The position numbers and the translations under genes are program-made. This document shows, in pieces, positions 1 to 64,000 of a stretch of DNA of 64,000 nucleotides. The stretch is from an uncultured Lachnospiraceae bacterium (GTDB taxonomy: Bacteria; Bacillota; Clostridia; TANB77; CAG-508). Positions within the stretch are counted from its first letter, which is position 1. The number at the start of each line of letters is the position of its first letter. Location of the stretch: assembly GCA_964489885.1 (NCBI GenBank), contig CAZAZX010000003.1, forward strand, positions 29,036 to 93,035. The letters run 5' to 3'. The notes under the pieces are model-generated. The model had not been told where the DNA came from and ran no database searches. It was given only the letters and a program-made list of their open reading frames with translations.

Positions 1-205
1 TTTATCTTATTTTATATTAACAAATCAAATAATGCAATATAAAACAAAAAATCTACTTCTTTTGTATTTAGAATTTAACTTTTGATAAGAACAAATAAAA
101 ACCTACCCAATCAACACGGCTTTAGCCATACTGGTTGTGCAGGTTTTTATCATCGATTATTCATCTTTACCATATTTTTCATCATATTCTTCTTGTGCTT
201 TTGTA

Positions 206-2160
<1,955 letters not shown>

Positions 2161-2187
2161 TTAGCAGTCGTTTTTATCGACTGCTAA
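2161..2187 (-). promoter_or_regulatory. CIRCE element (HrcA operator) in the groESL leader
   Basis: TTAGCAGTC-N9-GACTGCTAA is a perfect match to the CIRCE inverted-repeat consensus TTAGCACTC-N9-GAGTGCTAA. It lies between the putative promoter and the groES SD. Confidence 0.85.
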
Positions 2188-2188
2188 T

Positions 2189-2217
2189 AATTTATACCCT
2201 ATTGAAATAAATGTCAA
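2189..2217 (-). promoter_or_regulatory. Putative sigma-A promoter of groESL
   Basis: TTGACA-N17-TAAATT on the minus strand, immediately upstream of CIRCE. Confidence 0.55.
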
Positions 2218-2248
2218 TATATATTTCCATTTTTTCACATAGAATTCA

Positions 2249-2296
2249 CAAAAAAAAGCTTAGAAATCATTTTTTTATAACTTCTAAGCTTTTTTT
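2249..2296 (-). terminator. Rho-independent terminator after rplQ (bidirectional hairpin)
   Basis: Perfect 10-bp stem AAGCTTAGAA / TTCTAAGCTT flanked by an A-run and a T-run, 20 nt downstream of the rplQ stop. Confidence 0.6.
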
Positions 2297-2314
2297 GTAA
2301 AACAACAATGTTCC

Positions 2315-2848
2315 TTATATTAATTCAAGTATTGCAACTTCTGCTCCGTCTCCTCTACGTTGACCTACTTTGTATATTCTTGAATATCCACCAACTCTAC
2401 CATCGTATTTTGGTGCTATTTCGTTAAATAATTTTGAAGGAATATCAATGTTTACTCCATCAGAATCCTTAACTTTATTAACTTTAGTCATAATCTTTCT
2501 TCTAGCATTTAGTCTAGAAGGTTTATCTTTTTGTCTAGACTCTGTTGTTTCTTCTTTTACAACTTTAAGAAATTCATTTCCGTTTTTGCTTTTTGTTAAT
2601 TCTGTAACTTTATTTCCATTGCTATCTAATTTAGCCTTAACAACTTTAACATCAACCATTTCAAAATTGTCTTTTTCTTTAATTGCTAAAGCAATAATAG
2701 AATCAGCTATAGCTTTAACTTCTTTAGCTCTAGCTTCTGTTGTTACTATTTTCCCATGTAATAGTAGATCTGTTGTTTGGCTTTTTAGCATTGCTATTCT
2801 TTGGTCAGTTTTCTTACCAAGTTTTCTATTTTTAGCCACAATTTTCAC
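2315..2848 (-). CDS. rplQ: 50S ribosomal protein L17 (bL17), 177 aa, with a ~55-aa internal insertion
   Basis: The N-terminal ~60 aa and C-terminal ~55 aa ([25 protein letters not shown]) match L17. The lysine-rich middle segment has no counterpart in ~120-aa L17 proteins. Confidence 0.85.
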
Positions 2849-2874
2849 CTTCCTTGTAATATTTTTCGTTAATA

Positions 2875-3831
2875 TTATACATCTTCTTCGGCAAAATCTA
2901 AGTCCAATGAATGTAATTTATTTGTTACTTCATCTAATGATTTTTTACCAAGATTTCTTACTTTCATCATATCTGATTGAGTCTTATTTGCTAAATCTTG
3001 AACTGTTGTAATTCCTGCTCTTTTTAAACAATTATATGATCTTACAGATAATTCTAATTCTTCAATAGGCATTTCAAGTATTTTGACTTTCTTAGATTCT
3101 TCTTTTTCTACCATTATTTCAGTATTTTTAGCCTTATCAGATAAATCAACAAATAATTCTAAATGTCCAGTCATTACTTTTGCTGCTAAACTAAGAGCTT
3201 CATAAGGTCTTAAACTTCCATCAGTCCAAACTTCGATAGTTAATTTATCATAGTCAACTCTTTGACCAACTCTTGTATTTTCAACAGAATAATTAACTTT
3301 TTTTACTGGAGTATAAATTGAATCAATTGGAAGTACATTTATATCTTGATTGTCTTTCTTATTCTTGTCTGCAGTGTTATATCCTCTGCCTCTATCAGCT
3401 GTTAAATCTACTTGAAAAACTCCGCCTTCTTCAACAGTTGCAATATGTAAATCTCCATTTAAAACTTCAAGAGTTCCATCTGTTATAATATCCTTAGCAG
3501 TTACTTCTCCAGGTCCTTTGAAATCAATGTGCATTATTTTTTCAGAAAGATCTGTCTCATCTAAAGCCTTTAATCTAACACCTTTCAAATTAACAATTAA
3601 TTCCGGAACATCTTCAACAACATTTGGTATTGTTGAAAATTCATGTAATACACCATCAATTTTAATGCTTGTAATAGCTGTTCCCGGAAGTGATGACAAT
3701 AAAATTCTTCTTAAAGAATTTCCAATTGTCATACCATATCCACGTTCTAATGGTTGACATACAAATTTAGCATAGTTAATATCTTCTTTTTCCTCTACGC
3801 ACTCTATATTTGGTTTTTCGAATTCAATCAT
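2875..3831 (-). CDS. rpoA: DNA-directed RNA polymerase alpha subunit, 318 aa
   Basis: Canonical RpoA N-terminal and C-terminal domains; conserved position between rpsD and rplQ. Confidence 0.95.
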
Positions 3832-3881
3832 CTTTTATCTCCTATTCTATATAAAAATATACCAACATTAATTTGTAGATT

Positions 3882-4508
3882 CTATTTAGAATATAATTCA
3901 ACTATTAAGTGCTCTTCAACTGGAATATCTACATCTTCTCTAGATGCTAAACGAATTACTTTTCCAGTCATTTTTTCATTGTCTTTTTCTAACCATGTTG
4001 GAACTGGTCTTGAATTGTTTTGTTCAACATTTGCTTTTATTGTTTTATTATCTTTTCTAATCTCTCTAACAGCTATAACATCCCCTGCTTTAACTAAATA
4101 TGAAGGGATGTTAACTTTTTTTCCATTTACCTCAAAATGTCCATGATTAACAAGTTGTCTTGCTTGAGCTCTAGATGTTCCAAAGCCTAAACGATAAACA
4201 ACATTATCTAATCTACTTTCTAATATTGTTAATAACTCTTCACCTGTAACTCCTTTTTTATTAGAAGCCATTTCGAAATATTTTCTAAATTGCTTTTCTT
4301 GCACTCCATAGAATGCTTTTGTTTTTTGTTTTTCTCTTAATTGTGTACCGTATTCAGAAAGTTTTTTTCTTTTTTGTCCATGTTGACCTGGTGCATAATT
4401 TCTTCTTGTTATACTACATTTATCTGTGTAGCATCTTTCACCTTTTAAGAACAATTTTTGTCCTTCTCTACGGCAAATACGGCATTGTTCATCTTTATAT
4501 CTTGCCAT
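3882..4508 (-). CDS. rpsD: 30S ribosomal protein S4 (uS4), zinc-binding form, 208 aa
   Basis: [16 protein letters not shown]...ERCYTDKC: an S4 N-terminus carrying a Cys4 cluster. Confidence 0.95.
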
Positions 4509-4551
4509 GTAACAATTACACCTCTTTCAAAATAAAATTTATATATCGTTT

Positions 4552-4944
4552 TTATACTCTTCTTCTTTTTGGTGGTCTACAACCATTATGTGGAATTGGA
4601 GTAACATCTTTAATCATGCTTATTTCTAACCCTGCAGTTTGTAAAGAACGTATTGCAGCTTCACGACCTGAACCTGGTCCTTTAACATAAACTTCTACAG
4701 TTTTTAATCCATGTTCCATTGCAGCTTTTGCAGCTGTTTCTGCCGCTTGTCCTGCAGCAAATGGTGTACTTTTTCTTGAACCTTTAAATCCTAGTCCACC
4801 AGCACTAGCCCATGAAATTACATTGCCTTGAACATCAGCAATTGTAACTATTGTATTGTTAAAGCTAGAATGAATATGAGCAGAACCTTTATCAATGTTC
4901 TTTCTATTTCTTTTTGCTACCTTTTTTGTACCTTTTACAGCCAT
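4552..4944 (-). CDS. rpsK: 30S ribosomal protein S11 (uS11), 130 aa
   Basis: Conserved S11 sequence and operon position. Confidence 0.95.
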
Positions 4945-4997
4945 TGTTTCTATTTCCCTCCTTATTTAAATGTAAAGAAAACTAAATAGTATTTTAA

Positions 4998-5363
4998 TTA
5001 CTTTTTGCTCTTGCTAACTAATTTTCTAGGACCTTTTCTTGTTCTAGCATTAGTCTTAGTTCTTTGACCTCTTACTGGTAATCCTTTTCTGTGTCTTAAT
5101 CCTCTATAGCATCCTATTTCTGTTAATCTTTTAATATTTAATGCTACTTCTCTTCTTAAATCGCCTTCTACTTTATAGTCACCCATAGCTTTTCTTATAT
5201 TGTTAATTTCATCATCTGTTAAATTTTTTACTCTTGTATCTGGATTAACACCAGCTTCTGCTAGTATTTTTTGAGAGCTAGGTAATCCAATGCCATAAAT
5301 ATATGTAAGTCCTATTTCAACTCTCTTTTCTCTAGGTAAATCTACACCTGCTATACGAGCCAT
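4998..5363 (-). CDS. rpsM: 30S ribosomal protein S13 (uS13), ~121 aa
   Basis: S13 sequence [14 protein letters not shown]... The listed ORF extends 6 codons upstream across the GGAGGTG SD, so the internal ATG at 5363 is taken as the start. Confidence 0.93.
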
Positions 5364-5528
5364 ATATGTTCGCACCTCCAATAATATTTTTTTAGAGTTG
5401 TCTTTCCTTTTTAAATTGAAATGACTTTAAAAATTCTAGACAATATATATAAACACAAATTAGATATGAAAGTTTTATATTATACATAAAACTCCTCAGC
5501 CGCTACCAATTTGTGTTAATACCAAAAA

Positions 5529-5642
5529 CTAACCTTGTCTTTGTTTGTGTTTAGGATTTTCACAAATAACCCTTATAACACCTTTTCTTTTAATTACTTT
5601 ACATTTGTCGCACATCTTTTTTACTGATGGTCTTACTTTCAT
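5529..5642 (-). CDS. rpmJ: 50S ribosomal protein L36 (bL36), zinc-ribbon form, 37 aa
   Basis: Hand translation of the minus strand gives [37 protein letters not shown] (C-x2-C...C-x4-H). It lies between infA and rpsM as expected and falls below the ORF-track length cut-off. Confidence 0.88.
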
Positions 5643-5686
5643 TCTCTACACCTCCAAATAATTTTTAATATTTTGCATATTTAAAC

Positions 5687-5905
5687 TTATTTATCTCTCC
5701 ATATAATACGTCCTCTTGAAAGGTCGTATGGTGAAAGTTCTAATTTCACTTTATCACCAGGAAGAATTTTAATATAATTCATCCTTAGTTTACCTGAAAT
5801 ATGAGCTAAAACCTGATGTCCATTTTCTAATTCAACTTTGAAATTTGTATTTGGTAATGCTTCAACAACAGTACCTTCTATTTCTATAACATCTTCCTTT
5901 GCCAA
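5687..5905 (-). CDS. infA: Translation initiation factor IF-1, 72 aa
   Basis: Near-identical to IF-1 proteins ([19 protein letters not shown]...RGRIIWR). Confidence 0.95.
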
Positions 5906-6031
5906 ACTTTTCCTCCTCCTATATAGAGATTTTTATTGCTTTTCTTTTTTAGCAATATGCTATTTTTTGGGTATAAAGATTATTCTTCAGCCCAACGCAA
6001 CAAAATATAGCTTATACAGTATATAACAAAT

Positions 6032-6802
6032 TTAAAACAATGTCAATATTTCTGGCTCTTTTTCTGTAACTAAAATTGTATTTTCATAATGAGCTGACAA
6101 GCTTCCATCCTCTGTTATAATTGTCCATCCATCTTCTAATTCTAAAATATCTGGTTTTCCTGCAATAACCATAGGTTCAATTGCTAGTGTCATACCTGGT
6201 TCTAATTTAATACCTCTTCCAGCCCTTCCGTAATTTGGTATTCCAGGATCTTCATGCATTTGTCTTCCAATTCCATGTCCTTGAAATTCTCTTACTGCTG
6301 AATATCCCTTACTATGAATATATTCTCCTATTGCATGGCAAACATCACCTATTCTGTTACCTTTAACTGCATATTTTATCCCCTCGAAAAAAGCCTGTTG
6401 AGTTACATTTAATAAATCATAAGCATCTTTACTTCCTTTTCCAACAACGTAGCTTCTCGCAGCATCACCATTAAATCCATCTTTTAAAACCACTAAATCT
6501 ATACTAACAAGATCACCATCTTTTAATATAACTTGATCTGATGGTATCCCATGTATTACTTCATCATTTACTGAAATACATAAAGTTGCTGGAAAATTAG
6601 GTACCCCTCTTACTCCGCTAGGGAAATTTTTTTGTGCAGGTATACCTCCATGTTCTAAAATAAATCTTTCTGCAATTTTGTCAAGCTGTTTAGTTGAAAC
6701 TCCTGGTTTAATGTGTTTTTTTATCTCTTCATGTGTTAAATATGTTAATTTGCAAGCTTCTCTCATCAACTCAATTTCTCTTGAAGATTTAATATCAACC
6801 AA
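6032..6802 (-). CDS. map: Methionine aminopeptidase type I, 256 aa
   Basis: MetAP motifs; conserved position between adk and infA. Confidence 0.93.
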   Translation of the reverse strand: MVDIKSSREIELMREACKLTYLTHEEIKKHIKPGVSTKQLDKIAERFILEHGGIPAQKNFPSGVRGVPNFPATLCISVNDEVIHGIPSDQVILKDGDLVSIDLVVLKDGFNGDAARSYVVGKGSKDAYDLLNVTQQAFFEGIKYAVKGNRIGDVCHAIGEYIHSKGYSAVREFQGHGIGRQMHEDPGIPNYGRAGRGIKLEPGMTLAIEPMVIAGKPDILELEDGWTIITEDGSLSAHYENTILVTEKEPEILTLF

Positions 6803-6824
6803 TTTTAATCCTTCTTTCTAATTT

Positions 6825-7475
6825 TTATTTTAAATGTTCCATTGCTGTATTTACTAATTCATCTATTGATGTATTTTCATCTGAATGTAAATTATATAAT
6901 ACACCTGCATTTTCAAAATATTTTAAAAGTGGTTTTGTTGATTTATAATATGTTTTGAACCTATCTTGAACTGTTTTTTCGTTGTCATCGGAGCGTTGTA
7001 TTAAATCAGTTCCACATTTATCGCACTTTCCTTCAACTTTTGGTTTATGTCCATATTTTAAATTATAAATTGATTTACAATTTGGACAAATTCTTCTATT
7101 TACAATCCTATCTACAATTAGCTTTTCTGAAACATCTATATTTATAGCTATTCCAACATTTAAATTTAAACTCTCTAACAATTTATCTAAATGCTTTGCC
7201 TGAGACTGTGTTCGTGGATAGCCATCTAGTATAATTCCCTTATTTAAATTGTGTTTTATCAACTCGTCTTCAAATGTTTTCATTGCTAGTTCATCTGGAA
7301 TTAGTTCTCCTTTATTTATCCATTCTTTAATTTGCTTGCCAATTTCAGTTTCTTCTTTAGCCAATCCTCTGAATATATCGCCAATTGCTAAATATGTTAT
7401 ATCTAAATTTTCTGCAAGTCTTTTTCCAATTGTGCCCTTGCCTGCTCCAGGGGCACCTAACATAACTATAATCAA
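6825..7475 (-). CDS. adk: Adenylate kinase with a zinc-binding lid, 216 aa
   Basis: P-loop GAPGAGKGT and a lid with CPNC...CDKCG. Confidence 0.95.
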   Translation of the reverse strand: MIIVMLGAPGAGKGTIGKRLAENLDITYLAIGDIFRGLAKEETEIGKQIKEWINKGELIPDELAMKTFEDELIKHNLNKGIILDGYPRTQSQAKHLDKLLESLNLNVGIAINIDVSEKLIVDRIVNRRICPNCKSIYNLKYGHKPKVEGKCDKCGTDLIQRSDDNEKTVQDRFKTYYKSTKPLLKYFENAGVLYNLHSDENTSIDELVNTAMEHLK

Positions 7476-7539
7476 AATATTGCACTCCTTTTTTTTTTCT
7501 AATTCTTTTATATATTGTTCAGCTTTATAAACAACATAT

Positions 7540-7587
7540 ATAAAAATTAGCTAGGGCAAACCAAAATAAAGTTTAGCGTTTGCCCTA
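7540..7587 (-). terminator. Hairpin with T-run between secY and adk (internal terminator or attenuator)
   Basis: 10-bp stem TAGGGCAAAC / GTTTGCCCTA followed on the minus strand by a T-rich tract, located in the secY-adk spacer. Confidence 0.5.
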
Positions 7588-7609
7588 ATTAATATATTTC
7601 ATAATAATT

Positions 7610-8932
7610 TTAATCTAAGAATCCTTTATAGTGTCTCATAACCAATTGTGATTCCAATTGTAGAATCATTTCCATAGCAACACCAACTACAATTAGGATT
7701 GTAGTACCACCAAATGTGATATTGAAATCTGTAAACCTTAAAAGCATTGGCAATATTGCAATAAGTGCTAAGAATACTGAGCCAAATGCAGTTAACTTTT
7801 TCATTATTGAAGATAAGTAATCTGTAGTTGGCTTTCCAGCCCTTATTCCTGGAATAAATCCACCATTTTTCTTAATATTGCTTGATACTTCTGCTGGATT
7901 AAATGTAGCAAATGTATAGAAGAATGTAAATCCAACAATTAATAGCAAGTATACAAGTGCATTAATTAATGTATATGATAATGGCACACCTTGTGATGTT
8001 GATGTAGCCATTGAGAACTTATACACTCCAGCCCAGAATCCTGTTTGTTCAGCAATATGAGGATTAAAAATTTGTATAAACATTGCTGGAAATGTCATAA
8101 ATGCTGAAGCAAAGATTATAGGCATAACACCTGCCATTGCTAGTTTTAATGGAATATGTGTACTTTGTCCACCATACATCTTTCTTCCAACAACTTTTTT
8201 AGAATACTGTACTGGTATCCTTCTTTCAGATTGTGTTACAAATATAACTGCTGCAATTAAAATAATTGCACCTATTATTAATGCAATAACTGTAATTAGT
8301 CCAGTTGCACTAAATCCATTATCCAAAACTAATCCATAAGCTGTACTTATAAATCCTGGTAACCCTGATAAAATACCTATGAAAATTAACATAGATATAC
8401 CATTTCCAAGACCTTGTCGAGTAATTTGTTCACCAAGCCACATTAAAAATGCTGTTCCAGCTACAAATGACATTACAACAAGTAAACCTGTAAAGAAACC
8501 TGGATTTATAAATATACCGCTATGTTGATATGCAGCATATATACCGATTCCTTCAACTAATGATAAAGCAATAGAAAGCAATTTTGTATATTTATTTACT
8601 TTAGCTTTACCATCTTCTCCTCCTTCTTTCATCATTTTTTCTAAAGAAGGAATTATAAATCCTAATAATTGAATAACAATTGATGCTGTAATATATGGCC
8701 CAATTGACATTGCAAATATTGAAAATCTAGAAAAAGCACCACCAGATAGAATATCTATTACACCTGTAACACCATTAGCTTGTGAAGACATTTGTTCATT
8801 TAATTCAATAGTATCTACAGCTGGTACTGTTATAAAACAACCTAATCTAAAAACAACTATTAGAATTAAAACATATAAAAGTTTTTTTCTAATGTCAGCT
8901 GTTTTTATTGCGCTCCATAATGTTTTAAACAT
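7610..8932 (-). CDS. secY: Preprotein translocase subunit SecY, 440 aa
   Basis: Ten-TM SecY sequence at the conserved position after rplO. Confidence 0.95.
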   Translation of the reverse strand: MFKTLWSAIKTADIRKKLLYVLILIVVFRLGCFITVPAVDTIELNEQMSSQANGVTGVIDILSGGAFSRFSIFAMSIGPYITASIVIQLLGFIIPSLEKMMKEGGEDGKAKVNKYTKLLSIALSLVEGIGIYAAYQHSGIFINPGFFTGLLVVMSFVAGTAFLMWLGEQITRQGLGNGISMLIFIGILSGLPGFISTAYGLVLDNGFSATGLITVIALIIGAIILIAAVIFVTQSERRIPVQYSKKVVGRKMYGGQSTHIPLKLAMAGVMPIIFASAFMTFPAMFIQIFNPHIAEQTGFWAGVYKFSMATSTSQGVPLSYTLINALVYLLLIVGFTFFYTFATFNPAEVSSNIKKNGGFIPGIRAGKPTTDYLSSIMKKLTAFGSVFLALIAILPMLLRFTDFNITFGGTTILIVVGVAMEMILQLESQLVMRHYKGFLD

Positions 8933-9366
8933 TAAATCACCTCTGTCTTTCCACCAAGAGCTTCAATTTTTTCTTTGGCAGATTTAGTAAAACGTATAGC
9001 TGATACATTTAATTTTTTCTCTAAGTTACCTGTGCCTAACACAACAATTCCATCATTAACTTTAGATATAATTCCATCTTTTAATAATGTTTCTGCATTT
9101 ACTTCTGTTTGTGTTGATTTGTTAAGCATAGTTAATGTAACTTCTGTATAATTTTTTGCATGGATATTTGTGAATCCTCTTTTAGGTAATCTTCTATATA
9201 AAGGTGTTTGTCCTCCTTCAAATCCACGTCTTGTTCCTCCTCCAGATCTAGCTTTTTGTCCCTTATGACCTTTTCCAGAAGTTTTTCCAAGACCTGAACC
9301 TACACCGCGTCCCACTCTTCTTCTTGTTTGCTTTTCAACTGCTGGTTTTAATTCACCTAATTTCAT
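8932..9366 (-). CDS. rplO: 50S ribosomal protein L15 (uL15), 144 aa
   Basis: Gly/Arg-rich L15 N-terminus; its stop overlaps the secY start. Confidence 0.93.
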
Positions 9367-9416
9367 TTAAAACTTGCACCTCCTATTTGTTTTGTTAAAT
9401 TTCTACTGTAGTTTTA

Positions 9417-9905
9417 TTATATAATATCTTCTACTTTTTTTCCTCTTTTTTTAGCAATTTCTTCAACTGTTTTCATATTTTTAAGAGCATCTAATGTAGC
9501 ATAAACTACATTTCTTGGGTTATTTGTTCCAATAACCTTTGTTTTTATATCACGGTAACCAGCAAGTTCAAGAACTGGTCTAACGCTTCCGCCTGCAATA
9601 AGTCCACTACCTTTTTCAGCAGGTTTTAATAATACGTTTGCACTACCGAATTTTCCTATATACTCATGTGGGATTGTTCCATCAACGATAGGAACTTTAA
9701 CTAAATTTTTCTTTGCATCTTCAATTCCCTTTTTTATTGCATCAGGAACTTCGGCTGCTTTTCCATTTCCCACACCAATGTTACCTTTTTCGTCACCAAC
9801 AACTATTAAAGCGCTAAATCTAAATGTTCTACCGCCTTTAACAACTTTAGCAACTCTATTTATAGCAACTACTTTTTCTTTTAATTCTAGTGAATTATCT
9901 TCCAT
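9417..9905 (-). CDS. rpsE: 30S ribosomal protein S5 (uS5), 162 aa
   Basis: Conserved S5 sequence. Confidence 0.95.
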
Positions 9906-9929
9906 AGTTATTTAAATTCCCTCCTTTTT

Positions 9930-10295
9930 TTAAAATTCTAATCCGCCTTCTCTTGCTGCTTCTGCCAACTCTTTAACAACACCATGGTATATGTATCCGC
10001 CTCTGTCAAATACAACATTTTTTATATCTTTTTCTAAAGCTCTCTTTGCAATTAATGCTCCTAATTCTTTAGCAGCCTCTTTGTTGCTATGCTTTGTCTT
10101 AATTTCTTTATCTAATGTTGATGCACTAGCTAATGTTACAGCTTTTGTGTCATCAATTATTTGAACATAAAGGTTTGTGTTGCTTCTGTATACGCATAAT
10201 CTTGGACATTCAGTAGTTCCAGAGATTTTTCTACGTACTCTTTTATGTCTTCTATCTCTTTGAAACTTTCTATCTATGCTAGATATCATTTCCAT
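9930..10295 (-). CDS. rplR: 50S ribosomal protein L18 (uL18), 121 aa
   Basis: Conserved L18 sequence. Confidence 0.93.
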
Positions 10296-10311
10296 TTCAC
10301 CTCATTTATTT

Positions 10312-10851
10312 TTATTTTTTACCAGCTTTACCTTCTTTTCTTCTAATAACCTCTTCAGCATATTTAATACCTTTTCCGCCATATACCTCAGGTGGTCTTT
10401 TAGATCTTATAACAGCTGCTGTTTGACCAACTAACTCTTTGTCAATTCCTTTTACTATAATTTGATTTTGATTTGGCACATCAAATGTAATTCCTTCAGG
10501 TGCTTCCATTTCAACTGGATGAGAATATCCTAAGTTTAATACTAATTTGTTTCCACTTTTTTGAGCTCTATATCCTACACCATTTACTTGAAGCTCACGT
10601 GTAAATTCATTTGTAGTACCTATAATCATGTTATTTATTAATGTTCTTGTTAATCCATGTAAGCTTCTATTTTCTTGGTCATCATTTGGTCTAGTTAATG
10701 TTATAATATTTTTATCCATATCAACTTTAATGTTTTTGTGTATTGTTCTTGTTATAGTGCCTTTTGGACCTTTTACTGTAATAACATTACCATCAATTTT
10801 AACCTCAACGCCTTCTGGAACAACAATTGGTTTATTTCCTATTCTAGACAT
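10312..10851 (-). CDS. rplF: 50S ribosomal protein L6 (uL6), 179 aa
   Basis: Conserved L6 sequence. Confidence 0.95.
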
Positions 10852-10881
10852 CTTGTAAATTTCCTTCCTTTCCTAATTATT

Positions 10882-11280
10882 TTACCAAACGTATGCTAAT
10901 ACTTCTCCACCAATACCTTCTTTTCTAGCTTCACGATCAGTCATAATTCCTTTTGATGTAGAAATTATAGCAATACCTAAACCATTTAATACTCTAGGTA
11001 ATTCTTCTTTTGATGCATAAATTCTTAAACCTGGTTTACTTATTCTTTTTAAACCAGAAATAACTCTTGCACCCTTTTCATCATATTTCAAGCTAATTCT
11101 TATAATTCCTTGAGTATTATCTTGAATTTCTTCAAAAGATTTTATATATCCTTCTTTATATAATATATCAGCAATTGATCTTTTCATATTTGATGCTGGT
11201 ATATCAACTGTTTTAAACTTTGAACTATTTGCATTTCTAATTCTTGTTAACATATCTGCAATTGGATCAGTTGTATTCAC
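10882..11280 (-). CDS. rpsH: 30S ribosomal protein S8 (uS8), 132 aa
   Basis: Conserved S8 sequence. Confidence 0.95.
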
Positions 11281-11320
11281 TCTTTTGCCCTCCTTTTTTT
11301 CTTATATTATTTATTTTAAA

Positions 11321-11506
11321 TTACCAACTTGCTTTCTTTACTCCTGGTATTTCGCCTTTATGTGCTAATTCTCTAAAACATATACGGCAAATTCCATATT
11401 TTCTAATGTAAGCATGTGGTCTTCCGCATATTTTACAACGGTTATAATATCTTGTTTGATATTTTGGTGTCTTTAGTTGTTTTACCTTCAATGATTTTTT
11501 AGCCAT
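11321..11506 (-). CDS. rpsN: 30S ribosomal protein S14 type Z (zinc-binding), 61 aa
   Basis: Short S14 with [23 protein letters not shown] (C-x2-C...C-x2-C). Confidence 0.93.
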
Positions 11507-11550
11507 GTTTTACCTTTTCCTCCTTTTCTCAAGGTTTTAATATATTATTT

Positions 11551-12090
11551 CTATTTTTTAAATGGCATACCTAATAGAGTAAGTAATTCTTTTGCCTCTT
11601 CGTCTGTTTTAGCAGTTGTAACAAATATAATATCCATTCCTCTAACTTTATCAATTTTATCGTATTCTATTTCAGGGAATATTAATTGTTCTTTAACTCC
11701 CATTGAATAGTTTCCTCTTCCATCAAAAGAATTGCTTGATAGTCCTCTAAAGTCTCTAACTCTTGGAAGTGCTACATTAAATAATTTGTAAGCAAAATCA
11801 TACATTTTTCCACTTCTAAGTGTTACTTTACAGCCTACATTTGCACCTTCTCTTAATTTAAAAGCTGCAATTGATTTTTTAGCCTTTGTAACAACTGGCT
11901 TTTGGCCTGTTATTTGGCTTAAATCATTCATTGCATTATCTAAAGATTTAGGATTATCTCTTACATCTCCTAATCCGATATTAATTACTATTTTTTCAAG
12001 TTTTGGTACTTGCATTATTGATTTGTAATTAAATTTTTTCATTAATGCTGGTACTACTTCTTTTTGATATTGTTCTTTTAATATTTCCAT
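11551..12090 (-). CDS. rplE: 50S ribosomal protein L5 (uL5), 179 aa
   Basis: Conserved L5 sequence. Confidence 0.95.
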
Positions 12091-12110
12091 TTACTATAAT
12101 AGCCTCCTTT

Positions 12111-12419
12111 CTATTTTATTTTTGCACCACACTTTTTGCATACACGAACTTTCTCATCTTTTTCAATTGTGTATCCAATTCTTGTTGGTTTCTTACATTT
12201 AGGGCATACTACGTTAACTTTGCAAGCATTTATTGCACATTCTTCACTAAGAATTCCGCCTTCTTCGCCTTTTTTTCTTGGCTTAACATGCTTTTTTCTA
12301 ACATTAATACCTTTTGCAATGATTTTTCCATCTTTAGGCATAACTTCAATAACTTCTCCTGTTTTACCTTTATCATTACCAGATAAAACTTGAATTGTAT
12401 CGCCTTTTTTTATGTTCAT
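12111..12419 (-). CDS. rplX: 50S ribosomal protein L24 (uL24), 102 aa, with a C-terminal CxxC...CxxC pair
   Basis: KOW N-terminus (KGDTIQVLSGNDKGKTGEV) of normal L24 length. The C-terminal third carries Cys at residues 61, 66, 72, 75, 94 and 97 (CPKC...CKKC). Confidence 0.9.
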   Translation of the reverse strand: MNIKKGDTIQVLSGNDKGKTGEVIEVMPKDGKIIAKGINVRKKHVKPRKKGEEGGILSEECAINACKVNVVCPKCKKPTRIGYTIEKDEKVRVCKKCGAKIK

Positions 12420-12473
12420 TTAGGATTCTCCTCCTTCTTTTAACTTTTATTTGTTTATATAATACACATTTAA

Positions 12474-12842
12474 TTATAAAACTTCTGGAGCAAGTGAAAG
12501 AATTTTCATATAATTCTTTTCTCTTAATTCTCTTGCTACTGGGCCAAATATACGTGTTCCTCTTGGATTACCATCATCACGTATAATAACTGCTGCATTT
12601 TCATCAAATTTTACATAAGAACCATCTGGTCTTCTAGCACCTTTTTTTGTTCTAACTACAACAGCTTTAACAACTTCGCCCTTTTTTACAACGCCACCAG
12701 GTGTAGCATCTTTGACAGAAGCAACTACTAAGTCACCGATACCTGCATATTTTCTATGTGAACCACCTAAACATCTAATACACATAATCTCTTTAGCTCC
12801 AGTATTATCAGCAACTTTCAATATTGATTGTTGTTGTACCAT
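12474..12842 (-). CDS. rplN: 50S ribosomal protein L14 (uL14), 122 aa
   Basis: Conserved L14 sequence. Confidence 0.95.
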
Positions 12843-12868
12843 TTTTGTTTAGCCTCCTTCTTTATTTT

Positions 12869-13132
12869 TTATTTAATAACAGCCTTTTCCATAATTTCAA
12901 CAACTCTCCATCTCTTATCTTTTGATAGAGGTCTTGTTTCCATTACTTTAACTTTATCTCCAACTTTACAAGCATTTTCTTCATCATGTGCCTTTAATTT
13001 ATATGTTCTTTTAACAATTTTTCCATATAATTTATGCTTTACATTAGTTGTAACAGCTACGACAACAGTTTTATCCATTTTATCAGATACAACTGTGCCT
13101 ATCATAACTTTACGAAGATTTCTTTCTGCCAT
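12869..13132 (-). CDS. rpsQ: 30S ribosomal protein S17 (uS17), 87 aa
   Basis: Conserved S17 sequence. Confidence 0.93.
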
Positions 13133-13167
13133 TTTAAAATTCTCCTTTCTTCATTTTTAAAAAATGC

Positions 13168-13374
13168 TTATACATTTTTACTTTCTTCTAATTCTCTTTG
13201 TCTTAACACAGTATTTATTCTAGCTATATCTCTTCTAACTTCTCTTATTCTTAATGGGTTATCTAATCCACTTGTAGCTAAGTTAAATCTTAACTTGAAT
13301 AGTTCTGTTTTTAATTCTGATAATTCTTTCTCTAAATCTGGTGAAGACATTTCAGTTATTTTATTTATCTTCAT
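13168..13374 (-). CDS. rpmC: 50S ribosomal protein L29 (uL29), ~68 aa
   Basis: L29 sequence [18 protein letters not shown]... The start is set at the ATG 6 nt after the AGGTGGTG SD; the listed ORF begins 4 codons earlier at a GTG. Confidence 0.88.
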
Positions 13375-13804
13375 CATTATCACCACCTATTTCATTTTCT
13401 TTGCTTAAAAATTTACATTTTACAGGTAGTTTGTGCATTGCAAGTCTTAAAGCTTCCTTTGCAGTTTCTTCTGGTACACCAGCAATTTCAAATAATACTC
13501 TTCCTGGTTTTACTACAGCAACCCAATATTCTGGAGCTCCTTTACCTTTACCCATACGAGTTTCAGCTGGTTTCTTTGTTATTGGCTTATCAGGGAAGAT
13601 CTTAATCCAAACTTTTCCACCTCTTTTAACAAAACGTGTCATAGCAACACGAGCTGCTTCGATTTGGTTTGAAGTAATGAATCCTGCCTCTAACGCTTGT
13701 AATCCATATTCTCCATCAGTAACTTTATTTCCTCTTAAAGCCTTTCCTCTGTTTCTACCTTTTTGCATTTTTCTATATTTACTTCTTTTTGGCATTATAG
13801 GCAT
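13361..13804 (-). CDS. rplP: 50S ribosomal protein L16 (uL16), 147 aa
   Basis: [20 protein letters not shown]...; its ATG overlaps the rpsC stop (TAATG coupling). Confidence 0.93.
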
Positions 13805-14466
13805 TATTCTTCTCCTCCTTTCGCAGTTTCAGTTTTTGTGCCAAGAATTTCTCCTTTATAAATCCAAACTTTTACACCAATTTTTCCATATGTTGTATTA
13901 GCTTCAGCAAATCCGTAATCTATATCTGCTCTTAATGTTTGTAATGGAACTGTACCTTCTTTATAAAATTCAGTTCTAGCCATATCTGCTCCGCCTAATC
14001 TTCCAGATACAGATGTTTTAATTCCTAATGCTCCTGCTTTTATCGCTTTTTGCATACATTGTTTCATAGCTCTTCTGAAAGAAATTCTTTTTTCCAATTG
14101 TGTTGCAATATTTTCAGCAACTAATTGAGCATCTATATCAATATTTTTAACTTCAACAATATTTAAATTAACATCTTTGTTAATCATTTTTTGTAATTCA
14201 GCTTTTAAACTCTCTGCTAAATTTCCGCCCTTTCCTATAACCAATCCAGGTTTAGCTGTATATACATTAATTTTTACAAACTTTGGTGTTCTTTCAATTT
14301 CAATTTTTGAAATACCACTTGCATATAATTTTTTCTTAAGCAATTTACGAATATTATAATCTTCTATAAGATAATCACTAAAGTGTTTATCATCTGCATA
14401 CCATTTTGAGTCCCAGTCTTTGATTATACCTACTCTTAATCCATGTGGATGCATTTTTTGTCCCAT
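13804..14466 (-). CDS. rpsC: 30S ribosomal protein S3 (uS3), 220 aa
   Basis: KH-domain S3 sequence. Confidence 0.95.
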
Positions 14467-14489
14467 GCTTTTTCTTCCTCCTTACTTTC

Positions 14490-14852
14490 TTATTTATCTC
14501 TTTCTCTTAAAACTATTGTTATTTTACTTGTTCTTTTTCTAATTCTAACTGCAGAACCTTTTGCAGCAGGTCTTATTCTTTTTAATGTAGGTCCTTGATT
14601 AGCATATATTTCAGCAATATAAAGTTTATTAACATCCATAGCATGGTTGTTTTCTGCATTTGCTATTGCTGACTTTAATAATTTTTCTAAAATCTCAGAT
14701 GAAGCCTTAGGTGTAAATTTAACTATTGCTAATGCTTCTTGAACATCTTTACCTCTAATTAAATCTGCTACAATTTTAACTTTTCTACTTGAAATTCTAG
14801 CATAATTTAATGTAGCTCTAGCTTCTGTTCTTACTTCTTCTACTTCTGCCAC
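14490..14852 (-). CDS. rplV: 50S ribosomal protein L22 (uL22), 120 aa
   Basis: Conserved L22 sequence. Confidence 0.95.
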
Positions 14853-14887
14853 TGTATTCCCCTCCTAATAAAAATTTAAAATCTCAT

Positions 14888-15166
14888 TTATTTAACATCA
14901 GTTGTTTTCTCGCCTGTATGTCCTTTAAATGTTCTTGTTGGAGCAAATTCTCCTAATTTATGTCCAATCATTTCTTCTGAAATGTAAATTGGAACATGTT
15001 TTCTTCCATCATGAACAGCAATTGTATGTCCTACCATTTGTGGGTATATTGTAGAAGCTCTAGACCATGTTTTTAAAACGTCTTTTTTTCCTGTTTCATT
15101 CATTGCTTCTACTCTTTTTAATAGTTCAGGTGCAACAAAAGGCTTTTTCTTGCTAGATCTTGACAT
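14888..15166 (-). CDS. rpsS: 30S ribosomal protein S19 (uS19), 92 aa
   Basis: Conserved S19 sequence ([28 protein letters not shown]). Confidence 0.95.
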
Positions 15167-15238
15167 AGTATTTCCTCCTTTTTTAATTATTCACTATTCG
15201 TTATTTATTTTCAACTATTACATAGCTTTAACAAATAA

Positions 15239-16066
15239 TTATTTTCTTCTCTTTACAATAAATTTATTTGATTGCTTTTTCTTATTTCTTGTCTTATATC
15301 CTAATGCAGGTTTGCCCCAAGGAGTTAATGGTCCTGGTCTACCTACTGGTGCCTTACCTTCACCACCACCATGAGGGTGATCAACTGGGTTCATTGCAGA
15401 ACCTCTAACTGTAGGTCTTACTCCTAAATGTCTTGTTCTACCAGCTTTACCAAGTTTAATATTTTCATAATCTGAGTTTCCAACTGTTCCAACTGTGGCT
15501 CTACATCTTGAAAGAACTAATCTCATTTCTCCTGAAGGTAATTTTATATGTGCATATTTTCCTTCTTTTGCCATCAACTGAGCCTCTTGTCCAGCTGCTC
15601 TAACCATTTTTCCACCTTGTCCTGGATTTAATTCAATATTATGAATCATTGTACCAACAGGTATATTCTCAATTGGCAAACAATTGCCAACTTTAATATC
15701 TGAATTTGGACCAGATACAACCTTATCTCCATCTTTTAGTCCTATTGGAGCTAATATATATGCCTTTGTTTTATCTTCATATTCTATTAGTGCGATATTT
15801 GCACTTCTATTTGGATCATATTCTATACCTATTACTGTTGCAGGCATATCATCCTTCATACGTTTAAAATCAATAATTCTATATTTTTGTCTGTTTCCAC
15901 CACCTTGATGTCTTACTGTTATTCTACCATAAGAATTTCTACCAGCATTTTTCTTTTTATTAGCAATTAAAGATTTTTCAGGTTTCTTTTTTGTAATTTC
16001 CTCAAATGTAGAACTTGACATATTTCTTCTTGATGGTGTTGTTGCACTATAATGTTTAATTCCCAT
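15239..16066 (-). CDS. rplB: 50S ribosomal protein L2 (uL2), 275 aa
   Basis: Conserved L2 sequence. Confidence 0.95.
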
Positions 16067-16135
16067 TTTGTTTTCAATCCTTTCTATACTTTATTTTCCT
16101 AGTTTGTTTCTAGATAATTTCGTTTGAATTTATAA

Positions 16136-16483
16136 CTAAACTCCTGTAAATTCATCGATTCCTTCTTTATATTTATTTGATACTTTAACTTCTTTTCCGC
16201 CTTTTCCTAAATATTTTCCATCTTGTGGTTGAGTATCAACAAATACTATTGCTTTTTTCCAGTCTGAAGTTCTACCTACATGAACTCCAACCCTCTTTGT
16301 TTTTCCATTCATATTAATTGTATTAACTTTTAATACCTTAACATTGAATAGCTTTTCAACAGCTGATGCTATTTGAATTTTTGTAGCATTTTTAGCTACC
16401 TTAAAGGTATACTTTCCTTCTTCTAAAGCTGCATTGCTTTTTTCTGTAACTATAGGTTTAATAATTATATCTTCTGGTCTCAT
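16136..16483 (-). CDS. rplW: 50S ribosomal protein L23 (uL23), 115 aa, with a ~20-aa C-terminal extension
   Basis: L23 core ([10 protein letters not shown]...KKAIV) plus an extra lysine-rich tail. Confidence 0.9.
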
Positions 16484-17106
16484 TATGCGTACACCTCCTC
16501 AATTTTCTTAACAGTATCTAATGTAACAACAAGTTTATTACATTTTAATAAGTCATAAACATTGATTGTATTAACTAAAGAAGTTTTAACACCTTCAATA
16601 TTTCTTGCTGATTTTTGTACTATTTCATTTTTCTCAGGTAAAAGAATTAATGTTTTCCCTTCAACTTTTAAATTGTTTAATGCATCTTGCATATTTTTAG
16701 TCTTTATTTCTTTAAAAGGCATTTTATCAACAACAATTAATTGATTTTCCTGAACTTTAGAACTTAATACAGATTTAATAGCAAGTCTCTTTTCCTTTTT
16801 ATTAACTCTATATTTATAACTTCTTGGTTTTGGTCCAAGAGCAATTCCACCTTTAATCCATTGTGTTGCTCTAATACTTCCTTGTCTTGCTCTACCTGTT
16901 CCTTTTTGTCTCCATGGCTTTCTTCCACCACCGCTTACTTCAGCTCTAGTTTTTGTACTTTGTGTTCCTTGTCTTTGATTTGCTAAATAATTAACTAAAA
17001 CACTATGTACAACATCTTCATTTGGATCAATTCCAAATATTTCTTCATTTAGCTCTATATCGCTAACTTTTTTTCCTTTAATATCATATACATCTATTTT
17101 AGGCAT
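16483..17106 (-). CDS. rplD: 50S ribosomal protein L4 (uL4), 207 aa
   Basis: Conserved L4 sequence. Confidence 0.93.
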
Positions 17107-17123
17107 CGTTTATCCTCCTTTCC

Positions 17124-17762
17124 CTAATTTGCTGTTTTAACAGTATTCATTATTTTTAGTATGCTTCCTTTATTTCCTGGAACGCTACCTTTTACTAATA
17201 TTACATTTTTATCCAAATCAACTTTAACTACTTCTAAATTTTGGATTGTAACTTTTTCAACACCCATATGTCCTGGTAATTTTTTACCCTTAAATACTCT
17301 ACCTGGTGTTGATGTTGGTCCCATTGAACCTGGTCTTCTATGATACATAGAACCATGTCCCATAGGTCCTCTATGTTGTCCATGACGTTTAATTACACCT
17401 TGAAATCCTTTTCCTTTTGTTATTCCTTGAATGTCAACTTTATCTCCAGCTGTAAAAACGTCTGCTTTTATTTCTGCTCCAGTTTTTAAATCTTCTACAG
17501 AACTTAATCTGAATTCTCTTAAGTGTTTCTTTGGAGCTACATTTATTTTCTTAAACGCTCCCATTTCAGGTTTGTTTACTTTTTTCTCTTTTACTTCTCC
17601 GAATCCTAATTTTACTGCAGTATATCCATCTGTTTCAACTGTTTTTATTTGAACAACTGTACATGGTCCAGCTTCAATTGCAGTAACAGGGATTACATTT
17701 CCTTTTTCGTCGAATATTTGTGTCATTCCGACTTTTCTGCCTATAATTGCTTTGTTCATCAT
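17124..17762 (-). CDS. rplC: 50S ribosomal protein L3 (uL3), 212 aa
   Basis: Conserved L3 sequence. Confidence 0.93.
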
Positions 17763-17827
17763 TTTTTCCTCCTAACTATTGGCTGACTTTCTTTGCCAGC
17801 TTGGTTTGAATTTTAGAAATCTAAACC

Positions 17828-18157
17828 TTATAATTTTATTTCAATTTCTACACCAGCAGGTAAATCTAACTTCATTAGATTGTCTACTGTCTTTTGTGTT
17901 GGATACAAGATATCAATAACTCTTTTATGTGTTCTCATTTCAAATTGCTCTCTTGAATCTTTGTCTTTATGTGGAGAACGTAAAATTGTTACGATTTCTT
18001 TCTTTGTTGGAAGTGGAATAGGTCCTGATACTTTTGCTCCTGTTTTCTTAGCAGTATCTACTATTTTTTCAGCAGACTGATCTAAAACTACATAATCGTA
18101 TCCCTTTAGTCTAATTCTTATTTTGTCACTTCCTACTAATTTGTTTGATGTTGCCAT
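17828..18157 (-). CDS. rpsJ: 30S ribosomal protein S10 (uS10), 109 aa
   Basis: Conserved S10 sequence; SD AAGGAGGG upstream; first gene of the cluster. Confidence 0.95.
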
Positions 18158-18421
18158 TAATTTCCCTCCTTAAAATAAATTTCAGGCAAGTCAACAACGC
18201 ATCCTGGTGTTTCTTATATTACCATTTTTTATGCCTAAGTTTGAATAAACTTAGGTTTTGGATACCTTATTCAAACTTTCGCCTGGTCTAAGCCAAGACA
18301 TACTCTGCAGAAGTTCCCTCCGTAAAAACGTAGCCACATTCTGCTTCATCGCAAATCCATACGCTTAATTATTATACACTAGAAATACTAGTAATGTCAA
18401 CCATTATTTGATATTTTTTAC

Positions 18422-18476
18422 ATAAAAAATAGGGGAAACCGCAATACGGCAATTATGCCATATCACGGTCTTCCCT
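18422..18476 (-). terminator. Rho-independent terminator downstream of the 105-aa ORF and upstream of the S10 leader
   Basis: Minus-strand hairpin GGGAAGACCG...CGGTTTCCCC, with an internal GGCAATTATGCC sub-hairpin, followed by TATTTTTTATG. Confidence 0.55.
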
Positions 18477-18492
18477 TATCGATTAAAAGGAC

Positions 18493-18810
18493 TCACAGCA
18501 GAAAGTGGTTTTTTGCAGTTATTTTTATTACCGGTGTTGGCTTAAAAGACATATCGAACGTCATCAGTTCAATTGATGTTACAAAGTCACACTTTTTTGG
18601 TACACACACCACATAATCTGCAACCACTTTTTCTGACAAGTCTTTCCAATCTTTTTCCTTTGCAATGAGTTCATCGAACTTTTTATCAAGACCGTTTTTT
18701 TTGCAAAAATTTATTATTCTTTCTTTGCTTTCCATTTCACTTTCTTGATTTTCACTGTAAAGAAAATTCTTTCCATCTCTAATGAAATCCTCTAGTTTTT
18801 TGTCCTTCAT
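18493..18810 (-). CDS. Hypothetical protein, 105 aa
   Basis: ORF between clpX and the S10 cluster with no recognisable motifs; a terminator follows it. Confidence 0.4.
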   Translation of the reverse strand: MKDKKLEDFIRDGKNFLYSENQESEMESKERIINFCKKNGLDKKFDELIAKEKDWKDLSEKVVADYVVCVPKKCDFVTSIELMTFDMSFKPTPVIKITAKNHFLL

Positions 18811-18897
18811 TAATATGTCTCCTCTCTAGACATCTATTAGAGAAACAACTAATATAATATATATAAATATATTATGCGAATAAATAATTATGCATTA

Positions 18898-20181
18898 CTA
18901 CGAAGCATTTTCCTTTTTAGCTACTTTACTTTTTATTTTTTGTTCATTGTTATCAGCAAAAATTAATTTAGGTGCTTCATTATTTTCAACAGTCTCACGT
19001 GTAATTATGCATTTTTCAATATTTGGATTTGAAGGAATATCAAACATTACATCCCTCATTATATCTTCAACAATTGAGCGTAAACCTCTGGCACCCGTAT
19101 TTCTTTCAATAGCTTTGTTTACTATAGCCTCTAATGCATTATCGTCGAATTCTAATTCGACATCATCTAATTCAACTAATTTTTTATATTGTTTCATTAA
19201 CGAATTTTTAGGTTCTGTAAATATTTTTATTAATGCATCTTTATCTAATTCATGTAATGTTGCAATAATTGGTAATCTTCCAACAAATTCTGGTATTAAT
19301 CCAAATTTTAATAAGTCTTGAGGTAGCATTTCACTAAATACCTCATAACGTTTTAACTCTTTAATGCTTTCAACATTTGCACCAAATCCAATTGTCTTTT
19401 TACCTATTCTATCTTTTATTATATTTTCAAGCCCTTCGAAAGCTCCACCACATATAAATAAAATATTTTCAGTGTTTATTTGTATAAATTCTTGATGTGG
19501 ATGTTTTCTTCCACCTTGTGGCGGAACTGATGCTACTGTACCTTCAACAATTTTTAATAAAGCTTGTTGAACACCTTCTCCACTAACATCTCTTGTAATA
19601 GAAGGATTTTCAGATTTTCTAGAAATTTTATCAATTTCATCTATATATATAATTCCTTTTTCTGCTTTTTGAACATCAAAATCCGCAGCTTGAATCAATT
19701 TTAGTAATATGTTTTCAACATCTTCCCCAACATAACCTGCTTCTGTTAATGTTGTCGCATCCGCTATTGCAAATGGAACATTCAAAACTTTCGCAAGTGT
19801 TTGAGCTAACAATGTTTTTCCAGAACCAGTTGGACCTAATAAAAGAATATTACTTTTCTGTATTTCTACATCACTAATTTCCTTCATACTATTTATTCTT
19901 TTATAATGATTATATACAGCTACAGCTAATGTTTTTTTTGCATCTTCTTGACCTATTACGTATTCATCTAAAACCTTTTTTATTTCTTTAGGTGTTGGAA
20001 TTTTATCATTTTTTGTTTCATATTCTGTTTCATCATCATAGTTTTCGTCTTCTAAAATATTGCCACAAACCTTTATACATTCATCACAAATATATACCCC
20101 TGGTCCTGCAACAATTTTTTTTACATTTTCCTGTGTCTTACCACAGAAAGAACATCTTATTGTTTTATCATTTTTTGGCAT
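18898..20181 (-). CDS. clpX: ATP-dependent Clp protease ATP-binding subunit ClpX, 427 aa
   Basis: N-terminal zinc-binding domain (CSFCGK...CDEC), Walker A GPTGSGKT, and AAA+ core. Confidence 0.95.
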
Positions 20182-20211
20182 AAGCGCACCCCTTTATTTG
20201 AAACAAACTAT

Positions 20212-20811
20212 TTAAGCTTTTCTATCTATGATTCCATCTATTAACCCATACTTTAAGGCTTCCTCAGCTGTCATATAGTTATCTCTTTCTGTGTCTTTAT
20301 TTATGACTTCTAATGGTTGCCCTGTTCTTTCGCTTAATAATTTATTTAATTTTTCTCTTGTTCTTACCATGTGATCTGCATGGATTTTTATTTCTGTAGT
20401 TTGTCCTGATAATCCCCCAGAAATCAATGGCTGGTGAATTAATATTTCAGAATTTGGAGTTGCAAATCTTTTTCCCTTAGTTCCTGATGTTAAAAGTACT
20501 GCACCCATGCTTGCTGCCAAGCCAACGCAAATTGTTGAAACTGGGCATTTAATATAATTCATTGTATCAACTATAGCCATACCATCTGAAATTGAACCTC
20601 CAGGGCTGTTTATATAAAATGATATATCTTTATCTGGATCCTCAGACTCTAGGAATAACATTTGTGCTACTACTAGACTTGCTGAAGCACTATTTACATC
20701 CTCTGATAAAAATATAATTCTATCTTTTAATAATCTTGAAAAAATATCGTAAGATCTTTCGCCTTTGCTTGTTTGTTCTATAACATAAGGTACTAAACTA
20801 TTTTTAATCAT
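20212..20811 (-). CDS. clpP: ATP-dependent Clp protease proteolytic subunit ClpP, 199 aa
   Basis: Conserved ClpP sequence with its Ser-His-Asp triad context. Confidence 0.95.
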
Positions 20812-20833
20812 ATGTTAATTCTCCTTTTTTAAA

Positions 20834-22120
20834 TTATTTACTAAATTTTGCATTTTCTACAAGGTAGTCAATTGTTTTTTCTATTTTTAAAGTATCTGTA
20901 ATGTATTTAATTAATTCTGCATTTTCTTTCAACTCTTCTGATTTTCTTCCATAAGATTTAGCTAATTCTTCAAGTTTTTCATCTATGTCCTTTTCATTAG
21001 GTTCAATTTTTGCTTCTTTGCTAATTGCTTCTAGAACTAATCTTGATTTTACAGATTCCTTAGCTGGTTCATCATATTCCTTTCTAAATTCGCCTTCTGT
21101 TTTATTTACAATTTGTAAATATTGTTCAAAATTTAATCCTTGATAGCTTAATCTTGCTTTCATATCTTCAATCATATGGTCTTTTTCATGTTCAATCATT
21201 CCAGAAGGTATTTCAACTTCAACTGAATCTGTAACAGCTTTTATTGCAGCATCTTCTGTTTCTCTTTTTGCTCTTTCATCATTTTGTTCTTGAAGTCTTT
21301 TTGTAATGCTTGCTTTTAATTCTTTTAATGTGTCAAATTCGCTAACATCTTTTGCAAGTTCATCATCTATTTTAGGTAATTCTTTTTTCTTTATTTCATT
21401 AACTTTTACCTTGAATACAGCATCTTTTCCTGCTAGTTCTTTAGCAAAATATTCTTTTGGAAAAGTTACTTTAATATCTTTTTCTTCTCCCTTTTTCATT
21501 CCAATTATTTGATCTTCAAAACCTTCTATAAAAGAATGACTTCCTATTGTTAATTCGTGATTTTCAGCTTTGCCACCTTCAAAAGGTACACCATCTACTG
21601 AGCCTTCGAAATCAATAACTGCTATATCTTTGTCTTCTACTGGTCTATCTTCAACAGTAACTAATCTAGAATTTTGTTCTGCCATTTTTTCAATTTCTTT
21701 ATTTACATCTTCGTCAGATACATTATACTCTATCTTTTTTAATTCTATACCTTTATATTTTTCAACTTTTACTTCTGGTTTAGTTTGAACAACAGCTGTA
21801 AATTTTAAATCTTTTCCTTTTTCCATTTGTTTAATATCAATTTCTGGATTGCTTACAGCATCAATATTGTTTTCTTTAATTTCTTTTTCGTATATTTCTG
21901 GTACTAATTCATTGAAAGCATCTTCATAGAAAATTTCTTTTCCATATTGTTTTTCTACAATATTATATGGTGCCTTTCCTTTTCTGAAACCAGGTATTGT
22001 AAAATATTTTGCATTTTTTGCATATACTGTTTTCATTGCATCTTCAAATAGTTTTGCTTCTATAGTAAAGCTTAATTTTAATTCATTTGTATTCTTTGTT
22101 TTCTCAACTTTAATACTCAT
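20834..22120 (-). CDS. tig: Trigger factor, 428 aa
   Basis: Trigger-factor domain order (ribosome-binding, FKBP-type PPIase, C-terminal) at the conserved tig-clpP-clpX locus. Confidence 0.93.
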   Translation of the reverse strand: MSIKVEKTKNTNELKLSFTIEAKLFEDAMKTVYAKNAKYFTIPGFRKGKAPYNIVEKQYGKEIFYEDAFNELVPEIYEKEIKENNIDAVSNPEIDIKQMEKGKDLKFTAVVQTKPEVKVEKYKGIELKKIEYNVSDEDVNKEIEKMAEQNSRLVTVEDRPVEDKDIAVIDFEGSVDGVPFEGGKAENHELTIGSHSFIEGFEDQIIGMKKGEEKDIKVTFPKEYFAKELAGKDAVFKVKVNEIKKKELPKIDDELAKDVSEFDTLKELKASITKRLQEQNDERAKRETEDAAIKAVTDSVEVEIPSGMIEHEKDHMIEDMKARLSYQGLNFEQYLQIVNKTEGEFRKEYDEPAKESVKSRLVLEAISKEAKIEPNEKDIDEKLEELAKSYGRKSEELKENAELIKYITDTLKIEKTIDYLVENAKFSK

Positions 22121-22220
22121 TTATTTCAATCCTTCCAAACTTTTTTTGCATTTTAGCTTTTATATTATATCATAAAATTCCGAAAATACAAGCTTTAAAA
22201 TAACTTTATATTCAATTAAT

Positions 22221-23471
22221 TTAGATTTTATTTCCTTCTTCAAGCAACCAATCTATCACATTTATTTTTCTTATACCATCATAATCTGCATCTAAATCGT
22301 CATCCAGTGTCAGAATATATTTAGGATAATTATCATCTATTTTTTTTAGAGGCATTAATTCTCTTTCCAAAACTTTATTATTTTCTTCGTTATTTCCTCT
22401 AGTTGTTAGTGCAACTTGATAATAAATAATATTATCTGGTTTTCTAGCAATAAAATCCACTTCTAAATCATCATATTTTCCTATAAATACTTCATAACCT
22501 CTTCTTAATAGTTCAAGATATACAATATTTTCTAAAATATGTCCCATATCCCTACCAGATTTTTGTCCCAACATATAATACCTAAGTCCTATATCTACAG
22601 CATAATACTTTTCTTGTGTTTTTAACAATTCTCTTCCTTTTATGTCATATCTATTTGCTTTATATATTAGATAGCTATCTATTAATGAATCAACATAATT
22701 TGAAATTGTATTATAAGATGAATTTTTTTCTACTCCTTCCAGATTATCACATATACTTTTTATACTTGTTCTGTTTCCTATATTATCATATAAATATTTT
22801 GTAACTTTTTCTAAAACATTTTTATCTGTAATTCCCTTTCTTTGCATTACATCTTTAAACAAAATTGTATTATAAATTCCATCTAAAAACATATTTATGT
22901 TATCTGGATTTATTTTATATATTTCAATAGATTGAGGAAATGAACTATATTTTAAATAATTTCTAAATTTTCTTGATAAATCCGTTTTATCCTCAAAAGC
23001 AGAAATGTATTCTTTAAACGACAACGGTAACATTTTTATTTCTATATATCTTCCAGTAAGTAATGTTGCCAATTCAGAAGAAAATAGATAAGCATTTGAG
23101 CCGGTTATGTATAAATCAATATTTTTATTTATAAATAGGCTATCTACCGTTTTTTCAAATTCAGCTACATTTTGAATTTCATCTAAAAAAATATATGTTT
23201 TAGAACCTTGCACTAATCTTTCCTTTATATATTCATATAATTTTTTTCTATCTTGTAATTCTTCATAATCAGAATTTTCAAAATTTATTGAAATTATTTG
23301 TTTTTCATCTATGCCAGTTTCCTTTAAGTAATCCTGAAACATTTCAAGTAAAGTTGATTTTCCACACCTTCTAATTCCAGTAATTACCTTTATTATTTGT
23401 TGGTCTTTAAAATTTTTTAATATAGAAAAGTAGTTTTCTCTGTTTATTTTTTTCATACATCTCGCCTCCAT
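22221..23471 (-). CDS. AAA-family ATP-binding protein (AAA_14 plus DUF4143-type architecture), 416 aa
   Basis: Walker A GIRRCGKST, Walker B FLDEIQ, and a C-terminal domain typical of the widespread stand-alone ATPase family. The true start may be MKKINREN, 5 codons in. Confidence 0.7.
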   Translation of the reverse strand: MEARCMKKINRENYFSILKNFKDQQIIKVITGIRRCGKSTLLEMFQDYLKETGIDEKQIISINFENSDYEELQDRKKLYEYIKERLVQGSKTYIFLDEIQNVAEFEKTVDSLFINKNIDLYITGSNAYLFSSELATLLTGRYIEIKMLPLSFKEYISAFEDKTDLSRKFRNYLKYSSFPQSIEIYKINPDNINMFLDGIYNTILFKDVMQRKGITDKNVLEKVTKYLYDNIGNRTSIKSICDNLEGVEKNSSYNTISNYVDSLIDSYLIYKANRYDIKGRELLKTQEKYYAVDIGLRYYMLGQKSGRDMGHILENIVYLELLRRGYEVFIGKYDDLEVDFIARKPDNIIYYQVALTTRGNNEENNKVLERELMPLKKIDDNYPKYILTLDDDLDADYDGIRKINVIDWLLEEGNKI

Positions 23472-23538
23472 CTATATAATAATTATATATCTTCTTTTGT
23501 ATTATGGTCAAGTTTTTTCAAAAATATGAAAAAAGTTT

Positions 23539-24477
23539 CTAATTTTTAGAGTTTTTTACTAATTTTGCTATAAAAAACCCTTCCATAGTTTTAGTTGGCA
23601 ACACTTTTATTGCATAACTCAACTTATTATCTAAATTTGGCAAAGTATCTCTTATTTCAATATTCGTTTTTATTAGCTTTATATTGAAATTATTAATTGC
23701 CCAATTTAGTATATTTTCGTTTTCTTCCATATTAAGTGTACAAGTTGAATAAACCATTTCTCCCCCAGCTTTTAAACTATTATATGCACTTTCAAATAGT
23801 TTTTTTTGCATTTTTGCTAACTGATTCACTCTTTTGATAGACCAATCTCTATAAGTTCCTGGTGATTTTGTTAAAAAACGACCTTCTCCACTACAAGGTG
23901 CATCTAACAACACTTTATCAAAAAATTCATTATATTTTTCAAATATTTTTTCTCCTCTTCCATTTACTACATCGACAATATCTGCACCTTGAATATCTAT
24001 ATTATATTTTAACCTTTCACATCTTATTTTATCTAATTCATTTGCTAAGATATAACCATTATTTTGCATCATAGCTGACATTTGTGTGGTTTTACTTCCT
24101 GGTGCAGCTGTTAAATCTAATAACCTTTCTCCAGATTTTGGATTCAAAACTATTGGTGGAATCATACTAGATAAACTTTGTAAATATATATAACCTTTTT
24201 TGTATATATCTAATGTTTGTATTTCTTTTTCATTTGCATTTTTTATTATTAATGCGTCTTTATACCATGGGACTCTTTCAAATTTTATATTAATTTGTTT
24301 AAAATATTTCATTAAATCTTGAATATTATATTTTATGCTATTTACTCTCAATGTAGTGTATCTATCACTATTCATTCCAATTAAGATTTTATCAACAATA
24401 AGTGGAGAATAATTTTCATACAACTTTTCTATAAAATCATTTGGCAATCTTTTTTTAACATCATTAATTGATAGCAT
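23539..24477 (-). CDS. NOL1/NOP2/Sun-family rRNA m5C methyltransferase (RsmB/RsmF-like), 312 aa
   Basis: SAM-binding DLTAAPGSKT and a catalytic LLDAPCSGEG...TCT Cys pair. Confidence 0.8.
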   Translation of the reverse strand: MLSINDVKKRLPNDFIEKLYENYSPLIVDKILIGMNSDRYTTLRVNSIKYNIQDLMKYFKQINIKFERVPWYKDALIIKNANEKEIQTLDIYKKGYIYLQSLSSMIPPIVLNPKSGERLLDLTAAPGSKTTQMSAMMQNNGYILANELDKIRCERLKYNIDIQGADIVDVVNGRGEKIFEKYNEFFDKVLLDAPCSGEGRFLTKSPGTYRDWSIKRVNQLAKMQKKLFESAYNSLKAGGEMVYSTCTLNMEENENILNWAINNFNIKLIKTNIEIRDTLPNLDNKLSYAIKVLPTKTMEGFFIAKLVKNSKN

Positions 24478-24584
24478 CTTTCTTCTCTCCTTATTCCAAT
24501 AAATTGTACTATATAATTATCAAAAAATCAAAACCTTTTTCTTTCCATTTAAGTCATACAAAATAAATTAAATTTATTTTTTTC

Positions 24585-24613
24585 TTGACAAGATTTTATT
24601 AAAGGTTTATATT
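24585..24613 (+). promoter_or_regulatory. Putative sigma-A promoter of the orphan histidine kinase
   Basis: TTGACA-N17-TATATT, about 80 nt upstream of the SD AGGAGG-9nt-TTG start. Confidence 0.55.
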
Positions 24614-24691
24614 ATTGTCTGCTGGAAAATTAAGGAAATTATTTAAGTATAAATTATTGATTTATTTATTGTAAATAGGAGGTTTATAGTT

Positions 24692-25537
24692 TTGAGTAAA
24701 TTTGTAAAAATATTATTTTTTATTACTATACCAATTGAAATTATATTAATATTTTCACAGTTATATTTAATTTTTAATTATAATCAAATGTTGCAAATAT
24801 TTATAACAATTTTTAATATAATAAATATTTTAGCCATATTTATGCTTTCAATATTTAGTTATAAGAAAGCAGTAGAACTAAAAACAACTTATGAAAGCTT
24901 AGAGGAATCAAAACTGTACAACAAAACACTATTAGTTTTAAATGAAAATGTACGTTGTTTTAAACATGATTTTAGTAATATTATTCAAGCGATATTAGGC
25001 TATGTTCAGGCAAATGATTTTGAAGGACTAAAAAAGTATTTTCATCATCTATTAGATGATTGTCAGAAGCTTAACACTATTACAGCATTAAATCCTAATT
25101 TAATAAATAATCCTGCAATTTATAGTCTTGTAACAAATAAATATCAATTAGCTGATTCAAAAGGAATTAAATTTAATATAAATATCTTTTTAGACTTGAA
25201 AAAACTTAATATAAATATATATGAATTCACTAGAATTTTAGGTGTATTACTTGATAATGCAATTGAAGCAACAAGTGAGTGTAATGAAAAGGTAATTAAT
25301 TTTGATATTGAAATGGATGAAAAGAATCATAGGCAATTGCTTATTATTGAAAATACTTACAAAAATAAGAATGTTGATATAGAAAAAATTTTTGAAAAAG
25401 CCTATACTTCAAAACCTCATAATTCTGGTTTAGGCTTATGGGAAATACGTAAAATTTTAAATAAAAATAATAATTTGAATTTATTTACAACTAAAAATGA
25501 AAAATTTTTTACACAACAATTAGAAATATATTTATAA
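24692..25537 (+). CDS. AgrC/HPK10-type (GHKL) sensor histidine kinase with a minimal 2-TM sensor, 281 aa
   Basis: H-box FKHDFSNIIQAILGYV, N-box LLDNAIEA, and G-box GLGLWEIRKIL. There are only two N-terminal TM helices and no adjacent response regulator or agrBD-like genes. Confidence 0.7.
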   Translation: MSKFVKILFFITIPIEIILIFSQLYLIFNYNQMLQIFITIFNIINILAIFMLSIFSYKKAVELKTTYESLEESKLYNKTLLVLNENVRCFKHDFSNIIQAILGYVQANDFEGLKKYFHHLLDDCQKLNTITALNPNLINNPAIYSLVTNKYQLADSKGIKFNINIFLDLKKLNINIYEFTRILGVLLDNAIEATSECNEKVINFDIEMDEKNHRQLLIIENTYKNKNVDIEKIFEKAYTSKPHNSGLGLWEIRKILNKNNNLNLFTTKNEKFFTQQLEIYL

Positions 25538-25591
25538 TTAAATTAGAATAGAAAAATTAATTAAAAATTAGTTTTTCTATTCTAATTTAAT

Positions 25592-26272
25592 TTAATTACT
25601 TTCTAATATTTTCCAAGAACCTGTTATTTCTGGTAAGCATTTAAATGTCATTATTTCTTTTGTAATTGGGTGTGGGAAAGAAAGACTATATGCCCATAGT
25701 GTAATTTGCTTTCCTCTGCCTCTTGTTCCATATTTTTGATCTCCATAAAGGCTATGGCCTCTACTTGCAAATTGTACTCTTATTTGATGATGTCTTCCTG
25801 TATATAGTTTAACTTTTACTAAAGATAAATTTATATCTTCCTGATATTTTATTAATTCATATTCTAACTTCGCATATTTAGAATTTTTCGTACCTTCTTC
25901 AACAACTTTACTCAAATTATTTCTTTCATTTTTTAAAAGATAATCTTCTAATATCTCTCTTTTAGATTCTATTTTACCATCAACTATTGCAAGATAAATT
26001 TTTTCAAATTGCTTTGTTCTTACATATTCACTAAGTCTAGATGCAGCTTTGGACGTTTTTGCAAAAACCATTACCCCACCAACAGGTCTATCTAACCTAT
26101 GAACAAGTCCTAAATACACATTTCCCTGTTTATTATATTTTTTCTTTAAGTATTCTTTTATTATAGTTATCATATCTATATCGCCAGTCTTATCCCCCTG
26201 TGATGGTACATTTACCATTTTTTCTACTACTATAATATGATTATCTTCATATAAAACATTTAATTTTTGCAT
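25592..26272 (-). CDS. RluA-family pseudouridine synthase, 226 aa
   Basis: Catalytic HRLDRPVGGVMVFAKT motif. Confidence 0.85.
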   Translation of the reverse strand: MQKLNVLYEDNHIIVVEKMVNVPSQGDKTGDIDMITIIKEYLKKKYNKQGNVYLGLVHRLDRPVGGVMVFAKTSKAASRLSEYVRTKQFEKIYLAIVDGKIESKREILEDYLLKNERNNLSKVVEEGTKNSKYAKLEYELIKYQEDINLSLVKVKLYTGRHHQIRVQFASRGHSLYGDQKYGTRGRGKQITLWAYSLSFPHPITKEIMTFKCLPEITGSWKILESN

Positions 26273-26278
26273 ATAATT

Positions 26279-27136
26279 TTATTTCTCCCATTTTCCAAAT
26301 ATTCCAGATGGTAGTACCAATTTTGATTTTTTCATTGGTAACCCTATTTCACCACAACTTATTTTTCCTTTATGTTTTATATTTAATTCTAAAATGTTTG
26401 ATAACACCTGTGATGAAATACCTGTTGTATATGAATTTATTAAGAAAAATAAAGGATTATCAGAAAGAACTTTTGTGCACAAATTAACTAAATCTGCAAT
26501 GTTATTCTCAAATTGCCACACTTCCCCCTTTGCTCCTCTTCCATAGGAAGGAGGGTCCATTATAATAGCATCATATTTCTTTCCTCTTCTTATTTCTCTT
26601 TCAACAAACTTAACAACATCATCTATAATAAAACGAACTGGCTTATCTTTTAATTTAGATGAAATAACGTTTTCTTTTGCCCAATTGACCATACCTTTTG
26701 ACGAATCAACATGACAAACAGAAGCTCCAGCATGAAGACAGGCAACTGTGGCACCACCTGTATATGCAAATAAATTTAATACATTAATTTGTCTATCAGC
26801 TTCTCCTATTTTTTTCTCCATCCAATCCCAATTAACAGCCTGTTCTGGAAAAAGCCCTGTATGTTTGAATCCCATAGGTTTTATATTAAAAGTTAATTCT
26901 CCATATTTAATTTGCCAATTTTGTGGCAATTTTCTATTATATGTCCAACTTCCACCACCAGTTTTACTCCTATTATAAATGGCATCTGCTTTCTTCCACT
27001 CAGACGGAAAACTTTTATTTTTCCATATAATTTGTGGATCAGGTCTAATTAATTTAATGTTACCCCATTTTTCCAGTTTTTCTCCATTTGCCATATCTAT
27101 TATTTCATAATCTTTCCATTTATTTGCTAGGTTCAT
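26279..27136 (-). CDS. Class I SAM-dependent methyltransferase (RlmI/YwbD-like, probable rRNA methyltransferase), 285 aa
   Basis: Motif I FAYTGGAT and the DPPSYG motif characteristic of RlmI/RlmK-type m5C/m2G methyltransferases. Confidence 0.7.
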   Translation of the reverse strand: MNLANKWKDYEIIDMANGEKLEKWGNIKLIRPDPQIIWKNKSFPSEWKKADAIYNRSKTGGGSWTYNRKLPQNWQIKYGELTFNIKPMGFKHTGLFPEQAVNWDWMEKKIGEADRQINVLNLFAYTGGATVACLHAGASVCHVDSSKGMVNWAKENVISSKLKDKPVRFIIDDVVKFVEREIRRGKKYDAIIMDPPSYGRGAKGEVWQFENNIADLVNLCTKVLSDNPLFFLINSYTTGISSQVLSNILELNIKHKGKISCGEIGLPMKKSKLVLPSGIFGKWEK

Positions 27137-27173
27137 TTATTGCTCCCCTTTACTTTATTTAAAATTCTATTTA

Positions 27174-27449
27174 TTATAAATTTGCAAATATTTTAAAAAA
27201 TTCAATAATCAATATAATATTAATAGTGCTAAAAACCACCGTAAATACAAGTATTGCAACAAAAAATTTATTATCCCAAATTGATTTTTCTTTATGTTTA
27301 TGTATATTTACACTACTTGTCCCACCATATCTAACACCAATATTACTTTTTTTTGCAATTTCCATTAACATATCAATCCCTTCTATATATAAGCTATATA
27401 ATAAATCTATGATATGTTTATTAGTTATATGCCAAAAATAGTAATACAA
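27174..27449 (-). CDS. Hypothetical small membrane protein (up to 91 aa)
   Basis: One C-terminal hydrophobic helix and no homology signal; the real start may be an internal Met. Confidence 0.3.
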   Translation of the reverse strand: MYYYFWHITNKHIIDLLYSLYIEGIDMLMEIAKKSNIGVRYGGTSSVNIHKHKEKSIWDNKFFVAILVFTVVFSTINIILIIEFFKIFANL

Positions 27450-27455
27450 ATTCTT

Positions 27456-29246
27456 CTAATTTTCAAGACTTTCTTTAATTCTTTTTGCTAAACTCTCAGT
27501 TATTCCCTTAATATTGCAAAGTTCTTCTATACTTGCATCTTTTATCTTTTGTACACTTCCAAAAGCTTTTAATAATTCTTGCTTCTTTTTTGGTCCTATA
27601 CCACTTATATTATCTAAAGCAGATTTATTCATTTCTTTGTCTCTAAGTTTTCTATGATATTCAATTGCTACATTATGAACTTCATCTTGAAAATTTGTAA
27701 TAGCTAATAATAAATTCTCAGAAATTTCAATTTCTTCTCTTTGTTCATTAATAAGTGCTCTTGTTTGATGTTTATCATTTTTTACCATTCCAAATATAGG
27801 AATGTTTAAATTATATTTATTTTCTGCTGTTCTAATTGCTCTTATTTGTGTTATTCCTCCATCTGCAAAAAATACATCTGGTAATGTTCCAAAGCCTCCT
27901 TTAGGATTATCTAAAGAATGTTTAATTCTTCTTGTTACAACTTCTTCCATACATTTTGGATCATCTTGTCCAATAACTGTTTTTATCTTAAATCTCCTTG
28001 ATAAATTTCTTTTAACTTCTCCATCTTGCATTACGCACATTCCAGCGACAATAAAGTTTCCAGAAATATTTGAAATATCAAATGATTCAATCTTTCTTGG
28101 CATTTTATCTAATTTAAGTTTTTCTTTTAATTCCATCAAAATTTCTGTTTTATCTTTTTGTTTATTTTCTAGAGTTATCTTCGCATTTCTTTGTGCCATC
28201 TCAACAAAACGCAATTTTTCTCCCCTTTGTGGATTTCTTAATTGGACTTTTTTACCTGACTTTTCAGACAAAATTTCTTCAATCAATTCTTTATCTTCAA
28301 TTTCTTCTTGGAGCATAATTTTATTTGGAATTTGCATACTATCAAAGTAGTATTGTTTAATAAACTCTGATAGTATTTCTTTATCATATTCATCTTTTAG
28401 TTCATTAAAAAAATAATGCTCTCTTCCAATCATTTTGCTTCCTCGTACAAAGAAAATTTCAATGCAAACTGCTAGCTCATTCTTATATAATCCTATAACA
28501 TCAATATTATTTTCTGATATATTTGATACTTTTTGTTCCTCAGAAATTCTTTCTATTGCTATTTTTCTATCTCTAGATTCTGCTGCTTTTTCATATTCTT
28601 GTCTATCTGAAAAACATCTAATTTCTTCATCTAATTTTTTTAGTATCTTTTCTGTCTTTCCATCTAAAAGTAAAATAATGTCATCTATTTGCTTTCTGTA
28701 TTCTTCTTTTGTTATATATCCCATACATGGCGCTGGGCATTTCTTTATATGATAATTTAGACAAGCCCTTGTATTAGATTTAAAGTTCCTACATTGCCTA
28801 ATTTTAAACCTTTCTCTAATGAAATTCACCATTTCTCTTGCAGCACCAGAATTTGCATACGGTCCAAAATATTTTGCCCCATCATTTAATATTCTTCTAG
28901 TAATAAAAACATTGGGATAATCAGATTGCATATCAATTTTTATATATGGATATGTCTTGTCATCTTTTAAAAGTACATTAAATTTAGGTCTATTCTTTTT
29001 TATTAAATTACATTCTAATATTAAAGCCTCAGCTTCATTGTCTGTAACAATGTATTCAAAATGATCAATAAGAGATACCATTTTTATTATTCTATTTGTC
29101 TTGTTATTTTTTCTAAAATATTGTCTTACTCTTCTTTTTAAAGAAATAGCCTTTCCAACATAAATAATAGTATCATTTTTATCATGCATTATATATACAC
29201 CTGGTTTGTCAGGCAGTTTTTTTATTTCACTTTCTATATCAAACAT
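27456..29246 (-). CDS. uvrC: Excinuclease ABC subunit C, 596 aa
   Basis: N-terminal GIY-YIG (GVYIMHDKNDTIIYVGKA), UvrBC motif, and C-terminal HhH. Confidence 0.95.
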   Translation of the reverse strand: MFDIESEIKKLPDKPGVYIMHDKNDTIIYVGKAISLKRRVRQYFRKNNKTNRIIKMVSLIDHFEYIVTDNEAEALILECNLIKKNRPKFNVLLKDDKTYPYIKIDMQSDYPNVFITRRILNDGAKYFGPYANSGAAREMVNFIRERFKIRQCRNFKSNTRACLNYHIKKCPAPCMGYITKEEYRKQIDDIILLLDGKTEKILKKLDEEIRCFSDRQEYEKAAESRDRKIAIERISEEQKVSNISENNIDVIGLYKNELAVCIEIFFVRGSKMIGREHYFFNELKDEYDKEILSEFIKQYYFDSMQIPNKIMLQEEIEDKELIEEILSEKSGKKVQLRNPQRGEKLRFVEMAQRNAKITLENKQKDKTEILMELKEKLKLDKMPRKIESFDISNISGNFIVAGMCVMQDGEVKRNLSRRFKIKTVIGQDDPKCMEEVVTRRIKHSLDNPKGGFGTLPDVFFADGGITQIRAIRTAENKYNLNIPIFGMVKNDKHQTRALINEQREEIEISENLLLAITNFQDEVHNVAIEYHRKLRDKEMNKSALDNISGIGPKKKQELLKAFGSVQKIKDASIEELCNIKGITESLAKRIKESLEN

Positions 29247-29295
29247 AAATTCACCTTGTTTATTATTATATCATCAAATACACATTTTTTGAATA

Positions 29296-29328
29296 TATAA
29301 TCAAAAAAGAAAGACACTTCCTAAAAAA
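29296..29328 (-). terminator. Rho-independent terminator after the GC-rich MBL gene
   Basis: Stem CACTTCC / GGAAGTG with a T-run on the minus strand, 40 nt downstream of the stop. Confidence 0.5.
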
Positions 29329-29369
29329 AGGAAGTGCCAAAAGATTAGAGATAGCTTTTCATCTAGAAG

Positions 29370-30800
29370 TCAGTTAGAAATTTGAATGGCCTTCTCGATG
29401 CCGTATTCATCAATACGGAAGCCAGTGTCCCTCGAGATTACGCCTACGCGTTTGATTCCGAGTTCTTCGTAAATGCGCTCAGCAAAAATCTTCTTGACTG
29501 AAGTATCGCCGTGATTTACGACAACCGATTTGATGTTTTTGAATTTCTTCAGCATCGAAATCAGTTCATCGGCCTTTGCGTGGCCAGAAAACTCACAAGT
29601 AAACTCTACTTGTGCCTTCTTCATGCCGAGAATGCCTCCAGAACCTCCGCCAAACACAAACTCATTCGGTGTTGTGTCTTTCAATTTTCTGCCATAGGTT
29701 CCCTCAGCACAATACCCTGTGAATTGGATTAATGCTTTGGGATCCCACAAATAGCGAGGAATCCATGCCTGTGCAGGTCCATAGGAGCCCATTCCGCTCG
29801 TCGTAACGACAATCTTCTGCTTGCTTGATGCAACCAACGCTTCGCGCGTTTCATGCAAAGTAATAAGCTGAAGATTATCCGGCAGGAAGTCCATCATCTC
29901 AGGCTTAAGGTTGAGTGCACCAGATTGATACAACTTTGTGTATTCTATTGCCAACTTTCCATCAAGAAAAATTGGAATATTTTTGTTGATCTTTCCAGCA
30001 TTTTGCATCCTCTTGAGCCTATAGAGAATTTCTTGTGCCCTTCCCAGCGAAAAAACTGGAATCAAAATTGATCCACCGTTTTGTGCTGTTGTAGACACGT
30101 TCTTGCAAAAGACTTTCTTGCTCTGTTCTTCATCCGTAGTATCCACGTCTCCATACGTCGACTCGCAAATGATATTGAGTGGCATCGAAAGAACCTCTTG
30201 TGGAATGCACGGGACATCAAAAAAGATGTTCTTAGGTGCATAATCTCCTGTGAAAAGAAGGTTAAGTTTTCCGCCGTACCCATCCAGGAATTGGATGAGT
30301 ACCATACATGCGCCGACAAGGTGACCATTGCCAATAAGCATGAACCGGCAATAGTCGTCAAAAACGTACCATTGGTTGAGGCTTACTCCCTTTGTCTGTT
30401 GCAACACACTTGTCACATCAGACAGTTCATACATTGGCGGCTTATTATTGCGTTTCGCACGAGTCTTCTGCACATGGCATGCATCCCTCAATGCAATTGG
30501 CAATAGGGCCTCAGATACCTCGCTACAGACGAAGTCGCCACTATAACCACCTTTCGTCATCAATGGCAACCGTCCAATATGGTCGGCATGAACGTGCGTA
30601 ATAAATGCGCCGTCCAATTCTTTCGGGTCGAAGATTAACGACCCATTATACTGCTCGTTGACCCGTTCTTGGAAAATTCCACAGTCAATGCTGTAGCGAC
30701 GCAATTCCTCATTTGGAATGTGCACTACAGAGAGCAGGTTTGACCCAGTAACACAAGAATGCGCTGCCATCAGGTCAATATAAATGTTTGCCTTACTCAT
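29370..30800 (-). CDS. MBL-fold metallo-hydrolase of the beta-CASP (RNA/DNA nuclease) type, 476 aa, inside a GC-rich island
   Basis: HVHADH metallo-beta-lactamase motif plus downstream Asp/His motifs laid out in the beta-CASP/RMMBL order. The gene is about 45-50% GC against a ~28% background, with many spurious overlapping ORFs on both strands. Confidence 0.8.
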   Translation of the reverse strand: MSKANIYIDLMAAHSCVTGSNLLSVVHIPNEELRRYSIDCGIFQERVNEQYNGSLIFDPKELDGAFITHVHADHIGRLPLMTKGGYSGDFVCSEVSEALLPIALRDACHVQKTRAKRNNKPPMYELSDVTSVLQQTKGVSLNQWYVFDDYCRFMLIGNGHLVGACMVLIQFLDGYGGKLNLLFTGDYAPKNIFFDVPCIPQEVLSMPLNIICESTYGDVDTTDEEQSKKVFCKNVSTTAQNGGSILIPVFSLGRAQEILYRLKRMQNAGKINKNIPIFLDGKLAIEYTKLYQSGALNLKPEMMDFLPDNLQLITLHETREALVASSKQKIVVTTSGMGSYGPAQAWIPRYLWDPKALIQFTGYCAEGTYGRKLKDTTPNEFVFGGGSGGILGMKKAQVEFTCEFSGHAKADELISMLKKFKNIKSVVVNHGDTSVKKIFAERIYEELGIKRVGVISRDTGFRIDEYGIEKAIQISN

Positions 30801-30916
30801 TCCTGATGTCTCCTCTCTTTTTTAATGAGTCAGAAAATTCTGATTACTTTTATTTTAACATTTAGCAAATATTATGTCAATTAATTTTAAAACATTTGCA
30901 AAAAAATATAAATTTT

Positions 30917-30945
30917 TTGACATAAATTATTATTTTCATTATAAT
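30917..30945 (+). promoter_or_regulatory. Putative sigma-A promoter of glmS
   Basis: Perfect consensus TTGACA-N17-TATAAT, 22 nt upstream of the GGAGG SD. Confidence 0.6.
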
Positions 30946-30967
30946 ATATCACATATGGAGGATTGTT

Positions 30968-32761
30968 ATGTGTGGAATAGTTGGATATGTAGGCAATAAA
31001 AGTGCCCAACCTATATTAATTAATGGGCTTACGAATTTAGAATATCGAGGATATGATTCAGCTGGCTTTGCCACTATTGAAAATAACAAAATTAATGTTC
31101 AAAAAGAAGTTGGCAGAGTAAAATATTTAGAGAATATCTCTAATAAAAATATTTCTGATTCTACAATTGGTATTGCTCATACAAGATGGGCAACTCATGG
31201 AAGAGCATCTAAAGAAAATGCTCACCCACATTTGGATAACTCAAACTCATTTGCTGTTGTTCACAATGGAATAATTGAAAACTATATTGAATTAAAGGAT
31301 TTTCTTTCAAAAGAAGGTTATACTTTTTTATCAGAAACTGATACAGAAGTAATTCCAAATTTAATTCATTATTATTACAATCAGTCAAATAACTTTTTAA
31401 AGGCTGTAGACTTCTCTTGTAGAAAATTAAAAGGAAGTTACTCTATTGCAATTATGTGCAAATTTGAACCTAAAAAAATAATTGTTGCAAAAAAAGACAG
31501 CCCTTTGGTAATTGGAAAAGGAAATAATGAATTTTATATAAGTTCAGATGTAGCTGCTGTTTTGTCATATACTAAAGATTTTTATTTTATTAAGGACTTA
31601 GAGTTGGCTGAAATTACAAGAGAGAATATTAGTTTTTTTGATTTTGATTTAAAACCAATATCAAAGGAAATTAAAAGGCTAGATTTAGATAGTAATGCAG
31701 CTCAAAAAAATGGTTATGAAGACTATATGCTTAAGGAAATTAATGAACAACCTGATGCAATTAGAAAAACATTGCAAGAAGAAAATAATGAATTTGATTA
31801 CAGCACTATTAAAAGTTATAATAAAATTTATATAATCGCTTGTGGTACGGCTATGCACGCTGGTTTAGTTGGTAAAAAATTATTTGAAGAGCTTTGTAGA
31901 ATTCCAGTTGAAGTAGATGTTGCATCTGAATTTAGATATCGAAATGCAATCATTGATAATAAAACTCTTGCAATTTTTATCAGTCAATCTGGTGAAACTG
32001 CAGATACAATTTCTGCATTAAAGTTATGCAAAGAAAAGAATGCTAAAACAATCGCAATTACAAACGTAATTGGTAGTAGCATTACAAGGCAGGCTGATTA
32101 TGTGTTTTACACAATGGCAGGACCTGAAATTGCTGTTGCCTCTACAAAAGCTTATACTTCTCAAATTGCATTATTAGCAAAAATGGTTATTAACTTTGCT
32201 AAAGAATTAAATTATGATTCAAATAAACTTAAACAAATTCAAGAAGATTTATCTAAACTTCCAGAACAAATTAGCCAAATATTACGAAAAACAGATCATA
32301 TTAAAACTATTGCTAAAGAAATTTATTCAATAAAAGATGCTTTCTATATTGGTCGTGGAATTGATTATTGTTCATCAATGGAGGCCTCTTTAAAAATAAA
32401 AGAAATAGCCTATGTTCACTCTGAAAGCTATGCTTCTGGTGAATTAAAGCATGGTTCTATTGCCTTAATTGAAGATGGAATATATGTGATTTCTATAATA
32501 ACAGATTCAGAATTAAAAGATAAATCAATTTCAAACATACAAGAAGTTATCACAAGGGGTGCAAAATCAATTGTTGTTACAAATCAAAATATAGATAAAT
32601 CAATATTTACACATATAATTGAAATACCAAAGACAAATACTTTGCTATCACCTATTCTTTCTGTTATTCCGCTTCAGCTACTTGCATACTATGTGGCAAA
32701 AGAAAAGGGCTTAGATGTTGATAAACCTAGAAATTTAGCAAAGTCTGTAACTGTTGAATAA
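30968..32761 (+). CDS. glmS: Glutamine--fructose-6-phosphate aminotransferase, 597 aa
   Basis: N-terminal MCGIVGY nucleophile and two SIS domains. Confidence 0.95.
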   Translation: MCGIVGYVGNKSAQPILINGLTNLEYRGYDSAGFATIENNKINVQKEVGRVKYLENISNKNISDSTIGIAHTRWATHGRASKENAHPHLDNSNSFAVVHNGIIENYIELKDFLSKEGYTFLSETDTEVIPNLIHYYYNQSNNFLKAVDFSCRKLKGSYSIAIMCKFEPKKIIVAKKDSPLVIGKGNNEFYISSDVAAVLSYTKDFYFIKDLELAEITRENISFFDFDLKPISKEIKRLDLDSNAAQKNGYEDYMLKEINEQPDAIRKTLQEENNEFDYSTIKSYNKIYIIACGTAMHAGLVGKKLFEELCRIPVEVDVASEFRYRNAIIDNKTLAIFISQSGETADTISALKLCKEKNAKTIAITNVIGSSITRQADYVFYTMAGPEIAVASTKAYTSQIALLAKMVINFAKELNYDSNKLKQIQEDLSKLPEQISQILRKTDHIKTIAKEIYSIKDAFYIGRGIDYCSSMEASLKIKEIAYVHSESYASGELKHGSIALIEDGIYVISIITDSELKDKSISNIQEVITRGAKSIVVTNQNIDKSIFTHIIEIPKTNTLLSPILSVIPLQLLAYYVAKEKGLDVDKPRNLAKSVTVE

Positions 32762-32762
32762 A

Positions 32763-33035
32763 TCATCCTAGTATCAATTTTAGACATATCAATACTATAC
32801 TTCCTGGAATTCCTAATATGCCGACAAAAATTGCTGTAAATATATTTAACCCTATATGGAAATTAAATGTTGCCCCTACTATATTTATTACATATATTAG
32901 GAAACCACCTAATATAGAATTAAGTACTAATTTCATTATTGCTTTAATTGGCATTATAAAAACTTTGCCTATTAAAAATATAAAAATAATACAGGCCAAA
33001 TACACTATTAAATTAGAATTGTCCAAGTTCATCAC
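32763..33035 (-). CDS. bofA: Pro-sigma-K processing inhibitor BofA-like membrane protein, 90 aa
   Basis: Two-TM protein with C-terminal FTAIFVGILGIPGSIVLICLKLIL, resembling B. subtilis BofA (TTAISGILGIPGIAALVVIQKII). It sits next to a yaaL-like remnant, matching the Bacillus yaaL-bofA neighbourhood. Confidence 0.7.
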   Translation of the reverse strand: MMNLDNSNLIVYLACIIFIFLIGKVFIMPIKAIMKLVLNSILGGFLIYVINIVGATFNFHIGLNIFTAIFVGILGIPGSIVLICLKLILG

Positions 33036-33084
33036 CTCATTAATTCAATTTTATGAGTGAACTTGGACAATTATTACTTTTGAT

Positions 33085-33360
33085 TTAAATAACTTTATCT
33101 TCACAAAGTTTTATTTGAAGTTGATTAACTAAATCTATAGCTATAGACCTACTTTTGGCCTTTTTTATTAAATAATCTAACTTCGCTCTATTGGCCTTTA
33201 TTGCATAAGTATAGTAATCAATTAAATCTCCATCTGCGTATTCAAAATTTTTGTTTGCTATTTCAAGCTCTTTTTTAGCTTCAATAATTGCCTTAATTAA
33301 ATCGATACCGATTTTGTTCTTCTGTCTTTTCTTTTATTCTCTTTTCTCTAACATATCCAT
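33085..33360 (-). pseudogene. YaaL/DUF2508-like small gene interrupted by an in-frame TAA after codon 8 (or using a non-canonical start)
   Basis: Minus-strand frame reads ATG GAT ATG TTA GAG AAA AGA GAA TAA, then 82 stop-free codons (KKRQKNKIGIDLIKAIIEAKKELEIANKNFEYADGDLIDYYTYAIKANRAKLDYLIKKAK...). These contain no ATG, GTG or TTG. The gene is directly upstream of bofA. Confidence 0.4.
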
Positions 33361-33462
33361 CTATCATTAAATCTACCCCTAAAATATTCTTATTTTATTA
33401 TATGCTATGAATTTTAAAAATATTCCAAAAATTTCTATTTTATATTTGCTATTAAAAATTTT

Positions 33463-33537
33463 TGTGCGAGAAAAGGACAGTGTGGAATGAAAATAAAATT
33501 ACCACACTGTCCTTTTCTCGCACATATTTTTGTTTTT
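33463..33537 (+). repeat. Perfect 23-bp inverted repeat (16-nt loop) followed by a T-tract: orphan or bidirectional terminator-like hairpin
   Basis: TGTGCGAGAAAAGGACAGTGTGG / CCACACTGTCCTTTTCTCGCACA, then TATTTTTGTTTTT. No upstream plus-strand gene reads into it. Confidence 0.6.
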
Positions 33538-33539
33538 AC

Positions 33540-33568
33540 TTGATTTTTCTAAATAAATGTTATACAAT
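33540..33568 (+). promoter_or_regulatory. Putative sigma-A promoter of the serS T-box leader
   Basis: TTGATT-N17-TACAAT. Confidence 0.5.
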
Positions 33569-33584
33569 AACTGTAATTTATGAA

Positions 33585-33900
33585 ACAACATTGAAAGAGA
33601 CTATATTAAATTTCTTTTTTATAGAGAGTTTATGTTTGGTGGAAATAAACAAAAAGGGTTTAAGAATCTACTCTGGAGTTTTTAGTGAAAGCTAAACCGC
33701 TAATACTGGTTATCGTATTTTAGAGTATAATAAAAGGTGGTACCACGTATATAGACGTCCTTTAGCATTTTGCTATTGGACGTTTTATTATGAAACCACA
33801 AGTTGAGTCTAGTTCTTATTGCGAAAGCAACAAGGTTCAGGGGTACCCACCCACGACTTTGCCGTGTTGGTGGGGCGGGTTCTTATCTATCTTTATTCTT
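33585..33900 (+). promoter_or_regulatory. T-box riboswitch leader (serine specifier) controlling serS
   Basis: Conserved T-box sequence AAAAGGTGGTACCACG at 33732-33747. Terminator helix CCCACC...GGTGGG plus a T-run at about 33847-33900 could alternatively pair with the T-box. Candidate specifier GAA-UCU-A at about 33690; AGAGA-like motif upstream. Confidence 0.7.
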
Positions 33901-33957
33901 TAGTTTATAATTGACCTAACTGGTCATAAATATATTTTTTAGAAAGGGTTGATTAAT

Positions 33958-35247
33958 ATGTTAGATATTAAATTTTTAAGAGAAAATCCAGAACTTGTAA
34001 AGGAAAACATAAGGAAAAAATTTCAAAACCATAAATTGGTATTGGTTGATGAAGTTATCGATTTAGATGAAAAGTATAGAAAGGCTAAATCTTCTGGAGA
34101 TGACTTAAGAGCAGAGCGTAAATCTTTAAGTTCTGAAATTGGAAATTTAATGCGTCAAGGTAAGAAAGATGAAGCTGAAAAAGTAAAAGCTAAAGTTCAA
34201 GAAATTAACAATAAACTTGAAGAAAATGAAAAACTTGAAAATGAATATTCTGAAGAAGTAAAAATAAGAATGATGAAAATTCCTAATATGATGGATCCTT
34301 CTGTTCCTATTGGTGAAGACGACTCTAAAAATGTTGAAGTTCAAAGATATGGCGAGCCAAAGGTTCCTGACTATGAAATTCCCTTCCATGGTGAAATTCT
34401 AGAAGCCTTAAATGGAGTTGATTTTGATGCTGCCCGTCGTGTTGCTGGGAATGGTTTTTATTATTTAATGGGTGACATTGCAAGACTTCATTCTGCTTGT
34501 CTAACTTATGCTAGAGATTTTATGATTAACAAGGGATTTACATATTGTATTCCTCCATTTATGATTCGTTCAGACGTTGTTACTGGTGTTATGAGCTTCG
34601 AAGAAATGGATGCTATGATGTACAAAATTGAAGATGAAGATTTATATTTAATTGGCACTAGCGAACACTCTATGATTGGTAAATTCAAAGACCAAATTTT
34701 AAGAAAAGAAGATTTACCTTATACTATGACTTCTTATTCTCCTTGCTTTAGAAAAGAAAAGGGAGCTCATGGTATTGAAGAACGTGGTATTTATCGTATC
34801 CATCAATTTGAAAAACAAGAAATGATTGTTATTTGCGAACCTGAAGATAGTAAAAAATGGTATGATAAAATGTGGTCTTATACTGTTGAACTTTTTAGAA
34901 GCATGAATATTCCTGTTCGTACTTTGGAATGTTGCAGTGGAGACTTAGCTGACTTAAAATCAAAAAGTGTTGATGTTGAAGCATGGAGCCCTAGACAAAA
35001 GAAATATTTTGAAGTTGGCAGTTGCTCTAATTTAACTGATGCTCAATCTAGAAGATTAGGAATACGTATTAAAGGTGAAAATGAAAATTATTTTGCTCAT
35101 ACTCTAAATAATACTGTTATTGCCCCACCTCGTATGTTGATTGCTATTTTAGAAAACAATTATCAACCTGATGGAAGTGTAATTGTTCCTGAAGTTTTAA
35201 GACCTTATATGGGTGGACTCGAAAAAATTGAAATAAAGAAAAAATAG
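33958..35247 (+). CDS. serS: Seryl-tRNA synthetase, ~429 aa
   Basis: N-terminal coiled-coil arm and class II core motifs. The start is taken at the ATG 9 nt after the AGAAAGGG SD; the listed ORF begins 3 codons earlier at a TTG. Confidence 0.95.
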   Translation: MLDIKFLRENPELVKENIRKKFQNHKLVLVDEVIDLDEKYRKAKSSGDDLRAERKSLSSEIGNLMRQGKKDEAEKVKAKVQEINNKLEENEKLENEYSEEVKIRMMKIPNMMDPSVPIGEDDSKNVEVQRYGEPKVPDYEIPFHGEILEALNGVDFDAARRVAGNGFYYLMGDIARLHSACLTYARDFMINKGFTYCIPPFMIRSDVVTGVMSFEEMDAMMYKIEDEDLYLIGTSEHSMIGKFKDQILRKEDLPYTMTSYSPCFRKEKGAHGIEERGIYRIHQFEKQEMIVICEPEDSKKWYDKMWSYTVELFRSMNIPVRTLECCSGDLADLKSKSVDVEAWSPRQKKYFEVGSCSNLTDAQSRRLGIRIKGENENYFAHTLNNTVIAPPRMLIAILENNYQPDGSVIVPEVLRPYMGGLEKIEIKKK

Positions 35248-35287
35248 ATTATACTTAATCTTAATAAAATGAAAGGGAAATGTTATT

Positions 35288-35878
35288 ATGGCCTTTATTG
35301 TAAAAAATCCTAAATTTGAAGTTTCAGCTGTTAGACCAAAACAATATCCTAAAAATAATTTACCAGAAATTGTGCTTGTTGGAAAATCTAACGTTGGAAA
35401 ATCTTCTTTTATTAATACGATGATTCATAGAAAAAGCCTTGCTAGGACAAGCAGTGAACCTGGAAAAACTAGACAAATTAATTTTTATAATATTGATGAA
35501 AAATTTTATTTTGTTGATTTACCCGGATATGGTTTTAGTAAGATGTCTAAATCAGAACAAGAACGCGTAAATATGTTTATAGAAGACTATCTTTTTAATA
35601 GTGAAAACATTAAACTCATTATTTTCTTAGTCGATATTCGTCATAATCCTACTGAAAATGATGCAATTATGTATAACTACTGCATAAGAAGAAATTTACC
35701 TTTCCTAGTACTTTGCAATAAAGCTGATAAAATTGCAATTACCAAAGTAGATGATGCAGTCAATTCTATTCAAGCTATACTTAATCCATTAAAAGATATA
35801 ATCTTCCTTCCATTTTCAGCTGAAAGAAAAATTTACACAGAAAATGTATGGGACATTATTGAAAAAAATATACAATAA
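35288..35878 (+). CDS. engB: Ribosome biogenesis GTP-binding protein YihA/EngB (YsxC), 196 aa
   Basis: G1 GKSNVGKSS, G3 DLPGYG, and G4 NKAD motifs. Confidence 0.9.
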   Translation: MAFIVKNPKFEVSAVRPKQYPKNNLPEIVLVGKSNVGKSSFINTMIHRKSLARTSSEPGKTRQINFYNIDEKFYFVDLPGYGFSKMSKSEQERVNMFIEDYLFNSENIKLIIFLVDIRHNPTENDAIMYNYCIRRNLPFLVLCNKADKIAITKVDDAVNSIQAILNPLKDIIFLPFSAERKIYTENVWDIIEKNIQ

Positions 35879-36010
35879 AATTTAGCTAATGTTTTATTAA
35901 GAATTTTGTCTTTTATTCTTTATTTTTGCTATATTTTATAGTATAATAATTGTATGTGAAAAATTTTATACAAAAGTTAAATTTGTTAATTTTTGTAAAA
36001 AGGAGTTATT

Positions 36011-36478
36011 ATGGTTATGTGGCAATTTTGGTTAATTGTTGCTGGAATTTTCTTCATTGGAGAAATATTTACTGCTGGATTCCTAGTTTTTTGGGTTGGA
36101 GTTGGAGCCGTTTTTGCAATGATTTCAAGCTTTTTTACAGATAACATTATAATTCAAACAACTATCTTTGTTCTTCTTTCTGGCATATTACTTTTCTTTA
36201 CAAGACCATTTGTTAGAAAATATGTAGATAAGGATCAAGACAATGTTGTTACAAACGCAATGTCTGTTGTTGGAAAAAAAGGCGTTGTTACCGAAGAAAT
36301 TGATACTGTAAAAAGTGTTGGACTTGTAAAAGTTGGTGAAGAAGTTTGGTCAGCAACAACTGAAACGCAAGATGTAATACCAAAAGGTACAAAAGTAGAA
36401 GTTAAAGATATTAATGGTGTTAAACTTGTTGTTACACCTATAGTTTCTGCTCAAGCAGTTGAAAAAACTGCAAAATAA
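36011..36478 (+). CDS. NfeD-family membrane protein (short YuaF-like form), 155 aa
   Basis: N-terminal TM helices plus a C-terminal OB-fold beta domain; immediately precedes an SPFH protein, the typical NfeD-SPFH operon. Confidence 0.75.
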   Translation: MVMWQFWLIVAGIFFIGEIFTAGFLVFWVGVGAVFAMISSFFTDNIIIQTTIFVLLSGILLFFTRPFVRKYVDKDQDNVVTNAMSVVGKKGVVTEEIDTVKSVGLVKVGEEVWSATTETQDVIPKGTKVEVKDINGVKLVVTPIVSAQAVEKTAK

Positions 36479-36500
36479 ATTATAAGGGGGATTTTAACTT

Positions 36501-37409
36501 ATGTGGTTTTTAATCGTTTTATTAATCATAATTTTAGTTATAGCATTTAATACAATTAAAGTTGTTAGACAATCAGAAGTTTACATTATTGAAAGGTTAG
36601 GTAAATTCCATAAAATAGCTGATGCTGGACTTACAATTATTGTTCCATTTTTTGACCGTGTTCGTTCTGTTGTAAGCTTAAAACAACAAACTATGGATAT
36701 ACCACCACAAGGCGTTATCACAAAAGATAATGTTACAATAACAATAGATACTGTTGTTTTCTATCAAATTACAGATCCTGCTAAGGCTGTATATGAAATT
36801 CAATCTTTGAAAAAAGGTATTGAATATTTAGCAATTACTACTATTCGTGATATAGTTGGTAAAATGGATTTAGATGCAACATTTAGTTCAAGAGATGCAA
36901 TTAATCAAAAATTAAGAGTTATTCTTGATGAAGCAACAGATAAATGGGGTTGTAGAATTGACCGTGTTGAAATAAAAGATATTAACCCTCCTGCTGATAT
37001 CCGTGATGCAATGGAAAAACAAATGAATGCAGAAAGAAATAAAAGAGCTTTAATTTTACAAGCAGAAGCTGAAAAGCAATCAGCTGTTACTATTGCTGAA
37101 GGTAAAAAAGAAGCTGCTATTCTTGAAGCTGAAGCTGATAAAGAAGCAAGAATTCGTAGAGCTGCCGGTGAAGCTGCTGCTATTGAAAAAGTTGCTGAAG
37201 CTAAAGCTAAGGAAGTTCAATTAGTTTATGATGCAATAAAAGACGCAAAACCAGACGAAAAATTAGTTCAATTAAAATCTTTAGAGGCATTAGAAAAAGT
37301 TGCAAATGGTGAAGCAAATAAAGTGTTTATTCCTTTTGAAGCAACATCAGCTCTAGCAGGACTTGGAGCTGCAAGCGAAGTGTTTAAAGAAAAGAAGAAA
37401 AAAGAATAA
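36501..37409 (+). CDS. SPFH/Band-7 (stomatin/flotillin-like) protein, 302 aa
   Basis: N-terminal TM, SPFH domain, and a C-terminal Ala/Glu-rich coiled coil (EAEAEKQ...). Confidence 0.85.
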   Translation: MWFLIVLLIIILVIAFNTIKVVRQSEVYIIERLGKFHKIADAGLTIIVPFFDRVRSVVSLKQQTMDIPPQGVITKDNVTITIDTVVFYQITDPAKAVYEIQSLKKGIEYLAITTIRDIVGKMDLDATFSSRDAINQKLRVILDEATDKWGCRIDRVEIKDINPPADIRDAMEKQMNAERNKRALILQAEAEKQSAVTIAEGKKEAAILEAEADKEARIRRAAGEAAAIEKVAEAKAKEVQLVYDAIKDAKPDEKLVQLKSLEALEKVANGEANKVFIPFEATSALAGLGAASEVFKEKKKKE

Positions 37410-37434
37410 TAAACTTGGATAACCATACAATAAA

Positions 37435-37467
37435 AATATCTGAGAATAAACTCAGATATTTTTTTTG
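37435..37467 (+). terminator. Rho-independent terminator of the nfeD-SPFH operon
   Basis: Stem AAATATCTGAG / CTCAGATATTT followed by T8. Confidence 0.65.
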
Positions 37468-37487
37468 TATTTGTTTTATACACACCA

Positions 37488-37522
37488 AAAAAACAAGCAT
37501 ATTTTCTTATGCTTGTTTTTTA
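37488..37522 (-). terminator. Rho-independent terminator of the tandem-OB gene (bidirectional)
   Basis: Stem AACAAGCAT / ATGCTTGTT with A-run and T-run flanks. Confidence 0.6.
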
Positions 37523-37547
37523 GTTATTATTAAATATATCAAAAAAA

Positions 37548-38255
37548 TTAAATGGCTTCCTTATTTTCAATTGTATCATCATCTGTTGCAGAATCATCAT
37601 TTTCATTTACTATTTCTAGACTTCCAATTGAAACTTCATAAGCTACTCTTTGTTCAACTGTTCCATCTTCTAATTTTTTCTCATAATTTCTAGATTGAAC
37701 TCTTCCAACTATTCTAACACAAGTACCAACTTTCATATTTTGGCAAAATCTTGCATTTCTGCCCCAAGCAATACATGGAATATAGTCAGATTTGTTATAT
37801 GCTCTATTTACTGCAAGCAATATATCTGCAATCTCTCTTTTAAATGGTGTTTGTCTGTAAATAGGTGGTTTGCAAATAAAACCGTTTAAAACAACTTCGT
37901 TTGAAACAAATTCCTCGTTTCCTTCCTCTTGTTGTTCTTCCATTTCACTTTCGTCCATAATATCTTTTGCAAAAACTGTTAATATTAATTTGTTTCTGTT
38001 GTTTTCGTAAGTGTTATATGAACGGAACTGACCCTTTACAATGATTTTCTTACCAACTTCTAATGTTTCTCCTGTTAATAGTCTATCAGATACTGTTATA
38101 GGTATAATATCTGATGTGCCACTTAAACGTGGTATTTCTAAGCTAAATACATAAAAGCTTTCTCCATAAACTTCATGACTAAATTTCTTTTCTGTTGCTA
38201 CTTTTCCTACTAATATTAAATAGTTATTATCTGAATAATTAGTATCCATTTTCAC
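37548..38255 (-). CDS. SSB-like protein with two tandem OB folds and an acidic tail, 235 aa
   Basis: The C-terminal half (NEVVLNGFICKPPIYRQTP...IPCIAWGRNARFCQNMKVGTCVRIVGRVQSRNYEKKLEDGTVEQRVAYEVSIGSLEIV) matches the SSB OB-fold pattern. The N-terminal half repeats the pattern (ILVGKV...VKGQFRSYN). Acidic C-terminus DDSATDDDTIENKEAI. Confidence 0.6.
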   Translation of the reverse strand: MKMDTNYSDNNYLILVGKVATEKKFSHEVYGESFYVFSLEIPRLSGTSDIIPITVSDRLLTGETLEVGKKIIVKGQFRSYNTYENNRNKLILTVFAKDIMDESEMEEQQEEGNEEFVSNEVVLNGFICKPPIYRQTPFKREIADILLAVNRAYNKSDYIPCIAWGRNARFCQNMKVGTCVRIVGRVQSRNYEKKLEDGTVEQRVAYEVSIGSLEIVNENDDSATDDDTIENKEAI

Positions 38256-38573
38256 AATTTTTTCCTCCCCTTACATTATTTATCTATTGTAGTTTATTCA
38301 AATTGTTTCAGCTTTAGAATAAATAAATTTAATTTACTTCTATATTATAACATCTTTTTCCAGTTTTGTCTACATAAAAAGTTGAAATTTGCATTATTCA
38401 TTCATATTTAGGTGTTTTATTAATATAAACATTATTTTCCACTATATTTGCAGATGTTTCCATAGTATTTCTATTAGAAATAAATACATTTGCAACTGCA
38501 AATAAAGCTATAACAGTAAATACAGAAACAACATAAGATATTATTTTAGCCTTGTTAAATAAGAATAACATTA

Positions 38574-38618
38574 AAAAAACCCCCTATAGCATTATTGTTT
38601 AATCTTATGCTATAGAGG
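38574..38618 (-). terminator. Rho-independent terminator after mtaD
   Basis: Stem CCTCTATAGCAT / ATGCTATAGGGG (one mismatch) followed by GTTTTTTTAATG on the minus strand. Confidence 0.6.
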
Positions 38619-38623
38619 AAATT

Positions 38624-39838
38624 TTATTCATGCAAATTTAAAATTTTTCCATTAATCATTGTTAATTTTATATTAGACCCTTTTGCATTATAAATTATAT
38701 CAGCAAAAATATCATTTATTGGTGTAGTTGTAGTTCCATTTAAGTCTAGAAGAATTAAATCTGCTTTTTTACCAATTTCTATACTTCCTATTTCATTATC
38801 TTTTCTTAGTGCCTTTGCTCCATTTATTGTTGCCATTTTCAATACTTCAAATGCAGGCATAGCTATTGGATTTTCATATTCACCTTTTTGTAATAATGCT
38901 GCAAATTTCATAGTTTCAAACATATCCATATTGCTTCCACTTCCCTGTCCATCAGTTCCCAATGTTATATTAATACCCATTTCTCTCATTTTTTCTATAT
39001 TTGCTATTCCGCATCCAAGCCTTAAATTACTTATTGGACAATGTGCAACACTAAAGTTTAACTTTTTTATCACTTCCATATCCTTTTGGCTTAATTTAAC
39101 ACAATGGGCTAAAATCGCCTTTGTTCCATAGAAATATTTTTCAAGCACCTCAGAAGGATTTTGAACATTATGTATTCTTTTAATATCTTCAACCTCTTTT
39201 GTATTTTCGCAAAAGTGCATATGAATTGTTAAATTATATTTTCTTGCTAAGTCTGTTGCTCTTTTTACATATTCTGGGCTACAAGTATATAATCCATGAA
39301 TTCCAAGACTTAGTGAAATTTTTTCGTCGACATCTTTATATTTTTCAATTAATTCTTCAAATTCTTTAATTCTCGTTTCTCCGTCATTATCAGCATCCAT
39401 TAAAACACGTGTAAGCTCAATTCTTATTTGTTTTTCCAATGCTGCCTTTATAATGTGTTCTGTCATGAAATATTGATCATTGACAGTTGTTGTTCCAGTT
39501 TCAATCATTTCTCTAAATGTTAAAATTGAAGCATTATATATGTCTTCTCCTAATAATTTTGCCTCTATAGGCCATATTTTTTCTTCAAGCCATTCTTGTA
39601 ATGGACATCCGTCTGCAATTTCTCTAAAAATACTCATAGGAACATGCGCGTGTGTGTTTATTAAACCTGGTAATAACACTCTATTTTTCGCATCAATCGT
39701 ATTATCAACCCTTGCCTCAATTTGTCTTCCAATTTCAGCTATTTTATCATTTTCTACTAAAACATCTATTTCTTGTTGCATTTTTGGTCTTGTATCATCC
39801 ATTGAAATAAGTGTTGCATTTTTAATTAAAGTTTTCAT
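38624..39838 (-). CDS. mtaD: 5-methylthioadenosine/S-adenosylhomocysteine deaminase (TRZ/ATZ amidohydrolase), ~404 aa
   Basis: Metal-binding LLPGLINTHAHVPMS motif and full amidohydrolase fold. The start is set at the second ATG, 7 nt after the GAGGAG SD; the listed ORF extends 21 codons further upstream. Confidence 0.85.
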   Translation of the reverse strand: MKTLIKNATLISMDDTRPKMQQEIDVLVENDKIAEIGRQIEARVDNTIDAKNRVLLPGLINTHAHVPMSIFREIADGCPLQEWLEEKIWPIEAKLLGEDIYNASILTFREMIETGTTTVNDQYFMTEHIIKAALEKQIRIELTRVLMDADNDGETRIKEFEELIEKYKDVDEKISLSLGIHGLYTCSPEYVKRATDLARKYNLTIHMHFCENTKEVEDIKRIHNVQNPSEVLEKYFYGTKAILAHCVKLSQKDMEVIKKLNFSVAHCPISNLRLGCGIANIEKMREMGINITLGTDGQGSGSNMDMFETMKFAALLQKGEYENPIAMPAFEVLKMATINGAKALRKDNEIGSIEIGKKADLILLDLNGTTTTPINDIFADIIYNAKGSNIKLTMINGKILNLHE

Positions 39839-39884
39839 CATTCTTCTCCTCAATTCTTTTCTCAATAAAACTATTTTAACATTA

Positions 39885-39927
39885 AAAAATAAAAAAAACA
39901 ACTCTAGTAAATTAATACTAGAGTTGT
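39885..39927 (-). terminator. Intrinsic terminator-like hairpin about 50 nt upstream of the mtaD start (candidate attenuator)
   Basis: Perfect 12-bp stem ACAACTCTAGTA / TACTAGAGTTGT followed by U9AU6 on the minus strand. It is directly preceded by a second perfect 10-bp hairpin at 39928-39951 whose 3' arm abuts it. Confidence 0.5.
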
Positions 39928-40272
39928 AAAGTTACAACACATTGTAACTTTAGGTATAAAAATATTTAACATCTAATTTATATTTATATGAGAATTTCAG
40001 GATAAATCATATTATAATATTAATCAATAGGCACCTACTTCCTTTCTTTTAAATTTTTTTATTTAATTTTATATTTATTCTCAAATCAATTTCTTATAGG
40101 CATTTCTCCTTTCTTTCTAAAAATTTATTTCCATTTCTATCATTTTCTCCCTCCTCTTTCTTAGTATGTATATATTTTACAAATGACTTATGTTTTCTGT
40201 GTGAAAATAATTTGAAGATTTAAAATATTTTTCACAATAACAGTTTTGCTTCTTTTTAGCATATTTAAGCCG

Positions 40273-40303
40273 AAAGAGTCAGTTTCTTTCAAACTGACTC
40301 TTT
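40273..40303 (-). terminator. Hairpin downstream of the histidine kinase gene
   Basis: Perfect 13-bp stem AAAGAGTCAGTTT / AAACTGACTCTTT; flanking T-run is weak. Confidence 0.35.
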
Positions 40304-40324
40304 GTAAATTTAATGTGAAAATAT

Positions 40325-41842
40325 TTATACTTTCTTTGCTTCTATTAAGTTTACTAAATCAATATCAAAATAAAATTCTACTCCATTATCCCTATTGTAA
40401 ACACCATATTCGCTTTTGTAATTGTTCATTATAGCCTTTACTAAAGATAAACCTATTCCTGTTCCTCCATTTGCACGATTTCTAGAACTATCAATTTTAT
40501 AAAATCTATTCCAAATTCTATTTAAATCTTCATCTTTAAATTGTTCTCCTGTATTATATACATATATTCTTGCCTTGTTATTTTTCTTTTCAATTCTTAT
40601 TTCAATTAAATTTTCTCCGTTTACTTCTTCAACGTGTTTTATTGCATTCGTTACATAGTTTGTAATGACTTGATCTATATAAAATTCATCAGCATACACG
40701 TATACAGGGTCATTATTTGTAAATTTAATTACTGTATTTTTATCAATTTTCATAACATCAGTCTTTCTAAGTACTTCTCTAATTAACTCTGTTATGTCAA
40801 AATTCATATTATTAAATTTTCGTTTTCCATATTCTAATTTCATTAATTCAAGCAATTGTTTTACTAGTTTATCCATTTTATTTGCTTCATCTATAATAAC
40901 GTCAATATAAAATTGCCTGCTTTCCTCATCTGTCGTTACATTTTCTTTTAGGCCTTCTGCATACCCCTGTATTAAAGCAATTGGTGTTTTTAGTTCATGT
41001 GAAACATCAGATATAAATTGTTTTCTCATCTCATCTATTTTTGATTTATGTTCTATATCCTTTTCTAATTCTATATTTGCTTCTTTTAATTTCATAATCG
41101 TTTTCTCGAGCTTATCTGAAAGTATATTTATGCTTTTACCTAAATTATCAATTTCATCTTCTGTATTTCTTTCTTGATATTTCTTTGTAAAATCAAGATT
41201 TGTCATATTTCTAGCAATATTGTCCAATTCATAAATTGGCTTAGTAAATCTTTCAGCAATTACCAATACAACAAATCCACCAAGTAAAATTGTAAAACTT
41301 CCTATTAATAATAAGAAATTATTAGAAATTTTAACACTTTCTTGAATAGAAGCTATTGGCAATCGAATATATAATTTATATCCATTATCTAGTTCAGCAG
41401 ATAAAAATATTATGTTCAGTGCCGTTTCCTTATCTTCTACCTGTGTTATAAAAACCTTATTATTTTTATATAAAATTCCGTTTGGCAAACTTCTTGCTTC
41501 TATTTCCTCTGTTTCATTAATTTGTTCCATCGTATCTAAAAAGTGTCTATTAGAAGAAAATATTGTTTCACCTAATTGTGATTGTATTATCATATCGAAA
41601 TTGTTATTAAGTGATATTTTCTCAAACTCTAATTCATAATTAGAATTTGGATTGTAAGTATTGTAATAACTATTAATATATTTATATGTATCTAGTAAGG
41701 AATTTCTTTTTGAATATAAATAGTAGGTCTCTAATACCACACTATTTATTGATATTAGAAGCAATATAATAATTATTACGACAATTGTTAAAGTTAAAAA
41801 CAGTTTCATTCTAATAGATTTTAATGGTTTAGGTACTGTCAT
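40325..41842 (-). CDS. Sensor histidine kinase (two TM, HAMP, HisKA, HATPase_c), 505 aa
   Basis: H-box SHELKTPIALIQGY, N-box NAIKH, and G-box GGTGIGLS; paired with an upstream OmpR-type regulator. Confidence 0.85.
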   Translation of the reverse strand: MTVPKPLKSIRMKLFLTLTIVVIIIILLLISINSVVLETYYLYSKRNSLLDTYKYINSYYNTYNPNSNYELEFEKISLNNNFDMIIQSQLGETIFSSNRHFLDTMEQINETEEIEARSLPNGILYKNNKVFITQVEDKETALNIIFLSAELDNGYKLYIRLPIASIQESVKISNNFLLLIGSFTILLGGFVVLVIAERFTKPIYELDNIARNMTNLDFTKKYQERNTEDEIDNLGKSINILSDKLEKTIMKLKEANIELEKDIEHKSKIDEMRKQFISDVSHELKTPIALIQGYAEGLKENVTTDEESRQFYIDVIIDEANKMDKLVKQLLELMKLEYGKRKFNNMNFDITELIREVLRKTDVMKIDKNTVIKFTNNDPVYVYADEFYIDQVITNYVTNAIKHVEEVNGENLIEIRIEKKNNKARIYVYNTGEQFKDEDLNRIWNRFYKIDSSRNRANGGTGIGLSLVKAIMNNYKSEYGVYNRDNGVEFYFDIDLVNLIEAKKV

Positions 41843-41857
41843 AAAATACTTTCCTTT

Positions 41858-42538
41858 CTATTTTACTTCAAATTTATATCCTATTCCTCTCATTGTTTTT
41901 ATATATTTTCCTTTTTTACCTAACTTATGTCTAATTTTCTTTATATGGCTATCTATTGTTCTTGAATCTCCATAATAATCATAGTTCCATACATTATTTA
42001 AAATTTTATCTCTTGATAATGCAATATTTTCATTGTCCACTAAATATTTTAACAATTCATACTCTCTTAAACTCATTTCAACAAACTTTCCATCAACACT
42101 TACAGTTCTTCCATCTGAATCAATTTTTATTCCTCCATAGTCTTTTTCTGAATTGTTCTTATCTCCATAAGCTCTATTTAAAATTGCTTGTACTTTTGCT
42201 ACTAAAATTTTTGGACTAAATGGCTTTGGTATATATTCATCAACACCCAGTTCAAACCCAAATAATTCGTCTTGTTCTTCTGCTCTTGCTGTAAGCATCA
42301 CTATTGGAACTTTTGAACTTTGTCTAATTTGGCGAAGAACAGACCATCCATCAAGTTTTGGCATCATTACATCTAATAAAATTAAACTTATTTTATCTTT
42401 TTCTTGATTAAAAATCTCTATAGCCTTTTCTCCATCTTCTGCTTCAATTATGCTAAAATTTTCCTTAGTTAAAAAATCTTTAATCAATTTTCTCATTCTT
42501 GATTCATCATCAACTACTAATATCGTATACTCATTCAT
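41858..42538 (-). CDS. OmpR/PhoB-family response regulator, ~226 aa
   Basis: Receiver domain (ILVVDDE...LDVMMP) and winged-helix output (GYKFE). The start is taken at the internal MNEYTILVVDD. Confidence 0.88.
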   Translation of the reverse strand: MNEYTILVVDDESRMRKLIKDFLTKENFSIIEAEDGEKAIEIFNQEKDKISLILLDVMMPKLDGWSVLRQIRQSSKVPIVMLTARAEEQDELFGFELGVDEYIPKPFSPKILVAKVQAILNRAYGDKNNSEKDYGGIKIDSDGRTVSVDGKFVEMSLREYELLKYLVDNENIALSRDKILNNVWNYDYYGDSRTIDSHIKKIRHKLGKKGKYIKTMRGIGYKFEVK

Positions 42539-42639
42539 ACACAAAGCTCCTTAATTACATAATTTTTGATTTATTATAAAATATTTTTATGTCTATTTTG
42601 TGAATTTCTCAGAATTTTTTCTACATTGATAAGATTCCA

Positions 42640-42681
42640 ATAAAAAAGTAAACAAATCAAAGAAAAACTCTTTGATTTGTT
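42640..42681 (-). terminator. Rho-independent terminator after the fic gene (bidirectional)
   Basis: Perfect 12-bp stem AACAAATCAAAG / CTTTGATTTGTT with A-run and T-run flanks, immediately 3' of the fic stop. Confidence 0.6.
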
Positions 42682-42683
42682 AT

Positions 42684-51681: not shown

Positions 51682-52200
51682 TTAATCCTTTCTTAATTTT
51701 CTTTTTATTCTATATAATCTAGTTGATACATTGTATCTTGTTATACTTAATTCTTTAGCTATATCTTCAATTGATTTAGAATTATAGTAAAAATCTTCAA
51801 AAATCTTTATATCTATTGCTTTCATTTTATTTAATTTATTTTCTATTTTTTTAATTTCTTCCATATTTTCTAGAAGTTCGTAATCATTATTTTCATAATA
51901 TAAACTATTTTCAAAATCAGAAATATCATAATGTATTTTTTTCTTTTTAAAATAATCTTTTACAACATTTCTTGTAATTCCTGCAACATAAGGACTTAAG
52001 CTTTTATTGTAATCCAATTTATTTTGATTTTTCCATAATATAAAGAAAATATCCAATACTATTTCTTCTTTATCGCTTTCATTTATTGCATTTGACATAT
52101 TAGAAATAATTTTTTCAACATAGTTTGTATAATTATTAATTATCTCGTCTATATCTAATTCATTTTTTCTAATATAGTCTTTTATAATTCCTTTTTTCAA
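51682..52200 (-). CDS. ECF-type RNA polymerase sigma factor, 172 aa
   Basis: Region 2-like segment and region 4 HTH (SIEDIAKELSITRYNVSTRLYRIKRKLRK). Confidence 0.75.
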   Translation of the reverse strand: MKKGIIKDYIRKNELDIDEIINNYTNYVEKIISNMSNAINESDKEEIVLDIFFILWKNQNKLDYNKSLSPYVAGITRNVVKDYFKKKKIHYDISDFENSLYYENNDYELLENMEEIKKIENKLNKMKAIDIKIFEDFYYNSKSIEDIAKELSITRYNVSTRLYRIKRKLRKD

Positions 52201-52298
52201 TTAGATCTAAATTCCTTTCTTTATTTTAAGATATCTTACAACTATATATTGGCTTTAATAATTAAAATATAACACTTTTTTAAAATTTATTCCAAATT

Positions 52299-52340
52299 AA
52301 AAAAAGCTGATTATTCAATTAGAATAACCAGCTTTAATAT
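52299..52340 (-). terminator. Hairpin with A/T flanks between tRNA-Gln and the ECF sigma gene
   Basis: Stem AAAGCTGATTATTC / GAATAACCAGCTTT (one mismatch) flanked by an A-run and a T-rich tract. Confidence 0.45.
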
Positions 52341-52540
52341 TTATTATATTCAATTAATAAATTTCATTTGCCTCATCTTGTGTTATTAAATTTTGTTGTA
52401 ATGCAAAATCAACTTGCTTTTTTCTCTCTGTTTTATCTTCAATGCCTTTTAGATGTTCTATTAATTCACTATGGTCATCTACTATCTTTCCATCTCTAGT
52501 GAATAGATAATTGCCTAAATATGTTCAAAAGCCCTTATTT

Positions 52541-52616
52541 TGGCTGGGGTACTAGGATTCGAACCTAGGAAATGTCGGAATCAGAATCCGATGCCTTACC
52601 ACTTGGCGATACCCCA
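52541..52616 (-). tRNA. tRNA-Gln (anticodon CUG), 76 nt, CCA encoded
   Basis: Hand-folded cloverleaf: acceptor stem TGGGGTA / TACCCCA, D-arm GCC-AAGTGGTAA-GGC, anticodon stem TCGGA / TCCGA with loop TTCTGAT, T-arm CTAGG-TTCGAAT-CCTAG, discriminator G. It resembles Bacillus tRNA-Gln. Confidence 0.85.
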
Positions 52617-52626
52617 AAATATGTAT

Positions 52627-52661
52627 ACCCCTCAGTTACTTTCCTCAGTTGACTGAGGGGT
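52627..52661 (-). terminator. Hairpin between the eno stop and tRNA-Gln (terminator or processing structure)
   Basis: Perfect 10-bp stem ACCCCTCAGT / ACTGAGGGGT. The minus-strand T-run is weak, so eno and the tRNA may be co-transcribed. Confidence 0.4.
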
Positions 52662-52667
52662 ATGTTT

Positions 52668-53981
<1,314 letters not shown>

Positions 53982-53994
53982 TTATCCTTCTTTC

Positions 53995-54702
53995 TTATTT
54001 TTTGTTAAACAATGCTAAAATCTGATTGTTTGTCGGAACATTATCCGCTTTTATTTCTTTCATAACATTTGTTTTTTCATTTTTATTAGACTCTGCTTTG
54101 TTGTATTCCATAATGTTATGTATTGGTCTTTTATAAAGCCCTTCTTCATAAATTTCAGTATCTTTTTTAGTTTCATCATTTTTTTCAGAAAGATATTTAT
54201 TAATTATTTTTCTTTCTTTTCTATTTAATGTTTCAACATCCTCTTTTAAATATTTATATCTCCATATTATATGTCTTTCATAATTTGAAGATTCTGAACT
54301 ATCAATTGCATCATAATTGTATTCTATTTTAAATTTAAAATTTTCAATTGATATTGTTATATTAGTCCACAGTCTGTGTTTATTTTTTTTATATTCCTCT
54401 CTTAAGCTATTAATAGAAGAATATAAACTTTTTACCAACTTCATATATTCTTGTTCTTCAATATTAAATTTTGAGGGTATTTGGTATACATTTATCGCAT
54501 CCCTTTTTAATAAACCTTTAGGAAAATAGTAAAAATACATTTCTCCAATTGGCATTTGATATGCTTTTTCAACAATCGATGCATACAAATATAAACTATC
54601 CCATTTTTCAGGCACCATATAAAATAGCTTTTTTTGAATTTCCTTGTATATATTTTTTATTTCTGGTGTATCTAGCAAGCAAGCTCCCCTCCTTACTTCC
54701 AA
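53995..54702 (-). CDS. Hypothetical protein inserted between gpmI and eno, possibly a DUF600/YezG-like immunity protein, 235 aa
   Basis: Pattern YFYYFPKG...NIEEQEYMKLVKSLYSSINSLREEYKKNKHRLWTNITISIENFKFKIEYNYD resembles polymorphic-toxin immunity proteins of the DUF600 type; lysine-rich C-terminal tail. The family assignment is tentative. Confidence 0.5.
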   Translation of the reverse strand: MEVRRGACLLDTPEIKNIYKEIQKKLFYMVPEKWDSLYLYASIVEKAYQMPIGEMYFYYFPKGLLKRDAINVYQIPSKFNIEEQEYMKLVKSLYSSINSLREEYKKNKHRLWTNITISIENFKFKIEYNYDAIDSSESSNYERHIIWRYKYLKEDVETLNRKERKIINKYLSEKNDETKKDTEIYEEGLYKRPIHNIMEYNKAESNKNEKTNVMKEIKADNVPTNNQILALFNKK

Positions 54703-54710
54703 ATTACATT

Positions 54711-56240
54711 TTACTTTTCAATTAAACTAATACCTGTCATTTCTTCTGGCTTTTGTAAATTAAGCAGTTCTAACATTGTAGGTGCTATATCACATAAACG
54801 CCCATGTTTTAATTTTATATTGTCTACTCCACATATTACTAGTGGAACTTCATTTATTGTATGAGCTGTATGAGGATCACCTGTAACATAGTCTATCATT
54901 TGTTCTGCATTTCCATGATCTGATGTTATAATTAATATTCCATCTGCCTTTTTCATTGCCTTAGCAACTTTACCTATGCATTCGTCAATTACTTCTAATG
55001 CTTTGATTGTGGCCTCTAAATTTCCAGTATGTCCAACCATATCTGGATTTGCATAGTTTAAAATAATAACATCATATTTTTTTTCTTCAATTGCCTGAAT
55101 AACATTCTCTGTAACCTTCTTTGCACTCATTTCAGGTTGTAAATCATACGTTTCAACCTTTGGTGAAGGGATTAAAATTCTATCTTCATTCAAATATTGT
55201 CTTTCTTCTCCACCATTAAAGAAAAATGTTACATGAGAATATTTTTCTGTTTCTGCAATTCTTAATTGTGAAAGTCCTTTTTTGCTTATATATTCGCCTA
55301 AAGTATTTTTTATACTTTCATTTTTATATGCAATGTGAACATTAGGCATTGTTTCATCATATTGTGTAAAACACACAAAATATAAATCTATTTTTTTTGT
55401 TTCAAATTCACTAAATCTATCATCCACTAGTGCTCTAGTTAATTCCCTAGCTCTATCTGGTCTAAAATTGAAAAATATTACTGAATCTTTATTAGCAATT
55501 GTTGCAATTGGCTCTTCTCCATTGCAAATTAGTGTAGGCTTAACAAATTCATCAAAAATTTCTTTTTGATAAGAATCTTCAATTGCCTTAATTGCTGAAG
55601 TGGATTTTTCTCCTATACCATTTACTAGTGCATCATAGCACTTTTTTATTCTTTCCCATCTTTTATCTCTGTCCATACTGTAAAATCTTCCACTTATACT
55701 TGCAATTTTTCCTAGTCCCTTTTCAGATATTTTATTTTCTAATTCCATCAAATATGATTCTGCAGATAAAGGAGGTGTATCTCTTCCATCTAAAAAGCAA
55801 TGAATATATACATCTTCAAAATCCTTTCTTTTGGCTAATTCTAAAATAGCATATAAGTGTCTAATATGACTGTGTACTCCTCCGTCAGATACTAAACCCA
55901 TTACGTGTAATTTTGTATGATTTTTTTTGCAATTTTCTATAGCATTGTTTAATTCTGTAATACTAAAAAAATCTCCTTCTGCAATTGACTTCGTAATTCT
56001 TGTAAAATCCTGATAAACAATTCTTCCAGCCCCAATATTTGTGTGTCCTACCTCAGAATTTCCCATTTGTCCTTCTGGAAGTCCAACATCTATTCCACTT
56101 GTTACTATTGTTGTATTTGGATTTTGTTTTAATAGTTTATTCCAATTTGGCATTTTTGCTAACTTTACTGCATTTGATTTTTCATTATCATTAATTCCAA
56201 ATCCGTCTAAAATCATTAGCATTGTTAGTTTTTTACCCAT
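54711..56240 (-). CDS. gpmI: 2,3-bisphosphoglycerate-independent phosphoglycerate mutase, 509 aa
   Basis: Conserved iPGM sequence including the catalytic Ser region (GNSEVGHTNIGAGR). Confidence 0.95.
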   Translation of the reverse strand: MGKKLTMLMILDGFGINDNEKSNAVKLAKMPNWNKLLKQNPNTTIVTSGIDVGLPEGQMGNSEVGHTNIGAGRIVYQDFTRITKSIAEGDFFSITELNNAIENCKKNHTKLHVMGLVSDGGVHSHIRHLYAILELAKRKDFEDVYIHCFLDGRDTPPLSAESYLMELENKISEKGLGKIASISGRFYSMDRDKRWERIKKCYDALVNGIGEKSTSAIKAIEDSYQKEIFDEFVKPTLICNGEEPIATIANKDSVIFFNFRPDRARELTRALVDDRFSEFETKKIDLYFVCFTQYDETMPNVHIAYKNESIKNTLGEYISKKGLSQLRIAETEKYSHVTFFFNGGEERQYLNEDRILIPSPKVETYDLQPEMSAKKVTENVIQAIEEKKYDVIILNYANPDMVGHTGNLEATIKALEVIDECIGKVAKAMKKADGILIITSDHGNAEQMIDYVTGDPHTAHTINEVPLVICGVDNIKLKHGRLCDIAPTMLELLNLQKPEEMTGISLIEK

Positions 56241-56263
56241 ATTTTTTCCCTTCTTATCTTATA

Positions 56264-57022
56264 TTATGCCTTTACAATTTTACTAAATTCATCTGGTTTC
56301 AAGCTAGCTCCTCCAACAAGTGCTCCATCAATATCTGACATAGAAAATAAATCCTTTGCATTTGTTGAGTTAACACTTCCACCATATTGAATTATAACTC
56401 TTTCTGCGGTATTTTGTCCATATATTTTTGAAATTTCATCTCTTATATGTTTAATAGAATTGTTTGCATCTTCAGCAGTTGCTGTTTTACCAGTTCCTAT
56501 TGCCCATATAGGCTCGTATGCAATAATACAATTTTCTACTTGTTCATTTGTTAATCCTTCAAGTGCTAAAGCAGTTTGACTAGTTATTACTTCAATTGCC
56601 TTTCCATTTTCTTTTTGATTCAAATTTTCTCCAACACAAATAATTGGTTTTAAACCATATTTAAAAGCAGATTTTACTTTTTTATTCACAGTTTCATCAC
56701 TTTCTGCGAAATACTGTCTTCTTTCTGAATGTCCAATTATAACATACTCAACTCCAATTGACTTCAACATCTTTCCTGAAACTTCACCTGTAAATGCTCC
56801 TTTTTCTTCCCAATGCATATTTTGAGCGCCAACCTTAATATTAGTTCCTTGTGAATTTAGCAATACATAAAACAAATCAATATATGGAACACATACTATA
56901 ACTTCGTTTTCTGTGTCTTTTACTAAATCCTCTAATTTTTGAATAAAATCTATTGCTTCATTTGGAAGCATATTCATTTTCCAATTTCCAGCTACAACTC
57001 TTCTTCTCATTCTTTCCTCCAT
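56264..57022 (-). CDS. tpiA: Triosephosphate isomerase, 252 aa
   Basis: Conserved TIM active-site residues (AYEPIWAIGTG). Confidence 0.95.
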   Translation of the reverse strand: MEERMRRRVVAGNWKMNMLPNEAIDFIQKLEDLVKDTENEVIVCVPYIDLFYVLLNSQGTNIKVGAQNMHWEEKGAFTGEVSGKMLKSIGVEYVIIGHSERRQYFAESDETVNKKVKSAFKYGLKPIICVGENLNQKENGKAIEVITSQTALALEGLTNEQVENCIIAYEPIWAIGTGKTATAEDANNSIKHIRDEISKIYGQNTAERVIIQYGGSVNSTNAKDLFSMSDIDGALVGGASLKPDEFSKIVKA

Positions 57023-57030
57023 TTTAAAAT

Positions 57031-58215
57031 TTATTTATCCAATAAACATTCAATTCCTGGTAATTTTTTTCCTTCTAGGAACTCTAATGATGCTCCTCCT
57101 CCTGTTGAAACATGTGACATTTTGTTTGAAAGTCCTGCTTTTTCAATAGCAGATGCAGAGTCTCCTCCACCAATTATTGTTACAGCATCAATATTTGCAA
57201 GTGCATTCGCTATGGCATTTGTACCTACAGCAAATTTATCAAATTCAAATAATCCCATAGGTCCATTCCATACAACTGTCTTTGCCTTTTTTAACTCATC
57301 ACTAAATAGCTTAATAGTTTCAGGTCCAATATCAAATCCTTGCCAATCTTCTGGAATTTCGTTAAATTTTACAACTTTGCTTTCGGTATTTTTATCAAAT
57401 TCCTTTCCAACTACTGTATCTACAGGTAAAAGTAATTTTACATTCTTTTCTTTAGCTTTATTTAATAGATTATTTGCTAGCTCAAGTTTATCTATTTCAC
57501 ATACAGATTTTCCAACTTCATATCCTTGTGCTTTAAAAAATGTATATGCCATTGCACCTCCAATTATTAATGTATCAACTTTTTCAAGCAAATTATCTAT
57601 TACCCCTATTTTGTCTGAAACTTTAACTCCTCCTAAGATTGCAACAAAAGGTCTTTCTGGATTTTCTAAAGCTTTTCCCATGAAATTAATTTCTTTTTCA
57701 ATTAAAAATCCTGATACAGCTGGTAAAAATTCTGCAACTCCTGCTGTTGATGAATGTGCTCTGTGTGCTGTTCCAAAAGCATCATTTACATATATATCCG
57801 CTAAAGAAGCTAATTTTTTTGAAAATTCTCTGTCATTTTTTTCTTCACCAGGTTCAAAACGAACATTTTCTAGTAATACTATATCTCCATCTTTCATATT
57901 AGCAACTAAGTTTTTTGTGTCTTCTCCTACAACATCTTTTGAAAGCTTAACTTCTTTTTCTAGCAATTTGCTTAGTTCTTTTGCAACTGGTGCTAAAGAA
58001 AATTCTTTTTTTACTTCTCCTTTTGGTCTTCCTAAGTGTGAACAAAGTATTATTTTTGCATTATTTTCTAATAAATATTTTATTGTATCTAAAGCAGATA
58101 CTATCCTCCTATTATCTGTAATGTTACCATTTTCATCTTGTGGTACATTAAAATCGCATCTGACTAAAACCTTCTTTCCTTTAACGTCAATGTCTTTTAC
58201 AGTCTTTTTATTCAT
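57031..58215 (-). CDS. pgk: Phosphoglycerate kinase, ~394 aa
   Basis: Conserved PGK sequence. The start is set at the internal [25 protein letters not shown] (SD GAAGGA, 6 nt spacing); the listed ORF begins 6 codons earlier. Confidence 0.95.
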
Positions 58216-58245
58216 TATTATTCCTTCTTTCATATATAATTCGTA

Positions 58246-58278
58246 TAAAAAACGCCCTTGAAATAAGTTTCAGGGCAT
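58246..58278 (-). terminator. Hairpin with T-run between gap and pgk (internal attenuator)
   Basis: Minus strand GCCCT-loop-AGGGCG followed by TTTTTTATAC, analogous to the gapA-pgk attenuator known in Bacillus. Confidence 0.5.
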
Positions 58279-58297
58279 TTTATACTTTAATATTTAC

Positions 58298-59350
<1,053 letters not shown>

Positions 59351-59410
59351 TTATCCATCTTTGTGGATTTAATACAATTTTATAAATTAAAATATTTTTC
59401 CATATCTACA

Positions 59411-59448
59411 GAAAAAAATGAATTACAACAAAAGTATAATTCATTTTT
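59411..59448 (-). terminator. Rho-independent terminator (bidirectional) between the small upstream ORF and gap
   Basis: Perfect 9-bp stem AATGAATTA / TAATTCATT flanked by A7 and T5. Confidence 0.55.
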
Positions 59449-59454
59449 CAAAAT

Positions 59455-59817
59455 TTATTTTCCAAATTTTATTTCTTGAAACATGAAATCATGAAATTTC
59501 TTAAATGTAACTTCTGTGTTTAAAACTTCATTAATTTTATCTTCAAAAGCTTGTTGTCTTGGTGTTAATTCAACAGTAACATCTTGTAGCCAAAAAGACT
59601 TAAATCTTGACCACATACTTGGTTTTACTGGCAAACCTGCTTTTTCAATTGGTTCTATTCCATTAATTCCATTCATTTCATTTATTCTACCAAATCCATT
59701 TTCTGCCTTTACCCCATATTGCATATCTCCATTGTTTCCAACTATTTCTTTACTAGATACTCTAAAATCATCCATTATAAATTCCTCCTCAGTATACAAA
59801 AATAACTTTATTTTCAC
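59455..59817 (-). CDS. Hypothetical protein (up to 120 aa) occupying the position where cggR usually lies upstream of gap
   Basis: ORF with no recognisable motifs; it has its own terminator. Confidence 0.4.
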   Translation of the reverse strand: MKIKLFLYTEEEFIMDDFRVSSKEIVGNNGDMQYGVKAENGFGRINEMNGINGIEPIEKAGLPVKPSMWSRFKSFWLQDVTVELTPRQQAFEDKINEVLNTEVTFKKFHDFMFQEIKFGK

Positions 59818-59884
59818 CTTTATTTATACTATAAATATCCATATTTATCAATATTTATTATATTAAGTTTATGTTACGCTTTTG

Positions 59885-61213
59885 TTACATTTGTATTACT
59901 GAGCCTTTTATTCCATCTCTAAATTCAGACTCTAAAAATACCTCTTTCATTTCATTTTCATTTGCATCCTCTTTTTTTACATATACCATTATGTAATTAG
60001 ATGTATGACCTTTTATGTAATCACCCTCATACTGTTCAAACAATACTCTTTCGCTTTTTCCAATATATTTTCTATGGAAATTATGCTTTTGTTCTTCTGT
60101 TAATTTAATTAAAATTTCACTTCTTTTTTCTTTAATTTCTGGAGAAATTTGATTTTCCATAATTGCTGCTTTTGTTCCTTCTCTTTGTGAATATTTAAAT
60201 ACGTGTAATTTATAAAAATTAATCTCTTTTAAATTTTCATAAGTAGTATTAAACTCTTCTTCGGTTTCTCCTGGAAATCCAACAATTATATCTGTTGTAA
60301 GTGCTACATTTTCATATTCTCTTCTAATCAAATTAACTATTTCTTTAAATTGCTCTATAGTATATCTTCTATTCATTCTTTTTAAAGTATTATTACATCC
60401 ACTTTGTAAAGACAAATGAAAATGTTCACATATTTTTTCAAGTTTTTTTAATTTCGATATAAATTCCTCTGTTATAATTGTAGGTTCAATTGAGCTTAAT
60501 CTAATTCTTTGTAATCCTTCAATTTTATTTATTTCAGCAAGTAAATCAATTAGTCCAACATTTTCTTTAAAATCTTTTCCATACGATGCAACATGAATTC
60601 CTGTTACAACAACTTCTTGAATACCTTCTTGAACCATTTTTTCAACTTCTGCAACAACACTATCAATTTTTCTGCTTCTTACTCTCCCTCTTGCATACGG
60701 TATAATACAATATGAGCAAAACCTATCGCACCCATCTTGAACTTTAATTACTCCTCTTGTTTTTTCTGTATACCCTATGCTTCCAAAGTCCTCATATTTT
60801 TTTACACTCATTATATCACTAACAAATTCCTCATGCTCGTCTTTGTTGCTGAATTGTTCTATATATTCAACAATATTGTTTTTTTCATTAACACCTAATA
60901 TTAAATCAATATCATTTATTTTTTCTAGTTCATCTTTTGCAACCTGTGCATAGCAACCTGTCGCAACAATTAAAGCATCTTTATTTATTTTTTTTGCTCT
61001 CCTTATTATTTGTCTTGACTTTTTATCAGACATATTTGTAACTGTACACGTATTTATAATATAAATATCTGCAATGCTTTCAAAATTTACGATTTGATAA
61101 CCATGTTCTATAAATTTTTGTGCCATAGCATTTGACTCGTATTGATTTACTTTACATCCTAATGTAACGAAAGACACAGTCTTTTTTTTCTTATTTTCCA
61201 TACCACAACTCAC
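59885..61213 (-). CDS. Radical-SAM methylthiotransferase of the MiaB/RimO/MtaB family (MtaB/YqeV-like), 442 aa
   Basis: N-terminal MTTase Cys triad (TLGCKVNQYES...NTCTVT), radical SAM CSYCIIPYARG, and a C-terminal TRAM-like region. Confidence 0.85.
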   Translation of the reverse strand: MSCGMENKKKKTVSFVTLGCKVNQYESNAMAQKFIEHGYQIVNFESIADIYIINTCTVTNMSDKKSRQIIRRAKKINKDALIVATGCYAQVAKDELEKINDIDLILGVNEKNNIVEYIEQFSNKDEHEEFVSDIMSVKKYEDFGSIGYTEKTRGVIKVQDGCDRFCSYCIIPYARGRVRSRKIDSVVAEVEKMVQEGIQEVVVTGIHVASYGKDFKENVGLIDLLAEINKIEGLQRIRLSSIEPTIITEEFISKLKKLEKICEHFHLSLQSGCNNTLKRMNRRYTIEQFKEIVNLIRREYENVALTTDIIVGFPGETEEEFNTTYENLKEINFYKLHVFKYSQREGTKAAIMENQISPEIKEKRSEILIKLTEEQKHNFHRKYIGKSERVLFEQYEGDYIKGHTSNYIMVYVKKEDANENEMKEVFLESEFRDGIKGSVIQM

Positions 61214-61329
61214 TTTCAGCTATTTTAAATTTTTTCCAAATTTTTCATTATTTTTTATTATATTTTGATTACATTTTTTCATAATGTGTCCACATTCTTA
61301 AAATTTTTATTGTTTTCTCGCTTTGTACA

Positions 61330-61587
61330 CTACCATTCCACCTCTTCTTCGTCAACACAATCTTCTATCTTCTCTTTCATTCCCTTGACAGTGTCATCTT
61401 TTAATCCTGATATAGATGAAATATACAATGTTTCCATTAAATTGTTATAATCTTCTTCTGATAAAACAACTGCATTACCATTTTTAGTTGAAATATTTAT
61501 AGGCTCATTATACTTTATTGTTTGTTCTAACAATTCATATATATTCTTTCTAAAATTTGTGATATTAGTATTTGTCATTATCAACAC
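61330..61587 (-). CDS. Phd/YefM-family antitoxin, 85 aa, with no adjacent toxin gene
   Basis: ITNFRKNIYELLEQTIKYNEPINISTKNGNAVVLSEEDYNNLMETLYISSIS closely parallels YefM ([52 protein letters not shown]). Only 116 nt of non-coding sequence follow it. Confidence 0.65.
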   Translation of the reverse strand: MLIMTNTNITNFRKNIYELLEQTIKYNEPINISTKNGNAVVLSEEDYNNLMETLYISSISGLKDDTVKGMKEKIEDCVDEEEVEW

Positions 61588-61745
61588 CTCCTATAATATA
61601 TAGGAGCATACGCTTTTACGTACGTCAATATATTATACTATTATTTTCAATAAATTATAATATTATTCAAACTCACCCAAAAATTTTCTAAGTAGTTTTT
61701 CTCTCTCAATAAAATTTAGCAGATATAAAATATATCTGCTAAATT

Positions 61746-62750
61746 TTATCTTTTTCTATTATCTAATGCATCTAAATTATCTAATGCTTTACCTGTTCCT
61801 AAAGCCACACATGATACAGCATCTTCTGCTATCATAACTCTAATTCCTGTGTCCTCAGATAACAATTTGTCTAAACCATTGACTAAACATCCTCCACCTG
61901 TCATATAAATTCCTTTGTCGCTTATATCAGCTGCTAATTCTGGTGGTGTCTTCTCAAGTACTGAATGAACAGCATCTAAAATTAATCTAGCAGGTTCTTC
62001 TAGTGCTTCCATTATTTCGCTTGATTTAACAGTTATTGTTTTTGGCAACCCATCTATTAAGTCTCTTCCTCTAACATCCATTTCAATATCTTGAATTCTA
62101 GGATATACACAACCTATATTCATTTTTAATTCCTCAGCAGTTCTTTCTCCAATCATAATGTTATGCCTTTTTTTCATGTATTTTACTATATATTCATCAA
62201 ATTTATCTCCTGCAACCTTTATAGAAGTACTTACAACAGATCCGCCTAAAGAAATTACTGCAATATCAGTTGTTCCTCCTCCAATATCTACAATCATATT
62301 TCCAGAAGGTTTAGAAATGTCTATTCCTGCCCCAATTGCAGCTGCGATTGGTTCTTCTATTAAATATACTTTTCTAGCACCCGCCTGAGATGCTGCATCA
62401 ATTACAGCTTTTTTTTCAACCTCTGTTACCCTAGATGGTATACATATCATAATTCTTGGAGAAAAAATAAATCTGCCACAAATTTTGTTTATAAAGTATT
62501 TAAGCATCTTTTCTGTTACTGTATAGTCTGAAATCACACCATCCCTTAATGGTCTTGTTGCGACAATATTTCCTGGTGTTCTTCCAAGCATTCTTCTAGC
62601 TTCTTGGCCAACTGCTAGTACTTCTTTTGTATCACTATTTACAGCAACAACAGATGGTTCACGTAAAACAATTCCTTTGCCTCTAACGTAAGCAATAACT
62701 GTTGCAGTACCTAAATCTATTCCAATGTCTTGCCCAAACTTGAACATCAT
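61746..62750 (-). CDS. mreB: Rod shape-determining protein MreB/Mbl family, 334 aa
   Basis: Actin-like ATPase motifs (IGIDLGTATV, DIGGGTTD). Confidence 0.9.
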   Translation of the reverse strand: MMFKFGQDIGIDLGTATVIAYVRGKGIVLREPSVVAVNSDTKEVLAVGQEARRMLGRTPGNIVATRPLRDGVISDYTVTEKMLKYFINKICGRFIFSPRIMICIPSRVTEVEKKAVIDAASQAGARKVYLIEEPIAAAIGAGIDISKPSGNMIVDIGGGTTDIAVISLGGSVVSTSIKVAGDKFDEYIVKYMKKRHNIMIGERTAEELKMNIGCVYPRIQDIEMDVRGRDLIDGLPKTITVKSSEIMEALEEPARLILDAVHSVLEKTPPELAADISDKGIYMTGGGCLVNGLDKLLSEDTGIRVMIAEDAVSCVALGTGKALDNLDALDNRKR

Positions 62751-62837
62751 ATCTACTCCTTTAAAATATTTTCGCTTTTATTACAAATTTGTTACAATTA
62801 TATTACATTTAAGATAAAATTTCAATATAATATTTAT

Positions 62838-62878
62838 AAAAAAAGATTAATAATTTTAATCAAACTATTAATCTTTTT
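62838..62878 (-). terminator. Rho-independent terminator (bidirectional) downstream of the 113-aa ORF
   Basis: Perfect 10-bp stem AAGATTAATA / TATTAATCTT flanked by A8 and T5. Confidence 0.55.
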
Positions 62879-63052
62879 ATCCATTATAATACAGAATATA
62901 CCATAATCATTCCAACTAGAACTTCTATTCCCCAATCTATGTTATTAAAAAATCTATGTATAGCATAAAATCCACCATTTTCTTCAATTTGATTTACTGT
63001 TGAAATAACATAACTTCCAACATTTGAAAATCTAAATGGAATTGTAAAATTT

Positions 63053-63394
63053 TTACTTTTCCCTCCGAATTAAGCTTTCAATATTTTCGTATTCACTTCC
63101 TAAATATTGATTATTCTTGCTAAAGAAATCTATTTTTAAATATTTATTTTGTTCTGAGCCATCATCTTTTTTTGTGATTTGGCCACTGATTGAACCATTT
63201 GCATTTGTTGCTTTTGCTTCATTTACTGTAATATCATAATTTTGAGATTTGATTGATGTAGCATTTGTTCCTAAATTTCTATAAGTGCTATATAAACTGT
63301 AATCTATAATAACATTTGAGACAAAATAAAAAGCCACAAATATTACGAAATATATAAAAAAGGTCTTCAATCTTTTCATGGGTATAACCTCCAT
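63053..63394 (-). CDS. Hypothetical exported or membrane-anchored protein, ~108-113 aa
   Basis: N-terminal hydrophobic signal/anchor (KTFFIYFVIFVAFYFV) and no other motifs. Confidence 0.35.
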   Translation of the reverse strand: MEVIPMKRLKTFFIYFVIFVAFYFVSNVIIDYSLYSTYRNLGTNATSIKSQNYDITVNEAKATNANGSISGQITKKDDGSEQNKYLKIDFFSKNNQYLGSEYENIESLIRREK

Positions 63395-63417
63395 TTATCT
63401 GTTAAATACAATTTTAT

Positions 63418-64000: not shown

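What the first reader, a model, noticed from the sequence alone, without database searches (positions are those of the whole stretch)
12111..12419. Ribosomal protein uL24 with a C-terminal CxxC...CxxC zinc-ribbon-like cluster
The L24 here is of normal length and has a KOW N-terminus. Its C-terminal third reads ...SEECAINACKVNVVCPKCKKPTRIGYTIEKDEKVRVCKKCGAKIK, with Cys at positions 61, 66, 72, 75, 94 and 97 and two CxxC pairs 18 residues apart. Model Bacillus or E. coli uL24 has no cysteines at the aligned positions ([32 protein letters not shown]).

Bacterial zinc-binding (C+) versus zinc-free (C-) ribosomal-protein forms are classically described for S14, S18, L28, L31, L32, L33 and L36. uL24 is not in that list. 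This window also has C+ forms of S14, L36 and S4.
Basis: seen in the sequence. Interest (0 to 1): 0.5.

Follow-up and report, generated by a model that had tools for sequence, protein, structure and literature searches.

The report
Known zinc-binding form of uL24
The ribosomal protein uL24 encoded here does carry a strictly conserved four-cysteine, zinc-ribbon-type site, but this "C+" form of uL24 is already known from Thermus thermophilus ribosome structures and a 2023 survey, so it is an ordinary feature.

Summary
Window 12111-12419, minus strand, encodes a 102-aa bacterial uL24 with Cys at 61, 66, 72, 75, 94 and 97.

C72/C75 and C94/C97 align one-to-one with the CPAC and CAKC pairs of Thermus thermophilus uL24. 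A 2023 NAR paper (PMC10450194) describes those pairs as coordinating zinc. The same paper defines C+ and C- isoforms of uL24 by a (CXXC)-(CXXC) pattern across 2021 bacteria. The novelty premise, that uL24 is not among the C+/C- proteins, is therefore outdated.

The four Cys are invariant in the 120 closest protein clusters and in 80 related species genomes, all uncultured low-GC gut or rumen Clostridia. They also occur in 103 of the 139 best 50%-identity representatives that align across the site, down to 34% identity, including candidate-phyla-radiation bacteria. Cys61 is specific to this clade and Cys66 is sporadic; neither belongs to the general site.

An AlphaFold model superposes equally well on C- and C+ uL24 structures (TM about 0.86-0.89).

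No second uL24 lies in the window. The rest of the genome could not be checked.

Verdict: a real, ordinary, already described C+ uL24. Interest is low.

The parts
12111..12419 (-). rplX gene: bacterial ribosomal protein uL24, 102 aa, C+ (four-cysteine) isoform
   Evidence: ORF and translation. TIGR01079 112.4 bits, PF17136 85.3 bits. An identical protein, P0001, is present in public metagenome assemblies in the same L14-L24-L5-S14 gene order.
12428..12436 (-). Shine-Dalgarno sequence AAGGAGGAG, 8 nt upstream of the ATG
   Evidence: Read directly from the sequence.
12321..12407 (-). KOW motif, residues 5-33
   Evidence: PF00467 KOW, 27.3 bits against a 22.3 cut-off, residues 5-33. Coordinates checked.
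12195..12206 (-). First zinc knuckle, CPKC (Cys72, Cys75)
   Evidence: Aligns to C76/C79 (CPAC) of T. thermophilus uL24. Invariant in 120/120 clusters and 86/86 loci. Falls in a loop (72-77) after strand 68-71 in the model.
12129..12140 (-). Second zinc knuckle, CKKC (Cys94, Cys97)
   Evidence: Aligns to C99/C102 (CAKC) of T. thermophilus uL24. Invariant in 120/120 clusters and 86/86 loci. Lies at the end of the hairpin formed by strands 81-86 and 89-94.
12237..12239 (-). Cys61: clade-specific extra cysteine replacing the usual Ala of the E-A-P-I-H stretch. Not part of the general site.
   Evidence: Cys in 113/120 close clusters but in only 7/103 diverse C+ representatives, and also in 3/36 non-Cys4 representatives. 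Ala in T. thermophilus.
12222..12224 (-). Cys66: sporadic extra cysteine
   Evidence: Cys in only 3/120 close clusters, otherwise Ser or Ala. Cys in 11/103 C+ and 7/36 non-Cys4 representatives.
11321..11506 (-). Context: uS14, short C+ form (CxxC at 24 and 40)
   Evidence: PF00253 98.9 bits. Cys positions.
5529..5642 (-). Context: bL36, C+ form (CxxC at 11, a third Cys, and His)
   Evidence: PF00444 72 bits. Sequence, Cys count.
3882..4508 (-). Context: uS4 with N-terminal CxxC...CxxxxC
   Evidence: PF00163 and PF01479. Sequence CRIC...CYTDKC. This matches the uS4 C+ pattern used in PMC10450194.

Best explanation
This is the standard, single-copy rplX gene of the spc ribosomal-protein operon of an uncultured low-GC gut or rumen member of the Clostridia. 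It encodes the C+ (metal-binding) isoform of uL24.

The N-terminal KOW/SH3-like barrel and the C-terminal beta region have the usual uL24 fold. In the C-terminal region, two knuckles, CPKC (72-75) and CKKC (94-97), flank a beta-hairpin. Together they tetrahedrally coordinate one structural metal ion, most likely Zn2+, as in T. thermophilus uL24.

The metal acts as a cross-brace that stabilises the small C-terminal subdomain. It is not catalytic or regulatory. C- uL24 proteins, such as those of Bacillus, Staphylococcus, Listeria and E. coli, keep the same backbone but have D/T and A/S in place of the ligands.

What is shown here: identity as uL24, the exact alignment of the four Cys to the Thermus residues, and their strict conservation. 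What is inferred: that metal is bound in this organism, and that the metal is zinc.
For: - The protein is uL24, sits in the expected operon position, and has a strong ribosome-binding site.
- It is 44% identical to T. thermophilus uL24 over 102 residues. C72/C75/C94/C97 fall on C76/C79/C99/C102. The Thermus sequence was verified as the chain present in 267 PDB entries, and the PDB alignment shows [11 protein letters not shown]...RVCAKCGG.
- PMC10450194 states that T. thermophilus uL24 coordinates zinc and uses (CXXC)-(CXXC) as the definition of C+ uL24.
- The four Cys are invariant in 120/120 nearest clusters at 74-100% identity and in 80/80 related species genomes.
- They are present in 103 of the 139 best 50%-identity representatives that align across the site, at 34-73% identity to the query. 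The spacer is mostly 18-19 residues, and 76 of the 103 have exactly four Cys.
- Sub-threshold Pfam zinc-ribbon matches cover residues 71-101.
- The AlphaFold model has mean pLDDT 80.8, and its knuckle-hairpin-knuckle secondary structure fits a zinc ribbon.
- Foldseek gives TMq 0.88 and rmsd 2.1 to T. thermophilus uL24 4v8a_AY, and 0.86-0.89 to C- uL24 structures.
- Other proteins in the same window also carry their metal-binding Cys motifs: uS14, bL36, uS4, Adk and ClpX.
Against: - No metal was measured for this protein. Occupancy is inferred only by homology.
- The tools return no coordinates, so Cys-Cys distances in the model could not be measured.
- The organism is a mesophilic anaerobe. 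The published account ties C+ uL24 mainly to thermophiles, being immutable only at 80 C or above. The stabilisation argument is therefore less compelling here, and the Cys4 site may simply be a retained ancestral state.
- In an anaerobe, a Cys4 site could carry iron instead of zinc.
Confidence: 0.9

Rival explanations
1. The Cys4 site binds iron, in a rubredoxin-like way or as part of an Fe-S centre, rather than zinc. This could give the ribosome of this strict anaerobe a redox-sensitive element.
For: The organism belongs to gut or rumen anaerobes. PMC10450194 says T. thermophilus uS4 holds an iron-sulfur cluster at a similar Cys4 motif. This uL24 has two extra Cys, and Cys61 is conserved in 113/120 relatives.
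Against: The homologous Thermus uL24 site is described as a zinc site. The rubredoxin-like Pfam match is insignificant (E 0.57). Most C+ uL24 have exactly four Cys. Cys61 shows no association with the Cys4 state, and all seven close relatives lacking Cys61 keep the four ligands.
Confidence: 0.06
2. The C+ uL24 is one half of a Zur-regulated C+/C- paralog pair. It would be replaced by a Cys-free uL24 under zinc starvation, releasing zinc, as with L31, L33, S14 and S18.
For: The logic is established for other r-proteins (PMC10450194 and its references). Only 64 kb of the genome could be examined.
Against: tblastn of uL24 against the whole window finds only the gene itself. The other hits have E above 0.6 and are CxxC motifs in S4 and Adk plus one unexamined hit at 26856-26927. 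None of the 86 related loci holds a second copy. The gene sits in the constitutive spc operon. To my knowledge, uL24 paralog switching has not been reported.
Confidence: 0.03
3. The cysteines are non-functional relics or a chance composition effect, and no metal is bound.
For: C- uL24 proteins fold into the same backbone without any metal, so the site is dispensable in principle.
Against: All four Cys are completely invariant across more than 200 relatives whose other positions vary, and across clusters down to 34% identity. The background Cys frequency in this gene block is only 0.78%.
Confidence: 0.01

Closest known systems
Thermus thermophilus uL24 (e.g. PDB 4V8A chain AY, 4Y4Y; C+ isoform)
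   Same: Same family and fold (44% identity, TMq 0.88). Both CxxC pairs sit at the same aligned positions, with a spacer of 18 versus 19 residues. It is described as zinc-coordinating (PMC10450194).
   Different: Thermus is a thermophile. Its protein has a 4-residue N-terminal and a short C-terminal extension and no Cys at the positions of Cys61 and Cys66. The protein here comes from a mesophilic gut or rumen anaerobe.
C- uL24 of Staphylococcus aureus, Listeria, Bacillus subtilis and E. coli
   Same: Same family, length and backbone (E 3.5e-27 to S. aureus, TMq 0.86-0.89). Same operon position.
   Different: The ligand positions are D, T, A, S instead of C, C, C, C, so there is no metal site.
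Classical C+/C- bacterial ribosomal proteins (uS14, bS18, bL28, bL31, bL32, bL33, bL36)
   Same: The same evolutionary pattern: a Cys4 or Cys3His zinc site that is repeatedly lost while the fold is kept. C+ uS14 and bL36 are encoded in the same window.
   Different: For several of those proteins, C- paralogs are expressed under zinc starvation. No uL24 paralog was seen here.
eL24 (L24e) treble-clef zinc finger of archaea and eukaryotes
   Same: Only the name 'L24' and zinc binding (PMC4999995).
   Different: An unrelated protein family. The weak match to TIGR01080 rplX_A_E (the archaeal/eukaryotic uL24 homologue, itself not eL24) covers only the KOW part and is far below its cut-off. eL24 should not be confused with uL24.

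Membership tests
Bacterial uL24 (rplX; TIGR01079 / PF17136 + KOW) | Full-length match to the family HMM above the curated cut-off | tested here: met
   TIGR01079 112.4 bits against 53.7, residues 1-101. PF17136 85.3 bits against 27. KOW 27.3 bits against 22.3.
Bacterial uL24 (rplX; TIGR01079 / PF17136 + KOW) | Position in the spc operon between rplN (uL14) and rplE (uL5) | tested here: met
   L14 at 12474-12842, L24 at 12111-12419 and L5 at 11551-12090, all on the minus strand. The order is the same on other contigs.
Bacterial uL24 (rplX; TIGR01079 / PF17136 + KOW) | uL24 fold | tested here: met
   AlphaFold model with pLDDT 80.8. All top 50 Foldseek PDB hits are uL24 chains of bacterial or organellar ribosomes, TMq 0.79-0.89.
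C+ (metal-binding) isoform of uL24, as defined in PMC10450194 | Sequence pattern (CXXC)-(CXXC) in the C-terminal part | tested here: met
   CPKC at 72-75 and CKKC at 94-97. The definition is quoted.
C+ (metal-binding) isoform of uL24, as defined in PMC10450194 | The four Cys are homologous to the zinc ligands of T. thermophilus uL24 | tested here: met
   Pairwise and PDB alignments place them on C76/C79/C99/C102.
C+ (metal-binding) isoform of uL24, as defined in PMC10450194 | Conservation of the four Cys among relatives | tested here: met
   120/120 clusters, 86/86 loci, and 103/139 diverse representatives.
C+ (metal-binding) isoform of uL24, as defined in PMC10450194 | Four S-gamma atoms within coordination distance in 3D | not testable with these tools
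   Structure prediction returns no coordinates. Only the secondary structure, which fits a knuckle-hairpin-knuckle, and the superposition on the Thermus chain are available.
C+ (metal-binding) isoform of uL24, as defined in PMC10450194 | Metal ion actually bound, and which metal | not testable with these tools
   Needs metal analysis or an experimental structure.
Zur-controlled C+/C- ribosomal-protein paralog pair | A second, Cys-free paralog in the same genome | tested here: inconclusive
   None in the 64-kb window or in the 86 short related loci.
Zur-controlled C+/C- ribosomal-protein paralog pair | Zur-binding site upstream of the alternative copy | not tested
   There is no alternative copy to examine.

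The most novel reading that the evidence does not exclude
In this clade of small-genome, low-GC gut and rumen Clostridia, the additional conserved Cys61 (113/120 relatives) might cooperate with the Cys4 site. With Cys66 in this organism, it could form a redox- or iron-responsive element on the ribosome surface near the exit tunnel. Alternatively, the absolute retention of C+ uL24 in mesophiles could reflect a function other than thermostability, such as assembly or metal buffering.
Probability: 0.04. Interest if true: 0.4.

Novelty: already known. Interest (0 to 1): 0.1.

Why it matters
It matters little. The result confirms that the classical seven-protein C+/C- list is incomplete and that uL24 belongs on it, but structures of the Thermus ribosome and a 2023 comparative study already established this.

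The survey here adds one modest point. C+ uL24 is not confined to thermophiles. It is invariant across a large clade of mesophilic gut and rumen Clostridia. It also occurs in proteins that sources name as Candidatus Paceibacterota and Sungbacteria, which I recognise as candidate-phyla-radiation lineages.

This is relevant to anyone using C+ r-proteins as a "molecular thermometer" or estimating bacterial zinc quotas.

Tried and rejected
- Plus-strand reading of the coordinates: meaningless, because the gene is on the minus strand.
- Makarova et al. 2001 (PMC56895) could not be read.
- A full-text search for 'L24' plus 'zinc ribbon' found only papers on the unrelated eL24/L24e. A search for 'L24, zinc, Thermus, L36, L32' gave nothing useful.
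- The listing of cluster members gave almost no organism names for the close relatives. Taxonomy came from the genome scan instead.
- Model coordinates for measuring Cys-Cys distances are not provided in /data.
- Paralog search: tblastn of uL24 against the window and against all fetched loci found only one copy each.
- The idea that Cys61 and Cys66 extend the site to a six-Cys cluster was rejected as a general feature. Cys66 is present in 3/120 relatives. Cys61 is no more frequent in C+ than in non-Cys4 representatives (7/103 versus 3/36).
- The representative search is biased towards C+ forms because the query itself is C+. The figure of 103/139 is a lower bound on diversity, not a frequency estimate.

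Full report
**1. The observation**

The plus strand of 12111-12419 translates to nonsense. The gene lies on the minus strand.

- Cys are at 61, 66, 72, 75, 94 and 97. The codons were checked.
- AAGGAGGAG lies 8 nt upstream of the ATG.
- The protein matches TIGR01079 (bacterial rplX) at 112.4 bits against a 53.7 cut-off, PF17136 at 85.3 bits and the KOW motif at 27.3 bits.
- It lies between uL14 and uL5 in a complete S10-spc-alpha ribosomal-protein cluster, all on the minus strand.
- Several Pfam zinc-ribbon models hit residues 71-101 below threshold.
- Cys makes up only 0.78% of the 35 proteins in this gene block but 5.9% of uL24. Double CxxC pairs occur only in uL24, uS14, Adk and ClpX. uS4, bL36 and uL14 have one CxxC each.

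**2. What it is**

The decisive comparison is with Thermus thermophilus uL24. I recalled that sequence and verified it as identical to the chain present in 267 PDB entries.

- BLASTP gives 44% identity over the whole protein. C72/C75 fall on C76/C79 (CPAC) and C94/C97 fall on C99/C102 (CAKC).
- The PDB search shows the same alignment: vcpkckkptrigy.tiekdekvrvckkcga against [30 protein letters not shown].
- Listeria and S. aureus uL24 have D..T and A..S at these positions.
[quoted passage not shown] It defines the C+ isoform of uL24 by (CXXC)-(CXXC) and reports the C+/C- distribution across 2021 bacteria.

The feature is therefore the already described C+ isoform of uL24.

**3. Conservation and distribution**

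- The 120 nearest 90%-identity clusters (74-100% identical) all keep the four Cys. Cys61 is present in 113 of them and Cys66 in 3.
- A scan of GTDB species genomes returned 80 loci. All are uncultured gut or rumen Clostridia MAGs from human, rabbit, chicken, mouse, sheep rumen and deer cecum, and they include Clostridium sp. CAG:273 and a 1.55-Mb complete chromosome. GC of the loci is 28-33%.
- All 80, plus 6 metagenome contigs carrying the identical protein, keep the four Cys.
- From memory, CAG-273 belongs to the GTDB order TANB77, family CAG-508. I did not verify this.
- Of the best 150 representatives of 50%-identity clusters, 139 align across the site and 103 of those have all four Cys. 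Their identity to the query is 34-73%, the spacer is mostly 18 or 19 residues, and 76 of the 103 have exactly four Cys.
- Named members include Candidatus Paceibacterota and Candidatus Sungbacteria.
- This sample is biased towards C+ forms because the query itself is C+. It shows that the form is widespread, not how frequent it is.
- Cys61 and Cys66 are no more frequent in C+ than in non-Cys4 representatives. Cys61 is a clade-specific Ala-to-Cys change. Cys66 is sporadic.

**4. Structure**

- An AlphaFold2 model built from 29 relatives has mean pLDDT 80.8.
- In the model, strand 68-71 is followed by a loop at 72-77 that holds the first knuckle. A hairpin of strands 81-86 and 89-94 ends at the second knuckle. 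This is the knuckle-hairpin-knuckle layout of a zinc ribbon.
- Foldseek against the PDB returns only uL24 chains. TMq is 0.86-0.89 to C- proteins (Listeria, S. aureus) and 0.88 (rmsd 2.1) to T. thermophilus 4v8a_AY.
- C+ and C- forms therefore share one backbone. This fits the familiar picture of repeated loss of Zn ligands from an otherwise retained fold.
The argument for a metal site rests on homology to the Thermus site.

**5. Mechanism**

Most likely (0.9), one structural Zn2+ is held tetrahedrally by C72, C75, C94 and C97 and braces the small C-terminal subdomain of uL24 on the 50S surface.

- Shown: family identity, ligand homology and strict conservation.
- Inferred: metal occupancy and the identity of the metal in this organism.

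Rivals:
- Iron instead of zinc in this anaerobe (about 0.06).
- A Zur-type C+/C- paralog switch (about 0.03). No second copy is in the window or the related loci, but the whole genome could not be scanned.
- Non-functional cysteines (about 0.01), which the invariance contradicts.

**6. Comparison with the known, and novelty**

- The protein meets every sequence-level criterion for bacterial uL24 and for the published C+ uL24 class.
- It is unrelated to eL24/L24e, the treble-clef zinc protein that turns up in literature searches for 'L24 zinc'.
That paper could not be fetched.
- PMC10450194 reports C+ uL24 as immutable only at growth optima of 80 C or above, with mesophilic 'outliers'. Its Supplementary Table S2 gives Firmicutes a mean of 5.6 C+ proteins per species.
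- A mesophilic Clostridia lineage with C+ uL24, uS14, bL36 and uS4 fits those numbers.

**Verdict**

The feature is real, functional-looking, ordinary and already known. Interest is 0.1.

Noticed in passing
window 2315-2848 (-): bL17 is 177 aa. The 97-position Pfam L17 profile is spread over residues 20-177, which implies an insertion of roughly 60 residues (lysine- and glutamate-rich) in the middle of the protein.
   Followed up: partly
window 16136-16483 (-): uL23 is 115 aa. The Pfam domain ends at residue 82, leaving a C-terminal extension of about 33 residues (...[31 protein letters not shown]).
   Followed up: partly
window 9366-9417: There is no rpmD (uL30) gene between uS5 (9417-9905) and uL15 (8932-9366). 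The gap is only about 50 nt and no minus-strand ORF of 30 aa or more is listed there.
   Followed up: no
window 18493-18810 (-): A 105-aa ORF between the S10 gene and clpX has no Pfam match at E <= 0.001. The S10 operon is directly preceded on the same strand by tig-clpP-clpX rather than by the usual str operon/tuf.
   Followed up: partly
window 33582-33765 (+): A T-box leader (RF00230, 96.1 bits, just above the 93-bit gathering score) lies upstream of the 432-aa ORF at 33949-35247.
   Followed up: no
window 12474-12842 (-): uL14 has a single CxxC (C21, C24, in ...IMCIRCLGG...) and no second pair. Probably not a metal site.
   Followed up: no
window 6825-7475 (-) and 18898-20181 (-): Adenylate kinase carries a Cys4 pattern (CxxC at 130 and 151) and ClpX carries an N-terminal Cys4 pattern (CxxC at 10 and 32). 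From memory, these correspond to the Adk zinc lid and the ClpX N-terminal zinc-binding domain. With uS4, uS14, bL36 and uL24, every Cys-motif protein found in this block carries its Cys motif.
   Followed up: partly

Follow-up and report, generated by a model that had tools for sequence, protein, structure and literature searches.

A GC-rich beta-CASP nuclease gene is a long-standing resident upstream of uvrC in AT-rich gut Clostridia

RESULTS

The locus and its signals

The window, by which we mean the whole 64,000-nucleotide stretch analyzed here, comes from an uncultured Lachnospiraceae bacterium and carries a gene for a protein of the metallo-beta-lactamase (MBL) beta-CASP family between glmS and uvrC. 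The gene order, with glmS on the plus strand and the beta-CASP gene followed by uvrC on the minus strand, was as the preliminary description of this DNA had stated. The features of the locus are as follows:

27456–29246, minus strand: uvrC, the conserved downstream flank, GC3 0.14 (ORF listing, Pfam, composition)
29265–29293, minus strand: promoter-like site of uvrC, TTCAAA-17 nt-TG-n-TATAAT (consensus scan)
29313–29338, minus strand: intrinsic terminator of the beta-CASP gene, GGCACUUCC-loop-GGAAGUGUC and then a U-run (terminator scan, inverted repeat I17)
29370–30800, minus strand: beta-CASP coding sequence, 476 aa (ORF listing, Pfam, AlphaFold2 model, Foldseek, composition, folding analysis)
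30062–30361, minus strand: alternative-frame ORF, 99 aa (ORF listing)
30081–30506, plus strand: antisense ORF, 141 aa, taken as a by-product and not as a gene (ORF listing)
30579–30599, minus strand: MBL motif 2, T68-H69-V-H71-A-D73-H74, with the HxHxDH zinc ligands (invariant in 29 homologs)
30801–30844, minus strand: predicted 5' UTR with the RBS AGAGAGGAG at 30810–30818 (start inferred from the −10 box)
30852–30880, minus strand: sigma-A-type promoter of the beta-CASP gene, TTGACA-17 nt-TG-n-TAAAAT (consensus scan, 11 of 12 matches, extended −10)
30917–30945: glmS promoter, 12 of 12 consensus positions (consensus scan)
30968–32761, plus strand: glmS, the divergent upstream flank, GC3 0.15 (ORF listing, composition)

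The strong promoter of the beta-CASP gene was conserved in nucleotide sequence in no fewer than five lineages that have an ortholog in the same position (slot lineages, see below). Its blocks ATTGACAT and (A/G)ATGTTAAAATA were kept in the syntenic L086, L087, L088, and L091, despite beta-CASP proteins that are just 47–63% identical. At the other end, the intrinsic terminator separates the gene from uvrC, and the orthologous loci show hairpins at the same place. Since a promoter-like site precedes uvrC, this gene is probably transcribed apart from the beta-CASP gene. The minimum free energy (MFE) structure has the RBS paired to CUGCUCUCU of the coding sequence (30729–30737; inverted repeats I24 and I10). 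The predicted accessibility of the RBS region (−15 to +3) was 0.38, only marginally lower than the 0.40–0.76 of five neighboring genes, and this 5' UTR feature is at most suggestive.

The preliminary description had seen no integrase, transposase, or tRNA attachment site nearby. This was borne out: mobility genes are absent from the neighboring genes (Pfam lists of the co-linear contig L003), and the lone tRNA of the window is a tRNA-Gln at 52541–52616; rRNA genes are absent. The search for direct repeats bracketing the GC transitions gave nothing convincing, only short, chance-like matches in AT-rich spacer DNA. No CRISPR repeat array was found in the 64 kb.

Composition and codon usage

The claim of a GC-rich gene in an AT-rich background proved real by windowed GC and codon usage. 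The ORF had a GC content of 44.9%, against 28.4% in the remainder of the window; 300-nt windows in its interior reached 0.45–0.49, and within about 50 nt of either end the values fell to 0.20–0.27. GC1/GC2/GC3 were 0.50/0.36/0.48, compared with about 0.40/0.30/0.15 in the five neighboring genes (neighbor GC3 about 14.5%). Among the roughly 48 long ORFs of the window it was the sole GC3 outlier, the next highest value being 0.214. The string that had been quoted as an example is present at about 29403–29452, but it is 50 nt long with about 54% GC, and not 60 nt with 52%.

The gene differed from its neighbors in Arg codons (AGA 6% vs. 71%, CGC plus CGG 50% vs. 0%), in Leu codons (TTA 5% vs. 57%), and in Ile codons (ATA 3% vs. 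36%), and its RSCU correlated with that of the host neighbor genes at only 0.12. In the window allele, ATA was counted 1 in 37, AGA 1 in 18, and NCC 7 times against 22 for NCG. Third-position composition was close to uniform, and C-ending codons were up equally in the two-fold NNY families. By our own estimate, the avoidance of ATA, AGA, and TTA goes beyond a simple GC push on host usage. The overall pattern resembles that of mid-GC Firmicutes, as a foreign origin would give.

Two selective explanations at the codon level were discarded. Translational selection for optimal codons does not fit, since, to our knowledge, highly expressed genes of Firmicutes do not favor the enriched codons (CGC/CGG, CTC/CTG, TCG, ACG, and GGC). 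Selection restricted to poorly decoded codons is unlikely, because NNC codons rise equally in two-fold families read by one tRNA and GC2 is shifted too.

The long spurious ORFs of the preliminary description exist, namely the 141-aa antisense and the 99-aa alternative-frame ORFs given above. The antisense ORF appears to exist only because stop codons are infrequent in GC-rich DNA, as it covers less than one third of the beta-CASP gene, whose fast protein evolution would clash with an overlapping gene.

Protein identity

The Pfam search supported the family assigned earlier, with all three domains above threshold: Beta-Casp with 84 bits (cut-off 27.7; residues 255–373), Lactamase_B with 28.1 bits (cut-off 22.7), and RMMBL with 46.1 bits (cut-off 21.6). 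DRMBL had no match. The HVHADH motif is indeed present, at residues 69–74 after T68. MBL motifs 1–4 (D39, H69xH71xD73H74, H160, and D186) and beta-CASP motifs A, B, and C (E213, H407, and H430) were invariant among 29 homologs. The protein, described earlier as not RNase J-like at its N-terminus, is not RNase J, for the NF047419 model gave 12.5 bits against a cut-off of 820. Our results thus showed that the gene encodes a complete stand-alone beta-CASP metallo-nuclease of the CPSF73/TTHA0252 type, in which the predicted catalytic residues are all present.

The AlphaFold2 model had a pLDDT of 91.9. Its best Foldseek matches were aCPSF1 (2xr1, TM 0.82), FttA, Cas14, and TTHA0252 (target-normalised TM 0.84–0.86), and a PDB sequence search returned the same set. 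Every top structural neighbor is an RNA enzyme. Callebaut et al. reportedly described, in 2002, His at motif C as typical of RNA-type beta-CASP members and Val as typical of the DNA type. The window protein has both the motif C His (H430) and the RMMBL segment of the RNA-type branch. Based on these two characters and on the S405-x-H407 motif, the enzyme would be a zinc-dependent RNA nuclease that cuts internally, from the 5' end (5'-3' exonuclease), or in both ways.

The stand-alone bacterial RNase TTHA0252 of Thermus thermophilus (PDB 2dkf, 3iek) has the same MBL plus beta-CASP architecture without KH or extra domains (Phmmer E = 8e-35), and its motif B S-x-H is found in the window protein as S405/H407. 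The two differ in that identity is about 26% and the window protein exceeds TTHA0252 by 45 residues and has a beta-hairpin tail at its C-terminus (residues 450–476). For TTHA0252, we know of no report of unusual composition or mRNA structure.

Archaeal aCPSF1/FttA and eukaryotic CPSF73/IntS11 gave the best matches to the catalytic core (2xr1, E = 2e-38) and share the RNA-type His at motif C. Unlike aCPSF1, the 476-aa window protein has no pair of N-terminal KH domains; TIGR03675 (aCPSF1/FttA) scored 195.7 bits against a cut-off of 580, and its match starts at profile position 202, past the KH region. Bacterial CPSF homologs are described as occurring "mainly in Clostridia and Proteobacteria", with the physiological role unknown (PMC8501993).

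Nominally, the best NCBIfam match was cas14_MBL_CASP, the beta-CASP nuclease of type VII CRISPR-Cas, with 200 bits, and the Cas14 structures 8yhd and 9j9e were among the top matches. However, the cut-off is 800 bits, the window protein is about 130 residues shorter, and no cas7, cas5, or CRISPR array lies near the gene. RNase J1/J2 of Firmicutes belong to the same superfamily and have the same likely chemistry (two-zinc RNA endo/5'-exonuclease), but the window protein has a different N-terminus and lacks the C-terminal domain of RNase J.

A defense or conflict role, one of the candidate functions proposed at first, found no support: PADLOC gave no defense-system match, IMG/VR held no phage homologs, the neighbors are housekeeping genes, and dN/dS within the species is 0.09.

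Orthologs in the same position

Within the species, the beta-CASP gene occupied the same slot in five independent assemblies. Nine further lineages (L086, L087, L088, L091, L093, L097, L098, L099, and L100) had an ortholog directly upstream of uvrC; in L087 the contig carries only 58 aa of uvrC, and in L098 it ends 200 nt past the gene, so that synteny was judged on the upstream DUF2508-BofA alone. The gene glmS lay upstream in seven of these nine (L098 lacks it, and in L100 it falls outside the contig), and thus in eight of the ten slot lineages overall. Relatives were collected through the beta-CASP protein itself, so these counts refer to gene-carrying lineages only. The slot genes formed a monophyletic clade in 91 of 100 neighbor-joining bootstraps. 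In the sister clade, the contexts differed between L095, L105, L007, and L106, and no conserved partner gene was found among them. The neighbors there were YhbY and an AAA ATPase (L095), lysS/PhoH2/recJ (L105), an FtsH-like gene and lexA (L007), and a flavin reductase and a GH18 gene (L106).

Compared with the window, the slot lineages had UvrC proteins 78–86% identical and SerS proteins 88–89% identical, but their beta-CASP proteins were just 46–63% identical. At fourfold-degenerate sites, identity between the slot lineages was that expected from composition alone, in the beta-CASP gene as much as in its flanks. Within the species, two alleles of the gene were dS 0.12 apart, compared with 0.06–0.09 in the flanking genes, and both had GC3 0.48; between the window and L002, all 12 differences in the gene were synonymous.

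The search for a donor covered 5.8 billion proteins, one genome per GTDB species, metagenome contigs, and IMG/VR. Among the matches listed, there was no donor in a GC-richer host and no relative above 63% identity outside the species; the closest non-self homolog in the protein set, at 63%, was itself syntenic. Codon-usage matching against the neighbor genes of about 170 loci reached at best r = 0.56, too low a value to be informative.

The preliminary description had read the gene as a recent horizontal acquisition and had named, as the finding that would speak against this, orthologs of similar composition in the same uvrC–glmS slot in relatives. This is what the genomes contain: ten lineages have syntenic, GC-elevated orthologs with saturated synonymous sites. 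The phylogeny that was to point to a donor lineage instead placed the slot genes in one clade, with no GC-richer donor among the matches listed. The gene is a long-standing chromosomal resident directly upstream of uvrC in a gut Clostridia clade of about 28% GC, and not a recent insertion.

A single ancestral import followed by amelioration was also rejected. Lawrence and Ochman reportedly modeled amelioration for imported genes, and our own calculation follows their logic. At a host AT bias of about 5.7:1, a GC3 excess would decay several-fold faster than neutral divergence accumulates; as the fourfold-degenerate sites are saturated between lineages, the excess should have decayed.

High GC as a trait of the family

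In every slot lineage, GC3 of the beta-CASP gene was elevated (0.25–0.48, vs. 0.11–0.20 in the flanking genes). The trait extends to AT-rich loci in general (neighbor GC3 below 0.25): among 45 such loci, which include some near-identical ones, GC3 of the beta-CASP gene was above the neighbor median in 43 (median +0.11) and above every neighbor in 30. In distant homologs with neighbor GC3 of 0.25–0.5, the difference centered on zero. The members with high GC3 (window 0.48, L099 0.45, L102 0.48, L105 0.49, and L106 0.47) were scattered over the tree and adjoined low-GC3 relatives. All family members of at least 32% identity were in AT-rich hosts, with none in a mid- or high-GC host among the matches listed.

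The rise in GC ended at the ORF boundaries even where two GC-rich genes adjoin, and between such ORFs the intergenic DNA resembled that of the host, 100-nt windows falling as low as 18% GC. GC1, GC2, and GC3 climbed together across the orthologs. Root-to-tip protein divergence showed no significant correlation with GC3 (rho = 0.27, p = 0.11). The polarised polymorphisms, too few for a choice between loss and upkeep of GC, leaned from G/C to A/T (about 6–10 vs. 3 in the opposite direction), the pattern expected if GC decays rather than being held.

Predicted folding of the mRNA

All folding evidence given here is thermodynamic prediction. The mean MFE per 150 nt was −41.5 kcal/mol, compared with −35.2 for synonymous shuffles that preserve dinucleotides (z = −5.1). 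Local shuffles in blocks of 50 codons gave z = −6.6, and windows of 60, 100, and 300 nt gave −7.8, −7.0, and −4.8; the excess in folding energy was 15–19% in these windows and about 18% as an overall figure. With a second, independent program (fold_strand), z was −4.2, −2.3, and −2.4 over the three thirds of the gene, and −0.3 for uvrC. The neighbors in the window had z = −0.4 to −1.1 in the same shuffle test.

Of 15 lineages, 13 had orthologs with z between −2.9 and −7.8; two slot orthologs had little excess (L088, z = −0.3; L093, z = −2.1). Twenty further family members had a median z of −2.0, compared with −0.2 for their neighbors (Mann–Whitney p = 8e-5). In a GC-matched control set of 16 ORFs taken from mid-GC genomes, four of them distant beta-CASP homologs, z ranged from +1.8 to −2.4, around −0.5. 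In all eight genes compared, the excess of the sense strand was greater than that of the antisense strand (antisense z = −0.7 to −4.1). The within-species comparison aimed at structure-preserving synonymous changes gave z = −4.0 forward and −0.4 in reverse, an asymmetric result from a biased design.

The excess was diffuse and gene-wide: no position-conserved RNA element was found across 16 orthologs, and no Rfam family matched. Many short inverted repeats lie in the GC-rich segment.

DISCUSSION

Probable selection on the transcript

Our preferred explanation, which we regard as probable, is that selection acts on the transcript of this resident RNA nuclease gene and favors an mRNA that is rich in GC and heavily folded. 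We ascribe the GC content most likely to selection on the transcript, and not to a foreign origin, because it is bounded by the ORF, recurs in AT-rich hosts, outlasts synonymous turnover, and comes with a diffuse folding excess that is stronger on the sense strand. The mid-GC-like codon usage, the small excess in L088 and L093, the G/C-to-A/T lean of the few polymorphisms, and an RBS accessibility barely below that of the neighbors weigh against this explanation. Such selection would favor a stable folded mRNA, which would need G:C pairs amid an A+U-rich background, and GC-richness would have persisted or been regenerated after full turnover of the synonymous sites. The transcriptome is about 72% A+U and presumably has little structure; against this background, a message that folds tightly would escape single-strand-specific RNases, possibly including the nuclease it encodes. 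Alternatively, or in addition, folding could throttle translation of the mRNA. We infer that the folding serves one of these two ends, self-protection or throttled translation; the mRNA of a CPSF73-like nuclease would then be built for resistance to its own product or for sparing expression.

If the transcript-level explanation holds, this would be an unusually strong case of selection acting on how a complete bacterial coding sequence folds, with a folding excess of 15–19% kept across lineages whose synonymous sites are saturated. The gene also provides a first experimental entry point to the CPSF73-like beta-CASP nucleases of bacteria. The locus is a counter-example to the detection of horizontal transfer by composition: GC3 is threefold that of the genome and codon usage is alien, yet the gene is an old syntenic resident. 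It resembles a classical compositional genomic island in its atypical GC (0.449 vs. 0.284), GC3 (0.48 vs. 0.145), and codon usage relative to the host. It differs from one in that the gene sits at the same site in all ten lineages of our gene-carrying sample, has neither mobility signatures nor closest relatives that match a donor, and shows an anomaly confined to the ORF that has outlasted synonymous saturation.

Other explanations

A single recent insertion of a foreign GC-rich nuclease gene between housekeeping genes would account for the strongly atypical GC and codon usage (RSCU r of 0.12 with the neighbors) and for the lone occurrence of such a gene in 64 kb. We consider it very improbable in view of the same slot in ten lineages with saturated synonymous sites, the orthologous promoter, the monophyletic slot clade, and the two alleles that are dS 0.12 apart and each still at GC3 0.48. 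Mobility genes, a tRNA attachment site, and bracketing repeats were all missing, and the best non-self match among those listed was a syntenic one at 63%. A different form of import is recurrent xenologous or allelic replacement in the conserved slot, by alleles from unsampled mid-GC genomes or elements, with the GC brought in anew in each lineage. This is unlikely, although several observations agree with it: the mid-GC-Firmicute-like codons (the ATA, AGA, and NCC/NCG counts above), GC1 plus GC2 within the range of homologs at equilibrium in genomes of 42–47% GC, the scatter of high-GC3 members in the tree, and the variable context in the wider family. In addition, two adjacent L105 genes share GC-rich codon usage (r = 0.75), and the matrices are incongruent, L086 and L091 being 89.5% identical in a partial UvrC but just 50% in the beta-CASP protein. 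Against it, the exchange would have to be ORF-exact, between a conserved native promoter and terminator, and the DNA between two adjacent GC-rich ORFs is host-like. Imported mid-GC genes would have no folding excess, as in the controls; codon-usage matching yielded no donor; and the heavily sampled gut Lachnospiraceae and Oscillospiraceae gave, among the matches listed, homologs of just 27–31% identity.

The GC could also have risen neutrally at this locus with no transcript function, through GC-biased gene conversion (gBGC) in a recombination hot spot or because local mutation is free of the host's AT bias. GC3 elevation linked to recombination has been documented in bacteria (PMC4450053). 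The joint rise of GC1, GC2, and GC3 across orthologs is as expected under nucleotide-level pressure, the equal gain of C in two-fold NNY families with one tRNA argues against tRNA-level selection, and third positions are nearly uniform in composition; the gene tree is also incongruent with the flanks, and dS is somewhat higher than in these. Nevertheless, we find this explanation quite unlikely. It predicts neither the folding excess over composition-preserving shuffles nor the asymmetry between sense and antisense, the effect is confined to the ORF, and glmS, an equally divergent and incongruent neighbor, has a normal GC3 of 0.11–0.17. Reported gBGC effects are far smaller than the +10 to +34 GC3 points seen here. 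A somewhat less probable reading still concerns function, namely a DNA-repair nuclease that partners UvrC, SNM1/PSO2-like or similar to the ligase-associated exonuclease. It would explain why the gene immediately precedes uvrC, on the same strand, in every one of the ten slot lineages; homologs adjoin lexA in L007 and recJ in L105, and the beta-CASP fold includes DNA nucleases as well. The RNA-type His at motif C, the presence of RMMBL with DRMBL unmatched, and the structural neighbors, all RNA enzymes, speak against it. The model of the ligase-associated DNA-damage exonuclease (TIGR04122) scored 38 bits against a cut-off of 325, and no ligase lies nearby; the gene has its own terminator and uvrC a separate promoter-like site, and the adjacency to uvrC is missing in the sister clade. 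Finally, a hidden second function of the GC-rich segment (an antisense or overlapping gene, an embedded ncRNA, or a DNA-level hairpin element) is suggested by the long antisense and alternative-frame ORFs, the short inverted repeats, and the antisense folding excess. It is hardly credible given the diffuse excess with neither an Rfam match nor a position-conserved element in 16 orthologs, the short reach of the antisense ORF, a protein evolving too fast for dual coding, and a sense excess that is always above the antisense one.

Precedents and a narrower version

Coming back to selection on the transcript, excess folding along a whole sequence has a counterpart in the genome-scale ordered RNA structure (GORS) of some RNA viruses, where an excess of about 15–19%, as found here, is regarded as strong; the present case is a chromosomal bacterial mRNA and not a viral genome. 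MazF-type RNases, with their target-site-depleted mRNAs, are a precedent for nuclease specificity shaping particular messages. No recognition motif is part of the present case, and the link between structure and nuclease is conjecture.

A narrower version of the transcript-level explanation, possible but doubtful, is self-immunity, in which the nuclease mRNA would have evolved high GC and gene-wide ordered structure against its own product, an attacker of the weakly folded A+U-rich RNAs that prevail in these cells. The enzyme would work either as an RNase or, in the manner of FttA, as a co-transcriptional "torpedo", and its own transcript would be spared as the one heavily base-paired mRNA in cells of 28% GC. 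Target avoidance would then be encoded in RNA structure and not in a sequence motif. This device may be shared by a few further genes, for example the PIN-PhoH and FtsH-like ones found adjacent in relatives.

Composition and identity of the β-CASP gene

The gene encoding the putative β-CASP nuclease has the following surroundings in the window:
27456–29246, minus strand: uvrC
29370–30800, minus strand: β-CASP ORF, 476 aa
30880–30852, minus strand: β-CASP promoter (TTGACA, 17 nt, TG-n-TAAAAT), from a sequence scan
30968–32761, plus strand: glmS

The ORF has 44.9% GC versus 28.4% over the other 62.6 kb of the window. Inside it, 300-nt windows had 45%–49% GC, and values were back to 20%–27% within about 50 nt of either end. 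The anomaly is greatest at synonymous positions: GC3 is 0.48, whereas about 48 other long ORFs have 0.145 as median and 0.214 as highest value. Codon usage differs in kind from that of the neighbours; AGA accounts for 71% of Arg codons in the neighbours and 6% in the β-CASP gene, TTA for 57% and 5% of Leu codons, ATA for 36% and 3% of Ile codons, and CGC plus CGG for 0% and 50% of Arg codons. ATA, AGA, and TTA are rarer in the window allele than a simple push toward GC would predict. Because its usage resembles that of a mid-GC Firmicute, a foreign episode may have occurred in the window lineage. The preliminary description was right on coordinates, gene order, and family; the GC-rich string offered there as an example is present in the gene, with a length of 50 nt instead of 60.

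The protein matches Lactamase_B, Beta-Casp, and RMMBL in Pfam above threshold, and its HVHADH motif occupies residues 69–74 (window 30579–30596). Across 29 aligned homologs, all the canonical β-CASP residues (D39, H69/H71/D73/H74, H160, D186, E213, H407, and H430) were invariant, and the AlphaFold2 model is confident (pLDDT 91.9). The closest PDB matches were archaeal aCPSF1/FttA, Cas14, Thermus TTHA0252, CPSF73, and IntS11. The window protein lacks the KH domains of aCPSF1, and its scores were far under the equivalog cut-offs of aCPSF1, Cas14, RNase J, and the ligase-associated exonuclease.

Callebaut and coworkers reportedly showed in 2002 that a motif C His and the RMMBL segment mark the RNA-type branch of the β-CASP family. 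Since both are present, the sequence places the window protein in this branch. The locus holds a complete gene, served by a promoter and a terminator of its own, for an RNA-type β-CASP nuclease of predicted activity. The protein is one of the bacterial “CPSF homologs ... mainly in Clostridia and Proteobacteria,” described as lacking a known physiological function (PMC8501993); it is a member of a known, functionally uncharacterised enzyme group. The defence role suggested earlier has no support: the protein had no matches in PADLOC and no relatives in IMG/VR.

Long-term residence upstream of uvrC

In five independent assemblies of the same species, the β-CASP gene was found at the same place and was identical or 98% identical. 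The next-best homologs placed on contigs were P0002 (63% identity), P0003 (60%), P0005, P0006, P0008, P0009, P0011, P0013, and P0023 (46%). Seven of these nine have a recognisable uvrC immediately downstream, in the same orientation; the L087 contig holds just a 58-aa stretch of uvrC, and that of L098 stops 200 nt past the β-CASP gene. A divergent glmS lies upstream in 7/9; L098 has BofA as upstream neighbour and no glmS, and in L100 the glmS position falls off the contig.

By sequence, the hosts that share this slot are clearly distinct lineages, with 78%–86% identity to the window in UvrC and 88%–89% in SerS. At fourfold-degenerate sites, similarity between the window and each slot lineage did not exceed the base-composition expectation, for flanking genes and the β-CASP gene alike. 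The promoter is kept at the nucleotide level in four slot lineages whose proteins are just 47%–63% identical. NJ analysis grouped the slot genes in a single clade with long branches (91% bootstrap); its sister is a large clade with short branches, made up of 471-aa proteins from other AT-rich Clostridia in varied contexts.

These results show that the β-CASP gene is a long-term resident of a conserved slot. The recent horizontal acquisition that had been proposed was not borne out, as orthologs with elevated GC3 occupy the same position across related lineages. No integrase or tRNA target site was found at the locus, and no repeat bracketing the GC transitions. Within the species, dN/dS is 0.09, indicating purifying selection, and the window and the conspecific L002 allele differ by 12 changes, every one of them synonymous. 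The β-CASP and UvrC distance matrices are incongruent, which suggests, at the sequence level, that alleles have been exchanged among species of the clade.

At CDS positions 1110–1117, five substitutions in 8 nt split the window and L001 alleles from those of L002 and L003. This cluster resembles a single multi-nucleotide change or a micro-conversion tract more than independent mutations.

GC enrichment across the family

GC3 of the β-CASP gene ranged from 0.245 to 0.484 over the ten slot lineages and was at least 0.35 in eight of them, compared with 0.11–0.20 in flanking genes. In 45 loci with neighbour GC3 below 0.25, some of them near-identical, the β-CASP gene exceeded the neighbour median in 43 (median +0.11) and every neighbour in 30. 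Among distant homologs, the difference was centred on zero where neighbour GC3 was 0.25–0.5, and its median was +0.04 where it was above 0.5. The elevation ends at the ORF boundaries. In the sister-clade locus L105, the β-CASP gene and an adjoining PIN-PhoH gene both have a GC3 of 0.49, and the spacer averages 29% GC, with 100-nt windows down to 18%. The GC enrichment is therefore ORF-confined and family-wide.

The strongly GC-rich members (GC3 of 0.48 in the window, 0.45 in L099, 0.48 in L102, 0.49 in L105, and 0.47 in L106) are dispersed over the tree, beside low-GC3 relatives 48%–68% identical to them. Among the matches listed, no family member at least 32% identical to the window protein came from a mid- or high-GC host. 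A single ancestral import of a GC-rich gene cannot yield the present GC3, because synonymous sites are saturated and, by our calculation, AT-biased mutation would remove excess GC more quickly than neutral divergence builds up. Therefore, the GC content of these genes must be either kept up or restored separately in each lineage. The few polymorphisms that could be polarised in the β-CASP gene lean from G/C to A/T.

Predicted folding of the mRNA

The native β-CASP CDS had a mean predicted folding energy of −41.5 kcal/mol per 150 nt, versus −35.2 for shuffles that held protein, codon usage, and dinucleotide content constant (z = −5.1; negative values mean more folded). Shuffling within local 50-codon blocks gave z = −6.6, with 18/18 windows under expectation, and lengths of 60, 100, and 300 nt gave −7.8, −7.0, and −4.8; the folding excess was 15%–19%. 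A separate tool, fold_strand, with ordinary dinucleotide shuffles gave −4.2, −2.3, and −2.4 for the thirds of the gene and −0.3 for the uvrC start. As controls, four neighbouring window genes had z from −0.4 to −1.1, and 16 GC-matched ORFs of mid-GC hosts, among which were four distant β-CASP homologs, from +1.8 to −2.4. The controls show the predicted excess to be specific.

Orthologs had z of −2.9 to −7.8 in 13 of the 15 lineages tested; the slot orthologs L088 and L093 had little excess. In 20 further members from AT-rich hosts the median was −2.0, compared with −0.2 for a neighbouring gene of the same loci (Mann–Whitney p = 8e-5). Low-GC3 members can still give a strong z (L104, −5.9), and the sense-strand excess was greater than the antisense one in 8/8 genes. 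The excess of predicted folding is thus family-wide, and the hyper-structured mRNA predicted here is a second, independent anomaly. It is diffuse and not a discrete conserved element; an Rfam search of the gene found no matching family. A within-species test for structure-preserving substitutions, biased in its design, reached significance in one direction and gave no signal when reversed. In the window, the ribosome-binding site (30810–30818) is predicted to pair with CDS segment 30729–30737, and its accessibility is slightly lower than in neighbouring genes.

We infer that selection on the transcript drives the GC-rich composition of the β-CASP gene. Horizontal transfer could account for codon usage such as that of the window allele, and biased gene conversion for GC enrichment, but neither predicts an excess of mRNA folding, so the predicted hyper-folding favours selection on the transcript. 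Stable helices need G:C pairs, and such selection would therefore also account for the GC enrichment. The enzyme would act on single-stranded RNA, and folding would shield its message, perhaps against the enzyme itself, or limit translation, or both. We know of no prior description of such an mRNA-level property for a gene of this enzyme group; the predicted hyper-folding of a nuclease mRNA was unexpected, and it emerged from computation alone.

Neighbouring genes and elements

Two other genes adjoining β-CASP homologs have ORF-confined GC enrichment:
L105 6601–7983, plus strand: PIN-PhoH gene (PhoH2-type RNase/helicase), GC3 0.49, folding z −2.2
L007 5725–7830, plus strand: FtsH-like AAA/M41 protease gene, GC3 0.36, folding z −4.6

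Their codon usage matches that of the adjoining homolog (r = 0.75 and 0.71, respectively), and the GC-rich, folded-mRNA phenomenon may involve a small set of genes in the genomes concerned.

The glmS frame breaks at an identical codon, after ...ACGTAMHAGLV, in four relatives, on the minus strand of each locus:
L086 ~6380–6395, minus strand: glmS break
L087 ~120–135, minus strand: glmS break
L097 ~125–140, minus strand: glmS break
L091 ~4740–4755, minus strand: glmS break

The 0 frame there reads GT(T/A) CGG, with a stop 4–10 codons on, and omitting the C of CGG recovers the remaining GlmS (SIS domains). The window counterpart (~31868–31879) is GTT GGT AAA, and glmS is intact. CGG represents 0/100 Arg codons in the neighbouring genes of the window. 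The break is a candidate for programmed +1 frameshifting at a “hungry” CGG codon, conserved among the four relatives; alternatively, glmS may be a conserved split gene in them. GlmS is unusually divergent among slot lineages (mostly 57%–72% identity, 47% in one fragment pair; SerS 88%–92%, UvrC 78%–90%), yet its GC3 is normal. No glmS ribozyme was found upstream of the window glmS, where the spacer (30801–30967) is just 167 nt and had no Rfam matches. L098 has no glmS between BofA and the β-CASP gene, and L091 has an additional 380-aa ORF, without a Pfam match, between glmS and the β-CASP gene.

Of the 11 β-CASP members that have Arg at the N-terminal position given by the consensus MG-K-C-R-x-Y, 10 encode it with the host-rare CGG, and the other uses CGA:
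β-CASP codon 6/7, CGG Arg: L087, L088, L093, L095, L097, L098, L099, L102, L105, L007

This CGG persists although synonymous sites elsewhere are saturated; pooled, CGG makes up 17% of Arg codons in these genes. In the window, the equivalent codon 5 (~30786–30788) has lost Arg and encodes Asn (AAC). The N-terminal CGG may act on translation as a pause or throttle codon.

Three further features were noted nearby:
33582–33765, plus strand: T-box leader (96 bits), upstream of serS (33949–35247)
24692–25537, plus strand: SpoB_a/HATPase_c_5-type sensor kinase gene, 281 aa
27174–27449, minus strand: small ORF between uvrC and a SAM-dependent methyltransferase gene, no Pfam match

Positions 24300–25600 are the most AT-rich stretch near the β-CASP gene (17%–22% GC). 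At the site equivalent to that of the sensor kinase, downstream of a pseudouridine synthase gene, L088 and L093 have an AgrB gene and a short peptide ORF, and L093 also has a kinase and a LytTR regulator; the gene content suggests a variable agr-like quorum-sensing locus. The small ORF next to uvrC, called as 62–77 aa on related contigs, occurs in all slot lineages with contigs extending that far.
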